This document shows positions 1 through 64,000 of a stretch of 64,000 nt of DNA, piece by piece. Below the pieces are notes generated by a model. That model had not been told where the DNA came from. It worked only from the letters and a program-made list of their open reading frames with translations, and did no database searches. Position 1 is the first letter of the stretch, and each line of letters starts with the position of its first letter. Source of the DNA: Octopus vulgaris (lineage: Eukaryota); contig OX597825.1 of assembly GCA_951406725.2 (NCBI GenBank), positions 40,176,001 through 40,240,000 on the forward strand, given 5' to 3'. Position numbers and translations under genes: made by a program.

Positions 1-1045
1 AGGGCAATCCATATTTGCAGGGGGCAATCCCTGGTTGAATCCCAGCACACCTATAGACAAGCCCTACTTTTCAAATGCAGTAATGGGCAATATAGAGTGG
101 AATTATTACAAATTTTAAGAAAATGACATAATATATCACGTCTTGCATCTGTAGGTATCTAGCACTGTAAAAAAAATTCCTATTGTCAGCTAATATGTTG
201 GGGTGTATTTTTCATATCCATTAATAGGCATAATTTTAAAAGTCACGAAAAGAGTGTAGACTACTCTTTCTTCAATAACTCAAACTTTGAAAAAACAGTA
301 AGTTACGATGGCCAGTTAACTTTCTGACACAGATCCGACTTATGAATTACGAATGTCCACATGGCATATTTAAATTGTTTCTCTATTGGCAAAGATCGAG
401 TAAATAAAAAAAAATACCTGCATGCTCCAGCTAGTATACGTACTGTACAAAATTCCTTTAATGCCATGATATTATACAGAAATGACTGCGTCACCGACAG
501 AGTGGAATAGGTAACATCAGATATATTATCTTACAACAAACTTTATGATTTTGCAGAACTCTTATAATTAGTGATATCCAAGTTCAATAAAACCCCTCCT
601 TCGGAATATTCATTCTTCATGGTTATCATATAATCTCTGAAAACATTCTCCATTGAATGTGAATAAAAAGAAACTAAATATAAAGCATGAAGCAATACAA
701 ACATTGGTTATTTTAAAATCCTTTAAACGTTGTAACAATTTTTACATGCAGAATGATGTTTACAATTATAATTCAAAATAAATCGCAGCTGAATTACTCA
801 ACAAATATAAAAAGGTATTAAAATATACATTCGTGAAAATTTACAATGCTTTTGGCCTATAATAATAAATATTGTATACAATTTGAATGCAATGACAGAA
901 AAACTAGATATGCTAAAAGTAATGAGTTATATGATTGTACGGTTTTCCCGATCTAATCATTTAAATTTAAGACTCATCATGTGACAACAGGCGTAGTAAA
1001 CGTGTTTTCAAATAACAGCCAAAAGTTTTAGAATAAAATGTAAAG

Positions 1046-1172
<127 letters not shown>

Positions 1173-2836
1173 ATAATATAAAAGGGGAAATTGAAGAAGA
1201 ATAAAACCACAAAGAAGAAATTTTTAAAAAGGAACGAAAATTTATATGAAAATTAAGCCGCTGAAGAAGCGAAATGGAAAAAGAAATGTTTAGAGAGATG
1301 AGGAGGCAGGAGAAGTGAAATAAAGATAGTACGGTAATAATGGTCTGTGTCATCTTTTCAGTATTTTATCACATTTTAACGTTAGTTCTGTGATAGAAAT
1401 CTTTTTAATCGCTGTAGCATCTGTTGATTAGCAAATCTAACTTGTAGTTGTTGTATGAATTAAGATGTTTCTTTTCCTTCAAATTATGTAAAACATAAAA
1501 TCAAACATAATGCATTTATTAGCTGTATTTGGAGCCAAAAATAAATGGAAACTCGATATACATTAGAAAGAAAAATCATTCGGTTACATTTTCCTTTATT
1601 TCCTTCCTAATTTTGTCGAAATTCGATTTTAATTCACTGTCTCCATTATTATCATCACCGTCGTGTTCATGTTTAACCTCATCATCACCATAATTTATTT
1701 TCATAATCCGTATCATTTTCATCACTATCATTATCACTACAGCAAACATCAATGTTCAAATCATCTATATTATTAACGACGTCGTCCTAATCATCATCAT
1801 CATCATCACCACCGCCACCACCATCATTATTGGTGGCAGCAGCAGGAACAAAAGTGTTATTGTCGGCGTCCTCGCCGTCATCAATATGAACATCATCATC
1901 GAATTTATATAAGAATGTACAGATTATGAAAATACTACCTTATTTACAGTTTAACGTATATTGGTTCATATTATTATGAATTATGGAAAGAAAATAGTTA
2001 TCGTTTAAATATTTCAGAATTCGGTGTGCTAGAATGCTACACACAGTGTATTGAAATTGATGTATATTAATATTTGTCCCTTTATGTCACGAGTTTAAAT
2101 TCCAGCATGGTCGATTTACCATCTCTTAATGTAAAACTATAGATCAATCCTTATAATCTACTATGAATTTATACACTCTTTGTGAATAGAATCTCTTTCG
2201 ACGTCATGAATATTATTACTGAAGATGGTACTGTCGACATGTCTTTCTTATCGATTCAAACATCTGATCCGTCACTATATAAATTTATCACATTCTCACG
2301 CATCGTTACGCGTCTAATAGCAACGAACCATACAAAGATTTCTATCTAACTATATATGCATCTCAGTCAAATGTGTGGTCATGCAGCGACGTTAAATGTC
2401 AATAATCGTCATCTCTGATATTTACAGTTTTTCTTTAGTATTTTTGTTCTATTTTTAGACGTAAATAGGAATTCCTTATGTCATCACTTATGATGTTATG
2501 AATTATTTCAATGAATTTGTTACCTAATTTCTGCAAATTAAATTCTAGGTTTTTACACGAAGAATGAACATTAGCAAACGTGCTTCATGGTTCAAATATA
2601 TGGTGTTTCACCTGTGTTAGCAATCAATATTATCATTGAAAGCTTTTAGTGAGAGCACAAGTATATTATCGGAATAAAATTTAGCGCAAATAGTTGATGT
2701 GCCTATGTGCACTAAGTTTGGATACTATATATTACTACTATGTGATGCGCTAGTGTGTTAACACAGTTATTATATCGATGTCAGTTTCAAAATTATATAA
2801 TTCATTGGGTAATATTAATATTAATATCACCAAAAA

Positions 2837-3010
2837 GGCGATGAGCTGACGGAATCCTTAGGACAGCGGCATTTCGCCCGTCTTTATGTTTTGAGTTCAA
2901 ATTCCACCAAGTTCGACTTTACAGATTATCATTCGAGGTCGACGAAATGAGTAACAGTTAAGCACTGGCGTAATCGAGGTACCTCCGAAATTGTTGGGTT
3001 TGTTCCACAA
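2837..3010 (+). mobile_element. tRNA-derived SINE, diverged copy of family A
   Basis: Head GGCGATGAGCTGACGGAA, B-box GAGTTCAAATTCC, central TTCGAGGTCGACGAAATGAGTAACAG; aligns by eye with 9389-9625. Confidence 0.75.
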
Positions 3011-5040
3011 ATCAGTAAAAAAAGATCAGTAAAATATTGTTAGCAGGACTATCTGCACGTCGAACAGAATGCTTTTAGCATATCTTCCGGATTATTACGC
3101 ATTCGGTTTAAATTCCATATAAAGTGTCAGGGTCGTTAAAATGATAACTGTTAAGCACTGAGGCCAATTTATTCGATGTATCTCCTTACTGTAAAACTGC
3201 TGAAATTTCAAATTATTACTGCGAGAATTCTTAATGTTTTTCCAAAATTTTAGACGAACAATATAATTTTCCTTTAATTTTAAGATATGGGCTGCGTTTA
3301 AAAATTTCACACTATGAGTTTCTCGTTCTTTTTAAAATAAGGGTTTATTTTATGATAGAACATCCATTATATTTACCAGCCATCTTTTTTTTCTTTGCTA
3401 TATCTTTCAGTGGAAAGCAAAACAATTACGAAACATTTTCAAAACTAAAAATACACAAAAGAAAATTCAAAACCAGAAGGTGAACAATGCCATTTCTAGG
3501 GAAAAAGCGCGGCATTACATGCAATAAATTTGACAGCGGCAGCTGTCTTGTACATATTTGATTATTTGAAATCTTGCGAAGAATAACACAAAACAATTGT
3601 TCGCAAACGTTCCATTCAAGAAAAAAATTCATTTTTGCTGAGCAAACTGAAAAATCACTGCATTATGTCCAAAATAAGAGGTACCGTCTTGAAAAATATA
3701 ATAGAGGTAAGTGCAATCAGAATTTAATCACCAACCGATATTCCAAGATGATGTAACATACTTTCTTTGTTCCATCCAAACATGATGGGGAGACTGGTCA
3801 ACCAAAACTTTGTGTGAACTGTCTTTTATTGGTGGAGAGAAAGGTTGTGGCTTTATCTGTGTCAACAGTGAGAGATCGGAAATGATTTAAAGCACAAGCT
3901 GAATTTTATTTAAAAATCTGTCCCCATAGAGTATTTTTCTTTCTTTCTTTTCTTTTTTTTTGTTGGTGGAACATAAGAATCAACTCTGCGACAAAGACAA
4001 AAGATAACACGTAATCGATATCATAAGAAAATTCTAGTAAACTGTCAATATAAATTTAAGTTTTACTGTTATGCATTGAAATGTGTTCTTCATAGTGAAA
4101 TATTTCCTCAAGAAAACGCAAGTAAACAAAGTAACATTGTAGTTGCACCTTATAGAGAGTGATTGATATCCAAAATAAATGGAACAGTTACATCATTTGT
4201 GGCAATGCAATCTACATCTTATATTTTTACCCACCCGCTTTAATGGGTAAAAATGACATCAGCAAAGTTCGTTAACTTAAATAATGTGACAGAAATTAAA
4301 GCCCATGATTATCATCTTGTGAAACTATAGCATATAGCTTTGAGAGGTATATCAGAAAGGCGATTATACTCAAAGCAATACAATTCCATTCAAGTTACTT
4401 TTAATACTCTCTACCACATATCATGCATATATCCAAAAGGCACAGTCCGTTAAACCTTCACTCCAATATTCTGGTTCTGAGTATCATTTTATGTAGTTAT
4501 TTATATTGACTCATAATGCTTGAAGAAATCCTTAATATATAGCCCACCCGGAATATAATTTTAGTCAGAGCACCTATATATGAAGTTAACCGAATAACTA
4601 TGGTTCTGTTTAGATTAAGCGCTTGCTGTATTGTATACGTTGAAATGCACTATCTTCACGTAGTTTACACACTGCAGCAACGACATGGTAGTTTTGAAAC
4701 TATGACCAACGAAAGGAAATATTGTAGGTGAAAAGCCGTAATACGATGAAGGGAATTTTATATAATGATTAGTTATTTATAGACTCAATATAATTTTGAA
4801 AAATCAAATAGTTTGCGTAGTATAGACACTTTCATATTGATATTCCCTCTAAAGATGATCGCTACTATTGTTTCCTGCCATCAATTTTCTCTTGTACCCA
4901 TCTATTGCCAAACATTTGTCTCTTTTTTGTTTACAGTGAATTTAGTTCTAATTCAACAGTATCTGAAAGAAAACATTGTCTCTACCGCCTTCCACATACA
5001 CTTGGGTATTTCACTGAGTTGTCTTTAAAAATCCTCTTTT

Positions 5041-5370
5041 ATGACTGGTAGAGCGGAAATGGCGCGAGACCGGGGTGTCGTAGCCGAGTCGGATGTCTTG
5101 GAGGTGTTCTGCGAACCTGTCAAGCCAAGCGGCGCCCCGTGTGACCGATGTATAGAGGACAGAGCAGGACATGCCGTAGATGACGTTGCTAGAATTGCAG
5201 GTGAAGGAGTCTGTGATATGATAAGGTCGATGATGGGTGCCTGTGAAGTGAGTGATGTTGGAGAGATAAGGACAAGTGCGACAGCGTGAGCAGGAGCAGG
5301 AGAACGAGCCGGGTTGGGAGGTTGGTTTAGGGAAGACGCTGTGGACTAAGAGGTTTCATAGGTTGTGGGC
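5041..5370 (-). mobile_element. Penelope-like element fragment, GIY-YIG endonuclease (Neptune-like), frameshifted
   Basis: Minus strand translates CRTCPYLS..ITDSFTCNSSNVIYGMSCS../LYIGHTGRRL../DRFAEHLQDIR..TPVSRHF. The + strand ORF 5041-5289 is its antisense shadow. Confidence 0.85.
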
Positions 5371-5642
5371 TCCTATTTTTCCTCCGTTATTAGTTTGAAT
5401 TAGGCTTCATAGTAGCAAACCAAGACGTTCATCGATGAGTTTTTTTTTCAGAACTGAGTTTTGCGTAAAATTGAGGGTTAATGAAAATTAAAGTATACTA
5501 TAAATAATCCTTTCCCAAATGACCAAGACGATTTTCCAACTTCAAGAAAAAAAAAACACTGCTGCTGCTGAATTTTGCCCAACCAATAAGATACGAAAAA
5601 TAGCATATCGATGAATATCATGGTCTACTACTACTACTACTT

Positions 5643-5673
<31 letters not shown>

Positions 5674-5943
5674 CAAACTTATTTCAAATTCATAACGGAG
5701 GAAAATTGATCTTCGAACTACATCATATAAACACTGAAAACATCGTAGTAATAATGTATAAATCGTTGCATATAAATATGCAACAACAAACAGTTAGTGC
5801 GATCGAAACACATGTCGAACACTGATTAACGATAAACTACCTGCAACTAAACATGAAGTCTGAGTGTTCAAACTCTTCATTTTCCTATCAATATTGTACT
5901 ATATGTGTATGTATATCCATATGTGTGTGTGTATGTGTGTGTA

Positions 5944-5995
<52 letters not shown>

Positions 5996-6541
5996 TGTAT
6001 GAGAATTTTGACTGGTGACCGCCGTTGTTGCCACTGCTGCCATCTGTAGCTGTTTCCGCTTAAGAGTAAAAAAGGAATGGGGTTTTCTAAGAAATAGAAG
6101 AGGGGAGAAACTTCCCTCAAGGGGAAAGTATCGCTGAGAGGGAGGATTATCTTTATGTTTTTTATATACATATTTTGTTATGTAAGTAGATATTGCTCTA
6201 TAATTTTTTCTTATTTTTTTAATGTTTTGGTTGTCCTACTAGTTGCAAGTAAATGCAGATGAATTAATTTTGCTCTGATTTCGAGCTTGTCCGCAACTTG
6301 GTTAAAACTACACGGTCATTAAAAGCACTAAGGAACTATATAAATGATCAAGTTTTTTTTTAATAGTGGAAAAAAGAGGTGAGATATGGGGGGCATTAAA
6401 TGTCCCTGAGACAATTTCAACTGAGATTACCGATTATATTATTCAGAGTGTGATCCATATTCTCTATTTCTTTTACTTTTAACAGTAGACGAGAGTATGA
6501 GTGATAGATAAATATACATATGTGTGTGTATGTGTATTAAT

Positions 6542-6609
<68 letters not shown>

Positions 6610-6627
6610 TACATGCATATATATATA

Positions 6628-6679
<52 letters not shown>

Positions 6680-8585
6680 TACATAAATATACATATATGT
6701 GTGTGGGTGTGCGTATTAGAATGTTGTAGCTACTAATATATGCCTCATTTTAGTATGTTCGAATCAATTGCATTATCTTATATCGAAAAGCATGTCCATA
6801 TTGGCAAAAAAGTGAAATAAAGCAGTGTTTCACTACATGAATTATATAATAGATCAAAACAGATATTAGCCTCATTATTTTATTTCCATGTAAAAGAATT
6901 GTAATACACACTCTTCAAATATAAAAATCTGACGATATTGTTCCGTATGTAAAATTTGTGAATTTAACATTTACGTAATTGAAAGGCATTAGATATCCTG
7001 TTTAAATATCAAATTGTCGTCGATCAGCAAAATTCCTTATGAATGAAGGATCACCAAATATACTGAGAAAAATATACAACTGACTGTTGATGGGTTGGTG
7101 GACACTGTAATGTGGAGATAAATGCTTTATTTTTGTTAACTTTGCCCTTGACTAGTGTCGTCTATTGGTATGGCGAATACAGATCTGCTTGGGATATGAC
7201 ATCTGAGTAACGTGAAGAAAATTGTTTACTGAATGATCAACTTTTGGTAAGGAGAACTGGTAGTTGCGTTTATGAAAGTGACATTCAAGGTTTCTTTTAA
7301 AAGAATCAAAAATTAATTAGTTAAATAAATTTTTGGAATGATGACAGTGAAGTATTTGAGGTTGGTAAATTGTGCTTTTGTATTTGTCGTATTTCTGTGT
7401 TGGGCATAAGACGGAAAGGGAGATTGAAACACAGAGAATAACATAAGATAGCGAAGCATGAGTGAAAGTAACAAATAGCAAGATATGTAGAGAATTCCAG
7501 AAAGAGCTGGGGAGGGTGTGAGAGAGAGGGGGGAAAGAGAATGAGTTAAAAGTGAGAACAGGAAAGGGAGAAAGGGAGAAATGTGCGAGTGTAAGTGGGA
7601 GTAAAGCAAAGAGATTCAAATATAAAAAAGAGAGAAGGAAGAAAGAAAAAGAAGCGAATAGGAAACAAAAGAGTGACAGAATTAATGGTCGAGCCAAGTA
7701 AAGAAAGAAAAACAGACAGGAATCGTTTGTGAATTCAAAGTACGTAATATTTGAGCTATTCCTCTATATTTAGACGAACAATATCACATATGTGAGGCAG
7801 TGGCAACTTTACATTTGGCCGCAATGAGGTACTCGCTGCAATGGAAAAGTTAGGCTTATAAATGTAATGAGAATTCATAGATGCCCGCTCATTTTAACGA
7901 GAACATTTCTGCATTATACTAATTTGTTTACTCGTCTTTTAATGTTGGTTTTTACTTATAACTTCTTTCAATACATATCCTCTTCATGAGCCCTTGCCTG
8001 CGGAATAAATAATAGATCGGTCATAGACATTTCTAAAGCTATAAAACTAGAATGTTCGTTCGTCCATCTATATACGTAAAGAATTATTATCTTTATTACA
8101 GGATTATCAATTCTCTGTTGATAATGGTGTCGTGCCATTAGATTGTCGTATTACATTGACAATGAAACATGGATGTACAATTGCATTATTATATAGACTT
8201 TTATTCTTAATATTAATTCTCTTGTCATTATCTACTATCAATAAATAAATAAATATATATATATATATATACAATGTATCTAAATGCACCTATCTCTGTA
8301 TCTGACAAGCAAAATTTTGTTCAGCGCGAACATATCTGGATTTACTATGTGCAGATGTTTTACCCGATCATATATATAAGCAATGGTATGGTTCAACGTA
8401 TGAGGACTATATCATTCTACATAAATCTATACAATTTTACATGAAATAATATATGCATATGGCACCGTTTACATATTTATATTCGTGTGGAACAATGCTA
8501 ATGGATGGCTGCAAGTAAATGTATATGAATTTGTGTAAGATATCATAAATGTAAAGCAGTCAAAATAAATGGATAGGCATATATA

Positions 8586-8620
<35 letters not shown>

Positions 8621-8822
8621 ATGCATGCATAGTTGAATGTCTCCATTTCAGTGTGTATGTATACCAGAATAGTAATTATTTCGAAATGACTAGTGTTTAT
8701 ATTTACGTAAATGGGCATATACGTAAGTGCGAGTATGTGCTTCTACATGTGTATATATATCTCTTTGTACATATACGTGTAGGTATATATTTGTGAACAT
8801 ATTTATATCTGCGTAAGTGCGA

Positions 8823-8877
<55 letters not shown>

Positions 8878-9388
8878 CACTTTATTAATAAAGCTACAAA
8901 AGACATCACAAACCTGTTATTCAGTTTCACGTTTCCGTTTGCCGGAAAGGTTTGGTTGAGAATGGAACAAAAATAAGGTTATATTTATATTTATAAATAT
9001 ACAATTCCGTTGATAGATACACATGTGAAACTGGTTTTGTTTCATTGGAAATTTGCAACTAACGGTCTTTTCAATAACCGGTTATATTAAATTAAAATTA
9101 AGATTTTAAATCATATTATTTAAAATCGAAGAAAACCTTCAATCGAAATTTAGCTTTTCGTAGAAGAAAGAAAATCATATATACCCAGGACAAATTAATT
9201 AATGCTAAAATAAATTCAAATTAAAAAAATATTTCCGTTTAAAAGAAACGCATGTTCATAGAACTAACATGATAAAAATAAATACAGGTTTAGTAATATA
9301 TACACAGATTAAGAAGCCTATATATACATATATTTACTAGACATACAATCGTTGTTACATACCTACATACATATACAAGCAAATACGA

Positions 9389-9625
9389 AGGCGATGAGCT
9401 GGCAGAAACATTAGCGCGCTGGGCGAAATGCTCAGTGGTATTTCGTTTGTCGATACGTTCTGAGTTCAAATTCCGTCGAGGTCGACTTTGCCTTTCATCC
9501 TTTCGGGGTCGATTAAATAAATCCCAGTTACGCACTGGGGTCGATATAATCGATTTAATCTGTTTGTCTGTCCTTGTTTGTCCCCTCTGTGTGTAGCCCC
9601 TTGTAGGCAGTAAAGAAATAAGAAA
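9389..9625 (+). mobile_element. tRNA-derived SINE family A, best-preserved copy (Meta-domain-like core)
   Basis: A-box-like GAGCTGGCAGAA, B-box GAGTTCAAATTCC, core GAGGTCGACTTTGCCTTTCATCCTTTCGGGGTCGAT. Further copies at ~32690-32835(-), 41535-41745, 41765-41970, 42533-42740, 49850-50120 and 53140-53345. Confidence 0.85.
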
Positions 9626-9659
9626 CGCTGGATAGCCGTTGCCTGTCATTTTAATAACC

Positions 9660-10170
9660 CGGGATTTGAGCAAGGTGATGTCATTCTGTGTACTTGCATA
9701 TATTTTAATCCCACATCAGAAGCTGTCTTCTTTCTCCCTCATGCTCTCTATATGTTCAATCAAGGTGAAGTTTTCCTCCCAAAGTGAGCCATGTTGTCGG
9801 GTGTAATTTTCAGATGGGAGACTAAATAGAAAATTTTGCCTAACAGGCTGAAGCTGACCAATATTAATTACTCCTCCAAATCCAGAATATAGGTTAGAGT
9901 TCTCACAGATATCCTGAAACCGGCGATGGGTTTGGTACAGTAGGTCGGCCCCATCCGTAGATACTTCATCTATAATCAGGAACTTTAGCTTGCAGGGCCG
10001 TGAGCTGAGAGCGTTCAGCTTTTCACTGCCCGGCGATTGGAATCCAAGAGCTAAATGCATCTCTTCTATGCTAAATAATTCTGTTCCAGTGAAAGCAGTT
10101 AGCAAAATTGAAGTTGGTCGTGCTCAAAATGTCCTGAATGTGGCCTGAGAAGCTTTTAATCACTGGTTTT
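9660..10170 (-). mobile_element. PIF1-family helicase fragment, probably a Helitron RepHel remnant
   Basis: ORF 9716-10105: LTAFTG, FLIIDEVS (Walker B), FGG..IGQLQPV, ESMRE. Intronless, internally deleted, no Walker A. Confidence 0.75.
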
Positions 10171-11137
10171 TAGTCCATAGAAGATGTGTGCCTTTTTTCT
10201 CGAAAAACATCTGAATGTAATTTGTGTTCATTCTTTGAATGACCACCTTAAAGTTTGCTAGGATGAAGTGTTTTGAAGGTCCTAATTTGTATAAACGTAT
10301 TCTACATTTTTTAGGATTTAAATTGGTCTATATATCCGTCTTATCTTACTTGGTCCTAATTTTCTAAATTTGAAGATTTTAGTTTTTATTGTACAAATTA
10401 TAATAATATATAAATTTTGCTAAATTTTGATTATATTTTCTTCCCCCTGTACACATAATGCCCATTTAAATCTCATTGTGCCGTCCTTTGTTTTCAATTT
10501 TCACTGATGGTAAGAAGATGGCTTATGTTATCTCTACCCTCCCACTTTTTGAGAATTTACCACTATATTTCTGACTTATTCTAGGATTTGATTCTTTATG
10601 TGGCCATAGCTAAATTATAGTCATAGTAAAGTGGTGATTTGGGAGAGTATCTGACAGCAATTAATTTATTATCATAAGCTACAACTTAACTGCTACTTCT
10701 CAGTGGCTTTATTTCTTATTGGTCGTATTATACAAGCTGCATTAGATGTTTTGATGGTGATAAGGAGATAGAAATTGTAGCTATATTACCATGTCATAGG
10801 CACCCATTGTTGCCCTCTTCTGGCACTCCAAATTATAGTTGGGATATTTTCTCCTTAAGTTCATTCTGCTACAATAATAACATCAAGCATGTAATTCGTT
10901 TATTCTCTAGTACAGAGGAAATATTTGATAAGAATGATAATGGAGTATCCTGAAGAAGGCGATGTATTTTAAATTTATGTAATGCTTGCAGTGTTCGATT
11001 AAATGGAATCGCCTGAAACGGCCATAATGCACTAATACTGTGACATACTTGTTATTTATTTGCTTTTTATTCATCTTACTTAAAGCGGATAATACTCTAC
11101 TAACATGGTGCCTCAACTGAAGTAATTGAAAAGTCTC

Positions 11138-11240
<103 letters not shown>

Positions 11241-11242
11241 AT

Positions 11243-11274
<32 letters not shown>

Positions 11275-11480
11275 ATATTAGGGAGTAAATCCAAACTTAC
11301 AGGAAAAAATTAGATTTAGGATTAAATCAAATTTCACAGTATAAATATAAATTAGAGATAAAACCACTATTAGTCAAATCAAACAGTTAAAAACATAAAC
11401 CAAAACATTAAAAAATATATGTACTTCCATTGCAACTGATTTGAGCTGAGATCGTGTGCTGGAACGAAAACAATTGCAGC

Positions 11481-11765
11481 GTGGAAGGTGTTAGTAAGCC
11501 ATTTAAGAAACACACAACAGCCGTTCGATTCACTTCAAAATTCAAGTTGAATTTGTCAAAATATTTTCGTCGCTTTAAGACCGCGACCTGTTCACTGACA
11601 AAAATGATGCAGCACGTGATGCAACACGTGATGCAGCACAGATGTTTCTTAGTGAACAGGTCACGGTCTTATTGCGACGAAAATATTTTGAAAAATTTAA
11701 CTTAAATGTTGAAGTGAATCGAACGGTTTTGTGTGTTTATCAAATGGCTTACAAACAACTTCCAC
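11481..11765. repeat. Long imperfect inverted repeat (~120-bp arms), each arm carrying a hammerhead-like motif
   Basis: 11481-11602 is the reverse complement of 11645-11765 with scattered mismatches. The loop holds 12-bp repeats GCAGCACGTGAT/GCAACACGTGAT. Confidence 0.92.
11552..11602 (-). ncRNA. Type I hammerhead ribozyme, G3-C8 core variant
   Basis: Minus strand: TTTGTCA-GTGAACA-G-GTCGC(ggtcttaaa)GCGAC-GAA-AATATT-T-TGACAAA. Perfect 7-bp stem I, 5-bp stem II, palindromic mini stem III. Degenerate partner on + at 11645-11695. Confidence 0.6.
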
Positions 11766-12529
11766 AATATAATTAATATAATATACAAAATATATAAAAT
11801 ATAAAATTTAAAATTAAGTTTTTTTAAATGTAAAATTTTAAATTTATATTTATATATTTTTTTTTTATTTTAAATTTACAAATTTTTACACTTTTAATTT
11901 TTTAATATTAATATTTATTTTTTTATATATATAACTATCAAAAATGTATTAAAAAGGTTAATATAATATAATAAGTAAAACCACTACATACGTTTCATGT
12001 CCATAGCCAACAATTTGGTAAATAATTTTTGGGACTATACCTGAGTTAATGATATTTCTGAGTTTATTATGTTTTTTTAAGCCATATTATATATTCATAG
12101 ATATCTCTAATAGTGACTTTGTTCTATTATAACTTAAATATAGCTATTTTCATTGATAATTTGTATTAGTATTGTTCATTGATAAAATATATTTGTAGTT
12201 TTCAATGTTAAAAGAATTTTCCATTTGTTTATTATTAGTTTAGTTAATGACACTATTTTTGAAAGTTAAGTAAACCTTTTTATTAAAGTTATTTTAACAA
12301 TTTATGTTATTTTGTATTATATTGGATACTATATAACTAAGGATTGATAAGTTGTTGAAGATATGTATTTCATCATTAGAGTATAACTATACGGTTTTTG
12401 TAAGTTACTAATTAGCCAACGAGATATATTGATCCTTAAATAGTTATACGTTTTTTTAAAGATAGGTTATACGTTAATAATTTGCTTTTTCATATTTAAT
12501 TTTTTAATATATGTCGTAAATAATAATGG

Positions 12530-13083
12530 GAGAGGCAATAACCTTGAAACTATAGTCCGTATGTATCACTTAGGTTTTCGTGGGAGGATGACCTCCCTTT
12601 GCAAATAACACAAGGGTACTGAAATTGTGTCTAAGGCCAGCTGGAGACGTTGATCTCCTGGGGCTAAAAGCGTCAGTAACACCCCACCCCCAGTGGCTAG
12701 CCACATTCAGATGGCTAGTACACTTTACGTTGTCTAGCGGTTACTGTTTATATCTCGTTCGGAGATTTATTAATGCTTTCAGACAGTTTTTCTAAATCAG
12801 TGACTGTGGTTGCTGGGAAAAACGTTAAATATTATTTGCAAAGGTCTCCTTCATCGAAAACCGGTGTTTACCATGCGTTGACGTGAGGCAATAACCTTGA
12901 AACTATAGTCCGTATGTATCAGTTAGGTTTTCGAGGGAGGATGACCTCCCTTTGCAAATAACACAAGGGCACTGAAATTGTGTCTAAGGCCAGGTGGAGA
13001 CGTTGATTCCTGGGGCTAAAAGCGTCAGTAACACCCCGCCCCCAGTGGCTAGCCACATTCAGATGGCTAGTACACTTTACGTT
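12530..13083 (+). mobile_element. Retrozyme-like element: ~1.57 tandem copies of a 353-bp structured unit with a type I hammerhead at the unit junction
   Basis: 12532-12731 repeats at 12885-13083 (about 5 substitutions and 1 indel). GC-richer island in very AT-rich DNA, no ORF, GTC cleavage triplets ending at 12557 and 12910. Confidence 0.75.
12872..12916 (+). ncRNA. Type I hammerhead ribozyme, core mutated in this copy
   Basis: CATGCG-TTGACGT-GAGG(caataa)CCTT-GAA-ACTATAGT-C-CGTATG. Differs from the canonical core at C3U and A9U; the truncated upstream copy has GA at positions 8-9 (12530-12531). Confidence 0.7.
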
Positions 13084-13786
13084 AATTTATTTAGTTTTCA
13101 TTATACGTATATATATTTTTTGATAGAGAAAATTTTAGATCTTAATTATTATATTTATTAATAATAATTTAGTTTTTATTCTTAAATACTTTATAATTAT
13201 TCGATTTGAACTTAAATTTAAAAATATGAACAGTGATTATTTTTTGGTTAAATAATTTGGTAATACGATATTGACTATAACTGAGATTAGGTTATTCGTG
13301 ATTTCATTAGGTATTTATAGTCATATTATATCTTAATAGATAAATACATTTTTTACCTTAAAAATTAATATTTAACATTATAATAGGATTCTTTGACATA
13401 ATCCTAACCGTTAAAGTTTCTAATTTGATAATAGAGTTTATTTTTATAAGAAAAACTAATCTTTTATTTATTTCTTTAAAAATATTGTTTAAATATATTT
13501 GCTTATTTATTTAACTATTATCTTTAACCTGAAGATTGACTATGATTATAATTCGAATTTTAATTGAATTTAAATTATTGTAATTAGAATTGGGTTATGG
13601 CCATGAAATGTACGTATTTGATTTGCCTAATAGTGGTTTTATCTCTAATTTTTATTTATATATATATATACATACATATGTGTGTACGTGCATTTTATGT
13701 GTATATTAGTTGGCATGCATGTGCATTTATTTCTGTATACAAGTGAATCTTAAGAGACATTCGCGTGTCTTATATGTATATGTATT

Positions 13787-13838
<52 letters not shown>

Positions 13839-16035
13839 TTTATATATGGACAAGCATACATACATACATGTTCTAACGCTTCAACTGCGCTAAAATACGT
13901 ATTCTTATCGCTATCCCGTGATATCGGAGTGTATGTTAGCCTTGTACGTATAATGTTTCGCTACATTAAATATTCTGTGAAAATATGCATCTAATCTCAA
14001 AAGTTTATCTCCAATAGAGAAAATGAGGAAGATCATACATTCAAAAACAGTAACTCAAACATAATAAATTCAAAAAGGGTAAAAGGATTAGATGATTTTA
14101 TGAAATGCGTCGAGAAATGAAAATACTATAGTGAGAGAAATTATACATATATGTGCATGTGTGAAGTTATATAAGAATACAGTTATATATTCAGAATTTT
14201 ACTTTATTCCTTATAGCGGACTTTTTGCTGCAATGGATAAATATTTACCACATTTTAATAAGTACGGAAATTATTTTATCTCCATAGAGGAAACTTTCCT
14301 ATCCAATAGAAAGGAATGAATTTGACCTGAAATTATAGTAGCAGCTAACAAAATTAATATTAAACAGTATCCCAACTCAAAATTATTAATTACGATTAGA
14401 ATTGTTACGGTAATGTAAGATAAACTCGAATGATAAATTTCGTGAAGGCATTTAGATGAAATTAATTCCAACTGTGAATTTGTTAGTATCTTTAAGGTAG
14501 CATATAGCAATAATATTGATTATAATATTGTTAATAATCCTGGTTAAAACAGCAAACTTTGAGAGTTGAATTAGTAATATTAACTGTAATCATAACTTCT
14601 AGTGAAACGCTTTTCAAGTACACAATTATGTTTCATCTGGGAAATGTGTGTTTACGAATGAGTATACTATATCAATATACGTTAACTGCAAGTTCTGCTA
14701 TAATTTGGAAATCTAGAATACATAACCATTCTTCTTTACTTCAAATTAGAAAATGAAATTCGAGGAATTTAGTAAATTTTAGTAATAAAGTACCTAAAAT
14801 TTAATTTCAGTTTACAGCATATCAGTAAATAAATGACTGAAATTAACTGTTGGGCACTTTATTATGTGAAACTATTAATTAGAACTATAAATAAAATCAT
14901 TAAGAACTATTATGGTTACTTCAAAACGTTTTGGCACTCTCACTCCCTGTGTGTCTAAACCTACTGGCGTATGCCATTATTGTAATTTTAATTTTTTTAA
15001 ACTGTTTTATTACTTATCAACCCTTTACCCCCATAGAAAACTTAACCCAACAATTGCTATTTAAGTTTAGTCATTTACTAAATCTTTAATCTTCCTCTCG
15101 AGGATTTCTTTTCTTTTCTTTTATGTATGTAATTTTCTTTACTCTGATGTAATTTTCTTTACTCCATGTTCCAGATCGGATGTATTATCAAATGAAATGA
15201 ACATCAGTTTCACAATTTCCAATAGCAATACCATATAACATTGGAAGCAGAAACAGCTTTTTTGTATTGAACTAAACAGAAATAATTCATGTAAGTCAAT
15301 TGTTTTTTATCAATATTTCTTCAATTTTTGTTTACTTTAAATTTGATTCCAGATAAACTCAACTTTATCCTTGTCATTACCTGCCAGCTATTTGCATAAT
15401 ATGCTTACATATGTATGTCTATGGTTAACATAGGTAATTATAGCGGTAGTATAACGGATGTTTTTATCCCTTAGACATTTATTACAACCTCTAATTCTAC
15501 TAACCTCATATATATATATATATATATAATACTATTTCTTACTTGAAAGCATAATACTGCAAATCTATTTCTTACTGATTAAGTTAATATTTAACCTAGA
15601 CGCACATCATGCTTATTTGAGAAACTATTTTTCTTCAATTACAACTAACTTGTGGTTCAATGTTAGCTGTGTTAGGAAAATAAATAATGCTTGTCAACTT
15701 CCAAAGACAAACTGAATCCCTGTTTCAAGGTAGCAGTAGATTAATTACAGAAACAAGCGTAACAAAGGAAAATAGTGGATATACAACTATATTAAATACG
15801 AGAGATTCAATCACGTCCCATCATTCACAGTTTCTGAATTTCACATAAACTTCTGAACTGTAATCTAAACACGGGGTACACAATTGCAATACTGTCTTTT
15901 ACTTCCTTTCCAATTACGTATGTATGATACACTTTTGTGCTTAATTTCAAAACTTATATTAAAGATTTTTACTCACACATACACCTGCCTGGATATAACA
16001 GTAATGTCTATGTATGTTTGTTGATACACATGCAC

Positions 16036-16099
<64 letters not shown>

Positions 16100-16204
16100 G
16101 TGTGTGTGTACGTGTACGTGTGTGTATGTGCGTGTGTGTGTATGTATGTACGTATGTATGTATATATAAACATCCATACACACGTGTGCATACTTATAAT
16201 GTAC

Positions 16205-16263
<59 letters not shown>

Positions 16264-18672
16264 TGTGTGTATGCACATCTGTGTGTGTGTGAGTGCATGT
16301 GTGTGTGAGTACGAAAGTATGCATACATGTTTTATGTGTTTGATCAAATATATTTCAAACTTAGTTTGGAGATCATGATTATAATTTTACAGTTCCAGGA
16401 AAAAAGAAAAGTTTTTTATAAGTTTATTCTTTAACTTTTATTTATATGATTGCATCAGCTGCACTCGGCGTCCTATCTTCTTATTGCATATGTTTTAATG
16501 TATATGTTTTAAGAACAATATTACATTTTTCAGCCAAACTTACGTAAGTATTTTTATGTGTGAGAGGTGGGGAGCTTGCATTATTTTATATTCTTTTATA
16601 AACCTAATACAAAGTCATCTTTCTTTCCTATTGACTAGACGTAGTTAGTTTACATGTAAGATACTTCTAGGAAAGTCACTCTTCAATTGGCTTAGCACTA
16701 TTTTAAATAAGAATAAAACAGCCACATTAAATCATATACTCGTGCGCACCTTATAACTTTAGTATGAAAGCCTTTTGAATGTCTTTGAACACAAATCGTC
16801 CGACCATATTTCACTTTGAGCTAAAGGGAAATAAAACCTTATTGGTAAGTAAATACTACACCATCACATCACAGGACATTTTCTCTACCTTTTGCCATAA
16901 ATAAAATTATATAAGTTCTTCATACGCCAAAAATATCATTCACCAAAATGTGACTATTGCATTAGAAATACGATAAATGTGGCTTTGGAAATGTTTATGC
17001 CTCTACAATTAAAATATCAACTTTAGATATTTAGACATTTCATTGTTGATAGATGATTTTGCATGAATAATTCATGGAATATACCTTATGTGTAACTATT
17101 GCTATGCTATTTGAAATATAATGTTTTATACTTTCTACCCCATTATTCTAACAGATTCTATTTATCATAAGTATTATATGTACCTCTGAAAGGTATACAC
17201 CTTGTTATATTTCAGCATTTCTATCCGAATCTCTCACATATTCATGACATGTTCTGTTATGTCATTTTTTTCACTCAGCAATTTCCTTATCTTCTAAATC
17301 ATTTCACCTCATCTCCTCATTCATAGAGTTGGAATAAAATTGATGGAAAAATTAAATAATATTAAAGTCTTTAATAATGTATACATTTTGGAAATGATCG
17401 CACGGCATATATTTTGGAAGTTCTGAAGCATTGTGAAACATGTAACTTCTTAAATTTCTGCACACAATATTATATGACAAATCTGACGCAGATCTAATAT
17501 TTATGAAGGAACATGAAAAACAATGCATATAAGCAACTGCACTACTGAACGCCATGCGTTTCTGCAAAATAAACAACCCGTTTAAACTTGCATGAAATGT
17601 CATAGGGAGAAACCTCATCTTTATCTGTTTTATACAAAACTTCAGTATCGAAAAGTGCTACAGAAAACAAAAAGATTTATATACAGCATAATTTTTGCTA
17701 TAAACTCGTTTAAGCTTCTTCTGGATATTAGTAAATATTCATATTGTATAGCGTTACTTACATTTCTGAACAGTGCTTTGTTTGAGAAACGTCAATTCAT
17801 TTTGAGAAACGTCACGTTGTTTTGTTTGAGAAACGTCAATTCGTTTCTATTTTAATCTGTTTTAAAACAATTAAGATTTTAAAGCCATAAGAACTAATTT
17901 GAAATACTCATAATGCACCACAACTACTTCACTACGTTAGTGAAGTATTATAGGCGAATAAACTATTACATGTTCTAACACTCAATAATATTGAATCGGG
18001 TTCTATAGATGGAAGCAACGTAAAGGCTGCCGTAAATCTATCTTACAGCTTAATCACGAAACTCTCTTTGTGAGATTCATATAATGGAAACTTTATTTAC
18101 GCTCATAATGAAAATTTTAAAACGGCACGAAATGTGTTCATTAAGCTGATTTTTGTACAGACATGCCAAATGTGTACATGAGTGAGCAATAGGAGTTATA
18201 TTCATTATGATAATGCTACCGACGACAATACTTTTGTGAAGTTGAGGATGATATCGATGTTGAAGATGATGTCGGTGTTGGGGAAGATGATGATGATGAT
18301 GGCGACAACGAGAACGACGATGATGATTATAAAGATGATGAATGCGATGAGGATGAAGATTTCGTTTGCAATATTGTTGATGAGGATATTAAAAAATAGT
18401 GAGAGAGCTGGATGTATGTTCATAGCAATTCTTCGTGATTAAAATATGGAATATAATAATAAGACATAAGCCAATTAGAATTTTACATAGGTAAGAAGAA
18501 ATAAGCTCTTTCGAATAAGAAGTGAACGATATTATATATAGCGAAATACCTAACACTTAGTTTAGAACCATTGGATTTATTACATAAACAACTTATATAT
18601 ATATGTGTGTGTGTGGGGGTGTATGTATCTATATATATATATACACGTATATACGTATATATGTTTATATAC

Positions 18673-18755
<83 letters not shown>

Positions 18756-19249
18756 CATATATACACATACATATGTACATGTAAATGTTGAACGATGAAA
18801 ATGAGTGTTCTTTTATTTGTGAATTAAATCTACCATTAGTTTCAAGTTCAGAAAAGTAGGAACATATCTTAGTGTCTGAACAAGTTTTCAAGCCAATCAC
18901 ATGGAGAAACGTGTTGGCCTGCATTTAGCTCGCGGATACCCTTGTGAATTTACGTGAGTAAAGCAATAAGTCAATGAATCAAGGTATTTTAATCTTCGAT
19001 GAATGTCTCCCTTGGACTCGTCATTTGGGCAAATTGTTGTGTGGTCAAATTATATGCATTATTTTGATTTTGCTCTGGGCATTGTGTACTTAAACTTGTG
19101 TACTGAAGTACCTCGTCGTTATGGCATATTTCGTCTGTAAATGGAACTAGTGCGCTATGTGTGTTTCGATTTCATGTTTAGGAATGGGGCTACCCTGGTG
19201 GGATAGTGGCTTTTCTGGTTGACGGTAGTGGCTCTTATTTGAAATATTT

Positions 19250-20130
19250 GTGTGTAAAATACTGCTTGTGCATAGAGGGAGAGAATGCTTCATGCCTAAT
19301 GTCTAGGATGTTATATGTTGATTGCATAATGTTAACTTTTTCAGGAATAAAATTTCATATTTTGTATCCTGACTTCTGTAATTTTTGGCTCTAGCAATAA
19401 TTTTCCATTCTAACTAGGGGTTACTTATTCTACTTACTTTCAACGTCAATATTATATTTGACAGGGAATTTGTATGTTTTTTCTGATATTTTTGTGCTCT
19501 GATATGTCATAATATTACTTAATATGGATTTACTAATAATTACTATTTCGCATTATGTGAGATTTATTAATGTACAGCTAAGCTATTTCTTGAAGTTATT
19601 TATATGGTCTATCAGAGCTATGAAAGGATTTCGTGGTATAAGCTTTTCTACTGTGTCTTCTATTTTAGACTTTGCGGCTACACTTTTAGTTGAACATTAA
19701 TTGAATCAGAAATGGTAGAGTTTCTTTTCTTGTATGTTTTAGTTATGTTGTCGGTTGTTAATTTGCGGTCTGTTTGGCTGTTTAATTCATAAATATTTTT
19801 CCTTATATCTGATTTAATAAACATGTCTGCTGATGTTTTGAAAGGTTCGATGTATGTCTGTAATGTGTTTCGAACTTGTTGGATCGTTGGTTGAATTTTA
19901 GCTTTCTAACGAACTTCATAGGATCGCCTTCACATTTTTCTAGGTCTTTAATAGGTGGGAGGATTTATAAGATCTACAATCGTATTTGTCCTCTGCATGA
20001 GAGCTGCACGTAACTTTATCGAACACTGGGCCTTCAATTTAATTCTCCTCAGAACATTTTCTGTTTTGTCGATAAGATATTTGAGGTATACTTTTCCTTG
20101 ATGGAATAAGAATATTTTTAAACGAGGTCA
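19250..20130 (-). mobile_element. Decayed PLE (Hydra-like), N-terminal region to RT motif A
   Basis: Minus-strand peptides KVYLKYLIDKTENVLRRIKLKA, PPIKDLEKCEGDPMKFVRKLKFN and KIEDTVEKLIPRNPFIALIDH; the first two align with ORF 55421-55846 (FLKELVCKTNAFINRIRW; PPNPRLKKFEDDLWDIVRKIKF). Confidence 0.7.
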
Positions 20131-20313
20131 TTATTTCGTGTTTTTCCATGATTTGTTTTGGTTGTCTCTTTATTTTTAATACTAAACGGGTGTTTGTTTA
20201 CCTCGGTATCTTTGATACGTATATGTCAAATCGTCGAAGAGTGAAAATGATTGCTGAACAACGCTTTGGTAGATATAATTTCTAATTTGTGAATTAATTC
20301 TACCATGTATTTC

Positions 20314-20406
<93 letters not shown>

Positions 20407-20506
20407 TGTGTGTGTGTTTATACTTACTTGGATGCGTGGCGTTCAATTAATTAAAAATATAAATTACAAATACATATACATGTATGTATTTATGTATGTA
20501 TGTATG

Positions 20507-20577
<71 letters not shown>

Positions 20578-20671
20578 GTGTGTATAAGGGTGAAAAGGAA
20601 CACACGAGTTGATATATATGAAAAAACAAGTCAAGATGGAAAATGCTAAAATATTTTTATAAAGAACATTT

Positions 20672-20709
20672 CAGTACCGGTTTCGGACATTTTGAGACCT
20701 TTTCAACTG
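20672..20709 (-). ncRNA. Type I hammerhead, U3-A8 variant (inverted pLTR copy)
   Basis: Reverse complement reads CAG-TTGAAAA-GGTC(tcaaaat)GTCC-GAA-ACCGGT-A-CTG; one stem II mismatch. Confidence 0.6.
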
Positions 20710-20880
20710 TAACGATTAAATAATTAAATTTTTAAAAATTAAAAGAAAAGTTTTTTAAAGGAATATTTGTATAGTGTTCAAATATAAGTGGCATTTTCCT
20801 TGTTTCTGCCTTTCTCTGTCTCCCTTGTTTACACTTGTGGGTTCGAGGTCGTTGTGAATTCTTTAATTATTTAATCGTTA

Positions 20881-20918
20881 CAGTTGAAAAGGTCTCAAAA
20901 TGACCGAAACCGGTACTG
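20881..20918 (+). ncRNA. Type I hammerhead, U3-A8 variant
   Basis: CAG-TTGAAAA-GGTC(tcaaaat)GACC-GAA-ACCGGT-A-CTG. All three stems pair; GUA cleavage triplet ends at 20915. Confidence 0.68.
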
Positions 20919-23715
20919 AAATGTTCTTTATAAAATTATTTTAGCATATCAGGAATACCCCCACTTCAAACAGAGAAAGGATAAATCAATACCCACAGGA
21001 TAGACACTGCAACCTCCTCCCCACCCAAAAGAGTTACCAACGAAATCTTCGTTCCAACAACCGACTAAACAGCCATGCACAACAAACCCACACCACTCGC
21101 AATGATTATCAACGAAGGCCTCCTAAAACACCACACCCGAATATGGGATATCGGGACGCACTTCTCAATACTGTTCCAAGAACACACACCATTAATCACA
21201 ACAGGACAGCCAACATCAACAAAGAACAACTATATAATAGCTACCGTCCCAACCACCGCATTCATTTTTTAGACCCAATACGCAAACACAGTGACACAAG
21301 ATAGCACCAAACAAACAGGAGGAACCAAAAGTGATAAAAATTATCAATCTAACTCACAAAGAAATAACAGCAAACCAAATAAATATACTTTCCAAAGGAC
21401 TCAAGTTTACACCCACCCCACAACACCCTAACTACAATGAACTGAAAGAAGACATCGCAGAATTCTGCAGAAAATTACGACTTACTGAGGAGCTATATGA
21501 CAAATACAACGAGGACGAATCGTTGGTCAGAAATAGAAGTAACTACACTTACTCATTTCTGTGACCACATATCGAATTAGCCATATCAACATATGCACAA
21601 ACAAAAACACAAAGCAACCTTGATCAAAAAAGAATGGACTGAGTTGAACAAATTAAGACAATACACAACAATAACAATCAAAGAGGCCGATAAAGGGAGT
21701 GCAGTTGTCTTAATAGTCACGACATTTTACATAACTTTTGTACTATCTATGCTGGAAGACACAGCATATTATGAAAAGGCACAAAACTACAGTCAACAAA
21801 AAATAATGAGGGAACTAAAATCATGTTAACCCCATACAAAGAAGGGATCACCGACAAAGAAATATGACTATATGACCAATTTCACAAGTAAAACCAGCCA
21901 ATTCAACGGTATTCCTAAGATACACAAAAGTGAGAAAATAAGTAACGCATGCAAGATAGCTACAGACAAAATAATTAAAGTCCCTAATCCTAATGACCTC
22001 AAATAATAGCAGGTCCCGCATGTGAAACCCACCGCCTCAGTAACGTTTTAGACACCCTGTTAAAACCACTTCTCAAACATGTCAAAAGCTATATAAGGGA
22101 CAACCTGGATATGCTCAATCACCTGCCTAAAACAATAAACAAAAACACCCTACTAGTATCCTTCGATGTAGTCAACCTCTATTCCAATATCACCCACAAC
22201 CTAGGAATAGAAGCAATTCAGTTCTGGCTAGAGAATCACGCCAACGAACTCCCACATCGCATCAAAAAAGAATTCGTGATAGAAGAGGTTAAATTCATCC
22301 TGGAAAATAACTTCTTCGCCTTCAAAGACAACATTTACCGACAAAAATCGGGGACTGCGATGGGTACACGAATGGCCCCCTCCTTTGCCAACCTGGTCAT
22401 GGTATATCTAGAAATCAGTCTGTATCGTAAGGTTCTAGAAAGATATGGCAGCCTTTTCTCCATCTACATATAAAACAACTGGAAGAGATATCTAGATGAC
22501 TGTTTCATTCTTTGGCATGAAAATATAGAGAAACTCAAAGAATTCCAAGCAATTTTAAATGGACTGGACGTAAACATCCAATTCACGATGGAATATAGCC
22601 AGCAACAACTCCCCTTCCACGATATCCTTATTAAGAAAGCTAATAATGTAATAGAAACAGACATATAATATAAGGCTACAGATTCTAAGCAGTATCTTCC
22701 ATCCAATTCATGCCACCCCAGGCACACAAGAATGAATATCCCCTTCAATCTAGCAAAAAGAATATGTACTATAGTTTCTAATGCAAACACCAGAGACACA
22801 CGACTACAGGAACTAAAATATACCCTCATCACCAGGAACTAGCCACCTTCACTTATTGGCATATGTATTCGTCATGCCCTTCAACTCAACATCCAGGAAC
22901 TCAGACATCCCAAATCAAAGAAAAATTTACGACCAAAAGCCTTACCATACATATCCACACACAAACCTCTCAACAATGAAGCCTTCGACACCATCCTCCA
23001 AAACATACCCCTCCTAAAAATGTACCACAGAATGAACACAATCCTCCAAACACACACGATCATAAAAAAGCAAGAGACAGCCTAAATCTATGAAAAGTCT
23101 CCTAACACAAGTTCGAATACGCTCTTCAACACAGAAGCCGACAGTAAAAAAATGTGGAAGACACAATTGCGGGATATGCGATTATCTAATTGAGGGATCA
23201 GAGTTCTCCTTCAAAGAGGGACAACGGTATACAGTGAAAAGCAACTTCACATGTGCTTCGGAGAACCTGATATACACACTAACCTGCTCTGGGTGTCAAG
23301 TGCAGTACATAGGCCAAACAAAAATAGTTTGCGTAAAAGAATGGCCCTGCACAGATCCAAGATAAAAATTCCCCAAAACAGAAAAATAGCTTTCAGCCAA
23401 CACATAGATACTTGCGCCAACAACAAAACACCAAACTTCAGGATTTTCTCCCTCTACCAATTCAGGGACGATACAACCTCGAGACAACGAATAAGTAAAG
23501 AAACTCTCTTTATCACAAAATACAGGTCACTTCTTAACGGGTCTACGACAAACGATATATACACCTCGGCTTTAGAATAACACAATTACACACGAAAATA
23601 TTCCTTCCAAAGGATCCATTACAAATCAGCCACAATCACAGCTATAACCCATAACGTGCCAACTTCAAGTCATACAACACCTCACTATTTCCACTCATTC
23701 ATATTCTCCCTTCTG

Positions 23716-23752
23716 TTCTTCTCCTTCCTCTTCTTCATCATCATCATCATCG

Positions 23753-23805
<53 letters not shown>

Positions 23806-24350
23806 TTCTTTTTCTTCTTCTTCTTCTTCTTCTTCTTCTTCTTCTCCTACTCCCTCTTCTTCTTCTTCTTCATCATTAACATCGTCAACATCATCATCAT
23901 CATCATCATCATCTTCTTCTTCTTCTTTTTTTTCTTCTTCTTTTTCTTCTTCTTCTTCTTCTTATTCCTCTTCTTCTTCTGCTCCAACTTCTACTTCTTA
24001 ACTGTACCACTAATGCTTTGATTGTCGTATTTTGAATGGTTATCACCCACGCAAATTGTATAAACGCAAATTCTATAAACAAACCTTTCAATAGAAATAT
24101 TCTCATGAATTGAACAGCAACTGCTAGCCGCCACCGACCATTCAAAATACGACAATCAAGGCACCCCCAAATTTCACCCCTGCTTCTCCTCATTATCCTT
24201 CTTTTTCTTCTTCTTCTTCTTCTTCTTCTTCTTCTTCTTCTTCTTCTTCTTCTTCTTCTTCTTCTTCTTCTTCTTCTTCTTCTTCTTCTTCTTCTTCTTC
24301 TTCTTCTTCTTCTTCTTCTTCTTCTTCTTCTTCTTCTTCTTCTTCTTCTT
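23716..24350. repeat. (TCA)n/(TTC)n microsatellites inside the PLE 3' UTR
   Basis: Compound tract at 23716-23980 and a near-pure (TTC)n of ~50 units at 24198-24350. Confidence 0.95.
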
Positions 24351-24512
24351 CCCTACCAAGAATTCATAACGACCTCGAACTCACAAGTGTAAACAAGAGA
24401 GACATAGAAAGGCAGAAACAAGGAAAATGCCACTTATATTTGAACACTATACAAATATTCCTTTAAAAAAGCTTTTCTTTTAATTTTTCTAAATTTAATT
24501 ATTTAATCGTTA

Positions 24513-24550
24513 CAGTTGAAAAGGTCTCAAAATGTCCGAAACCGGTACTG
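24513..24550 (+). ncRNA. Type I hammerhead, U3-A8 variant (3' pLTR copy)
   Basis: CAG-TTGAAAA-GGTC(tcaaaat)GTCC-GAA-ACCGGT-A-CTG. Confidence 0.6.
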
Positions 24551-25978
24551 AAATGCTCTTTATAAAATTATCTTAGCATTTTCTATCTTGACTTGTTTTT
24601 TCATATATATATATGAGCAGGTTGTCAACTCTGCTCCATGGAGACATGAAATTTTAAGGCAAAGAAAAAAAAATGTTAAATAACCGTATCGAATTGGTCG
24701 ATCTTCTATTCACTCAAAAATTAAGACTCTTAAATATTTTAAATAAAAATCGCATAGAATAATCGTATAGAACTAGGTCTATTTTGTTTTCACTAAAAAA
24801 GCAAAACTTTACTATATATTTTAAATAGATATCTGTGAGCTCTTCCACTGGTGTTCTTTCTTTCTAACTTTACCTGTTTTAGAACACAAAGAAACAAATG
24901 GTATTTGTACGTTGCCAAAAATTTTAATTGACTATATAGTTAATCTAATTTAATCTAATTTAACTAACCCAACTCAAATCAAATAAATTGCTAATACTTC
25001 CTAATTCTATTCTAAGTTTAATAAGTAATGCTACTCGCTTAATAATAATATAAAGAATTTTCACTATGATTTTCACTATATTTTGAATAAACAATACTCT
25101 CACACCTTTTACTATAGAAATTAATTGACCTCTAGGTATAGACCTAAAGTCTGTATTACAATGTATAAACATTTGTATAAATAGAAACAATAATAAATAA
25201 ATAAATAACCTCCTATTCTCTTAATGTATTTTCCTCTACTGATAGCCTTTGACCCCTTTGATACTTTCTTTTGTTTTCTTTATATTCTTATACCTGCCTT
25301 TAACTCTGTAGGAGTGGTAGTTAATAGCTGTATGATGGTCAAAAGTAATGTTCTCTTTCATAATTTATAAATCTCAGATTCCTGCCACACTGACCTAAAT
25401 TTTCTGTCACCACAGAAATAAACTAAACTTTGTAGGTTGTGTACGTACACCCCTTCCTCCCATAATGCCCTTATTTGGGCGGTTTCTGCTTCACTGACTT
25501 CTATTGCGACTTATTTTGGCCAATATAGTGAATCTCTTCTTCCAACATAGTAGTTTTGTGAAACGAATAGAAGTGTGATATCAACATCTTCTCATATATC
25601 AGGAAATTACATCTACATTATTATGGATACATTCATCTTCTCTGAGTATGAAATATCTCCTCATATCTCCGGAAATTACACCTGCATTATTATGGATGGA
25701 TTTACCTTTTCTGTGAAGCTACCAGACTTTTTTAAAAACCTTTTATAAAACTGTGCTTCATTAGAGAACTTTTGAATCTGCTTACAATCTAACTTTACTT
25801 TTCATAGAACTCTCTTCGATACTTCATGAGTGTAACCTCACACCCTAGGATGTTTGGAAAACTCATATGTGTTTTGGCTGGTGAATACGGGACACTTGTA
25901 TTTGCAGCTTTTAATAAAGCTGTTCTTCGTATGAAACAATTGTGCTGAACAACTAATCCATTCTTGTTGCTTTTTTCT

Positions 25979-26026
<48 letters not shown>

Positions 26027-26103
26027 AAATTTCTTATCTAAGCGTCTTAAAATGTTTTCTGCGGTGTAGAATTTACAATGTAATTATACTCTTTCATTCC
26101 AGA

Positions 26104-27115
26104 TGCCATTATATTAAACATTTGCGAAGAGTAAACATGTCACGCACAGAAAATTGAGCAGAACTGTCAGATTTTCAAAGAGGCCGTATTTTGCGCAATC
26201 TAAGGCTGCTCTTAGCCAGCGAAAAATTGCCGGGAATCTTCAAATTCCTCTTGCTACTGTTAATAGAATTATAGTGGAATTCCAAAAACAAGGAAAAGCA
26301 TCAACAGGTTCTCGTCCCGGCCGACCTGGGCCCTCGGAAAGGAAGCTTCTCTGTTTGAAGAGAGTTGTGGGAAACGAACCTCGTTCGAAGTTTATTGATA
26401 TTGCAAAACAGCTAGAAGTTAATCCAAGAACGTGTGTTTCATTTCTGCATAAGCTTATCTATTATGGACGAGCAGCTAGAAGAAAACCTCTCCTTCAAAC
26501 AATTAATTACATGAAAACAAAGTTCATCCAGTTCATTTTACTCTAGGGTGATTTTCTCAGATGAATCTAGATTTGCATTATTTTGAGACAGTGGACGTGT
26601 TTGGGTCTGGAGTTTTCCCAATCAAGAATTTTATTTCAAACGACTTCAACCAACTGTGAAATATAGCAGTATCTCTATAATGGTATAGTGAGCTGTCACC
26701 AGCAATGGTCGTTCTGAGCTGATCGAATGTGTTGGAGCCATAAACTCTGAAAAATACATCGAAATACTTACGATGTATTCACACGATAACATAACGAAAG
26801 TAAGTTTTTATTCATGGAAGATGGAACTCCATGCCACAGAGCAAAAAGAAATCAAATATGGCTGACTGAAAATGAGATCAAAAAGTTTCCTTGGCCGAGC
26901 CAATCTTCTGACATGGACCCGATTAAAAATCTTTGGAGCATACTAGAGAGAGCTATACGAAAATCTCGAAAGAAACCTAAATCTAAAGGTGAATTTCTTT
27001 CGATTATTGCGTGAAAAGTGGACAGAAATTCCACAAGAGACAATCGCAAAGCTCATCAGTTCAATGCCAAAAAGAGTTTCTTAATTAAAAAACGAATGTC
27101 AACTAAATGCTAAAG
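26104..27115 (+). mobile_element. Tc1-family DNA transposon remnant (DD34E-type transposase pseudogene)
   Basis: HTH region, RPGRP, GRAARRKPLL, VIFSDESRF, MEDGTPCHRAK, WPSQSSDMDPIKNLW; stops and frameshifts. Confidence 0.92.
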
Positions 27116-27206
27116 TATGTAGTTCTACCTATAGATTACATATCACGTGTTTGTTTCATGATTTAAATAAAAAAAATTGAAAACTAAATTCTTGCATGTC
27201 TGTCTA

Positions 27207-27244
<38 letters not shown>

Positions 27245-27247
27245 TAC

Positions 27248-27278
<31 letters not shown>

Positions 27279-27381
27279 TGAATACATATACATATATATA
27301 TATACACACACACATACATATATATATATAGATAGATATATAGATAGATAGAGAGAGAGAGAGATAGAGAGATAGAGAGAT

Positions 27382-27490
27382 ATAAGGCTGGTCTTAGCCA
27401 GCGAAAAATTGCCGAGAATCTTCAAATTCCTCTTGCTACTGTTAATAGAATTATAGTGGAAAAGCATCAATAGGTTCTCGTCCCGGCCGA
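27382..27490 (+). mobile_element. Short duplicate of a Tc1 internal segment (26201-26323)
   Basis: Near-identical with a few substitutions and a ~16-nt deletion; directly fused to the downstream PLE fragment. Confidence 0.9.
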
Positions 27491-28085
27491 CGATATTTGG
27501 AGATAGAAATAAACGTAATAGTACCGGTCCCAGCAAACTAATTTGGGATCTAAAAGACCACAATAAACAATTTCATTTAAAAGTTTGATTCTCTCAATCT
27601 CGATACCTTATGACAAAGTCAAGGAATTCGGTCTTCTCTGTAATTCTGAACTATTTTTCATTATTTATTCTAAAAATCCCCTCCTAACCACAGTAATAGA
27701 GCGAACATACAGATGTAAACATTGGCAAAAACACACCTTTTGTGCATATAAGTAATCTCTATCATTATATATAATTTAAACATTAATTTCCTTCATATTT
27801 AACATTCACTATTAATATCCCTACTCTTTCTGTAAGCTACTTCTGACGTTATATCATATAATTGTTTTTAAACAATATTAATAGCGTTTAGTTAATCACT
27901 ATACGAATCCATCATTTTTTGCTAAAACGTCTTATTTACGAGTTTCGTTTTTTCACTTTCCTGAAGAGAAGATTGCATTGTTTATATCATTTATTCTTTT
28001 GAATAATATGAGTGGAATTTTCGAAATATGTGTCGAAAGTAAAAATATTTGATTTATACCTGCGTTAAACTCCATTTACTTATTC
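27491..28085 (+). mobile_element. 5'-truncated PLE (Hydra-like): endonuclease C-terminus plus pLTR
   Basis: DRNKRNSTGPSKLIWDLKD and PYDKVKEFGLLCNSELFFII...RCKHW align with RDMNKRQTTGLSKLIWRLKD and PFDRGRSQCNLCVSELFHIL..RCPHW in ORF 55882-57651. Ends at (TA)n. Confidence 0.85.
27955..28040 (+). ncRNA. Type I hammerhead ribozyme, canonical core
   Basis: ACTTTC-CTGAAGA-GAAGATT...AATTTTC-GAA-ATATGTGT-C-GAAAGT. Perfect 6-bp stem I, long stem II, GUC site ending at 28034. Confidence 0.8.
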
Positions 28086-28106
28086 ATATATATATATATA
28101 TATATA

Positions 28107-28680
28107 GGTACTGGACGTCACCAACAGTAAACAACATGAAATACTAAAACAAACAAATGAAGTAAATACGCAAACAACGAAATAGGAATGTAATACACAG
28201 AACAACCCTTCATCAGTTGTCGGCTGTCTACTTACTCCCAATTTCGAGCGATCAACGACAATATGAGATTTTGAAGACAGTTGCTCCCATAAATAAAATA
28301 TAAATTTGGATTTATGGAGAGTCAAATTTGGGAATAAAAACTCACACTTGACCATCATCCATTTTAATTTATTTGACGTGACCATCTTTCTTTTCCTCCA
28401 CGGAGATTCTAAGGACTGGTCGTCTTCTCTCTTCTCCCCTTTCAAAGAAAATAATATTTCCCCTCGATCTGATCTAACGACAGCCCATGTCTGTTTTCGT
28501 TCGGTTTCCTTGTTGTCTCCACTGTCCTGCATTTGTTCCCAGCTTTGACCCTCAGTAAATCGAAAATTTTATTTTGGTATTTATGGGAGCAACTATCTTC
28601 GGAGACTGATATTGTCGTTGATTGCGAATTTAGCTCATTTGTTTTCGTATTTCATGTTATTTATTTCTGGTAATGTCCTA
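28107..28680. mobile_element. Small non-coding element with long imperfect terminal inverted repeats, in (TA)n
   Basis: 28113-28170 and 28252-28308 are inverted relative to 28635-28678 and 28564-28620. Shares CCCTTCATCAGTTGTC with a similar element at 51434-51660. Confidence 0.6.
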
Positions 28681-28699
28681 TACGCATATAAGCATATAT

Positions 28700-28950
28700 T
28701 GTTGGCATCCTTTTTGTCTCTGGAGACAATGGAGTTGCGCATAAAATAATCTAGTCCGGCTTTTACACTTCATGTCCTAATACATCTCCTGCTGTAGCTG
28801 TGTAGTCATATCCTGGACAAACACACCCTCTTCCAGGTACCACAAATGTCGCGAAGTCTTTGCCTAGCTGATTGTAATGTCATAGTTTGTTGTTGACGTA
28901 TTTTCTTGTCTTTCCATTTCTCCTCTCTCCCTCTGTCACTCCATTGTGTT
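28700..28950 (-). mobile_element. Possible RTE LINE 3' end remnant
   Basis: Minus-strand peptide resembling GR.CLSRI*LHS, typical of RTE C-termini; heavily decayed. Confidence 0.35.
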
Positions 28951-30820
28951 CCCTTTCTTACGGTACGTCACTAATCTCCATATTATATATATTCACATAT
29001 ATATATATATATATATACACATGTTATATTTAAAATTCAAGTTTAGATAGTCTTTCAAATATAGTACCCAAACCTTGTTTTTGGTATGTCGCTAGGAATG
29101 TGCCTTCAGTGCAAGTTCACTATTTACGGCAACCAGGCGTCATCCGAGGTACTGCGGTTTCGTCGCACGACGGACGTAAGGAATTCTTCGGTGTACCTTT
29201 AGTATATTTTAGATTATTGATAGGGAAGACAGAGTATGTTGTAAGCTTTATTTACCACGATGATCGATTCCGCTTACATCAGCAATGCCCCTTAGTGAGC
29301 GGGGAATAACATAATGCCATTCAATGCACACTACAGTGCAGAGAAATCTTATCAGGATACATAATGTGCTATACACAAATCAACCACGTAGAATTACACT
29401 TTTAGGTTACAAGGTTAATTCTGACGACGAAACAAAATTGCTTAAAATTTTGGAGAATTCTTAATGCTGAATCCTATCTATATTCTAGTATATCAAGGAT
29501 GGTATTTTAATCTTGCACGGAATTTATCATATGCCAATACAGCATATGTAAGATGATAAAGACAAACGTCCTACATCTTATCTGCTTGGCGAAGGAACGT
29601 GACTGAGATTAGTGAATTACTACAAGAAAAGCGAAAAAATGTTTCTCCACTTCGGTAAGAGGATTACAAACAGGATGTCAAACAGAAAGATATTTCACAC
29701 AACCTACTACTAACCACAATCGCAAATACTAAATCGCAGGACAAAGAAACAAGAACCAGCAAGGGAATGCAAAGAATATTCAAATCTTTGCCATGAATAT
29801 TATGTAGCAATGTGGTCGAACAATTGTACTATTCATTGCCAGTCATTTTACATCATATTACGCCTGTAGCAGATCGATGAAATTTCTATATCCCGCATAT
29901 AATTTCATTGCAAAACTTTGCATGTTGCATTGTATAATCTTGAGGAAAAGTTCTCGTTGCATAAGCTCCTTCATCCCCATTGATTCAAATATGTTTTAAA
30001 TAAAGCATTCCTCTTACACATATAGAGCTTTTTCAATTTTCTACGAACGGTGATCACCTCCATGCACCTGTTAAGAAACCTATGGATACTAACGACTTAA
30101 TCTTGAACAATATCCTGTCCTTTACCCTTCATTTGATTGCAAACTGAAATATATCTTTCTTTGGAACCATTAATGGTATGGATTTATATCCATTCTTTAA
30201 ATGTCTGCAATTAAAATGTCAGATGAATTTCCACCTTTCATAAGGCTGGTCTATCAGAGAAATCGCATATATCTTAAAATTATATTTTCTACCTATCTAA
30301 AAGAGGAAAAACACTTGCACACTTTGGCTTTGGTAAGGATTCAATGGTACTAGACGTGCAAGGATCGAGCTGACAATTTACACACCTATTGAAGGCGTGG
30401 TGTAGTTACCGCCAGAGTAGGTTTCAAGTCTCTCTCTCGATAACAAAGGCCCAAAACAATGCATTTTCTGCGAGTGAGTGGATGTCATACACTATTGCCT
30501 TGAGTTGTCTTCACGCAACATGTTGGATTCTACGCGTGACTGCGCACGTGTTTGCGAGAATGCAACGGAAAATGGGGCGAAAACACGTTCAGGTTTTTAG
30601 TTTTTCGAAAAACAAAATATGGGCATATACGTAGAAAAATTCCTGAATCGATTGGAGCAAGTTTGAATTCTCTGGCTTGAAAAATGCAAATTCTAGCAGT
30701 TTTGAGTGTGCCTTTTTAAGAAGTTCTCAGTTCAAAATGGTGTCAAAAAATAGCTCAAAACGAGAGAATTCTTTTGCAGACCGAATCGCCTCAAAAATCG
30801 AACGGGAAGTGCATTTAATA

Positions 30821-31211
30821 TCTATATATATAAAGCTGAAGTTATCTATGTGAGGCAGGTTTAGTATCTTTCAACTAACACTATCTCGTCCGAGACCCTC
30901 GGCGCAAGTTGACCAAAATTGATAGTATGATAGAAGAAAGCTTGCTCTTCATTTCATAGAAGATACAATTCAAATCGGACCATGTTAACACCAAAAATTA
31001 CTTACATCAAAATGTCCATTTTTTCTATGAAAATCCCTATTTTTACGATTTTTTGACTGCTGTGTCGCCAGCCATTTATCGGTGTATTTCAACCAGAAAA
31101 ATGATCACTTAAAAAGAAGAACAACCTACATAATGCAAACATTTTACTTTTCAAAAATTCCAATTCTAAAGGGTCGAAACAAACACGAGCAACGCCGGGT
31201 TATACTGCTAG
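30821..31211 (+). mobile_element. Non-autonomous Helitron, complete
   Basis: A|TCTATATATATAAA 5' end, subterminal hairpin remnant CACGAGCAACGCCGGG, CTAG|T 3' end; inserted between A and T with no target-site duplication. Confidence 0.88.
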
Positions 31212-32839
31212 TCTATTTACTATTCTAAGTCATTACAAGTTTCATTTATTTTTTCTAGTTACCGAATACTGATTCTGTTCTACTTGAACCAGTGAGTCAC
31301 ATTTCATATTTTAAATCTGTTTATATTCTCCTTGTCCCTGGTCGAATTATTTATTATTTTCAGGTATTGGCTTGCAATATGATTTCCTCCGTTTTTATAG
31401 TTTCTATATGAAGTATAGTCTCTCTGTCGTGACATGATTTCTTAAAAGTTAAGTATTAAAGTGTTTCCTCTTTTTCCTTAGAGCGCTTGCACTTGTTAGC
31501 TACCTTGAAATAATTAATAGCCTACAGATACCAGTGGTTACAGTAGATAATTCTGTATTCGTGCAATCGGTATTTGAGAATATAATGGCGTGAACATTCT
31601 GTATCCAGGGTAATCTAAATATTTCAGCATGCATTCTACGTCGTATGTTTGTAAAATGCCTCATTATTCTAAAAATATTTCTGTCTAGTGTCGTTAAATC
31701 CTTTTTCGTCCAGTCATTATTACAAATATGAATGACACATTCAGATTACAGCTATTATTAAATTATATTTCTATTTATATAATTAATTTTCTTTAAAATA
31801 TCATTGTTACTTGTTCATGAATACATTTTGTACGTTGTTTAAATCATTGGTTCATAATTATTTAGCATTGTAACTCTCATATATCTTTTAACTTATTATC
31901 AGTCTTCACCAATTTTCTTCGCGGTGGAGATAACACGTTACTTGATTTCGTCGGAAACCCAATACATATTTTCCTAGTAAATGTATAAAGTGGGCAGTTC
32001 TATTTGCTACACCTTACAATACAAAGTTTTTCGCAACAGAAAATTTGTAGCAAAATTCTCGACCATTTCTCGTTCAAGTGACTAGCGACAACCTGATCTA
32101 AAGTGGTGAGAAAGATTTTGCAGCAAACATTCTGCTTATTATAGATATGGAGTTCTTCGCCACACATTAACACAGTTATATTACATTTTCATTCTAGGGT
32201 AAATGTCATACATTTCTTCCGGAGTTCACATTGTAGGGCAGTTAACTTTATCTTGCCTTGAAAGAAACTTTTTATCTCTTATCTTTGGAATTAGAACAAT
32301 TTAAACATGATATGTTTCCTAAAACGCCTAATTAGGTTTTCCTCCTCAATACTTAGATCATGGCATTGTTTATCACGCAGCCGTTCACTACATGTTTTAG
32401 ATTCTATATCAATCTTCGCTCTTCTACAACCAGTATATTTTATGCATAATGTGGAATAACTATGGTTGGAGAAAAATTAATTAGCAAGATATATCGAAGC
32501 AAAATTTACTAATGTAACATAAACAGTAAAGGGAGCGTGTCTTTGCACCATATTTCGGTTAAAGTGGGGGCTTTCTAGTCCCTAAGCTATACATGAAAAG
32601 AAGAAACCAATAGTATTGACATGAACAATGATAATATTGATATTAATATTCATAATGCTAGAAATTTTTCTACCATAGGTACAGGAAGTGAAATTTTCGA
32701 AGTGTTTAGTCGATTACATTGACCTCAGTGTTCAACGAATAATTACTTCGACTCCGAAAGGCTGATAAGAAAATTGATCTCATAATGTAGTCTGGTCGAA
32801 ATGGCACTTCGCATTTTATCTACTGTGCTAACGATTTTG

Positions 32840-33340
<501 letters not shown>

Positions 33341-33349
33341 ATACTTCTA

Positions 33350-33785
33350 ACTTGGTATCAAGAATGGGCTTCACCAAATATTCTGCTCAATATCACAGAT
33401 TTTCTTGTCAGTCGATTGACCTTAACCAATTGAGCATGCTCCTTATTGGCTGACAATTTGTGCAATTCTGATCGCTAGCGGAAGTAGTGGGGGAGCTTCA
33501 TAGCCATGTGTTGAGAGGAATTCTTTGCGTTTTGAACAATACACCTCTGGAAACATGGGTATTTTGATCATCATTATTCAGGGACCTTTTGAACAGGATG
33601 AGGTACTAAACCTGAATAAAATTATAACTGGGCCCAACCTACATGGTCATGCGCTGTTTATCATCATATAAGATCACTATATCGCGCACTAATAGTTGTA
33701 CTCTTATCTGACGGCTATATTGGCTATAATGGCTATATTGGCCTTCATATATTTTTACTGGCATGTACTGCTCTCCCACTCAATG
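33350..33785. repeat. Unclassified interspersed repeat, second copy at 48460-48825
   Basis: Shared blocks TCTGATCGCT..GAAGTAGTGGG..CATAGCCATGTGTT..CACCTCTGGAAACATGGGT; both copies run into (ATA)n. Confidence 0.75.
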
Positions 33786-33854
<69 letters not shown>

Positions 33855-34877
33855 TTAATAATAATATTGATAAAAAAAAAATAATAATAATAAGTTACAT
33901 GAGCCACGCTTACTACAACTGCCCCTGCGGTTACTACTATTATTACTACTACTACTACTACTGCTGCTGCTATTGCTGCTTGTTCTCCAACTACTGTTGC
34001 TGCTGCTGCTAATAATGATAAATCCGGACCATGTATGAAGATCAGTTGTTAAAATAAATAAATAAAGTTATAAATACTAATAAGATACTAAATAAATAAA
34101 TAAATAAATAATATCTAAAAAATGAATATTTAATAATAATTTAACTTTACTTAGAAAGAAACTAAAATTTCAAAGAGTACACCGAATCGCTAGTCCAATG
34201 GTTATTCATGAAGCGCGCCTGTCAGGAGGCTGTCAGCCTGCCGGCGACAAAATTATTTTAGATATCTTACCCACTTATTTGTTTTATTAATTTTATTTTG
34301 CTCGTTCACTTGCCAATGCTGACCATTGTTTTATTTATTTGTTTTTTGTTTTATTTATTAACTATCAACGAAGCAGAACCACTTCATGGTTTTCAAAAGA
34401 GAGCTGCCCAATTAGGTTGTAGGAACAACTATGACCCCACCCCTCTACACATAGGGATTCCGAGATTTGCAACGAACATACTATCGCATTTTGGCCCCAC
34501 CTGGTTCCTTCCTCTCATTGAGGCACTCATATACCAATTTTCCCAAGGTGGGTTCATCAACATAAGCTACTTATGCCATACTATTCGCAACGTTACACCT
34601 ACTAACTGGCACTTTGCATATAAACTTTCACCTCCACAACCTGGACCATATTCTCAAACCCACCACTGAAGCTCTATGTAAACATGTGAACTACTGCCTA
34701 AAATTATTCTTAATGTAAAAGCTTCCTGGAGAACGACTATATTCGCTTATCCACCACTGGACGAAATAACATGGATCCTATAATACATCACGGGATGTCT
34801 TTATCTTATTTTCCCTTGCTATACCTAAACCATTATAGTAAGATGCACTTCACTTACATCCTCATGCTTGTAGAGTT

Positions 34878-35603
34878 ATGGGTACATGTGTCTGTGGAGT
34901 GCTCAGCCATAATTCTCTACTTATAGAAAATGGCATACAGCGGGCTATAAAAATACCTATACAACAACTTAGGACAACCCAAGGAAGAGGAAAACAAGAA
35001 CAAGTCATACCATTCATAGTGACACACAACCCATGTCACCAGAATATCTTCAACATTGCCAAAGCAAACCTACCAATCATTGCCCAAAGTAATGAATTAA
35101 AAGACATAATCAAGGATCGAGCTATGGTGCTTAGTAAAAGACAGCCTAAAAACTTGAAAACATTACTAACAAAGGCAAAATTTGACCTCAGCAACAAAGA
35201 CCAAACATTCACGGTATCTAAATGCAATGATAGCCGATGTGGCACATGCCAATTCATACATACCGGTCAATATATAAACACAAAAACCGGGAAAATATTC
35301 ACAAACGCGAATATGAACTGCAAAAGCAGAAATTTAATTTACTGCATCAAATGCCCAAATTGTGAAGAAATATATGTAGGTCAGACGGGAAACGCACTAT
35401 TAGAACGCTCACGTGTACACCGGCAACAGATTAGAGACCCAGAGGTCCGTCAGATACCTTTGAGTAACCACCTAGCAACATGTGGTCGGAAAATATATAT
35501 AATATTTCCATTCTACAAATTACACAGCCCAAGTGAAATCGAGAGGAAAATCAGAGAAAAGAATTTTATTGATAAATTCGAACCCAAGCTAAATAAGCAA
35601 TAA
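34878..35603 (+). CDS. PLE (Neptune-like) C-terminal fragment: thumb end, Cys linker and intact GIY-YIG endonuclease, open for 241 codons
   Basis: IPFIVTHNP, KRQPKNLK, KCNDSRCGTC, NLIYCIKCPNCEEIYVGQTG, H..Q, FPFY, REKNFIDKFEPKLN. The first ~11 codons come from a SINE fragment. Confidence 0.88.
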   Translation: MGTCVCGVLSHNSLLIENGIQRAIKIPIQQLRTTQGRGKQEQVIPFIVTHNPCHQNIFNIAKANLPIIAQSNELKDIIKDRAMVLSKRQPKNLKTLLTKAKFDLSNKDQTFTVSKCNDSRCGTCQFIHTGQYINTKTGKIFTNANMNCKSRNLIYCIKCPNCEEIYVGQTGNALLERSRVHRQQIRDPEVRQIPLSNHLATCGRKIYIIFPFYKLHSPSEIERKIREKNFIDKFEPKLNKQ

Positions 35604-36343
35604 TAATAATACTTAGAGGTATTACTTCCACTGCTACGACCATGACCACTAACAACAACAACAATACTAAAGGTGATCAAGACGAAGATAGCAGGAAAAT
35701 TATCTTATTTAGGGTTAAAAGTTCTATTGCCACCACCATCACCACTAGCAACAATAATTAAGGTGCTGACAATGATGATGATGACAATTGAAATATAAAA
35801 ATATAAAAATCTCTGACAAAGGATATTTACATTTCTAAAAATAACCCAACAATTGCTGCTTCGGCCAGGGTCAAGATAGACTTACGTCTAATGATCGTCT
35901 AATGATCGTCAGCAGAACTGATTCTGAACACATCATAAATAAACTACCAACCTTACGTAGCGAAGACGAACAGACAACTGCTCACTCCGGCCAAGCACAT
36001 GGAATGTTTATAAATCATATATCCGGTAAATGGCGGGCTTTTTACGAACTGCATGTCGGGTAATGAAAAGTATTTCGGAATAAGTTTAACAATTAAGGAT
36101 AATCTCTTAATAAGGGATCTTAACAAGAAATTATCGGGTAGCTAGCGTGAAAACCTCATAAAAGAAAAGAATCCGAAAATAATTTTTTTTCTTTTGAACA
36201 AATTAATTATATCTATATTGTATAGAGGGCATTATTACACATAAATGCCTCACACTAGGAGGGACAAAGTCATTACTACCAAAATTATACTAATCATACC
36301 CAAATGCAGTTTTTCAAAGCAAGACATTTAAAAAATGAATTTA

Positions 36344-36399
36344 GTTCTGTATCACCGTGATTTCACATTCAACTTACGTCTAATGATCGTCAGCAGAAC
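36344..36399 (-). ncRNA. Type I hammerhead ribozyme, array copy 1
   Basis: GTTCTG-CTGACGA-T-CATTAGAC(GTAA)GTTGAATG-T-GAA-ATCA(CGG)TGAT-A-CAGAAC. Perfect 6-bp stem I, canonical core, AUA triplet, U-U at the base of stem II. Confidence 0.8.
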
Positions 36400-36822
36400 T
36401 GATTCTGAACACATCATAAATAAACTACCAACCTTACGTAGCGAAGACGAACAGACAACTGCTCACTCCGGCCAAGCACATGGAATGTTTATAAATCATA
36501 TATCCGGTAAATGGCGGGCTTTTTACGAACTGCATGTCGGGTAATGAAAAGTATTTCGGAATAAGTTTAACAATTAAGGATAATCTCTTAATAAGGGATC
36601 TTAACAAGAAATTATCGGGTAGCTAGCGTGAAAACCTCATAAAAGAAAAGAATCCGAAAATAATTTTTTCTTTTGAACAAATTAATTATATCTATATTGT
36701 ATAGAGGGCATTATTACACATAAATGCCTCACACTAGGAGGGACAAAGTCATTACTACCAAAATTATACTAATCATACCCAAATGCAGTTTTTCAAAGCA
36801 AGACATTTAAAAAATGAATTTA

Positions 36823-36878
36823 GTTCTGTATCACCGTGATTTCACATTCAACTTACGTCTAATGATCGTCAGCAGAAC
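36823..36878 (-). ncRNA. Type I hammerhead ribozyme, array copy 2
   Basis: Identical to 36344-36399. Confidence 0.8.
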
Positions 36879-37302
36879 TGATTCTGAACACATCATAAAT
36901 AAACTACCAACCTTACGTAGCGAAGACGAACAGACAACTGCTCACTCCGGCCAAGCACATGGAATGTTTATAAATCATATATCCGGTAAATGGCGGGCTT
37001 TTTACGAACTGCATGTCGGGTAATGAAAAGTATTTCGGAATAAGTTTAACAATTAAGGATAATCTCTTAATAAGGGATCTTAACAAGAAATTATCGGGTA
37101 GCTAGCGTGAAAACCTCATAAAAGAAAAGAATCCGAAAATAATTTTTTTCTTTTGAACAAATTAATTATATCTATATTGTATAGAGGGCATTATTACACA
37201 TAAATGCCTCACACTAGGAGGGACAAAGTCATTACTACCAAAATTATACTAATCATACCCAAATGCAGTTTTTCAAAGCAAGACATTTAAAAAATGAATT
37301 TA

Positions 37303-37358
37303 GTTCTGTATCACCGTGATTTCACATTCAACTTACGTCTAATGATCGTCAGCAGAAC
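37303..37358 (-). ncRNA. Type I hammerhead ribozyme, array copy 3
   Basis: Identical to 36344-36399. Confidence 0.8.
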
Positions 37359-37809
37359 TGATTCTGAACACATCATAATTAAACTACCAACCTTACGTAG
37401 CGAAGACGAACAGACAACTGCTCACTCCGGCCAAGCACATGGAATGTTTATAAATCATATATCCGGTAAATGGCGGGCTTTTTACGAACTGCATGTCGGG
37501 TAATGAAAAGTATTTCGGAATAAGTTTAACAATTAAGGATAATCTCTTAATAAGGGATCTTAACAAGAAATTATTCGGGTAGCTAGCGTGAAAACCTCAT
37601 AAAATAATTTTTTTCTTTTGAACAAATTAATTATATCTATAGGAGGGACAAAGTCATTACTACCAAAATTATACTAATCATACCCAAATGCAGTTTTTCA
37701 AAGCAAGACATTTATATATATAGCAGAACTGATTCTGAACACATCATATATACCATATAGCGATACGAACAGACAACTATATAAGCACATGGATATATCA
37801 TATAGACTG

Positions 37810-37848
<39 letters not shown>

Positions 37849-37959
37849 CTGTCATTTGTTTCTTCCTTTTGCCGATGAGAGTTTAAAAATATAGTTGTCA
37901 GTGGAGTCATATTTGTAGTGAAAAGAGTTAGCTGTCTTTTGGGTTGCTATTTATAAACC

Positions 37960-37998
<39 letters not shown>

Positions 37999-38436
37999 CA
38001 TAATATAATATGAATATTTACAAAAACGTAATAGAGACTACGCGTGGAAATTTAAGGGCGAAGTGAGAAGAATAAAAAACGAAAATGCACATTTGAAACC
38101 AGAACAATAAAGGCTCTTTATGAAAAGAAACGATATATTTATACAATTAGATGAACTGAGATAGGAATAAAAGTAACAACAGTCATTATTGTGAATTGCT
38201 AAATAAATCCAAATGTATACCGGTTTTGTTCACTGGCTTTGAATGCGCACCAATTACCGAACGGTGTCGGGTCTACTAGTCCCTGAGTAAAAAGATTATG
38301 TATAAGGGACTTAAGTAATTCTGAATTGGGTGCAATTAGGATAGATATAAGACTGTAATGTGAATGGTGTGTGGGATGTGTGAGGCTTAGTGGTATTAAC
38401 TGAAAGGTTAGTAGTGTTCTGCATTATGTTATCTGT

Positions 38437-39655
38437 TCATATGGAGTTGTGGGACCTACCTATTGATGAAAATTGCCTCTCTATTCCTTCTTTGCTGTAT
38501 TGAGGTGTTCTGTGAACAGTGATAGAAGGGGAGAATTCGGAAGTTAGGATAATTTTTCTAGCAGACATTTCTATGTGTTCACTGAGCTGTATCTGTCTGT
38601 ATTGTGGGTGGGGGATTTGTTCTTTGTGGAGAGGGGTTCTTCGACGGAGTGATATTTCTCTTTTGCCAATATACTGATTACCGCACCCTAAGCATATAAT
38701 GGCATAGATTAGATTTTCCGAGGCAGAGGTGAAATTTGATTTAATCTTAACTATTTCACCTTGTTTAAAGTCGAGTTGAGTCCCTTCCAAAAGTTCAGCG
38801 CATGTGCTACAGTTCTGTCGACCGCATTTTTTTCACTTTTCGTTCCGATGTTAATGGATATAGTCTTGCACTGGTTAATATTTTTCAATGATTTAGGTTG
38901 CATTTTTGCGTTTGATAATTTTGTGTGAGCTTAAATTTTTGTCATTGTTTTATATCCTGTGACGATGGGTAGATTGTGGATGATAATATTGTGTGGAGAT
39001 ATATGGTAATATTTTAAAGTTTGGCGTAGTATTTCGGTTGACGTCCCTTAATGTTCATATTTCCATTGCTCGTTTAATGTCATCATTTATTAATTATATT
39101 GGGTAATGTTCAAGGTTTCTTCGTCCGGGAGTATAGGTGTCCAAAACTACGGTACTGGTTCTTTTCGCTATATTATAAGGTATATTAATTTTTATGTGTT
39201 TGGGGTGGCATGAGTTGAATAATATGTATTGTTTTGAATCTGTGGGTTTAGAGAAGATGTCTGTTTCGATGTGGTTATTGACTATTTTAATTAAAATGTT
39301 AAGAAAAGGGAGCTGATTATTGCTGTGCTCCATAGTGAATTGTATGTTGCTATTGATATTCTTGAGCATTATTTAGAAATTGAGGAGTTTGTCCATGCTA
39401 TCATTCCAAAGTAGATAGTAATTCTCCAAATACCTCTTCCAGTTCTCCTTTAAATAGCAATGGAATTAGGTGCCATATTTTTGTAGTAATTATTGGTGTA
39501 TTTTGAGTTGTAGATAACCCATTACAAAATTCGCAATCACTAGGGCAGCTAGGGTTCCCATTGCAATCCCACATTTTTGTCCATAGTGAGCTATATCGAA
39601 CATGAAATAATTCTTCAGTACGATGAATTTGATTGCTGCGATTATGAATCTGTGG
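38437..39655 (-). mobile_element. 5'-truncated decayed PLE (Neptune-like), RT motif B to GIY-YIG; related to 20612-24609
   Basis: GIAMGT..ANFVMGYL, NIQFTMEHSNNQLPFL, KPTDSKQY..SCHPKH..NIPYN, NLIYAIICLGCGNQYIG. Confidence 0.92.
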
Positions 39656-39695
39656 TGTATATATATATATATATATATATAGATATATATATATA

Positions 39696-40056
39696 GTAGG
39701 AGCACTCCGTCGGTTACGACGATGAGGGTCGCAGCTGATACGTGGAATTAACGTGCAAGTGGCTGAGCACTCCACAGACACATGTACCCATAACGTAGTT
39801 CTCGAGGAGATTCAGCGTGACACAGAGTGTGACAAGGCTGGCCCTTTGAAATACAGGTACAACAGAAACAGGAAGAAAGAGTGAGAGAAAGCTGTGGTGA
39901 AAGAGTACAGTAGGGTTCACCACCACGCCCTGCAGGAGCTTCGTGAAGCTTTAGGTGTTTTCGCTCAATAAACACTCACAATGCCCGGTCTGGGAATCGA
40001 AACCGCGATCCTACGACCGCGAGTCCGCTGCCCTAACCACTGGGCCATTGCGCCTC
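39696..40056 (-). mobile_element. tRNA-derived SINE family B, full length
   Basis: Minus-strand head GGCGCAATGGCCCAGTGGTTAGGGCAGCGGACTCGCGG...GGTTTCGATTCCC with A and B boxes; near-identical copy at 51761-52134. Confidence 0.9.
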
Positions 40057-40098
<42 letters not shown>

Positions 40099-40130
40099 GA
40101 GAAAGAGAGAGAGAGATAAATAGATAGATG

Positions 40131-41270
40131 CACTTCTAATATTAGGATAAAATCTTCCACAAAACTTTTATCAGTGGCCAGCATGCCCACCATATTAAAA
40201 TACCTTTTAAGGTGAAAATTATAAACAATTGCAAATAAGGGCAAAGAAAAGAAATGTTTATGCCAATATGCTAAAAAATTGAATTTAGACCGTTTAATCA
40301 CATACAATATTTTTCACTATAAACACAAAGTCTGTTGAAACGTGGAAAGCAAGCTAAGAGAAATTTTTTAAAATCATTATTCCTGAATTGGACCGATGTT
40401 TGAATTAATCCAAAAGGATTCTTCCTTCTTCCGCGAGAAACGCAATAAGAATACATGCAATACTTATATATTTCAACTGGAAAAGTAGACGCACAATCAT
40501 GAGTACATTTATGTGCCCCAAATGTATCTAAAGAGAAATTTCGTAGCAAGCCTTAGCACACGTAAAATGGCTAGCAGTCTAGAAGTGAATGGTAATAAAT
40601 TTACTTCTTATAAAAGGATAAGAAGTTCAAAAAAAAATTATCAATTGCCAGCATATAAAAATACATTTTAAGGTGAACGTTATAAACAAATCTAAATAAG
40701 GCAAAAGAAAAAGTTTTGAAGCCAATATGCTGAAAAGTAGACTTTAGAGTGTCTAACGACATACAATGTTTTCCTTATAAATGATCGGTCCGATTCGGGA
40801 ATAACGAATTTTAAAATCTGTTAGTTTGCTTTCGTAGTTTCAACACGTGGTGTATATATAGTGAAAAATATTGTATATGGTTAGACTATATTCAGCATAT
40901 TGGCATTGAAGTTTCCTTTCTTTTGCCTTTATTTATAAATGTTTATAATTTTCACCTTAAAACATAATTTAATATGCTGGCCATCGATAAGTTTTCTTTT
41001 TTTGGTAAAAACTTCCATCCTCATATTAGAAGTGAATTTATTACCATTCATTTCGGGACTGCTCACCACCTTACGGGAGTTTCCTGGTCGTTTACACGTG
41101 TGCTGTGGCCTTCTATGAAATATTTGGGGCACTTAAATGTACACATGATTTTGCGTCTGCTTTTTCCGTGGGTATATGTAAATGTCCCATTTATTCTCAT
41201 CTTGTTTCCAGCTGAAGAAGGAAGAATCCTTCTGGATTAATTCAGAAATCTGTCCGATTCGGGAATAGTG
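40131..41270. repeat. Diverged ~470-bp unit in tandem (~1.4 copies) followed by an inverted copy, with a degenerate hammerhead
   Basis: 40132 repeats at 40603; 40783-41269 is the inverted unit. CTGAAGA(41212)...AATCC(ttct)GGATT...GAAATCTGTC(41254); partner on - at 40387-40437. Confidence 0.75.
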
Positions 41271-44129
41271 TGTCCGTATTTAGATAAGTTGTTAGAATGT
41301 AGTATGATGATGTTAAGTAAAATATTAATTATCTATATTATTTTGGAAGTATGGTGTGTAGACAAAACGAGAACGTATTTGAAGTATCGTGTGTCCCCAT
41401 TGTGGTATGCGTTGTAGATCACGTTCATTACGAGAGCAAGCAAAATGTATTGACATGTGGATTTAAGTGTATTTTACATGTTTTGCACATAACGGGCATA
41501 CAGTCGATCAGTTTTTAATATTAATAGAACTTAAGGAGGTGAGCTGCAGAAAACGTAGCGCACCGGGAAAAGTACTTAGCGGCATTCCACCCCTCTTTAT
41601 GTTCTCAGTTCTAATTTTACCAAGGTCGACTCTGCTTTTCATCCTTTCGTGGTCGATAACAGAAGTACCAGTTAAACACTTGGGTTAATGTAATCAGCTT
41701 ACGCCATTACACGAAACAGCTAACCTAATGTCAAAATTTGAAACCAATATTACACTAGTGTTAACGTGGAAAACTGACAAGATCGTTACTGCGCCGGGGA
41801 AAATGCTTAGTAACTTTCGTCCTTCTTTACTTTCTCAGATCAAATTCCGCTATAGTCATCTTTGCCTACTATGATTTTGAGGACGATAAAACAAGCTCCA
41901 GATCAGTAACTGGAGTCCATGCAATCGACTTACCTCCTCCACAAGATAGCCAAAATTTGAAACCAATACGAATAGAAGTTGAATTGTTGTGAATCAAAAA
42001 TAAGTATCTTCATTTATTTATCACGCGATAAGTAATATTTATATTGTGTAAAACTTATTGCAATTATTTCATTTGGTCTTGTGCAATATGTTGCCTGAAT
42101 GTTTTTATCATTTACTTTCACTATACAATGGAAATTTTAAATATATGTATTTTGTATGTGAAATGTTGTCGATTAGATCCAGAGTGGTACTGATCACTTA
42201 GCTTTATGGAAGAAGGCTTTCTCTTCGTGATATTCAAATTTGTTTACGCTACTTTGTGTATTTTCATTTAACAGCAGTGAGGTAAGAGCTGTAAATTACC
42301 TCAGTAGCTAGACATACTTGTGAATTTCTTTGCAGAATTGGCTTCGCCGTGTTTCTGTTTTTGGTTTTCATCAAATATGAATAGATTATGATGATGTTCG
42401 GTAAAATACTAATTACCTATATGATTATAGAAGTATGGTTCGAGGACAAAGCAAAAATGTCCCGAGATAACATTTTCCCACTTAGCTTCGTGAAAGACAC
42501 AAAATGGCGTTCATAATTAGGGAACATATTTTAAGGTGGTTAGCTGGCGCAATCGTTAATATGCGGGCTATAATGCTTAGCGGCATTTCTTCCGTCGCTA
42601 CGTTCTGAGTTCAACTACAACCGAGGTCGACTTTGTCTTTCATCCGTTCGAGATCGATTAAATAAGCACCACTCAAGCTCGATGTAACCGTCTTGTTCCC
42701 TCCCCCGAAATTGCTGGTTGTGTTCCAAAATTAGAAACTAATAATTTGCGAAAAGAATCGAAAATTAGTGTAACATTAATAATTTGTAACGAAAGTAATT
42801 TCACCAATGAACATCTATTATAATGATTGTATAGGGTCGTGCTTCTACATTTGTTCCAGAGAATAAAAATACTAGTAACAAATATTAAAATAATGTTAAC
42901 CGCTCCATAATATAATTCTACCGTGATAACTGACAGTTATAATAGTATGTTCGATGAAACACATCAGTTTACTTAATAATTTATTGCGTTTACGTTTTGA
43001 AATCTTCTGGGGTCGAAATATTAACTTCATCATATCAAGGGAGATGAAATGTGAACCAAGAAAGGAAGTGATCTATGTCTGATGTTTTTCAAATGTAATA
43101 TATACCGGTATATAACAATATTTTAATTCCCTTACATTCTGCTTTTAACTATATTGGGTCAATGATATCGATTTAAATTATTCAAGCGTTCCGTGAGTAT
43201 TACCATGTTTCGCAACTCACATGAAAATGCACAGCGTTAAAAATCCCTATTCATAAGGCGAACGTTATATATTAGTGATATAGTTATATCACTTGATAAT
43301 ATAATGGACATATTTCAAAATCTTAATACTTTGGATGCAACCATCAAAGTATCTGTATACATCTAAAATTCAATATGTGTAAATGTATATGTAAAATTAC
43401 ATTTTCGTGCAAATCTCGAAAATGAATGAGATTTCACTGGTTTCATAACGAAATATATTTTTCGTATATTCTTGATTAGCACCCCTAATAGCATCCCATT
43501 AGCATGTTAACATAAGTGTTATTTAGCATTAATGTCAAACACTGAAACTTAAATACAGACACTTAAAAAGATTTTTTGCAGAAAATTGAGTGAAAATGAG
43601 TAAGAATTAAAAGGAAGCTGATTCGTTTCCTCAATGCCAGTACAGTAGTTTCTTTATATATCAAAAACTAACTGCTCTAACACTTCGCGTAATGATCTAG
43701 CGCCATACGCTATTCTTTGATAAAAAGAAGCCCAGTAATTTCGCAAAATAAATGCTATACATTCATAAATCTCTTTCAAGTGCATAATCACCAACATGTG
43801 CCTGACTCTGATCTTTCCTTCAGCCACTCAATTAGCTTGCACATTGGTTTTCTGAACGTATTCTCAGTTCACAACCCCTCCATTACACTTTTTTCTTAAA
43901 AAGCTATCTAATTAATAAACTTCCAGTAAAATTGCAATTCAGCTAAAAACTAGTTAAGACTACGGTATATACGATATTTATAAGAAACCAAATTCATTGT
44001 TTTTAACTATAGATTATCTTAAATCATTTTTGTTTTCATTTTCTGATTTTCTCAATTTTAGCATAGAATTAGACGAGTCCAAATTCTGCAATATCTGTAA
44101 ATGTGCTGGTTTGCGACATATATACCTAG

Positions 44130-44880
44130 TGCGGGTAAAATTCCCAACAACCATGGGCGAGTTCTCTCCAGCGGTCTTTGTTCCTCATCATCGCTCCCAA
44201 GTCATGTTTCTCCCAGAAACCAGTGTCTGTCATTAGGGCATCAACATGTCTCATCCTCGGTTTCCCACTTCAAATGTGTCCAGGTAGGGGCTCTCACAGA
44301 AGTACTGAGTGCAGTATCAACTCTAAATGACGGTGAGCATGTCCAACTAACTTCAGTCTGCCCTCTGTTATTTTCGATCAAACTATTGGGAAGATGTCGT
44401 TGAACTCTGAGTTCTTCATCCTCAGAGTATACTGACTAATCTTCAGAGACATCCTCGGCATTCTTGTGCAGCACCCATCCTCCATCTGAGTGAGTTGCTT
44501 GTTCAGTGTCCAAGTCTCACACCCATCCAACAGCAGACTCCATTGCAGCAAAGAAAAGAAGGATCTTCAGGTCTTTGCAAGAGTCCGACTTACATACAAA
44601 TCTCAAACTGTGGTATGCTGCCCAGTCTTTGCTCTTCCTCTCAACTCTACCACCCTCTGTGTTCCAAGTCTTTCCTCCGAGATACAGGAAGTCCTCAAAC
44701 AATACCAGTGGCTTCCCGCATACAATCATTAGTTTCACTGGTTTCTTAATATTCTCTACCAGATACGTCGACTTAATTTCAATCCTTTTCAGCCCCACAC
44801 TCATCGACACAGTCTCCACTCCTACATCATCTCCTATATATCAGGTGACCAAAACTGTTCAAGCGCTGGAAGATATTATC
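44130..44880 (-). mobile_element. RTE-clade LINE RT C-terminal remnant
   Basis: Minus-strand EDFLYLG, DLKILLFFAAMES, LLDGCETWTLNK (YGCETW hallmark); frameshifted. Confidence 0.8.
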
Positions 44881-44959
44881 TGAGGTTACTAGTATAGTGG
44901 TAGTTGTTGCGCTGAGCACGTACGTTACCTCAATCCGTATGTAATTTCGAATCTGCACA

Positions 44960-45645
44960 GATGAATATGCAGTGTAGTCTAATTAGGGAACGTATGCTTT
45001 CCTTATTCGAAGTGAGCCATAACATTGCAGATGCAACGAAAAACATTGGTTGTGCAAAAAATGTGAAGTTACAGTTAATCACAGTACAGAAAGCAGAGGA
45101 TTCGATATATTCGATATATTTCTTTCAGCTTACAAGAATTTTACTATCTGACAAGGTCAGATATTGCTAAAATAGTTGATTCTTCTGTCGAACCCCAAGC
45201 AAAAAAAAAGGCACTCTGGCGGTATCAGGCCAATTCGGCATCTCACTGATGCCATTGTACCCTCATTTGTTTAAATATTCTCATTTGTTAACAGAAAACA
45301 TACTGGCGGAACGACCCGGAATAAACTCTAAGAACTTGAGAAAATTGAATTGATGTCACACCCAACATATAGTCCGGATGTGTCCTCACGGATTATTACG
45401 TGTTCCGATTCATAGCTCACGACCTGCGATTGTGACACTTCCTCAACCAAGAGCTGATGGAATTTTCAATGAAAGAGTTCTACGTCTCGAAGGATAAGAC
45501 ATAGTATTAGCGTGGGATCAGAGAACTTAGAGAAATGTTGCTTCAGACGGTGCAACACGATAGCCCCTACATTGACTCTAGGCTCTTTTTTTATTTTAAC
45601 TTGAAGATTAAAAGATTTTAGTGACATGATTTGTCACTAAAATAT
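44960..45645 (+). mobile_element. mariner-family transposon remnant
   Basis: N-terminal IRERMLSLFEVSHNIADATKNI and C-terminal MSHPTYSPDVSSRDYYVF (HPPYSPDLAPSDY-like); internally deleted. Confidence 0.75.
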
Positions 45646-46920
45646 TGCAAAATATTTTACTCAACGCAAGAAAAAAAAGCATAACTAACGTTGAAGAACA
45701 GGGATCGTGTCAACGAAAGACGATGGGGATATGTTAATTGTAATTGTATATCCGCGCGTAACTAAATTAGTATTTCTGTAACACCGTTTTTAATATTATA
45801 CATACTGTGTTATGTCTCTAAGTTGGAGCATACACAAAGTACTTGATCCCCGCTGTTGTGATTTTATATCTGTGTTATTCACTTCATCTTTAGAGAATTC
45901 CAATACCACTAAGTAAATTTCACACTGAAAGTTTATTTCACAATTTTGCATTCTGAATACACTGTCTCATATTCTGTGTATACACAAATTCAAAGTAAAC
46001 GAACTCTACTCTCTCTGATCTTTCGCAAACATCTGTCTTCACATGCATTACCTAAATACTACATAATTACCTCCAGCCCTTAAGTTAAAGCGCAATCTTG
46101 TAGCAATGCGAATGGACTCGCGTACTTTCCTGAAAATTTCCGCACCAAAACTGGACAACAACAAAGGCAACGGCAACTACAATTTCTGCTGCTGCTACAA
46201 CAACTTCTACAACACACATTTATCATATAACGTATTGTAGGAAAACCGAATAACGCAATTTATATTTAAATTAATTTCATTCTTAAAAACCGTGTCCTTC
46301 GTAAAAGCAAATATTTGTGTTTTGTCCAAGTAACCGTACGTGTATTGTACGCATACTTTGAGATATGTCTTGCTTGTGAACAGTTCTAAGATAAAATACT
46401 CCGTGATACACGTCTTCTATCATGAAATGGCAGCGAGTTAAATCTAACGAGATAATTTTAGCTATGCATTATAATTCGCAATGTCCTCTGGCGAATTTGA
46501 AGAGAGGAAACTTAGAGATAAAAAATCATTATGTATGTACAAGATTATTTAGAAAATACAGCAATTAAACGCGAATCGATTCAGATAACGATGCACAAAT
46601 AAATGCTTACAATTAAAATTAATATTCAGACATGTTGTATTGTTTATCCACAACTAGCAATACCAAAAATACTTTCAAACATCTTTCAAATATTTTCGTT
46701 CTTCAACAAATGTTCTGTGGAAAGACAACGCACATACATGAAGCTATTAAGACATGGGGCAATGAATGACGTTTCAATCATGAGAAACATACGGATTCGA
46801 ACGCAGAAATCTTATGGTCATCTATTATACAAGATGAAATATTTCCTTACGTCGATGAATACTTAGCACACACATAAAAATACAGCACAGACCTGCATAT
46901 ATTTACATACATAGTCATAT

Positions 46921-46989
<69 letters not shown>

Positions 46990-47250
46990 GTATAGGAGAC
47001 CAAAAGTGTACATAGACCGCTATATGTATATATAAAAACAAAACAAAAAATGGAACAAGAACGTAACAGGCGAAAATGGAGCAGTCTCCAGTGTAACTGG
47101 CCGAAACTGCAGGAGTGATCTGGAATTCGACTGACTATAGAACGCTCCGAATGGCACGTTGGTGTTTTTTCCTGACCTTCTTCGTATCATCTAACTGTCC
47201 GGACGTTTTGTTGTGACCTGTTACGTTCTTATGACATTGCTGTTTTGTTC

Positions 47251-47285
<35 letters not shown>

Positions 47286-47759
47286 AGTGTGCGCGCGTGT
47301 GTGTGTGTGTATGCAAGCACTAACACAAACGCATATATACCTAGATAAAAGGAATTCCGAACAATTATATATATATGAATGTATGAATCCATCATGTTAA
47401 CCCGTGATGAGGATGGTTAGGCTATAATGCCAGCCGAGAAACCGGTTCACGTGAGTCTAACTATTTGAATACATTTTAGGAGACTGTTTTTGCCCGTCTG
47501 CCCGCAAACAGTTGATTGATTAGTTATCTTCAGTTTTGACTCTTATCATCAGCAGGTAAATATACTTAGTGTTTCCTATGATTCATTTTACACCCTCCAG
47601 TTGTTTAATGCGTTTTTAGGGCTGGAATTGCCTGTATTATTGATTCTGTTATTATCATTTTTAATTGATACAATAGATAATAACAGAGTCAATGATATCT
47701 TCGCAAATGCTTTCTTCTGAATTATTTGCTCCGCATTGAAGTTACATATATACATACAT

Positions 47760-48013
47760 ATGTGTATATCTTTGTTTTTATACAAAAAAGTCATTACTTT
47801 TATACCTAACGTGCATTTTCTTTGTTTCTTTTTACTTTTCCTCAATATACACACACATATATATACATATGTATATACATACACACATATATGTATATGT
47901 GTGTGTGTGTGTGTGTGTGTATGTATATTGGGGAAAAGTAAAAAGAAACAAAGAAAATGCACGTCAGGTATAAAAGTAATGACATTTTTGTATAAAAACA
48001 AAGATATACACAT
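47760..48013. repeat. Near-perfect inverted repeat (~92-bp arms) around a (TA/TG) microsatellite
   Basis: 47760-47851 versus 47922-48013, about 3 mismatches. Confidence 0.93.
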
Positions 48014-48460
48014 GGAAACAATTTATTTAAAGTGGAATTAAGTATATAAAGACTATTATGAGTCATTATAGACAGTCAAAGCCATACTGGTTTCGTCAGA
48101 GCTGACTACTGACTTTGAATCAAGAACGATTTCCAAACGATGTTGTGTCTAATAATACCTCAATGAAAAGATTGCATGCAAGGGAGGTAAACAGTCCATA
48201 ACATGATGCAATTCAGATAGATATGGTTACTAGAATATGAATGGATTAGTGAGATTATTGGTATTAGTGAAGTTAGAAGTGTCCTCTACTTAGTTGTGTG
48301 TTCATGAGAGGTTGTGGTTGATGGAATTTGTGTTGTGTTTGTATGTGTGTGTTAAATATTTTCGGTTGTGTTTATTGAAATTTGCCTCTTTATTTAATCT
48401 TTGGTGCACTGAGGTGTTCTGAGAACATTGATGAAAAGGGAAAATAAGAAGGTTTGATGA
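47922..48460 (-). mobile_element. PLE 3' end (Neptune-like endonuclease tail plus 3' UTR)
   Basis: Minus strand 48370-48460: LIFPFHQCSQNTSVHQRLNKEANF, matching the tail of the 38437 element. Confidence 0.7.
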
Positions 48461-48854
48461 TATGTGCATCTCTGATCGCTTGCAGAAGTAGTGGGCAGCA
48501 TCATAGCCATGTGTTCAGAGGGGTTTGAATAACTCACCTCTGGAAACATGGGTGCTTTTTTTCATCATCCTCAAAACAATCCTTACTTCGGGGACCTATT
48601 GAGTGCGATGAGCTACTTGACGTGAAGAAAATTCTAATTGGGCCCCACTTGCAAGATCATGCGTTGTTTATATTGATATGAGATCACCATGTCGCGCACA
48701 TATGGTTGTGATACATGTGTCCGGTGTACTCTTATCAGCCATGTAGTCATGATGTTTATATTAGGGTTCGTATATGTGTACCCCAGTATCACTTTGATGG
48801 CATAGGCTGCTCACTTCCTCAATAATAATAATAATATTTATTATTATTATTATT

Positions 48855-48892
<38 letters not shown>

Positions 48893-49099
48893 TATTATTA
48901 TTATTTATTATTATTAGTGATATTAATATTATAATGAAGTCTCGGTTGGTGACTACCTCAACGGTGAGTGAAAATGTCCATTACAAATTTATCACATAAT
49001 GGTGTTAATGAGGGTGGAAAGATTGGTAAAGGCCTTTCGCTCAGCATGTGCCCTGTTGTGGAGCAGCGCATGCCCGGTTGTATAATGTACTAGAGCGTG

Positions 49100-49211
49100 A
49101 TAGACTGGACATAGTGGTGGTCGACAAAGTGAGCCACATATGCTATACAGTTGACGTTACATACTTCTTTGACCCACGTATAATCAAGAAGGAAGGCGAA
49201 AAGATAGATTG

Positions 49212-49264
<53 letters not shown>

Positions 49265-49570
49265 CAACACTCTTAAGTACGAAATATCCCGGCTATGGAA
49301 AATGAAAAAGGTGAAGATAGTGCCAATTATTGTTGTATTCTTGGAAACAGTATCAGAAGACATCAAGAGAAATGTAAAGGAAATTGGAATAGAGTGCCCA
49401 GTAGAACTGCTACAAACGATTGGTCTCCTAGGCACGGTCAGAATGATTAGGAAAACATTAGATACCTGAAAAGAACGAATACCATGGTACTGCGGGATGC
49501 AGGTAGTAAACCTGCTACGCTTGCAAGACTCTAGGAGCTTCAATAAAATCTGCGATAAAGAGATAATGAT
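49100..49570 (+). mobile_element. R4/Dong-like non-LTR retrotransposon 3' end (restriction-like endonuclease)
   Basis: LDIVVVDK..TVDVT..EGEKID[microsatellite]YNTLKYEISRLWKMKKVKIVPIIV..LLGTVRMIRKTL*; ends in an ATAATGATAAT-like tail. Confidence 0.75.
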
Positions 49571-51760
49571 AATATTAGTTGTTACAAAATCAGGCCCTTT
49601 ATATTTGGGTTTTACAATCCTGCCAAGATGAACGTAGCATGTAATCTGTGACTAGATTAAATACAAGTACTAACGTAGTTTTATTATTTTTTTTATGGAG
49701 ACAACTAACTCCTCCCACTCAAAGTTGCCGGCCATGAGTCCTAAATTAGGAGCAATCATTATTATTGAGTCTTTGCTCATTGTGACCAATAAGCGAAATT
49801 AGTAGTAATAGTTGTAATGGTAGTGGTAGTAATGTTAGTAATACTGGTGCTGTTGGTTGGCAGAATCGTTAGTACGTTGGACAAAAAAGGCTTAGTGGCA
49901 TTTCCTTCTGTCTTTCTATGTTCTGAGTTTGCTTTTTATCCTTTAGTTGTGAATGAAATACGTACAGTTGAATACTAGGGTAGGTAAAACACCCCTATCG
50001 CAACACAAATTTCAGGCAACACAAAATTTTCGAGTCCATAAATTAGGTTCCAGTTGAGTACAGAAGTTGATGTAATTGACATAATCCCTCCTCCGATATT
50101 TCAGACCTTACTACTACAGCAGAAGGCGCTATTAGGAGAGTGGTGGATTGAATGTCTCCAATGCTGCATTGCTAAACTCGATCTCAGAAATTTTTACGAG
50201 ATGCGTCTCGACAACTATCTCTGGTCAAACTGAAATATGCGCTCGGTTTAACACGCATTAATTTTTTCATAATTCAGCTACTCCTGCCAAGATAGTTTTC
50301 CGTATATTCTAAAAGGCATTTATTTTCAAAATAAAACACGAAAGGCAAGGCATTTTCCAGCAGGCTCAACTCTCAAACTTAAAGCTGGATAATTACTAGG
50401 ACGGAATGAACTTTCTTTCCTTTAGGATGTTAGTTAACTATTTGGATCGTATTCTAATTTTTCCGCGGAGAAACCGTGCTAAGATCGAGGTCGATTGACT
50501 TGTGGTGAACAACAACTGTATGTGTATATAGCAGTTTGCGATTATAAATCTTAAAGTAGCTTATGTGTAACTCCTGTAGTCATTTAATGAGATTCCACAC
50601 TTACGGAATCGAGTGCTACTTTGATGATTCTATCAGAATACAGAATACCAATACATATATACATATATAATGCATACATACATGCATGTATAAATATGTA
50701 TGTGCGTACATATAAATACATGTGTGATTGTTGTATATGTGTGAACATTTTCTTTTCTAACGTCTCGGTGTAAGAATATATTATGGTTATAACTAAAGCG
50801 CTGTTATATGCTGTAAGGTATTTGATTTTTGATGTCACAAGCGCATGTTTGCTGTTCCATTGATAACTGTATTGGTGAATCTATACAGCTAAAACAGAAT
50901 GTCTACTTATTTCGGTACTTGGATCATATTTTGAAACTGAATTTATTTTTGATTTTAATATTACATAAGACTAACAGACATTATTTCTTCTCTTGAGGGA
51001 ACATGTTCGGAAGTTTATTTCTTCTGACTAATAGAAAGAAGCCAGTGTGACAAAAATTAAAACCATCAAAACATATACTAAAGAATGTAGAATCAAATCA
51101 AACCAATATTATGAATGGAACTCACAATACTTAAGTATCGTATAAACGTAGCATACTATATACACTGTACAGTTTGTAGGGAGAATATATACACGCGTGC
51201 AACAACACCGGTACAACTCCGTACTCGCATTTACGTATGAGCACATGCGCACTCGGATATCTCCACATAACACGTTTGTATACATTTATAAATGTACGCG
51301 TGTACATATTTTTCTGCGTGTATGCGTGTGTCTGTGTGTCTCAATGTATCTAATTTGAACAATTATTTAATTGCAGAACCATTTATAGTACGCTTATATA
51401 TATATATATAATTGTATACTACATTATATTATATAGACAAAATGAGAACCAAAAGTATAAAAAATAAAAACGTAGAAATTGAACATTTTTTCGAACAACG
51501 AATGAAAGAAACAGACAGAGAAACGATACAGGCAACATAAAAATATTCCCTTCATCAGTTGTCTTCTGTTTTATCTACGCCGCGTTTCTTCAAAAACAGT
51601 TCGTTTTCAATGTTTTTGTTTTTTATGTTCTGGTTTCTCGTTTTGTTTTCGTTTTCTTTATATCATGTACCCATATATGCATGTATATATACATATGTAT
51701 GTAGGTATGTACATATATGTATGCATATATGAATATATTTATATATTATTTATATTGTGT

Positions 51761-52134
51761 GGAAGCACTCCGTCGGTTACGACGATGAGGGTTCCGGTTG
51801 ATCCGATCAACGGAACAACCTGCTCGTGAAATTAACGTGGCTGAGCACCCCACAGACACGTGTACCCTTAACGTAGTTCTCGGGGATATTCAGCGTGACA
51901 CAGAGTTTGACAAGGCCGGCCCTTTGAAATACAGGTACAACAGAAACAGGAAGTAAGAGTGAGAGAAAGTTGTGGTTAAAGAGTACAGCAGGGATCACCA
52001 CCATCCCTGCCGGAGCCTCGTGGAGCTTTAGAAGTTTTCGCTCAATAAACACTCACAACGACCGGTCTGGGAATCGAAACCGCGATCCTACGACCGCGAG
52101 TCCGCTGCCCTAACTACTGGGCCATTGCGCCCCC
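51761..52134 (-). mobile_element. tRNA-derived SINE family B with a 12-bp target-site duplication
   Basis: Same family as 39696-40056. TATTTATATTGT at 51747-51758 and 52137-52148. Confidence 0.9.
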
Positions 52135-52191
52135 ACTATTTATATTGTTATATGATAGAACGCCATGTAAACATTTCCAAGTAAATTTTAT

Positions 52192-52249
<58 letters not shown>

Positions 52250-52327
52250 AAGATTAGCTCGTATACGAGTGGGTATATATTTGTAAAAAATGAAGTTTGA
52301 AAATGCTGCTATATTAGATAAATTTTA

Positions 52328-52374
52328 ATTTTAACATGTTTCGGTTCTTGAAATGACGAACCTTATCAAAAAAT
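52328..52374 (-). ncRNA. Type I hammerhead, U3-A8 variant, second family
   Basis: ATTTT-TTGATAA-GGTTC(gtcatttcaa)GAACC-GAA-ACATGT-T-AAAAT. Perfect stem II, palindromic stem III, ~80 nt from a (TA)n tract as for the other pLTR HHRs. Confidence 0.62.
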
Positions 52375-52615
52375 ATTATATATAATAAAGAGAGTCCATG
52401 CTATATGTTTAAAGAGTATGATGTAATACTTCATAATTGTGACATATATTCAATAGAGTCAAATATAAAAAATTCATATATAATATTCAATAGAGTCAAA
52501 TATAAAAAAATCATATATAATAAAGCGAGTCCATGCTATATGTTTAAAGAGTATGATGTAGTAGTTCATAATTGCGACATACATTCAATAGAGTCAAATA
52601 TAATAAATTCATGTT
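52375..52615. repeat. Local tandem duplication, two copies of a ~110-130-bp unit
   Basis: ATATAATAAAG.GAGTCCATGCTATATGTTTAAAGAGTATGATGTA... at ~52380 and ~52513. Confidence 0.85.
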
Positions 52616-53889
52616 CTTGAAAAGGCGAGGAGTTCATTTTAGATTTTACCTTGTGTTCCAATGGGAGCAACAGTAATGATTTTTGGTCGGTGTCTGCTCG
52701 CGGATTTATATCAGCTCAGCTAAGCTGTGGTCACTTGCACTTTTCCCTGACGTCATATAGTTCCAAACCAATCAAAACCCAGTCTCAACGAATATAGTGA
52801 AAAGACTCCTAACTGTATTCTGTTAGGAAATCAACCAAGCGGAACGACAGTTTGGCCACGGAAGAAATACGTCATCATTTTTTTGACGAAGTAGATCTAA
52901 CCCATTACTGTATCCTGTTAGGTGGCTAGTCCAGCAGAACGAGACGTCATCAATATTTTGACCAATCAGAATCGGGTCTGACCCATAGCTGTATCGTGTG
53001 GGGAAACCGACCAAGCAGGGTGACAATAGCTTGACCACTGAGGTAATACGTCATCAGTATTTTGACGAATCAGGATTATATATATATATATATATATATA
53101 TATTTAGCCACTCGCCATTATTTTTGTATACATCAATGACGGTAAGCTGGCATAACTATTACCGCACCGGAAACAATGCTTGGCCTCATTTCTCCCGACT
53201 TTACGTTTTGAGTTGGAATACTACCGGGGTCAATATTGCCTTTCATCCTTTCAGAGTTGATAACATAAGTACCGGTTGCATACTGGTACTAATGGAATAG
53301 GCTTATACACATACGTGGAATTCCAGGCCTTGTGCCAAAAGTTGAAATCCCTATTTCCGTGAAGCACTGAGTTGGCATGATCTTTAGCACGCCGGAAAGT
53401 GTCATTTTGTTCATCTCTCTGTGTATATTCATCCTGTTTATTTCAACTTCTTTAATAAAAAAAAGATTTTAACAATACTTTCATACTAATAATATTAAAC
53501 TAATTTATGCATAATTCTTACAGCCAAACCGAGATCACAATTATAGGATGTATCTGCCCTATTGTCTGTTTATCGATTTCCAAACACATTTATATTTTTG
53601 CCTATTGCTGTATGATTTTAAAAATTATCCCAAACAATTTTTCCAAGACTAAATATCCAACGAAATTATCAGTGACGACCGTCTCTTCTTCACTGTACTT
53701 TGATCATGAGTTGTATTCACAGAACATTCGATAGTTCTATATTGTGTTTCCATATTGGATGCATGTAGATGCATGACCCTCTTGTAGCAAAAATCAGCCT
53801 AATGAAATATAGACACAAATTATTCATGCACATACATTCACATACACAAACACACAACAAACTCACATGCATACAATCTAAGGACATAT

Positions 53890-54110
53890 ACCGAAAGTGA
53901 TAAAACCCAAACAACCAGTCAACATCATGGTGTTTGGAGGTATCGCTATTGATGGCGGCGTTATGACTCCACTTATCTTTCCAAACGACCTCAGACCCAA
54001 CACGGAGTTCTGCATCAGGTGTCTGGAAGAGGTGGTACTGCCCTGGATTAAGAGGGTGGTTGCTGGAAGACCCTGTGCACCGTGCCGCACAAACAGGTGA
54101 ATCCAGCCAA
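53890..54110 (+). mobile_element. Tc1/mariner-superfamily transposase fragment
   Basis: KQPVNIMVFGGIAIDG..PLIFP..L..N...C..CLEEVVLPW...APCRT, typical of the catalytic region. Confidence 0.7.
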
Positions 54111-54620
54111 TATATTCTTATCGCCATTAAAGATGGCTGTTGTGTACAAATCGACGTTAATACTATTTCTTTATCACAGGCTTAAAATATATATGCTTAT
54201 GTAGGGGGCGTGTATTTGTGTGTGTATATACATATATATTTCTCTCTGTTCATCTATCTATCTATCTATCTACCTATCTTTTTATATAGTAATTCGGACA
54301 GATATTGAACTGCCACGCAAATACTAAATTAAATGTTTGTTGGTGTCTGTAGTACAACTAGTTCGTGACATAAACAGTATCCTGACTTCACCGATAACCA
54401 CTTCGAAAACAGGCGCTCATAAACTACATAAAATCTGTCTATAGCGTCCCAAAAACTTTGAAAAGGAAATATATGTTAAAACTGTTCTAAGTGTGTATAC
54501 ATTTTTCGGACACACTACGCATATCTTTATACACAAACACACATGCATGCACACATACACGCACACACAAACAACCAGACGAACACAGACACAAAAACAC
54601 ACTCATAGATACACACAGAG

Positions 54621-54805
<185 letters not shown>

Positions 54806-54857
54806 CTTATATCTATATCTCTATCCATCTATCTATCTGTCTATCTATCCATCTCTG

Positions 54858-54902
<45 letters not shown>

Positions 54903-55006
54903 ATATATATATGTGTGTGTGTGTACGTATGTATGCATATATGTATATATATATATATCTGTGTATATAAACGTATATCTATACGCCCCCAACACACACG
55001 CACACG

Positions 55007-55057
<51 letters not shown>

Positions 55058-55114
55058 CATTATTGGTGAATTGAAGAAATGGAGCTGAACGCAGATTGAA
55101 CAGAAATCGTTTTA

Positions 55115-55204
55115 TTTCATACTACATGTGTTTCGAAAGGCACAAATTACCAAAATCCGATGGAATAATGGGACCATATTGTGTCTTTCTCTTCAGGAAG
55201 AAAA
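55115..55204 (-). ncRNA. Type I hammerhead ribozyme (inverted pLTR copy)
   Basis: Reverse complement of 58239-58328 with two changes (stem III ACACATGT; stem I 3' strand GTATGAAA). Confidence 0.72.
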
Positions 55205-55420
55205 TAGGAAATCCGTTGGAAAAACAAAAACAGAACAGAGGCGGAGCAAAAACAAATCGAACTATGCTCCTAAGAGCCCATGGCGAAACTGTTTATCAGT
55301 GTATGTTGAGAACCGGTGGCTGAAGAATTCAACGGGTCAGGCATCGGTCAATCAAATGGGTGAGGGTCACATAATACATACCGCTTCGTCAAGAAACTGC
55401 TACTTTAACCGATACCAATA

Positions 55421-55846
55421 ATGGAGTTGTTCGAGATTGATGCGTCCCTTAAGGATATTCCTATGCCACCAAAGGATGCCTTCCTTAAGGAGTTGGTTTG
55501 TAAAACCAACGCATTCATAAACCGGATAAGATGGCTCATTTTCTTCCACGAGAACGAAGATCTAAAATCGAACCGGACAACAGCATCGTCCGAATACGGC
55601 CGGCTTTTTAAAACATTGGATACGCCGCCACCTAACCCAAGACTGAAGAAGTTTGAGGACGACTTGTGGGACATAGTTAGAAAGATTAAGTTCAGGAAGT
55701 CACCCAGGAGAAATGCCCACCTCAGATACCTAGATAAAATTAGCAAGGACATTAATAGAACGGACGGAGTCCTGGTCCAGTCCGACAAGACCAGGAACAC
55801 ATACAAGATGCCCATTAAGCAGTACCTAGATTTACCTAGATTTTAG
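55421..55846 (+). CDS. PLE polyprotein N-terminal part, ending at an internal deletion and frameshift
   Basis: SLKDIPMP, FINRIRW, LKKFEDDL, SDKTRN (DKG/DKT motif). Confidence 0.85.
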   Translation: MELFEIDASLKDIPMPPKDAFLKELVCKTNAFINRIRWLIFFHENEDLKSNRTTASSEYGRLFKTLDTPPPNPRLKKFEDDLWDIVRKIKFRKSPRRNAHLRYLDKISKDINRTDGVLVQSDKTRNTYKMPIKQYLDLPRF

Positions 55847-57651
55847 TTGCCAGGAAATCGTTTATTAAGTTTGATAATAAGTTGTGGATCCGTAAAGATA
55901 CTCCCAATGAATTTGATGTGCCTATGGGTAGTTCGGATAGTGCGCAGATAGCCGATTTGGTCGGAATATATATTCTCTACGAATTGTCCGACCAATTCCC
56001 GGAGATCGCGGGCGGCCTGTATCGTGACGATTGTCTGTTTTACCTGCAAAACACCACGAACAGAATAGTGCAGAAAACTAAGAGCAGGTTAGCTAGGTTT
56101 TTTAATAGAATGGGCATGAGTATAGTTTTTGATAATGAACTCACCAAGGCCAATTTCCTAGACGTTACACTTAACCTTAATAGCGACTCATACTGCCCTT
56201 ACCATAAGCCTTCCACTAATTTGAAGTATGTCAGTGTCTTCTCAAATCATGCCAAAACCGTAACAGACAATTTGGTTAAAAACATCTCTCTAAGATTGTC
56301 TGGCTTGTCCGCCAGTGCCGATATTTTTATGCAGAAAGCGGAATTTTATAACGCCGCACTATCCAAGGCCGGTTATAGGCAGAAGGTAATTTATATTGAT
56401 CCGGCCCTTCCGATGCCATCATTCGGTCATCAGGATAGGGCCGTATATAATAACATTAACATTTTAAGTAAGGACGGGAGCGCGGTGGATGCCGGAGTAG
56501 TTGCTCCCGCATTTAATTTAGCGAAGAAGGATAATTATCGGTCCGGGAGGTCTTACACTAACCCAAGACCCGTTATTCATCCGAGAATCACCCACCCGAA
56601 TGCGAGAGCTGGCGTCCCGATCCATCACACTGATAGGAATAAGCATATATGGTTTGTAATCCCCTTTGGTAAGCAGATTAGAACTAACCTCCCCCTCATG
56701 TTTAGACAAGCCATCGCCAATAACTTCCCCAGAAGTTCCAAATATTACTCCACGGTTAACTCGCATAAAGTTAGGATAGCTTTCTCCAACACTAAAAACC
56801 TCGCCCAGATAATCGCCTCCCATAATAATAGGCTACTTACTAAGACCCTATCACCTTTTTCCGGAGGCACAGCCTCTTCCGCTCCCGGTTTAATGCTCAG
56901 TAGGAATAATTATAGTAGTAAGAATGATATGAGAGCCAGTACAGTGACACATAATCTCAGCTCCAGCCAGGGAGTACCCACTAGGGGTATAGTTATAAAT
57001 AGGGGTGTTGTGGTTGAAGGTAACAATGGGAGTAGGGTAGAGAGCCCCAATAGCATCCCCAGCATCATTTCCCGCTATAGCAGCACCACGGGCAGTAGCA
57101 ATGACAGCACTTTGATAGATAGTGGAGAATCAGGCGTTATTCCTATAGTTAATAGTGACGTAGTGGAAAATAGAGTAGTAAGCGGCTGCAGGTCTCGGAA
57201 CGAATATAGTGACAGGAACGCAGTTCTAATTTCAGAAACTAATCCTAGCAGAATTAGATTCACGTCGGCGAACTCCAAGATCAAAAACGCCGTCTACCAA
57301 TGCAAGGTTTACACGGACTCAGATGTTTTCACTTATGTAGGGGCCTCATCCTCAAGATTGTCTTTGCGTGTCTCCAACCATTACGCAACTTTTCGGGACA
57401 TGAACAAGCGCCAGACCACGGGACTCAGTAAGCTAATATGGCGACTGAAGGATATGAACTTAAGCTACAGGCTGGAATGGTCAATTTTGTCGGTGGCCCT
57501 CCCATTTGATAGGGGCAGAAGCCAGTGCAACCTTTGTGTCTCCGAACTCTTCCATATTTTGTTTGCCAGAGGCCGGATGGTAAACGGGCTTTTACAATCG
57601 GCTTTTCGATGCCCCCATTGGCGGCGTTACACTTATCTGGCTTCTAAATAG
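55843..57651 (+). CDS. PLE RT (motif B to thumb), long linker and GIY-YIG endonuclease, uninterrupted reading frame
   Basis: ARKSF, FDVPMGSSDSAQIADLVG, GLYRDDCL, NFLDVTL, YHKP..YV..SNH, AVYQC..TYVGAS, H..F, LSKLIW, WSIL, CNLC.SE, RCPH. Confidence 0.92.
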   Translation, partial: LVARKSFIKFDNKLWIRKDTPNEFDVPMGSSDSAQIADLVGIYILYELSDQFPEIAGGLYRDDCLFYLQNTTNRIVQKTKSRLARFFNRMGMSIVFDNELTKANFLDVTLNLNSDSYCPYHKPSTNLKYVSVFSNHAKTVTDNLVKNISLRLSGLSASADIFMQKAEFYNAALSKAGYRQKVIYIDPALPMPSFGHQDRAVYNNINILSKDGSAVDAGVVAPAFNLAKKDNYRSGRSYTNPRPVIHPRITHPNARAGVPIHHTDRNKHIWFVIPFGKQIRTNLPLMFRQAIANNFPRSSKYYSTVNSHKVRIAFSNTKNLAQIIASHNNRLLTKTLSPFSGGTASSAPGLMLSRNNYSSKNDMRASTVTHNLSSSQGVPTRGIVINRGVVVEGNNGSRVESPNSIPSIISRYSSTTGSSNDSTLIDSGESGVIPIVNSDVVENRVVSGCRSRNEYSDRNAVLISETNPSRIRFTSANSKIKNAVYQCKVYTDSDVFTYVGASSSRLSLRVSNHYATFRDMNKRQTTGLSKLIWRLKDMNLSYRLEWSILSVALPFDRGRSQCNLCVSELFHILFARGRMVNGLLQSAFRCPHWRRYTYLASK

Positions 57652-58238
57652 CGTTTATAAATAATACCGGCACCCATAGCCCTTGGTAACAAATTCTGAA
57701 ATAGCCTTTAAGATATCTACGATTAACCACTGCAAGGGGAATTACTCCTGTAAGACAAACGGGGCTTGGTTTTTTCACAGCGGGGGGTTTCCTTGACAAG
57801 GCAGGCTTAGATGAACACACACACACATAAAACATGATATATATTTTTTTTTTCTGCCACCCAACGGTTATCACGGCAGTAGCCACTGACAGCCGAACGA
57901 TCAAACGCACACACGTACACAAAAAATGTTTTCTACCCCTACGCCAACACACACATATATAGAACAGTATACACACACACACGTCTCTAAGTAGATTTTT
58001 TCTCGCCCCTTATAAAACATCCAATATTCCTTAAATAGTCAGAACTTTATTCTCGGTCACAAAGAACATCTACGCACCCTCACCCACATGATTGACCGAT
58101 GCCTGACCCGTTGAATTCTTCAGCCACCGGTTCTCAACATACACTGATAAACAGTTTCGCCATGGGCTCTTAGGAGCATAGTTCGATTTGTTTTTGCTCC
58201 GCCTCTGTTCTGTTTTTGTTTTTCCAACGGATTTCCTA

Positions 58239-58328
58239 TTTTCTTCCTGAAGAGAAAGACACAATATGGTCCCATTATTCCATCGGATTTTGGTAATTTG
58301 TGCCTTTCGAAACACGTGTAGAATGAAA
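58239..58328 (+). ncRNA. Type I hammerhead ribozyme in the 3' pLTR, canonical core
   Basis: TTTTCTTC-CTGAAGA(58247)-GAAAGACACAA...TTGTGCCTTTC-GAA-ACACGTGT-A(58320)-GAATGAAA; palindromic stem III. Confidence 0.82.
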
Positions 58329-58664
58329 TAAAACGATTTCTGTTCAATCTGCGTTCAGCTCCATTTCTTCAATTCACCAATAATGTTCTAATTTCAATTA
58401 TCCGCACCAACGCACGGTTGCAACACCATATGGTTGTACCTCCAACCGTGCTGTTTTACTGCTGTGATTTTTGCTACTAAGGTATCGGTTAAACTTTTGA
58501 TTAATCTACTACAAGATTATTCATCTTTCTATTTCACATAATATATATATATATATATATTGAAGAAGAAATAATCTTGTAGAGTGAGTTACTCTGATAT
58601 GAATTCCAAGCTTCTGGTTTCAGGCCTTGCCCATCTAAACTTCTCTTCACTCTTGATATCAAGT

Positions 58665-59075
58665 GTATGTATATGGTAATCGCACACAACGAAAGACTAC
58701 TTGCCCTCAAACACTTTCTAGACCTTCGACATATATCCCTACCTGACTCGTCCACACTTCTTCGACTGGCCGAAATTGTTCTCTTCAACTCCTACTCGTT
58801 CACGGGAGATTTTTACCAGGAGGTCTCACGAGTTTCCATGGGAACCGGAATGGGCCCTCAACTATGTGAACTTATGAACTACGTTGTGAACTACGTATGT
58901 GAACTACGTTGAGGCCAAAATATTTTCAGGATTCATTTGTCCGACCCCCGAACAATACGGTTGTGGTATTGATAACGGTATCGGTGCGACCTCGTTCTCC
59001 TGTGAACAATTAGACTCCTTCCTCTCTTTTGCCCAATCCTTTCATTCTGCCCTCGAATTCTCCTGCACTATCCAG
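58665..59075 (+). mobile_element. Decayed PLE RT fragment
   Basis: LALKHFLD..TLLRLAEIVL..YSFTGDFYQEVSRVSMGTGMGP..YVEAKIF..GIDNGIG..SFHSALEF. Confidence 0.8.
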
Positions 59076-59309
59076 CGACTCCAGTCCGATCCTTGCACCT
59101 AGTACAACTTCCCTAACCTACCCCATTCTCCTTCAAAGGATCCCTTTGCGCTACATGGTCTCAACTCTCCTTCCCTCTTCATTTGACTCACACTCTCCTC
59201 TCTTCATCTAACACCTACTTCTCTTCAATCTTACCGGCTTCCCTATTCCTTGATACCCCATCCATCCACAACCCACTCAACGCATCCCACTCCAACATGC
59301 CCCACGCCT

Positions 59310-61170
59310 ACCCCCACATCCTCACCTCAAGCCTGGGGTCGTATTGGATACAAAACAGACTCCTTGATGACCTCAGATCGCAAAGACTGGATTTAGTAGT
59401 TACTAATGAAACCAGACTGAGTAGATTTTCCACCTCTCCTAAATGGCTACAAGAAATTTATTTTTCAGGCCAAACTGGAGGGTGAGGAGGAGACGCTATT
59501 CTCCTAGGGAGAAATTTGGATTTAGAAGTAAGAATTGTCTGTATAGACACGAAAGGCTTGTTGGTCGAACTTAATGTGACGTACAGCAGCGTTAATCCTT
59601 CAGGTTGGTGGCTGTCTATACTCCTTGTGGACCAGGGCAAAGAGAATTTTCTAAGAACATCGCACATTTTAGTGTTAGTAGGAGACTGTGATACATTCTT
59701 CGATGCACACGAAGGTTGTGTTGGCTCCAATCCGGACAGGAAGGGGAACACTTGCCTCAGCAGTCTGCTAAGTCCTATTCAGCTGGCAGACCGATTCAGA
59801 CTGGATCACCTGGATTTTCCATTGTGGACATGAGCGAATAACGATGGGTCTTCTAGATCGTATCTAGACAAGATTACTGTTATAATTAAAGATAAGATCA
59901 TAGTTAGATGTCCACAACATCGTTTTCTGAATTACAGTGATCGCAAATTTGTGACCTCTACGTTTGACTTAGATAGGATGTGTAGACAGGGACCTGGTTA
60001 CTGAAAGCTAAATAGGTTTCTTTTGGCCTGTGAAGCCTACAGGAACGGGTTAGGGATTTAGTGATAAGGGCATTAAAAATACCATTATTTACAACAAATG
60101 TTGTTACGCCTTTAAAAGAGCCATTACATTTCCGCCCATTAGATTTAGTAAGGAACTAGATATAAACATAATTAGAATAGAAAGGGCTTCAGTTAAGGCT
60201 CTAGAAGAGGCATTGAGGCCCTGCATCCAGAGTTCTAGCAGCGTGGTTGGCGTTCAACCAACATTTCAAAGCTAAAAACGAAGGATGCATTTTCAAGAGA
60301 GGGTGTCAATAGGACATATGGCCGTGTTTTAGAAAGCCAACGTGATAAATAATGCACAAATAAGGTATTTGAAGGACTATCAATATCTAGCGTCAGTCTT
60401 TGCAGCGGCCGGGTTTGGGCCGACCTTCTGTGGGAGGATCACCGCTTGATATAGCAACATCAATTTGATCGTTCAGGTGAACGGTTTTTTTTTTTGGAAA
60501 ACTTCTTCATTGAGCCCTTGGTACAGGAAGGATGTCCTCTCTCCAATTCCGTATGATTTGGTCCTCGAGCCATTGCTGCGAAAATTGAAGGCTATGAGAG
60601 CCACCTCGTGAGATCTGTGGTGTGGTGAATCGGTTTCAACGTATTATGACGACATCACTTTCATCGTATCTCGGATCGAACACCTACAGGGCTCTGGTTT
60701 GGATTAGATCTCCAGATAGAGAAGAACTGGAGCAAGGTGGCGAGCAGGGTGGCTCTTTTAACTGAGCGGAAGCTATCCCTGAAAAGGCGGGTGGAGATTG
60801 TAGGTGTGTTTATCGCATCTGTAATTACCTACCGCCTGACCGTCGTGCCTTCCCCAGATTTGTGGCTGAACAATTTGGAACACATGCTCTTTCACTTTTT
60901 GTGGAGAGGCAAGGGGCCTCTTGTAAGGCGCCCTATTTGCTGTCAACAACCGCTGAAGGTTGGACTAGGTATGTTGTAGCTAAAAATGCGCAGGCATGCG
61001 CTGAGGCTGAGGCATCTCTGGCCCTTCCTGGACAGTGAGCAGGTATGATCTCCGTTCGTCAGAGTGGTCCGCGGTTCACCTCTTTTGGTGAACTGAACCC
61101 ATGGATTACTCGTAGACCGAAGTTAGGCACTTGGCAATCGGAGTGTCGTCAGGCAACGTTTGCAGCAGGG
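59310..61170 (+). mobile_element. L1/Tx1-clade LINE ORF2 remnant (AP endonuclease plus RT), internally deleted
   Basis: DLVVTNETR, VLVGDCD, LADRFR..WT, SRSYLD, SDRK, GPGY*KLN, QEGCPLS, LEPLLRK, YDDI, VGLGM. Confidence 0.85.
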
Positions 61171-61649
61171 GTTACAACACGTCGTTTTATAGAGCGTTTA
61201 GCCACTTGTTCGTTAATTGCACGAGCAAGCCTTTGCTTTGATCGGATGTGTTTGTTAGTGTATGTGTGTTTGGATATGTTAGACTATATGTAATAAAAGT
61301 TCTTATTTGTCCTGAACGCGTTTCTATGCATGATTCAAAACAGCCTTCATCCATAGATCTTGTTTAGAAAACGGAACAATCACCTAGTTTTACTTTGTCT
61401 TTCCTAATTCAGACTTAGACTGTGAAATTCCTTCTAAAGTTTATTATAGACGTTTTTATTTTGTGATTAGCGTTCATCCATTGACATAAATGGCATTTTG
61501 AAAATCTATAATGTATAAGTACTGTAAACGTGTAGGGAAATATATGTACCTTATGTGCAACATATTTGCTGTTGGTTTGTGTTCTTGCTTTATTCATTTT
61601 ACTATTTCAATTCTTTAGTTTAAGCCATTTCTCAAAGATTACATCAAAA

Positions 61650-62890
61650 TCATTTACATTATTTACCTTTTGACAGATATACCCTCCAGCCTCTTGGGGA
61701 AATTACGAACCTGGGCTCTCATTACTAAGGTATTTTTCGATGTTGTTGTTGTTATTATTATTATTATTATGGTTGCGATATTTTGATGACACCTTCATGC
61801 TCTGGCCCACCAGGAATATGTCCAAGTGCTGTTAGATCATGTGAACTTAATAAAGCCATCCATACAGTTCACAATGGGAAAATAAAAAGACAATCGCCAA
61901 GCATTCCTAGACGTATTAATAACATCCACCAAGTATGGATTCAAGACATCCATATACCGCAAGCTGACCTTCACTGAACGATACTTTAACTTCAACTCTC
62001 AACATCCATATAGTGTAGAGAGAAGGATTGTTCAGTATCTAAAACATCGAGCAAAGAATATAAGCAGCGATCGTGATACGCACCACGAAGAAATTATCAA
62101 GCTCAGTAACAATCCATTAAGCAACAACAACCCCAAAAACATACTTTGCACTCCAATTATGAAAAAAAGAAATCATGAAACCAATAAACTGTCCACAGTC
62201 TGTCTACCCTCTCCAAAATGATAGAAAAGATATACAGCGCATATGACATTAGGACAGTATTCAAAATTAATACAACACTTTGCAAATATCTCGTTCGAGT
62301 AAAACCACCAATATTAAAGAATATAAACAATAACTGCGTGTACTCCATCCCATGCAGCTGTGGTAGGCTATACAAAGGCGAAACATGCTGCACCCTCAAA
62401 ATAAGGTTAGAAGAACATCACAAAACTTTGACACGAGGAGATATTGATAAATCAGGTATAGCTGATCATATATGGAAAAATGGAGACCTCTTCCCCCTGT
62501 GAGATGAACTTAAAATAATAGACACAGAACACCACTGGAAAATACGGAAACTAAAAGAAGCAGCACATATGCTAGGACACAACAACCTCCTAAGCAGACC
62601 GAATAAATAGCATATGAGAACCGGTATTAAGGAAGGATAGGAGAATATTAGATTTATAAGCCCAAATATTCACTCCATAATTGTCAACGGGCATGTGGCG
62701 TAGTGGTTAAGAGCGCAGGCTACTAACCCGAATAATAATAACAACAACAGTAACCCAGGCTCGAAATTTTCCCAAACCACCTGCTGAAGGCTGGCGGATA
62801 TATCAGGTATAACAACAAACAAGATGAGGACAAAATCCGTGAAAATGTAAATAATATAAATAATGAACATAATTCCTCGTCGCTTAAATA
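61650..62890 (+). mobile_element. 5'-truncated PLE (Penelope/Poseidon-like) with an inverted pLTR remnant
   Basis: YRK..YFNFNSQHP, CVYSIPCSCGRLYKGET..RLEEH..SGIADH, RKLKEA. 61650-61770 is an inverted copy of ~62730-62870. Broken HHR-like CTGCTGAAGGCTG..CAG at ~62781. Confidence 0.85.
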
Positions 62891-64000
62891 TAGAACTGTA
62901 TAGTACATTAAAATTGTTCCGACATTGTCCATTTCTGTTTGTGCATGGTAACCATTCTACATGTATAATGTATCCTCATCCGAAAGCTTAAAGTGAGATC
63001 TGCAGGAGGCTGGACTGTTATTTCACCTCATCTAACACATTATCTAACACAGACTGTATAGTTTGAAATATTTCACACATATATTTAATGATATTCTCTG
63101 TCTGAAGGAAGATACCTGCCGTTACTGTTCACTGACATTCCCTGCATCCTATGTTTCTACTATCTCTCTTTAATGTAATGTGGCATTTGTGTAGCGACTT
63201 TTCTGCATTAAAGAAACCTAATATTAGATTGTAATAGCATTCGTTGAATAAAACCTTGCTAGAATGTTAGTATTACTATGAATTCGAATTACACTTTTCA
63301 AAAAAGTAAATATGCTCAGTATTCTGATGACTAAGTGTCTCAAAATTATTTCTGCTTAATGTTGTCCACTTTCTGAAATAGGACACGGTCTCTGTACATT
63401 GGAACATATTTATTTTCCATATTTCAAACTATTTTAACTATTGCATAATAAAAGACCGTCAAAAGTTGCATATGGTGTATCCGAAGTTATTTGCAAGTTG
63501 TGACAATTATGAGGATGCTATTAGTTGCAGATATGATATCTAATGTAAACCAGTGAAGGATATTATTTTATGCAACATAAGTTTGGGCTTGTAAGGAAGA
63601 CAGCTTCCGTATTTCGGTGTCTTCAAACATTAAGCTACCGTTCAAAAAGCACGAATTCAGTGTTGTGTCACACCGACACATTACGGAAAATGCAATGATG
63701 CATTTTTATATCTTGAATAATTATATATTTATGAATCTCTCTCTCTTTAAACAGAAACTGTATGAAGGCAACTGTATCAAAAGTAGGAGAAAGAGAACAA
63801 ATGCAAAAGAAAAGTAGCATTTTCGACGAAGCGACCACCGCGAATATTATCGCAGGTAGTAGAGAACACTAAAGAAAAATCTCTGTTCAGAAATGATCTT
63901 TTCCGTTAAGGAGGACTAATTTAACTGCTGAGAATATTCAAAAAGTTATGGTATGTTTCTTACTTTACAAACACGTTTATTAAAGGAAGGGGCTTTTAAA

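Follow-up and report, generated by a model that had tools for sequence, protein, structure and literature searches.

The window analysed here, a stretch of 64,000 nucleotides of the Octopus vulgaris genome, carries at 12530-13083 one of hundreds of dispersed copies of a young, genome-wide, 353-base and protein-free family, termed family A, which by sequence-level tests qualifies as an animal non-LTR retrozyme. New here is that three independent loci join the family-A hammerhead to the end of a Neptune-type Penelope-like element (PLE), both at their predicted cuts. Moreover, two fixed 3' ends lying 47 nt apart, often with head-to-head arms in (TA)n, constitute a Penelope footprint, which names the likely copying machinery of family A, and we regard it as very likely that we are dealing with a non-autonomous, PLE-mobilised hammerhead family.

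A first-look search of the 2.8 Gb genome returned 2896 candidates for the unit, 40 of which were scored; these contained 144 unit matches, at 84-98% identity save one at 70%. The retrozyme family proposed in a preliminary description of the window is supported, as is the reverse-transcribed origin suggested there. In all examined copies, what precedes the hammerhead is again unit sequence, for up to 3.1 units. Segment divergence had a median of 2.6% within a locus versus 6.4% between loci, and no more than 41 of 110 segments had their nearest neighbour in the same locus. The family is found under four organism labels. Contigs of sequencing runs guessed to be RNA, none of them recorded as such, cover the unit but give no sign of expression or circles; one loose-end motif had no genomic match. 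Two sister families, B (1691 exact motif matches) and C, have periods of about 350-360 and both 3' ends the same as family A. The three families show 49-57% mutual identity and a common fold with covarying stems; each has a different stem III palindrome and its own 3-8 pair (C-G in B, U-A in C, U-G in A), and no conserved reading frame was found across them. More diverged superfamily members were observed at L083 (2410-2746), L163 (3121-3321) and L173 (3437-3987), so that at least 5 or 6 families exist.

With the natural unit as reference for numbering (u1 = 12558), the window insertion is 5'-truncated, with one arm and a 3' end without tail (Table 1). As previously described, it consists of 1.57 tandem units, its two copies being spaced 353/352 and 97-99% alike, with GTC sites ending at 12557 and 12910, and it forms a GC-richer (43.6%, versus about 24-32% in the surroundings), ORF-less island, no ORF of at least 120 aa overlapping 12530-13083. 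The upstream hammerhead, with its predicted cut after 12557, is devoid of core positions 3-7 and of the stem I 5' arm. Because this hammerhead is truncated and the sole complete core has A9 changed, the window copy likely makes no monomer, and it is probably a disabled member of the family.

Table 1. Features of the family-A insertion and its host repeat (window coordinates)
Feature	Position	Strand	Remarks
Left part of interrupted older AT-rich host repeat	12009-12529		
Whole insertion	12530-13083	+	u326-353 + u1-353 + u1-174 = 1.57 units
Upstream hammerhead, truncated	12530-12563	+	stem II, GAAA, palindrome 12549-56, stem I 3' arm 12558-63
Monomer between both predicted cuts	12558-12910	+	353 nt
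Rod 5' arm	12558-12608	+	pairs with 12832-12877; the rod closes the monomer and joins both cut ends in space (predicted fold)
Conserved hairpin, then proximal family 3' end	12697-12731	+	u174 = 12731, reused at 13083
47-nt tail with CTC/GAG hairpin	12732-12778	+	finishes at distal family 3' end, u221 = 12778
Rod 3' arm	12832-12877	+	terminates in stem I 5' arm 12872-77
Complete type I hammerhead motif	12872-12916	+	U3 12878, G8 12883, private U9 12884; stem II 12885-88/12895-98, 10.1-11.1 = G-U; GAA 12899-901; 8-nt palindrome 12902-09; C17 12910; stem I 3' arm 12911-16
Right part of host repeat	13084-13632		no target duplication

In eight of nine host-repeat paralogues the site is empty and includes 7 AT nucleotides that are missing at the window junction. 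A contig of run X18 that skips the insertion was considered as an empty allele and rejected: since 8 of 9 host-repeat paralogues yield an identical join, it is no evidence of polymorphism. The host repeat has more than 1000 candidates, an internal direct repeat and imperfect inverted repeats (75%) at its ends (window 11969-12008 and 13593-13632), and is possibly a non-autonomous DNA element. At window 11521-11726, an 85-nt inverted repeat (88% complementary) flanks three 12-nt repeats.

When the monomer 12558-12910 was folded as a circle, in keeping with the closed structure proposed for it, it reached -107.1 kcal/mol, against -85.4 ± 5.5 for shuffled sequences (0 of 100 as low; z about -3.9), while none of 30 GC-matched control pieces of the window reached z -3.5, their mean z being 0.0. 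Among the pairings named in the preliminary description, the stems 12573-80/12855-62 and 12596-608/12832-44 are perfect and both appear in the predicted fold, whereas the pairing of 12737-46 with 12798-807 is imperfect and, like that of 12727-31 with 12821-25, absent from it; the CATGCG/CGTATG arm, held to need a circle, has both its arms within the linear monomer and is paired in the linear fold. The latter is slightly more stable than the circular one (-111.5 versus -107.1), and a z of -3.4 for the minus strand, close to that of the plus strand, means that the strand cannot be assigned from folding alone. That the closed fold is conserved is supported by natural monomers of families A, B and C, 15 of 15 of which fold below shuffles (z -2.4 to -5.5), and by swapping the arms of the rod, which lie 250 nt apart: partners from one family reach -38 to -41 kcal/mol, those from different families -16 to -32. 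This arm-swap test was used in place of a three-family consensus fold, which did not recover the rod, since the arms cannot be aligned between families. Across families A, B and C, all 6 of 6 stem I pairs have both partners changed; covariation within a family is small (5 of 109 pairs, in related sequences).

The type I hammerhead said to span the unit junction was indeed found as a motif at 12872-12916; Rfam models, at two thresholds, scored no hammerhead in the window insertion. Using an exact motif pattern with 0 matches in controls, we found U3 in 426 motifs genome-wide and a different base in 19 (8 C, 5 G, 6 A); the family is thus U3, and not CTGACGA in its core as had been expected. The first 100 motifs of the list comprise 78 with U3-G8, 7 of family A with U3-A8 and 15 of sister family C; instead of the Watson-Crick 3-8 pair (C-G or U-A) of type I hammerheads, 78 of these 100 have U3-G8, the other 22 having U3-A8. 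Position 9 is A in 74 of 75 aligned family segments and in all sequencing-run contigs examined. Hence, of the two core changes taken as damage, U9 is private to the window copy, whereas U3 is the family state. The family otherwise has U4 G5 A6, A9, G12 A13 A14, A15.1-U16.1, H17 and three helices, the window copy departing by A9 to U. The combination of U3-G8 with G-U at 10.1-11.1 should weaken the core. We found in the literature neither a family-wide U3-G8 hammerhead nor a rate for U3-G8; the U3-A8 core is already published (PMC4209133, PMC3088659), and PMC7151607 cites a single halophile variant whose sequence is given with U3 and G8. Such a U3-G8 core escapes standard C3 descriptors and Rfam.

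Predicted folds agree with the dimer-type palindromic stem III put forward earlier, helix III of the family hammerhead forming only as a dimer: a lone stem III mini-stem would cost +2.9 and the palindrome duplex would give -7.2. Pairing of the downstream core with the upstream cut site is predicted for the window RNA (p 0.88), and in the dimer of L002 the predicted double hammerhead beats two singles by 10 kcal/mol; at L010 and L011 the palindrome duplex is not formed in the unconstrained fold (p under 0.05). Two consecutive complete hammerheads, by which Li 2026 defines 'active' copies, are present in others such as L010 but not in the window copy.

Insertion ends were mapped at 24 non-redundant loci picked by similarity (6 of 30 being dropped as a repeated place or segmental duplicates) and 16 picked by pattern, L031 and L036-38 having been left out of the latter set as not full family A. 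Of 67 arm 3' ends, 32 lie near u174, 18 near u221 and 17 elsewhere (28, 17 and 17, respectively, for the 62 without locally duplicated arms), both 10-nt windows around u174 and u221 representing 6% of the unit. In each of runs X18, X19, X20 and X3, contigs have loose ends at 12731, at 12777-78 or at both, and at these same two sites loose ends occur in runs of three organism labels. Among 17 head-to-head loci, 12 have one arm per end type and none has two alike; (TA)n adjoins 9 of 24 loci, and duplications of 9-12 nt are present at 3. Arm 5' ends fall at u318-332 in 8 of 34 similarity-picked and 3 of 33 pattern-picked arms, a difference possibly due to selection bias, and 3 of 67 arms start at most 5 nt from the predicted cut. 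Family A thus combines the tail between two 3' ends, the inverted 5' arm and the microsatellite bias of EN+ PLEs, for which a 30-40 bp tail is described alongside partial tandems and inverted 5' copies (PMC8557442), the tail being placed between two internal RT starts, with cutting at ATT (PMC11167929). The proximal end u174 may be the first reverse-transcription start and the distal end u221 the second.

The genome holds intact two-ORF PLEs (RT ORFs of 776-784 aa, in near-identical copies), two of the three tested carrying GIY-YIG, and also a single-ORF PLE type; the Neptune-type assignment follows a CxxC linker seen here and PMC8557442. Five local PLE-type end families have two 3' ends about 30-38 nt apart, and the hammerheads of local pseudo-LTRs (pLTRs) are mostly of the U3-A8 kind. 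Neither N-terminal, GIY-YIG and single-ORF PLE searches of the genome nor local alignments (11 segments, z at most 2) revealed a parent PLE. In 97 PLE loci, a profile of families A, B and C matched no pLTR, just free insertions, and no PLE with unit sequence or the 47-nt tail was detected; no examined copy of the unit has an RT plus GIY-YIG ORF between pLTRs, as an autonomous PLE would, or enters a PLE ORF. Hammerhead pairs 3580, 1630 and 1385 apart were considered as pLTR pairs and rejected as duplicated segments. The window itself contains, at 55409-58500, a very young single-ORF PLE with many 100% identical copies and 899-aa frames elsewhere, which has a C3 hammerhead at 58247 with a long stem II and ends seemingly about 160 nt apart. 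More PLE fragments (RT, GIY-YIG) and U3-A8 pLTR hammerheads occur at 20884, 21997-23580, 34842-35603, 38437-38832 and 52369, and at 35896-37604 a 479-bp unit, repeated 3.6 times and 99% alike, lies directly behind a GIY-YIG ORF, with no clear hammerhead.

One locus, L031, holds only u306-353 of the unit, followed by foreign sequence in which a PLE-type family with 1148 candidates has its 3' end. Native copies of this partner PLE read palindrome, GTA, then the same letters as in L031, and 21 of 23 arms share an A-run; at L218 a GIY-YIG ORF precedes the partner end by about 750 nt. When the whole genome was scanned with a pattern for family-A hammerheads lacking their own next two letters, 6 matches were obtained, 5 of which continue into the PLE end at the PLE's own predicted cut. 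These represent 3 independent, unrelated loci, namely C1 (duplicated), C5 (two arms, one minus an A) and C15, and involve two family-A subtypes and three partner variants, with the family-A side ending exactly at GUC. Because C17 is kept, a shared GT fails to explain the join, and terminations at u353 would be expected about 0.3 times among some 400 arms (an estimate from the 17 of 67 stray ends, a precise partner not being required). The reverse pattern yielded genome-wide a single match starting exactly at the cut with both preceding letters foreign. The sixth match (L213/L217) comprises u296-353, ends at the predicted cut and enters a different LINE-like element or ORF, with no unit sequence within 10 kb past the join; this one case is possibly another cut-end join. 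The partner PLE motif has a U3-A8 core and, in the native arms seen (L190-L207, L218), GCAA where GAAA is expected; since this box reads GCAA, the partner cut is itself non-canonical. At L219, two copies have other sequence joined straight onto the partner PLE's predicted cut.

Hammerhead cut ends bear a cyclic phosphate and a 5'-OH and are RtcB substrates. The chimeras likely record in-vivo cleavage plus ligation, or an RT jump, and the end-joining behind them would be the chemistry that circles need. In vitro, animal retrozymes are circularised by RtcB (PMC7229834), an enzyme that also generates retrotransposing U6/L1 chimeras (PMC6789731). A thin literature search, covering titles and abstract openings, found no report of such retrozyme-PLE joins at cut sites. 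A different kind of association was observed at L215 (5595) and L216 (5360), on the minus strand, and at L017 and L029, where two related LINEs lie within family-A copies, all after u312 and with u294-312 duplicated (19 bp), L216 having exo-endo-phosphatase, RT and zf-RVT; these are likely a site-specific retrotransposon targeting the retrozyme.

The reading that we prefer is the following: (i) family RNA would be cut at GUC by paired (double) hammerheads in germ-line cells, the rod being predicted to pair each cut site with the core of the next unit and dimers to fold as double hammerheads, (ii) the cut RNA would be joined end to end, into circles or multimers, by a host ligase of the RtcB type, (iii) the circles would serve as templates, and (iv) a Penelope-type RT, the helper presumably being a Neptune-type PLE, would copy the RNA into AT-rich DNA from two fixed internal sites. 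What the genome itself shows is tandem circularly permuted copies, TA-rich targets, intact PLE ORFs and the three cut-to-cut chimeras. We judge the full mechanism, ligation and circles included, to be reasonably probable. That the U3-G8 hammerhead cuts in the germ line, and that retrozyme and PLE cut ends are ligated together and retrotransposed, is put forward tentatively, as something that may well be so or may equally fail; if true, the genome keeps fossils of the circularising reaction and a route for swapping ribozyme modules among elements. An anole PLE inserts in vitro without need for cleavage, no reads ending at the cut (PMC11167929), and among 9 Xenopus retrozyme dimers, 8 failed to cleave (10.64898/2026.07.22.740005).

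A circular template is what we favour, but it is conceivable, if rather unlikely, that the templates of the PLE enzyme are linear, either read-through or cut RNAs, and that it jumps between cut ends, giving tandems and chimeras with no circles at all. PLE tandems arise without proof of circles (PMC11167929), the fold of the linear monomer is as good as that of the circle and keeps its ends together, and RT jumps would account equally for the chimeras. Yet the 5' ends are not piled up at the cut (one genomic match, 3 of 67 arms within 5 nt), so that copying nearly always passes through the junction, and for mussel, coral and axolotl it is circles that have been documented (PMC7229834).

The joins at three independent loci, each placed exactly after GUC and retaining C17, in several subtypes and with several partner variants, together with a palindrome and stems conserved across families, make it very unlikely that the U3-G8 hammerhead is catalytically dead and merely carried along, the family spreading via a PLE-binding structure only, even though the motif departs from C3-G8 without a compensating A8, is unscored by Rfam, and PLE insertion in vitro dispenses with cleavage (PMC11167929). 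Nor is there more than a very small probability that an autonomous Penelope element had the unit as its pseudo-LTR and survives here in truncated remnants: the tail, the inverted arms, the TA targets and the U3 core are features that local pLTRs have too, but no examined arm enters a PLE ORF, the sequence upstream is always the unit's own end in the best-scoring copies, and the A/B/C profile matches no pLTR in 97 PLE loci. An integrated infectious viroid-like RNA would fit the size, the rod-like fold and a minus strand that also folds well; it is, like a chance tandem duplication, extremely improbable against hundreds of dispersed copies with PLE ends under four organism labels, and the minus strand shows no hammerhead at the window insertion in a scan that required A9.

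Compared with animal non-LTR retrozymes, family A, a non-autonomous PLE-mobilised family in our preferred reading, shows the same tandem repeats (150-450 bp, here 353 bp), each with a type I hammerhead and a short palindromic stem III, dispersed in multiple copies, non-coding and without LTR structure or ORF, with a GC content under 50% and a monomer predicted, with covariation, to be highly self-paired; the unit size is also that of Cervera and de la Pena 2020 (PMC7229834), with 350-390 nt in mussel and 330/350 nt in axolotl. It differs from those retrozymes in its U3-G8 core, in its short dispersed insertions (at most 3.1 units seen) instead of long arrays, and in its fixed double 3' ends and inverted arms, which the main text of PMC7229834 does not mention. 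Li, Clavereau and Pollet 2026 (10.64898/2026.07.22.740005) likewise report PLE co-occurrence and infer PLE mobilisation, proposing from co-occurrence and pLTR homology that retrozymes are PLE-derived; our evidence, in contrast, consists of the insertion footprint and the chimeras, and the search for a pLTR homologue gave none. The terms 'tail', 'head-to-head' and 'initiation' are absent from the text of that preprint; related families may appear in its supplements and in those of PMC7229834.

With EN+ PLEs of the Neptune type (PMC8557442; PMC11167929; PMC4209133), family A shares two 3' ends with a tail, the inverted 5' arm, microsatellite targets and a dimer-type hammerhead, and its U3 core is also found in local pLTRs and in Schistosoma Cercyon (U3-A8); it differs in having no ORF, G8 instead of A8, and a tail of 47 nt versus about 30-38 nt locally. 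A PLE-only tail footprint without ORF, plus repeated single-nucleotide-exact joins of predicted cut sites, bears on questions raised in PMC8557442, PMC11167929 and PMC7229834, namely whether weak PLE and retrozyme hammerheads cut in the cell and which enzyme moves retrozymes, and offers defined substrates: two start sites, a covarying fold and a natural C-G / U-A / U-G series at 3-8. The chimeras, finally, would resemble those of U6 and LINE-1 (Moldovan 2019, PMC6789731) in that a cyclic-phosphate end and a 5'-OH end are joined and then retrotransposed, with the difference that here both ends would be ribozyme-made and that ligation is read from genomic DNA only.

Follow-up and report, generated by a model that had tools for sequence, protein, structure and literature searches.

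The ribozyme array in the window

On the minus strand of the window (the whole 64-kb stretch of Octopus vulgaris DNA analysed here), a 480-bp tandem repeat lies between a broken Penelope-like element (PLE) and a (TA)n microsatellite, which raises the question of what kind of element the repeat is and which enzyme placed it there. TRF reports a period of 479, 3.6 copies and 99% matches over 35896-37604 and, together with a descriptor scan for hammerhead ribozymes, upholds the account in the first-pass annotation of a 480-bp tandem array with a hammerhead in every unit. About 3.8 head-to-tail units of 479-481 bp each are present, and the sole difference between the full units is the length of one T run. 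The array had also been said to lack a real open reading frame (ORF), and this is borne out, as the longest methionine-initiated ORF round the circular 480-nt unit has 33 aa in sense and 69 aa in antisense. The core of the limits originally assigned (35881..37715) stands, but the right limit does not, since unit pieces and TA reach about 37810; similarly, a half copy placed at 35881-35918 is indeed present, but runs to 35919 and includes an 11-bp duplication. The array and its parts are:

35881..37810, minus strand: whole retrozyme insertion, about 3.8 units, a single arm without a canonical 3' end
35881..35919, minus strand: half hammerhead at the broken 3' end, at the joint with the PLE fragment, with an 11-bp tandem duplication at 35885-35910
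36350..36828, minus strand: predicted monomer of 479 nt, its ends closed by stem I
36829..37308, minus strand: predicted monomer of 480 nt, used as reference for unit coordinates (q1 = 37308, the first base past the cut)
37309..37714, minus strand: 5'-most unit, with deletions of 16 and 40 nt
37715..37810, minus strand: stuttering 5' junction, made of short unit pieces in unit order with TA between them
37811..37845, no strand: (TA)n target microsatellite on the 5' side of the array

The hammerhead motif

The descriptor scan of the whole 64-kb window gave five matches, three of which are the identical minus-strand motifs previously recognized in the array, and recovered the predicted cuts, with their 479- and 480-nt monomers, at the same positions:

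36343..36400, minus strand: type I hammerhead 1; core start 36393, H17 36350, predicted cut 36350/36349
36822..36879, minus strand: type I hammerhead 2; core start 36872, H17 36829, predicted cut 36829/36828
37302..37359, minus strand: type I hammerhead 3; core start 37352, H17 37309, predicted cut 37309/37308

The motif has the core CUGACGA...GAAA and three stems, is open at stem I, and carries the cleavage triplet AUA, which is present in a natural viroid hammerhead (PMC1636495). Its architecture agrees with the initial description in the core, the GNRA loop (GUAA) of stem II, the 4-bp stem III and an extendable stem I, while stem I itself has 7 bp, not 6, and its extension crosses a bulge. 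A U.U mismatch at the base of stem II had been suspected of inactivating the ribozyme; this worry is lessened by axolotl HHR_Amex2, which has the same mismatch and is described as cleaving (PMC7229834). Stem III, with its 3-nt loop, is near-palindromic, and neighbouring units could pair as a double hammerhead of the kind described in PMC4209133.

Rfam returned 85 matches in the window and no hammerhead family at E<=1. Genome-wide, the 54-nt motif was found 214 times at up to two mismatches and its reversed control not at all, so the hammerhead is not a product of chance. In a hand-chosen set of 19 young, intermediate and old relatives, whose relatedness leaves few independent events, 94% of cells are paired and 7 of 16 pairs have changed on both sides. 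These two-sided changes fall in stems I and II and exceed all slid controls; stem III is invariant and therefore uninformative. To judge from these sequences, the fold appears to be kept by compensatory changes across about 25% divergence. The minimum free energy structure of the isolated hammerhead is an alternative fold (-13.2 kcal/mol versus -11.8 kcal/mol for the catalytic one), and the pairing probability of stem III in the circular unit is only about 0.06. In published assays of Xenopus retrozyme dimers, eight of nine showed no cleavage in vitro.

A young, dispersed retrozyme family

The array belongs to a family of non-LTR retrozymes that is young, dispersed and non-coding. Searching the 2.8-Gb genome with the unit gave 218 matches with identity of up to 100% (40 of 1616 candidates scored), and copies 97-100% identical lie on more than 20 contigs. 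As in the metazoan non-LTR retrozymes described from coral, mussel and axolotl (PMC7229834), the unit is short, AT-rich and non-coding and forms tandems without an LTR; the tandems, built of units of a few hundred bp, hold at least two consecutive complete hammerheads, and the copies are dispersed outside autonomous elements. Further likenesses are one type I hammerhead per unit, co-occurrence with PLEs and a highly self-paired monomer (PMC7229834; bioRxiv 10.64898/2026.07.22.740005), that predicted at 36350..36828 folding at -129 kcal/mol (z -6.2; 0 of 100 shuffles as stable). The 480-nt unit is longer than the 170-400 nt of the invertebrate retrozymes tested (PMC7229834) but falls inside the 51-972 range of a vertebrate survey (bioRxiv 10.64898/2026.07.22.740005), and stem III has 4 bp as against the 1-2 described for metazoan non-LTR retrozymes. 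The element class is already known; new beside those accounts, as far as they go, are the footprint left by insertion and its agreement with that of a resident PLE.

An older subfamily, about 75% identical, has a tandem unit near 500 bp (2094 candidates) and one of its 3' ends, end B below, in common with the young one; the family thus seems, by sequence comparison, to have persisted as a non-coding unit of about 500 bp across these subfamilies. The first-pass annotation had left a choice between an active retrozyme-type array and a pLTR chain of another PLE, and had proposed looking for the unit as the sense 3' end of an RT-coding PLE. At none of 154 other loci does the unit lead directly into a PLE ORF, and it was not found there in sense beside an RT/GIY-YIG ORF; these results, the lack of similarity to the neighbouring PLE and the lasting non-coding unit favour the retrozyme option. 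The word active is supported as recent spreading, given the nearly identical copies on many contigs, whereas cleavage and circles are predictions.

The unit is present in 20 of the 24 public runs listed (five coded organisms, two metagenomes). Three runs guessed to be RNA cover it, one as a closed 510-nt contig, but a tandem array looks the same and the runs may be DNA. Two metatranscriptomes contain the unit in small shares, and the one checked covered 12 of 29 bins, as seen in assembled contigs only.

Two fixed ends and paired arms

The insertion footprint was mapped at 154 loci, 38 chosen for long arrays and 116 chosen by an exact end junction on contigs C1-C10, a set that leaves out the window copy and one overlapping stretch. 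Among the 263 3' ends of these loci, 118 fall at a site A (about q262-269), 128 at a site B (q130-142) and 17 elsewhere, and a TA run follows 245 of the 246 A and B ends. Exact end patterns detected at least 125 A and at least 182 B junctions genome-wide, with no match for the controls. Both sites are internal in the window copy:

37040..37047, minus strand: site A (q262-269), also at 36080 in the left-hand unit
37167..37179, minus strand: site B (q130-142), also at 36208 in the left-hand unit

At 95 of the 154 loci there are two arms that meet by their 5' ends, giving 97 such head-to-head junctions. A was paired with B in 81 of them and A with A in none; the sole B+B junction belongs to a rearranged three-piece locus, and the remaining 15 have a non-canonical end. 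The 38 loci not picked by an end gave A+B in 20 of 24 head-to-head junctions. Moreover, when exact patterns were placed on C1-C10 (62 A, 97 B), all 24 head-to-head pairs within 10 kb were A+B, an outcome with a chance of about 2e-8. The counts fit, and suggest, the use by each target strand of a different fixed site on one RNA. Likeness to TA alone does not set the two sites, because the stretch of the unit most like TA (q327-332) does not recur as an end. Since (TA)n is the same on both strands, we infer that the A/B asymmetry must come from the RNA-protein complex.

At 17 of the 81 A+B loci neither arm lies inside the other (at 10 of them by more than 40 nt each way), which requires two primings; at the other 64 one arm is contained in the other, the longer arm ending at A in 53 and at B in 11. 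Thirty of the 81 inner junctions are near-perfect palindromes, their two 5' ends no more than 15 nt apart (permutations gave a mean of 6.4 such junctions and a maximum of 18), and across the 116 loci and the window 128 variants are fixed in both arms as against one that is arm-specific. The palindromes speak against two primings, being expected also if the same element and enzyme made the inverted arm by fold-back, with the primed cDNA copying itself until a TA-like stretch annealed to the other target end. Containment of one arm in the other and a single haplotype in both arms point the same way, and rotifer Penelope palindromes have been read as self-priming (PMC3846280). Nevertheless, fold-back is improbable: it does not account for the 17 loci with non-nested arms, it would have either site act as both start and stop (the longer arm being sometimes A and sometimes B), its expected stopping place, the best TA-like site, does not recur among the ends, and two cDNAs halted at one block on one RNA would give palindromes as well.

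In L1 twin priming, both target 3' ends prime on one RNA and head-to-head arms result, with a variable second site and arms that rarely overlap. Here, in contrast, both sites are fixed, and the arms overlap and can reach several units each. Fixed ends, (TA)n targets and two-armed insertions are absent from the accounts of metazoan retrozymes in PMC7229834 and bioRxiv 10.64898/2026.07.22.740005, as far as those accounts go, and no report of such retrozyme insertions was found in the literature searched, whose coverage stopped short of most subscription journals and supplements.

It is most unlikely that assembly produced the tandem array artificially or that it is an ordinary satellite. No contig among those listed from four public runs bridges the joint of the window copy with the PLE fragment, but those contigs are short and cannot show absence; against an artefact or satellite stand dozens of loci with locus-specific haplotypes and precise ends, and both ends recur in independent runs, where TA loose ends place B on 31 and 12 contigs and A on 8.

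The window copy and its joint with a PLE fragment

The window copy is atypical, with one arm, neither canonical 3' end, and (TA)n at its 5' side only. Its neighbour belongs to a family termed here PLE-W:

34914..35878, plus strand: PLE-W fragment truncated at 35878, holding the last part of the ORF (thumb/GIY-YIG) and some of the 3' UTR

Array and fragment face each other tail to tail, and the 11-bp duplication sits where they meet. A twin-primed PLE-retrozyme chimera was considered and rejected for this joint, because twin-primed arms join head to head. On the simplest reading, a single microsatellite would have received both insertions and then lost about 600-750 bp: the retrozyme likely landed in (TA)n beside the PLE 3' end, and a later deletion probably took both 3' ends. 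The last ~230 bases of the copy skip along the unit, with TA added at the later skips, as if the enzyme had alternated between RNA and target. Only four of 56 single arms carry a same-sense piece upstream, and none is like this patchwork; a family trait was rejected on these counts.

The first reading had held that the array, being antisense to the adjoining PLE, was not simply that copy's sense pLTR, and strand and absent similarity agree with it. As the pLTR of the adjacent PLE the unit is ruled out by its strand, by the lack of similarity, and by the position of the PLE's own end about 400 nt past the break in the window.

Short pieces and remnants of other elements lie nearby. A short piece of a very abundant repeat (34875-34909) is found directly ahead of the PLE fragment and again near 39800. 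Older PLE remnants occur at 38437-39811 on the minus strand (33-41% identical to the PLE-W protein) and at 21388-22473 on the plus strand (with an RVT_1 match). Also on the plus strand are a PLE-type hammerhead with long stem II and short stem III (27953-28042; a relative is in L170), a Tc1/mariner-like transposase HTH fragment (26118-26546), and a broken PLE-like ORF of another type (55089-57651), in which RT-like and GIY-YIG-like motifs can be made out by eye, set apart by a long insert, and which gave no Pfam match at E 0.01.

A resident PLE family with the same pairing rule

PLE-W is a young family, with 1384 candidates, 99% identity and a tandem unit of 4271 bp. An intact frame at L111:2848-6447 (G000:C1:197482847-197486446) encodes 1199 aa with RVT_1 and GIY-YIG, and two identical 4271-bp units stand in tandem at L095-L096, with a frameshift present. 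Ahead of the nuclease the protein has a CxxxxCxxC motif, a likeness to published descriptions of the Neptune and Nematis clades; its named relatives come mostly from bivalve molluscs or mollusc-associated samples. Its minimal hammerhead has a CCGAAGA core, a U.U at the stem II base and a minimal palindrome as stem III, whereas stem III of the retrozyme family has 4-5 bp and is invariant.

The target of PLE-W is (TA)n, and its copies end at one or other of two sites separated by 30-46 nt, with 310 exact junctions for the short end and 363 for the long (the common-variant pattern matched 363 times and the rare-variant pattern once). On C1-C3, where 88 short and 85 long ends were found, all 29 head-to-head pairs combine a long with a short end. 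The first end follows the predicted cut by 130-142 nt in the retrozyme and by 136-143 nt in PLE-W, while the spacing between the two ends, about 127 nt from A to B, differs from the 30-46 nt in PLEs. A pairing rule common to the retrozyme and an ORF-bearing PLE of the same genome makes it likely that the former is copied by the enzyme of such an element. More generally, EN+ PLEs form partial tandems with an inverted, 5'-truncated arm and a 'tail' at only one end (PMC8557442; PMC3846280). These traits, and the preference for a (TA)n microsatellite, recur in the retrozyme, which differs from the EN+ PLEs described there in having no ORF and a 'tail' of about 127 nt rather than 30-40.

Against mobilization by a PLE stands the absence of a sequence link to any autonomous PLE found. 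The unit has no similarity to the 4271-bp PLE-W unit (best E 0.07), and no autonomous partner with a common terminal sequence was found in that comparison. PLE-W is therefore a candidate, not a proven, helper. A second PLE family, at L233:657-2733 (minus strand), is 44% identical to PLE-W, likewise ends in (TA)n, is tandem, and adjoins a noisy retrozyme copy; it is another candidate helper. It was rejected as an autonomous relative, as (TA)n separates it from the unit and the two have no sequence in common. Chlamys non-autonomous PLEs such as MRC1 differ in two respects: their 3' end resembles that of an autonomous partner and the MRC1 group is described as lacking canonical hammerheads (PMC8557442), whereas the unit has a hammerhead and no detected similarity to a partner.

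The unit might instead be the pLTR of an autonomous PLE that escaped sampling, its truncated copies making up the arrays. The hammerhead, its spacing to the first end, the inverted arms and the targets are all PLE traits, Xenopus retrozymes have been described as resembling pLTRs, and the exact patterns used in the partner search would miss a partner with a diverged repeat. This is nonetheless very unlikely, since no mapped locus passes from unit into PLE ORF, long copies always continue into another unit, the sole close ORF (L233) is set apart and unrelated, the older subfamily is also tandem at about 500 bp, and the invariant stem III is unlike the minimal palindrome of PLE-W.

In the flanks of nine loci (L032, L096, L116, L143, L169, L183, L197, L212 and L216) several unrelated hammerheads with short stem III were observed, most of them 70-220 nt ahead of a (TA)n run; such spacing looks general for PLE-type elements of this genome.

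A LINE at the retrozyme unit

An L1/Tx1-type LINE with ORF1 and a 1133-aa APE-RT-zf-RVT ORF2 stands in sense at base q388 of the unit at L037:2957-8242 (G000:C2:63.53-63.54 Mb) and at L262 (G000:C3:181434244), and a related LINE lies at q368-384 in a third locus, L158:660-2355. The corresponding place in the window copy is empty:

36916..36921, minus strand: q388-393, base of the LINE insertion in two other loci of the family

The positions suggest a LINE that targets the retrozyme repeat, at a point some 45 nt in front of the ribozyme core. An snRNA-type internal promoter ahead of the LINE target site gained no support from comparing the unit with 12 U2 upstream regions, a comparison that would miss a short or diverged promoter element: 11 of the 12 gave p>0.15, and the one with p=0.025 aligned elsewhere in the unit. 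A degenerate LINE endonuclease/RT fragment in the window (59486-60500, plus strand) is by eye like ORF2 of the L037 LINE.

The RNA template

Most cDNAs run across the ribozyme site without ending there: 234 crossings were counted against 5 stops (3.1 expected), so that the template is either ligated or uncut. Of 228 arms, five have 5' ends at the exact predicted cut (3.1 expected; not significant), and a wider, post-hoc window round the cut holds 16 (7.9 expected); 5' ends were consequently not kept as evidence that the RNA is cleaved in vivo. Two units of one locus differ by 1.2 substitutions and units of different loci by 7.9 (116 loci and the window). With 43 of 117 loci informative, seven locus-private variants are fixed in all 3-13 copies at five loci, while 11 occur in only some units of an array, some of them adjacent or alternating, and 42 are singletons.

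A circle is cautiously preferred to an uncut multimer as template. Tandem transcripts would self-cleave after AUA into 480-nt monomers, which would be ligated into circles and serve as rolling templates; circles are shown for metazoan non-LTR retrozymes (PMC7229834; bioRxiv 10.64898/2026.07.22.740005) and predicted here. The seven fully fixed variants imply single-unit bottlenecks, and compensatory changes seem to have kept the fold over about 25% divergence, both of which argue against an uncut linear multimer transcribed from an existing array, with long arrays growing locally after insertion too and ribozyme and circles minor in mobility. That possibility, rather unlikely but compatible with the rest of the preferred explanation except in the form of the template, draws on the 5' ends not enriched at the exact cut, on the small number of arms exceeding one unit in end-picked loci (15 of 184), and on anole PLE ribozyme mutants, which still insert (PMC11167929). 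The 11 variants confined to some units, set against the seven fixed in all, also tell against monomer circles as the only template.

Proposed mechanism and implications

Taken together, the non-coding hammerhead repeat is likely reverse transcribed into (TA)n by a Penelope-like enzyme, the array being one insertion. A PLE protein, probably as a dimer, would nick both strands of the self-complementary (TA)n; a single RNA would then be primed by one target 3' end at A and by the other at B. From there both cDNAs would extend upstream past the ribozyme, in many cases over several units, and the joining of their 3' ends would produce back-to-back arms, a single arm arising where only one priming survived.

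Mobilization by PLEs has already been proposed for metazoan non-LTR retrozymes on the basis of co-occurrence and pLTR similarity (PMC7229834; bioRxiv 10.64898/2026.07.22.740005, as far as these accounts extend); the connection drawn here is through the insertion footprint, no homologous pLTR having been found. The anole PLE (Anolis Poseidon) cuts and extends both strands in vitro, starting, as proposed for the retrozyme, at two internal RNA sites, and ribozyme cleavage is not needed (PMC11167929). The start site in that assay did not differ between strands, whereas the pairing counted here is strictly one of each.

We tentatively propose, as a possibility, that PLE enzymes integrate by obligatory asymmetric twin priming, in which a dimer on one RNA uses a fixed start for each strand, and that the circle of the unit, lacking any sequence shared with its helper, may mimic this two-site signal by structure and be rolling-copied from both ends of the break at once. 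If so, asymmetric twin priming alone would account for PLEs having an inverted arm and a 'tail' on one side only. The literature consulted leaves open by which enzyme animal retrozymes are mobilized and how PLEs come to insert as tandems with an inverted arm. In this genome one countable rule, an arm at each of two fixed sites in (TA)n, holds both for the non-coding repeat and for a PLE that is intact and just as young. The mechanism is thereby directly testable: the protein is named, the RNA has 480 nt, the target is simple and the start sites are predicted exactly.
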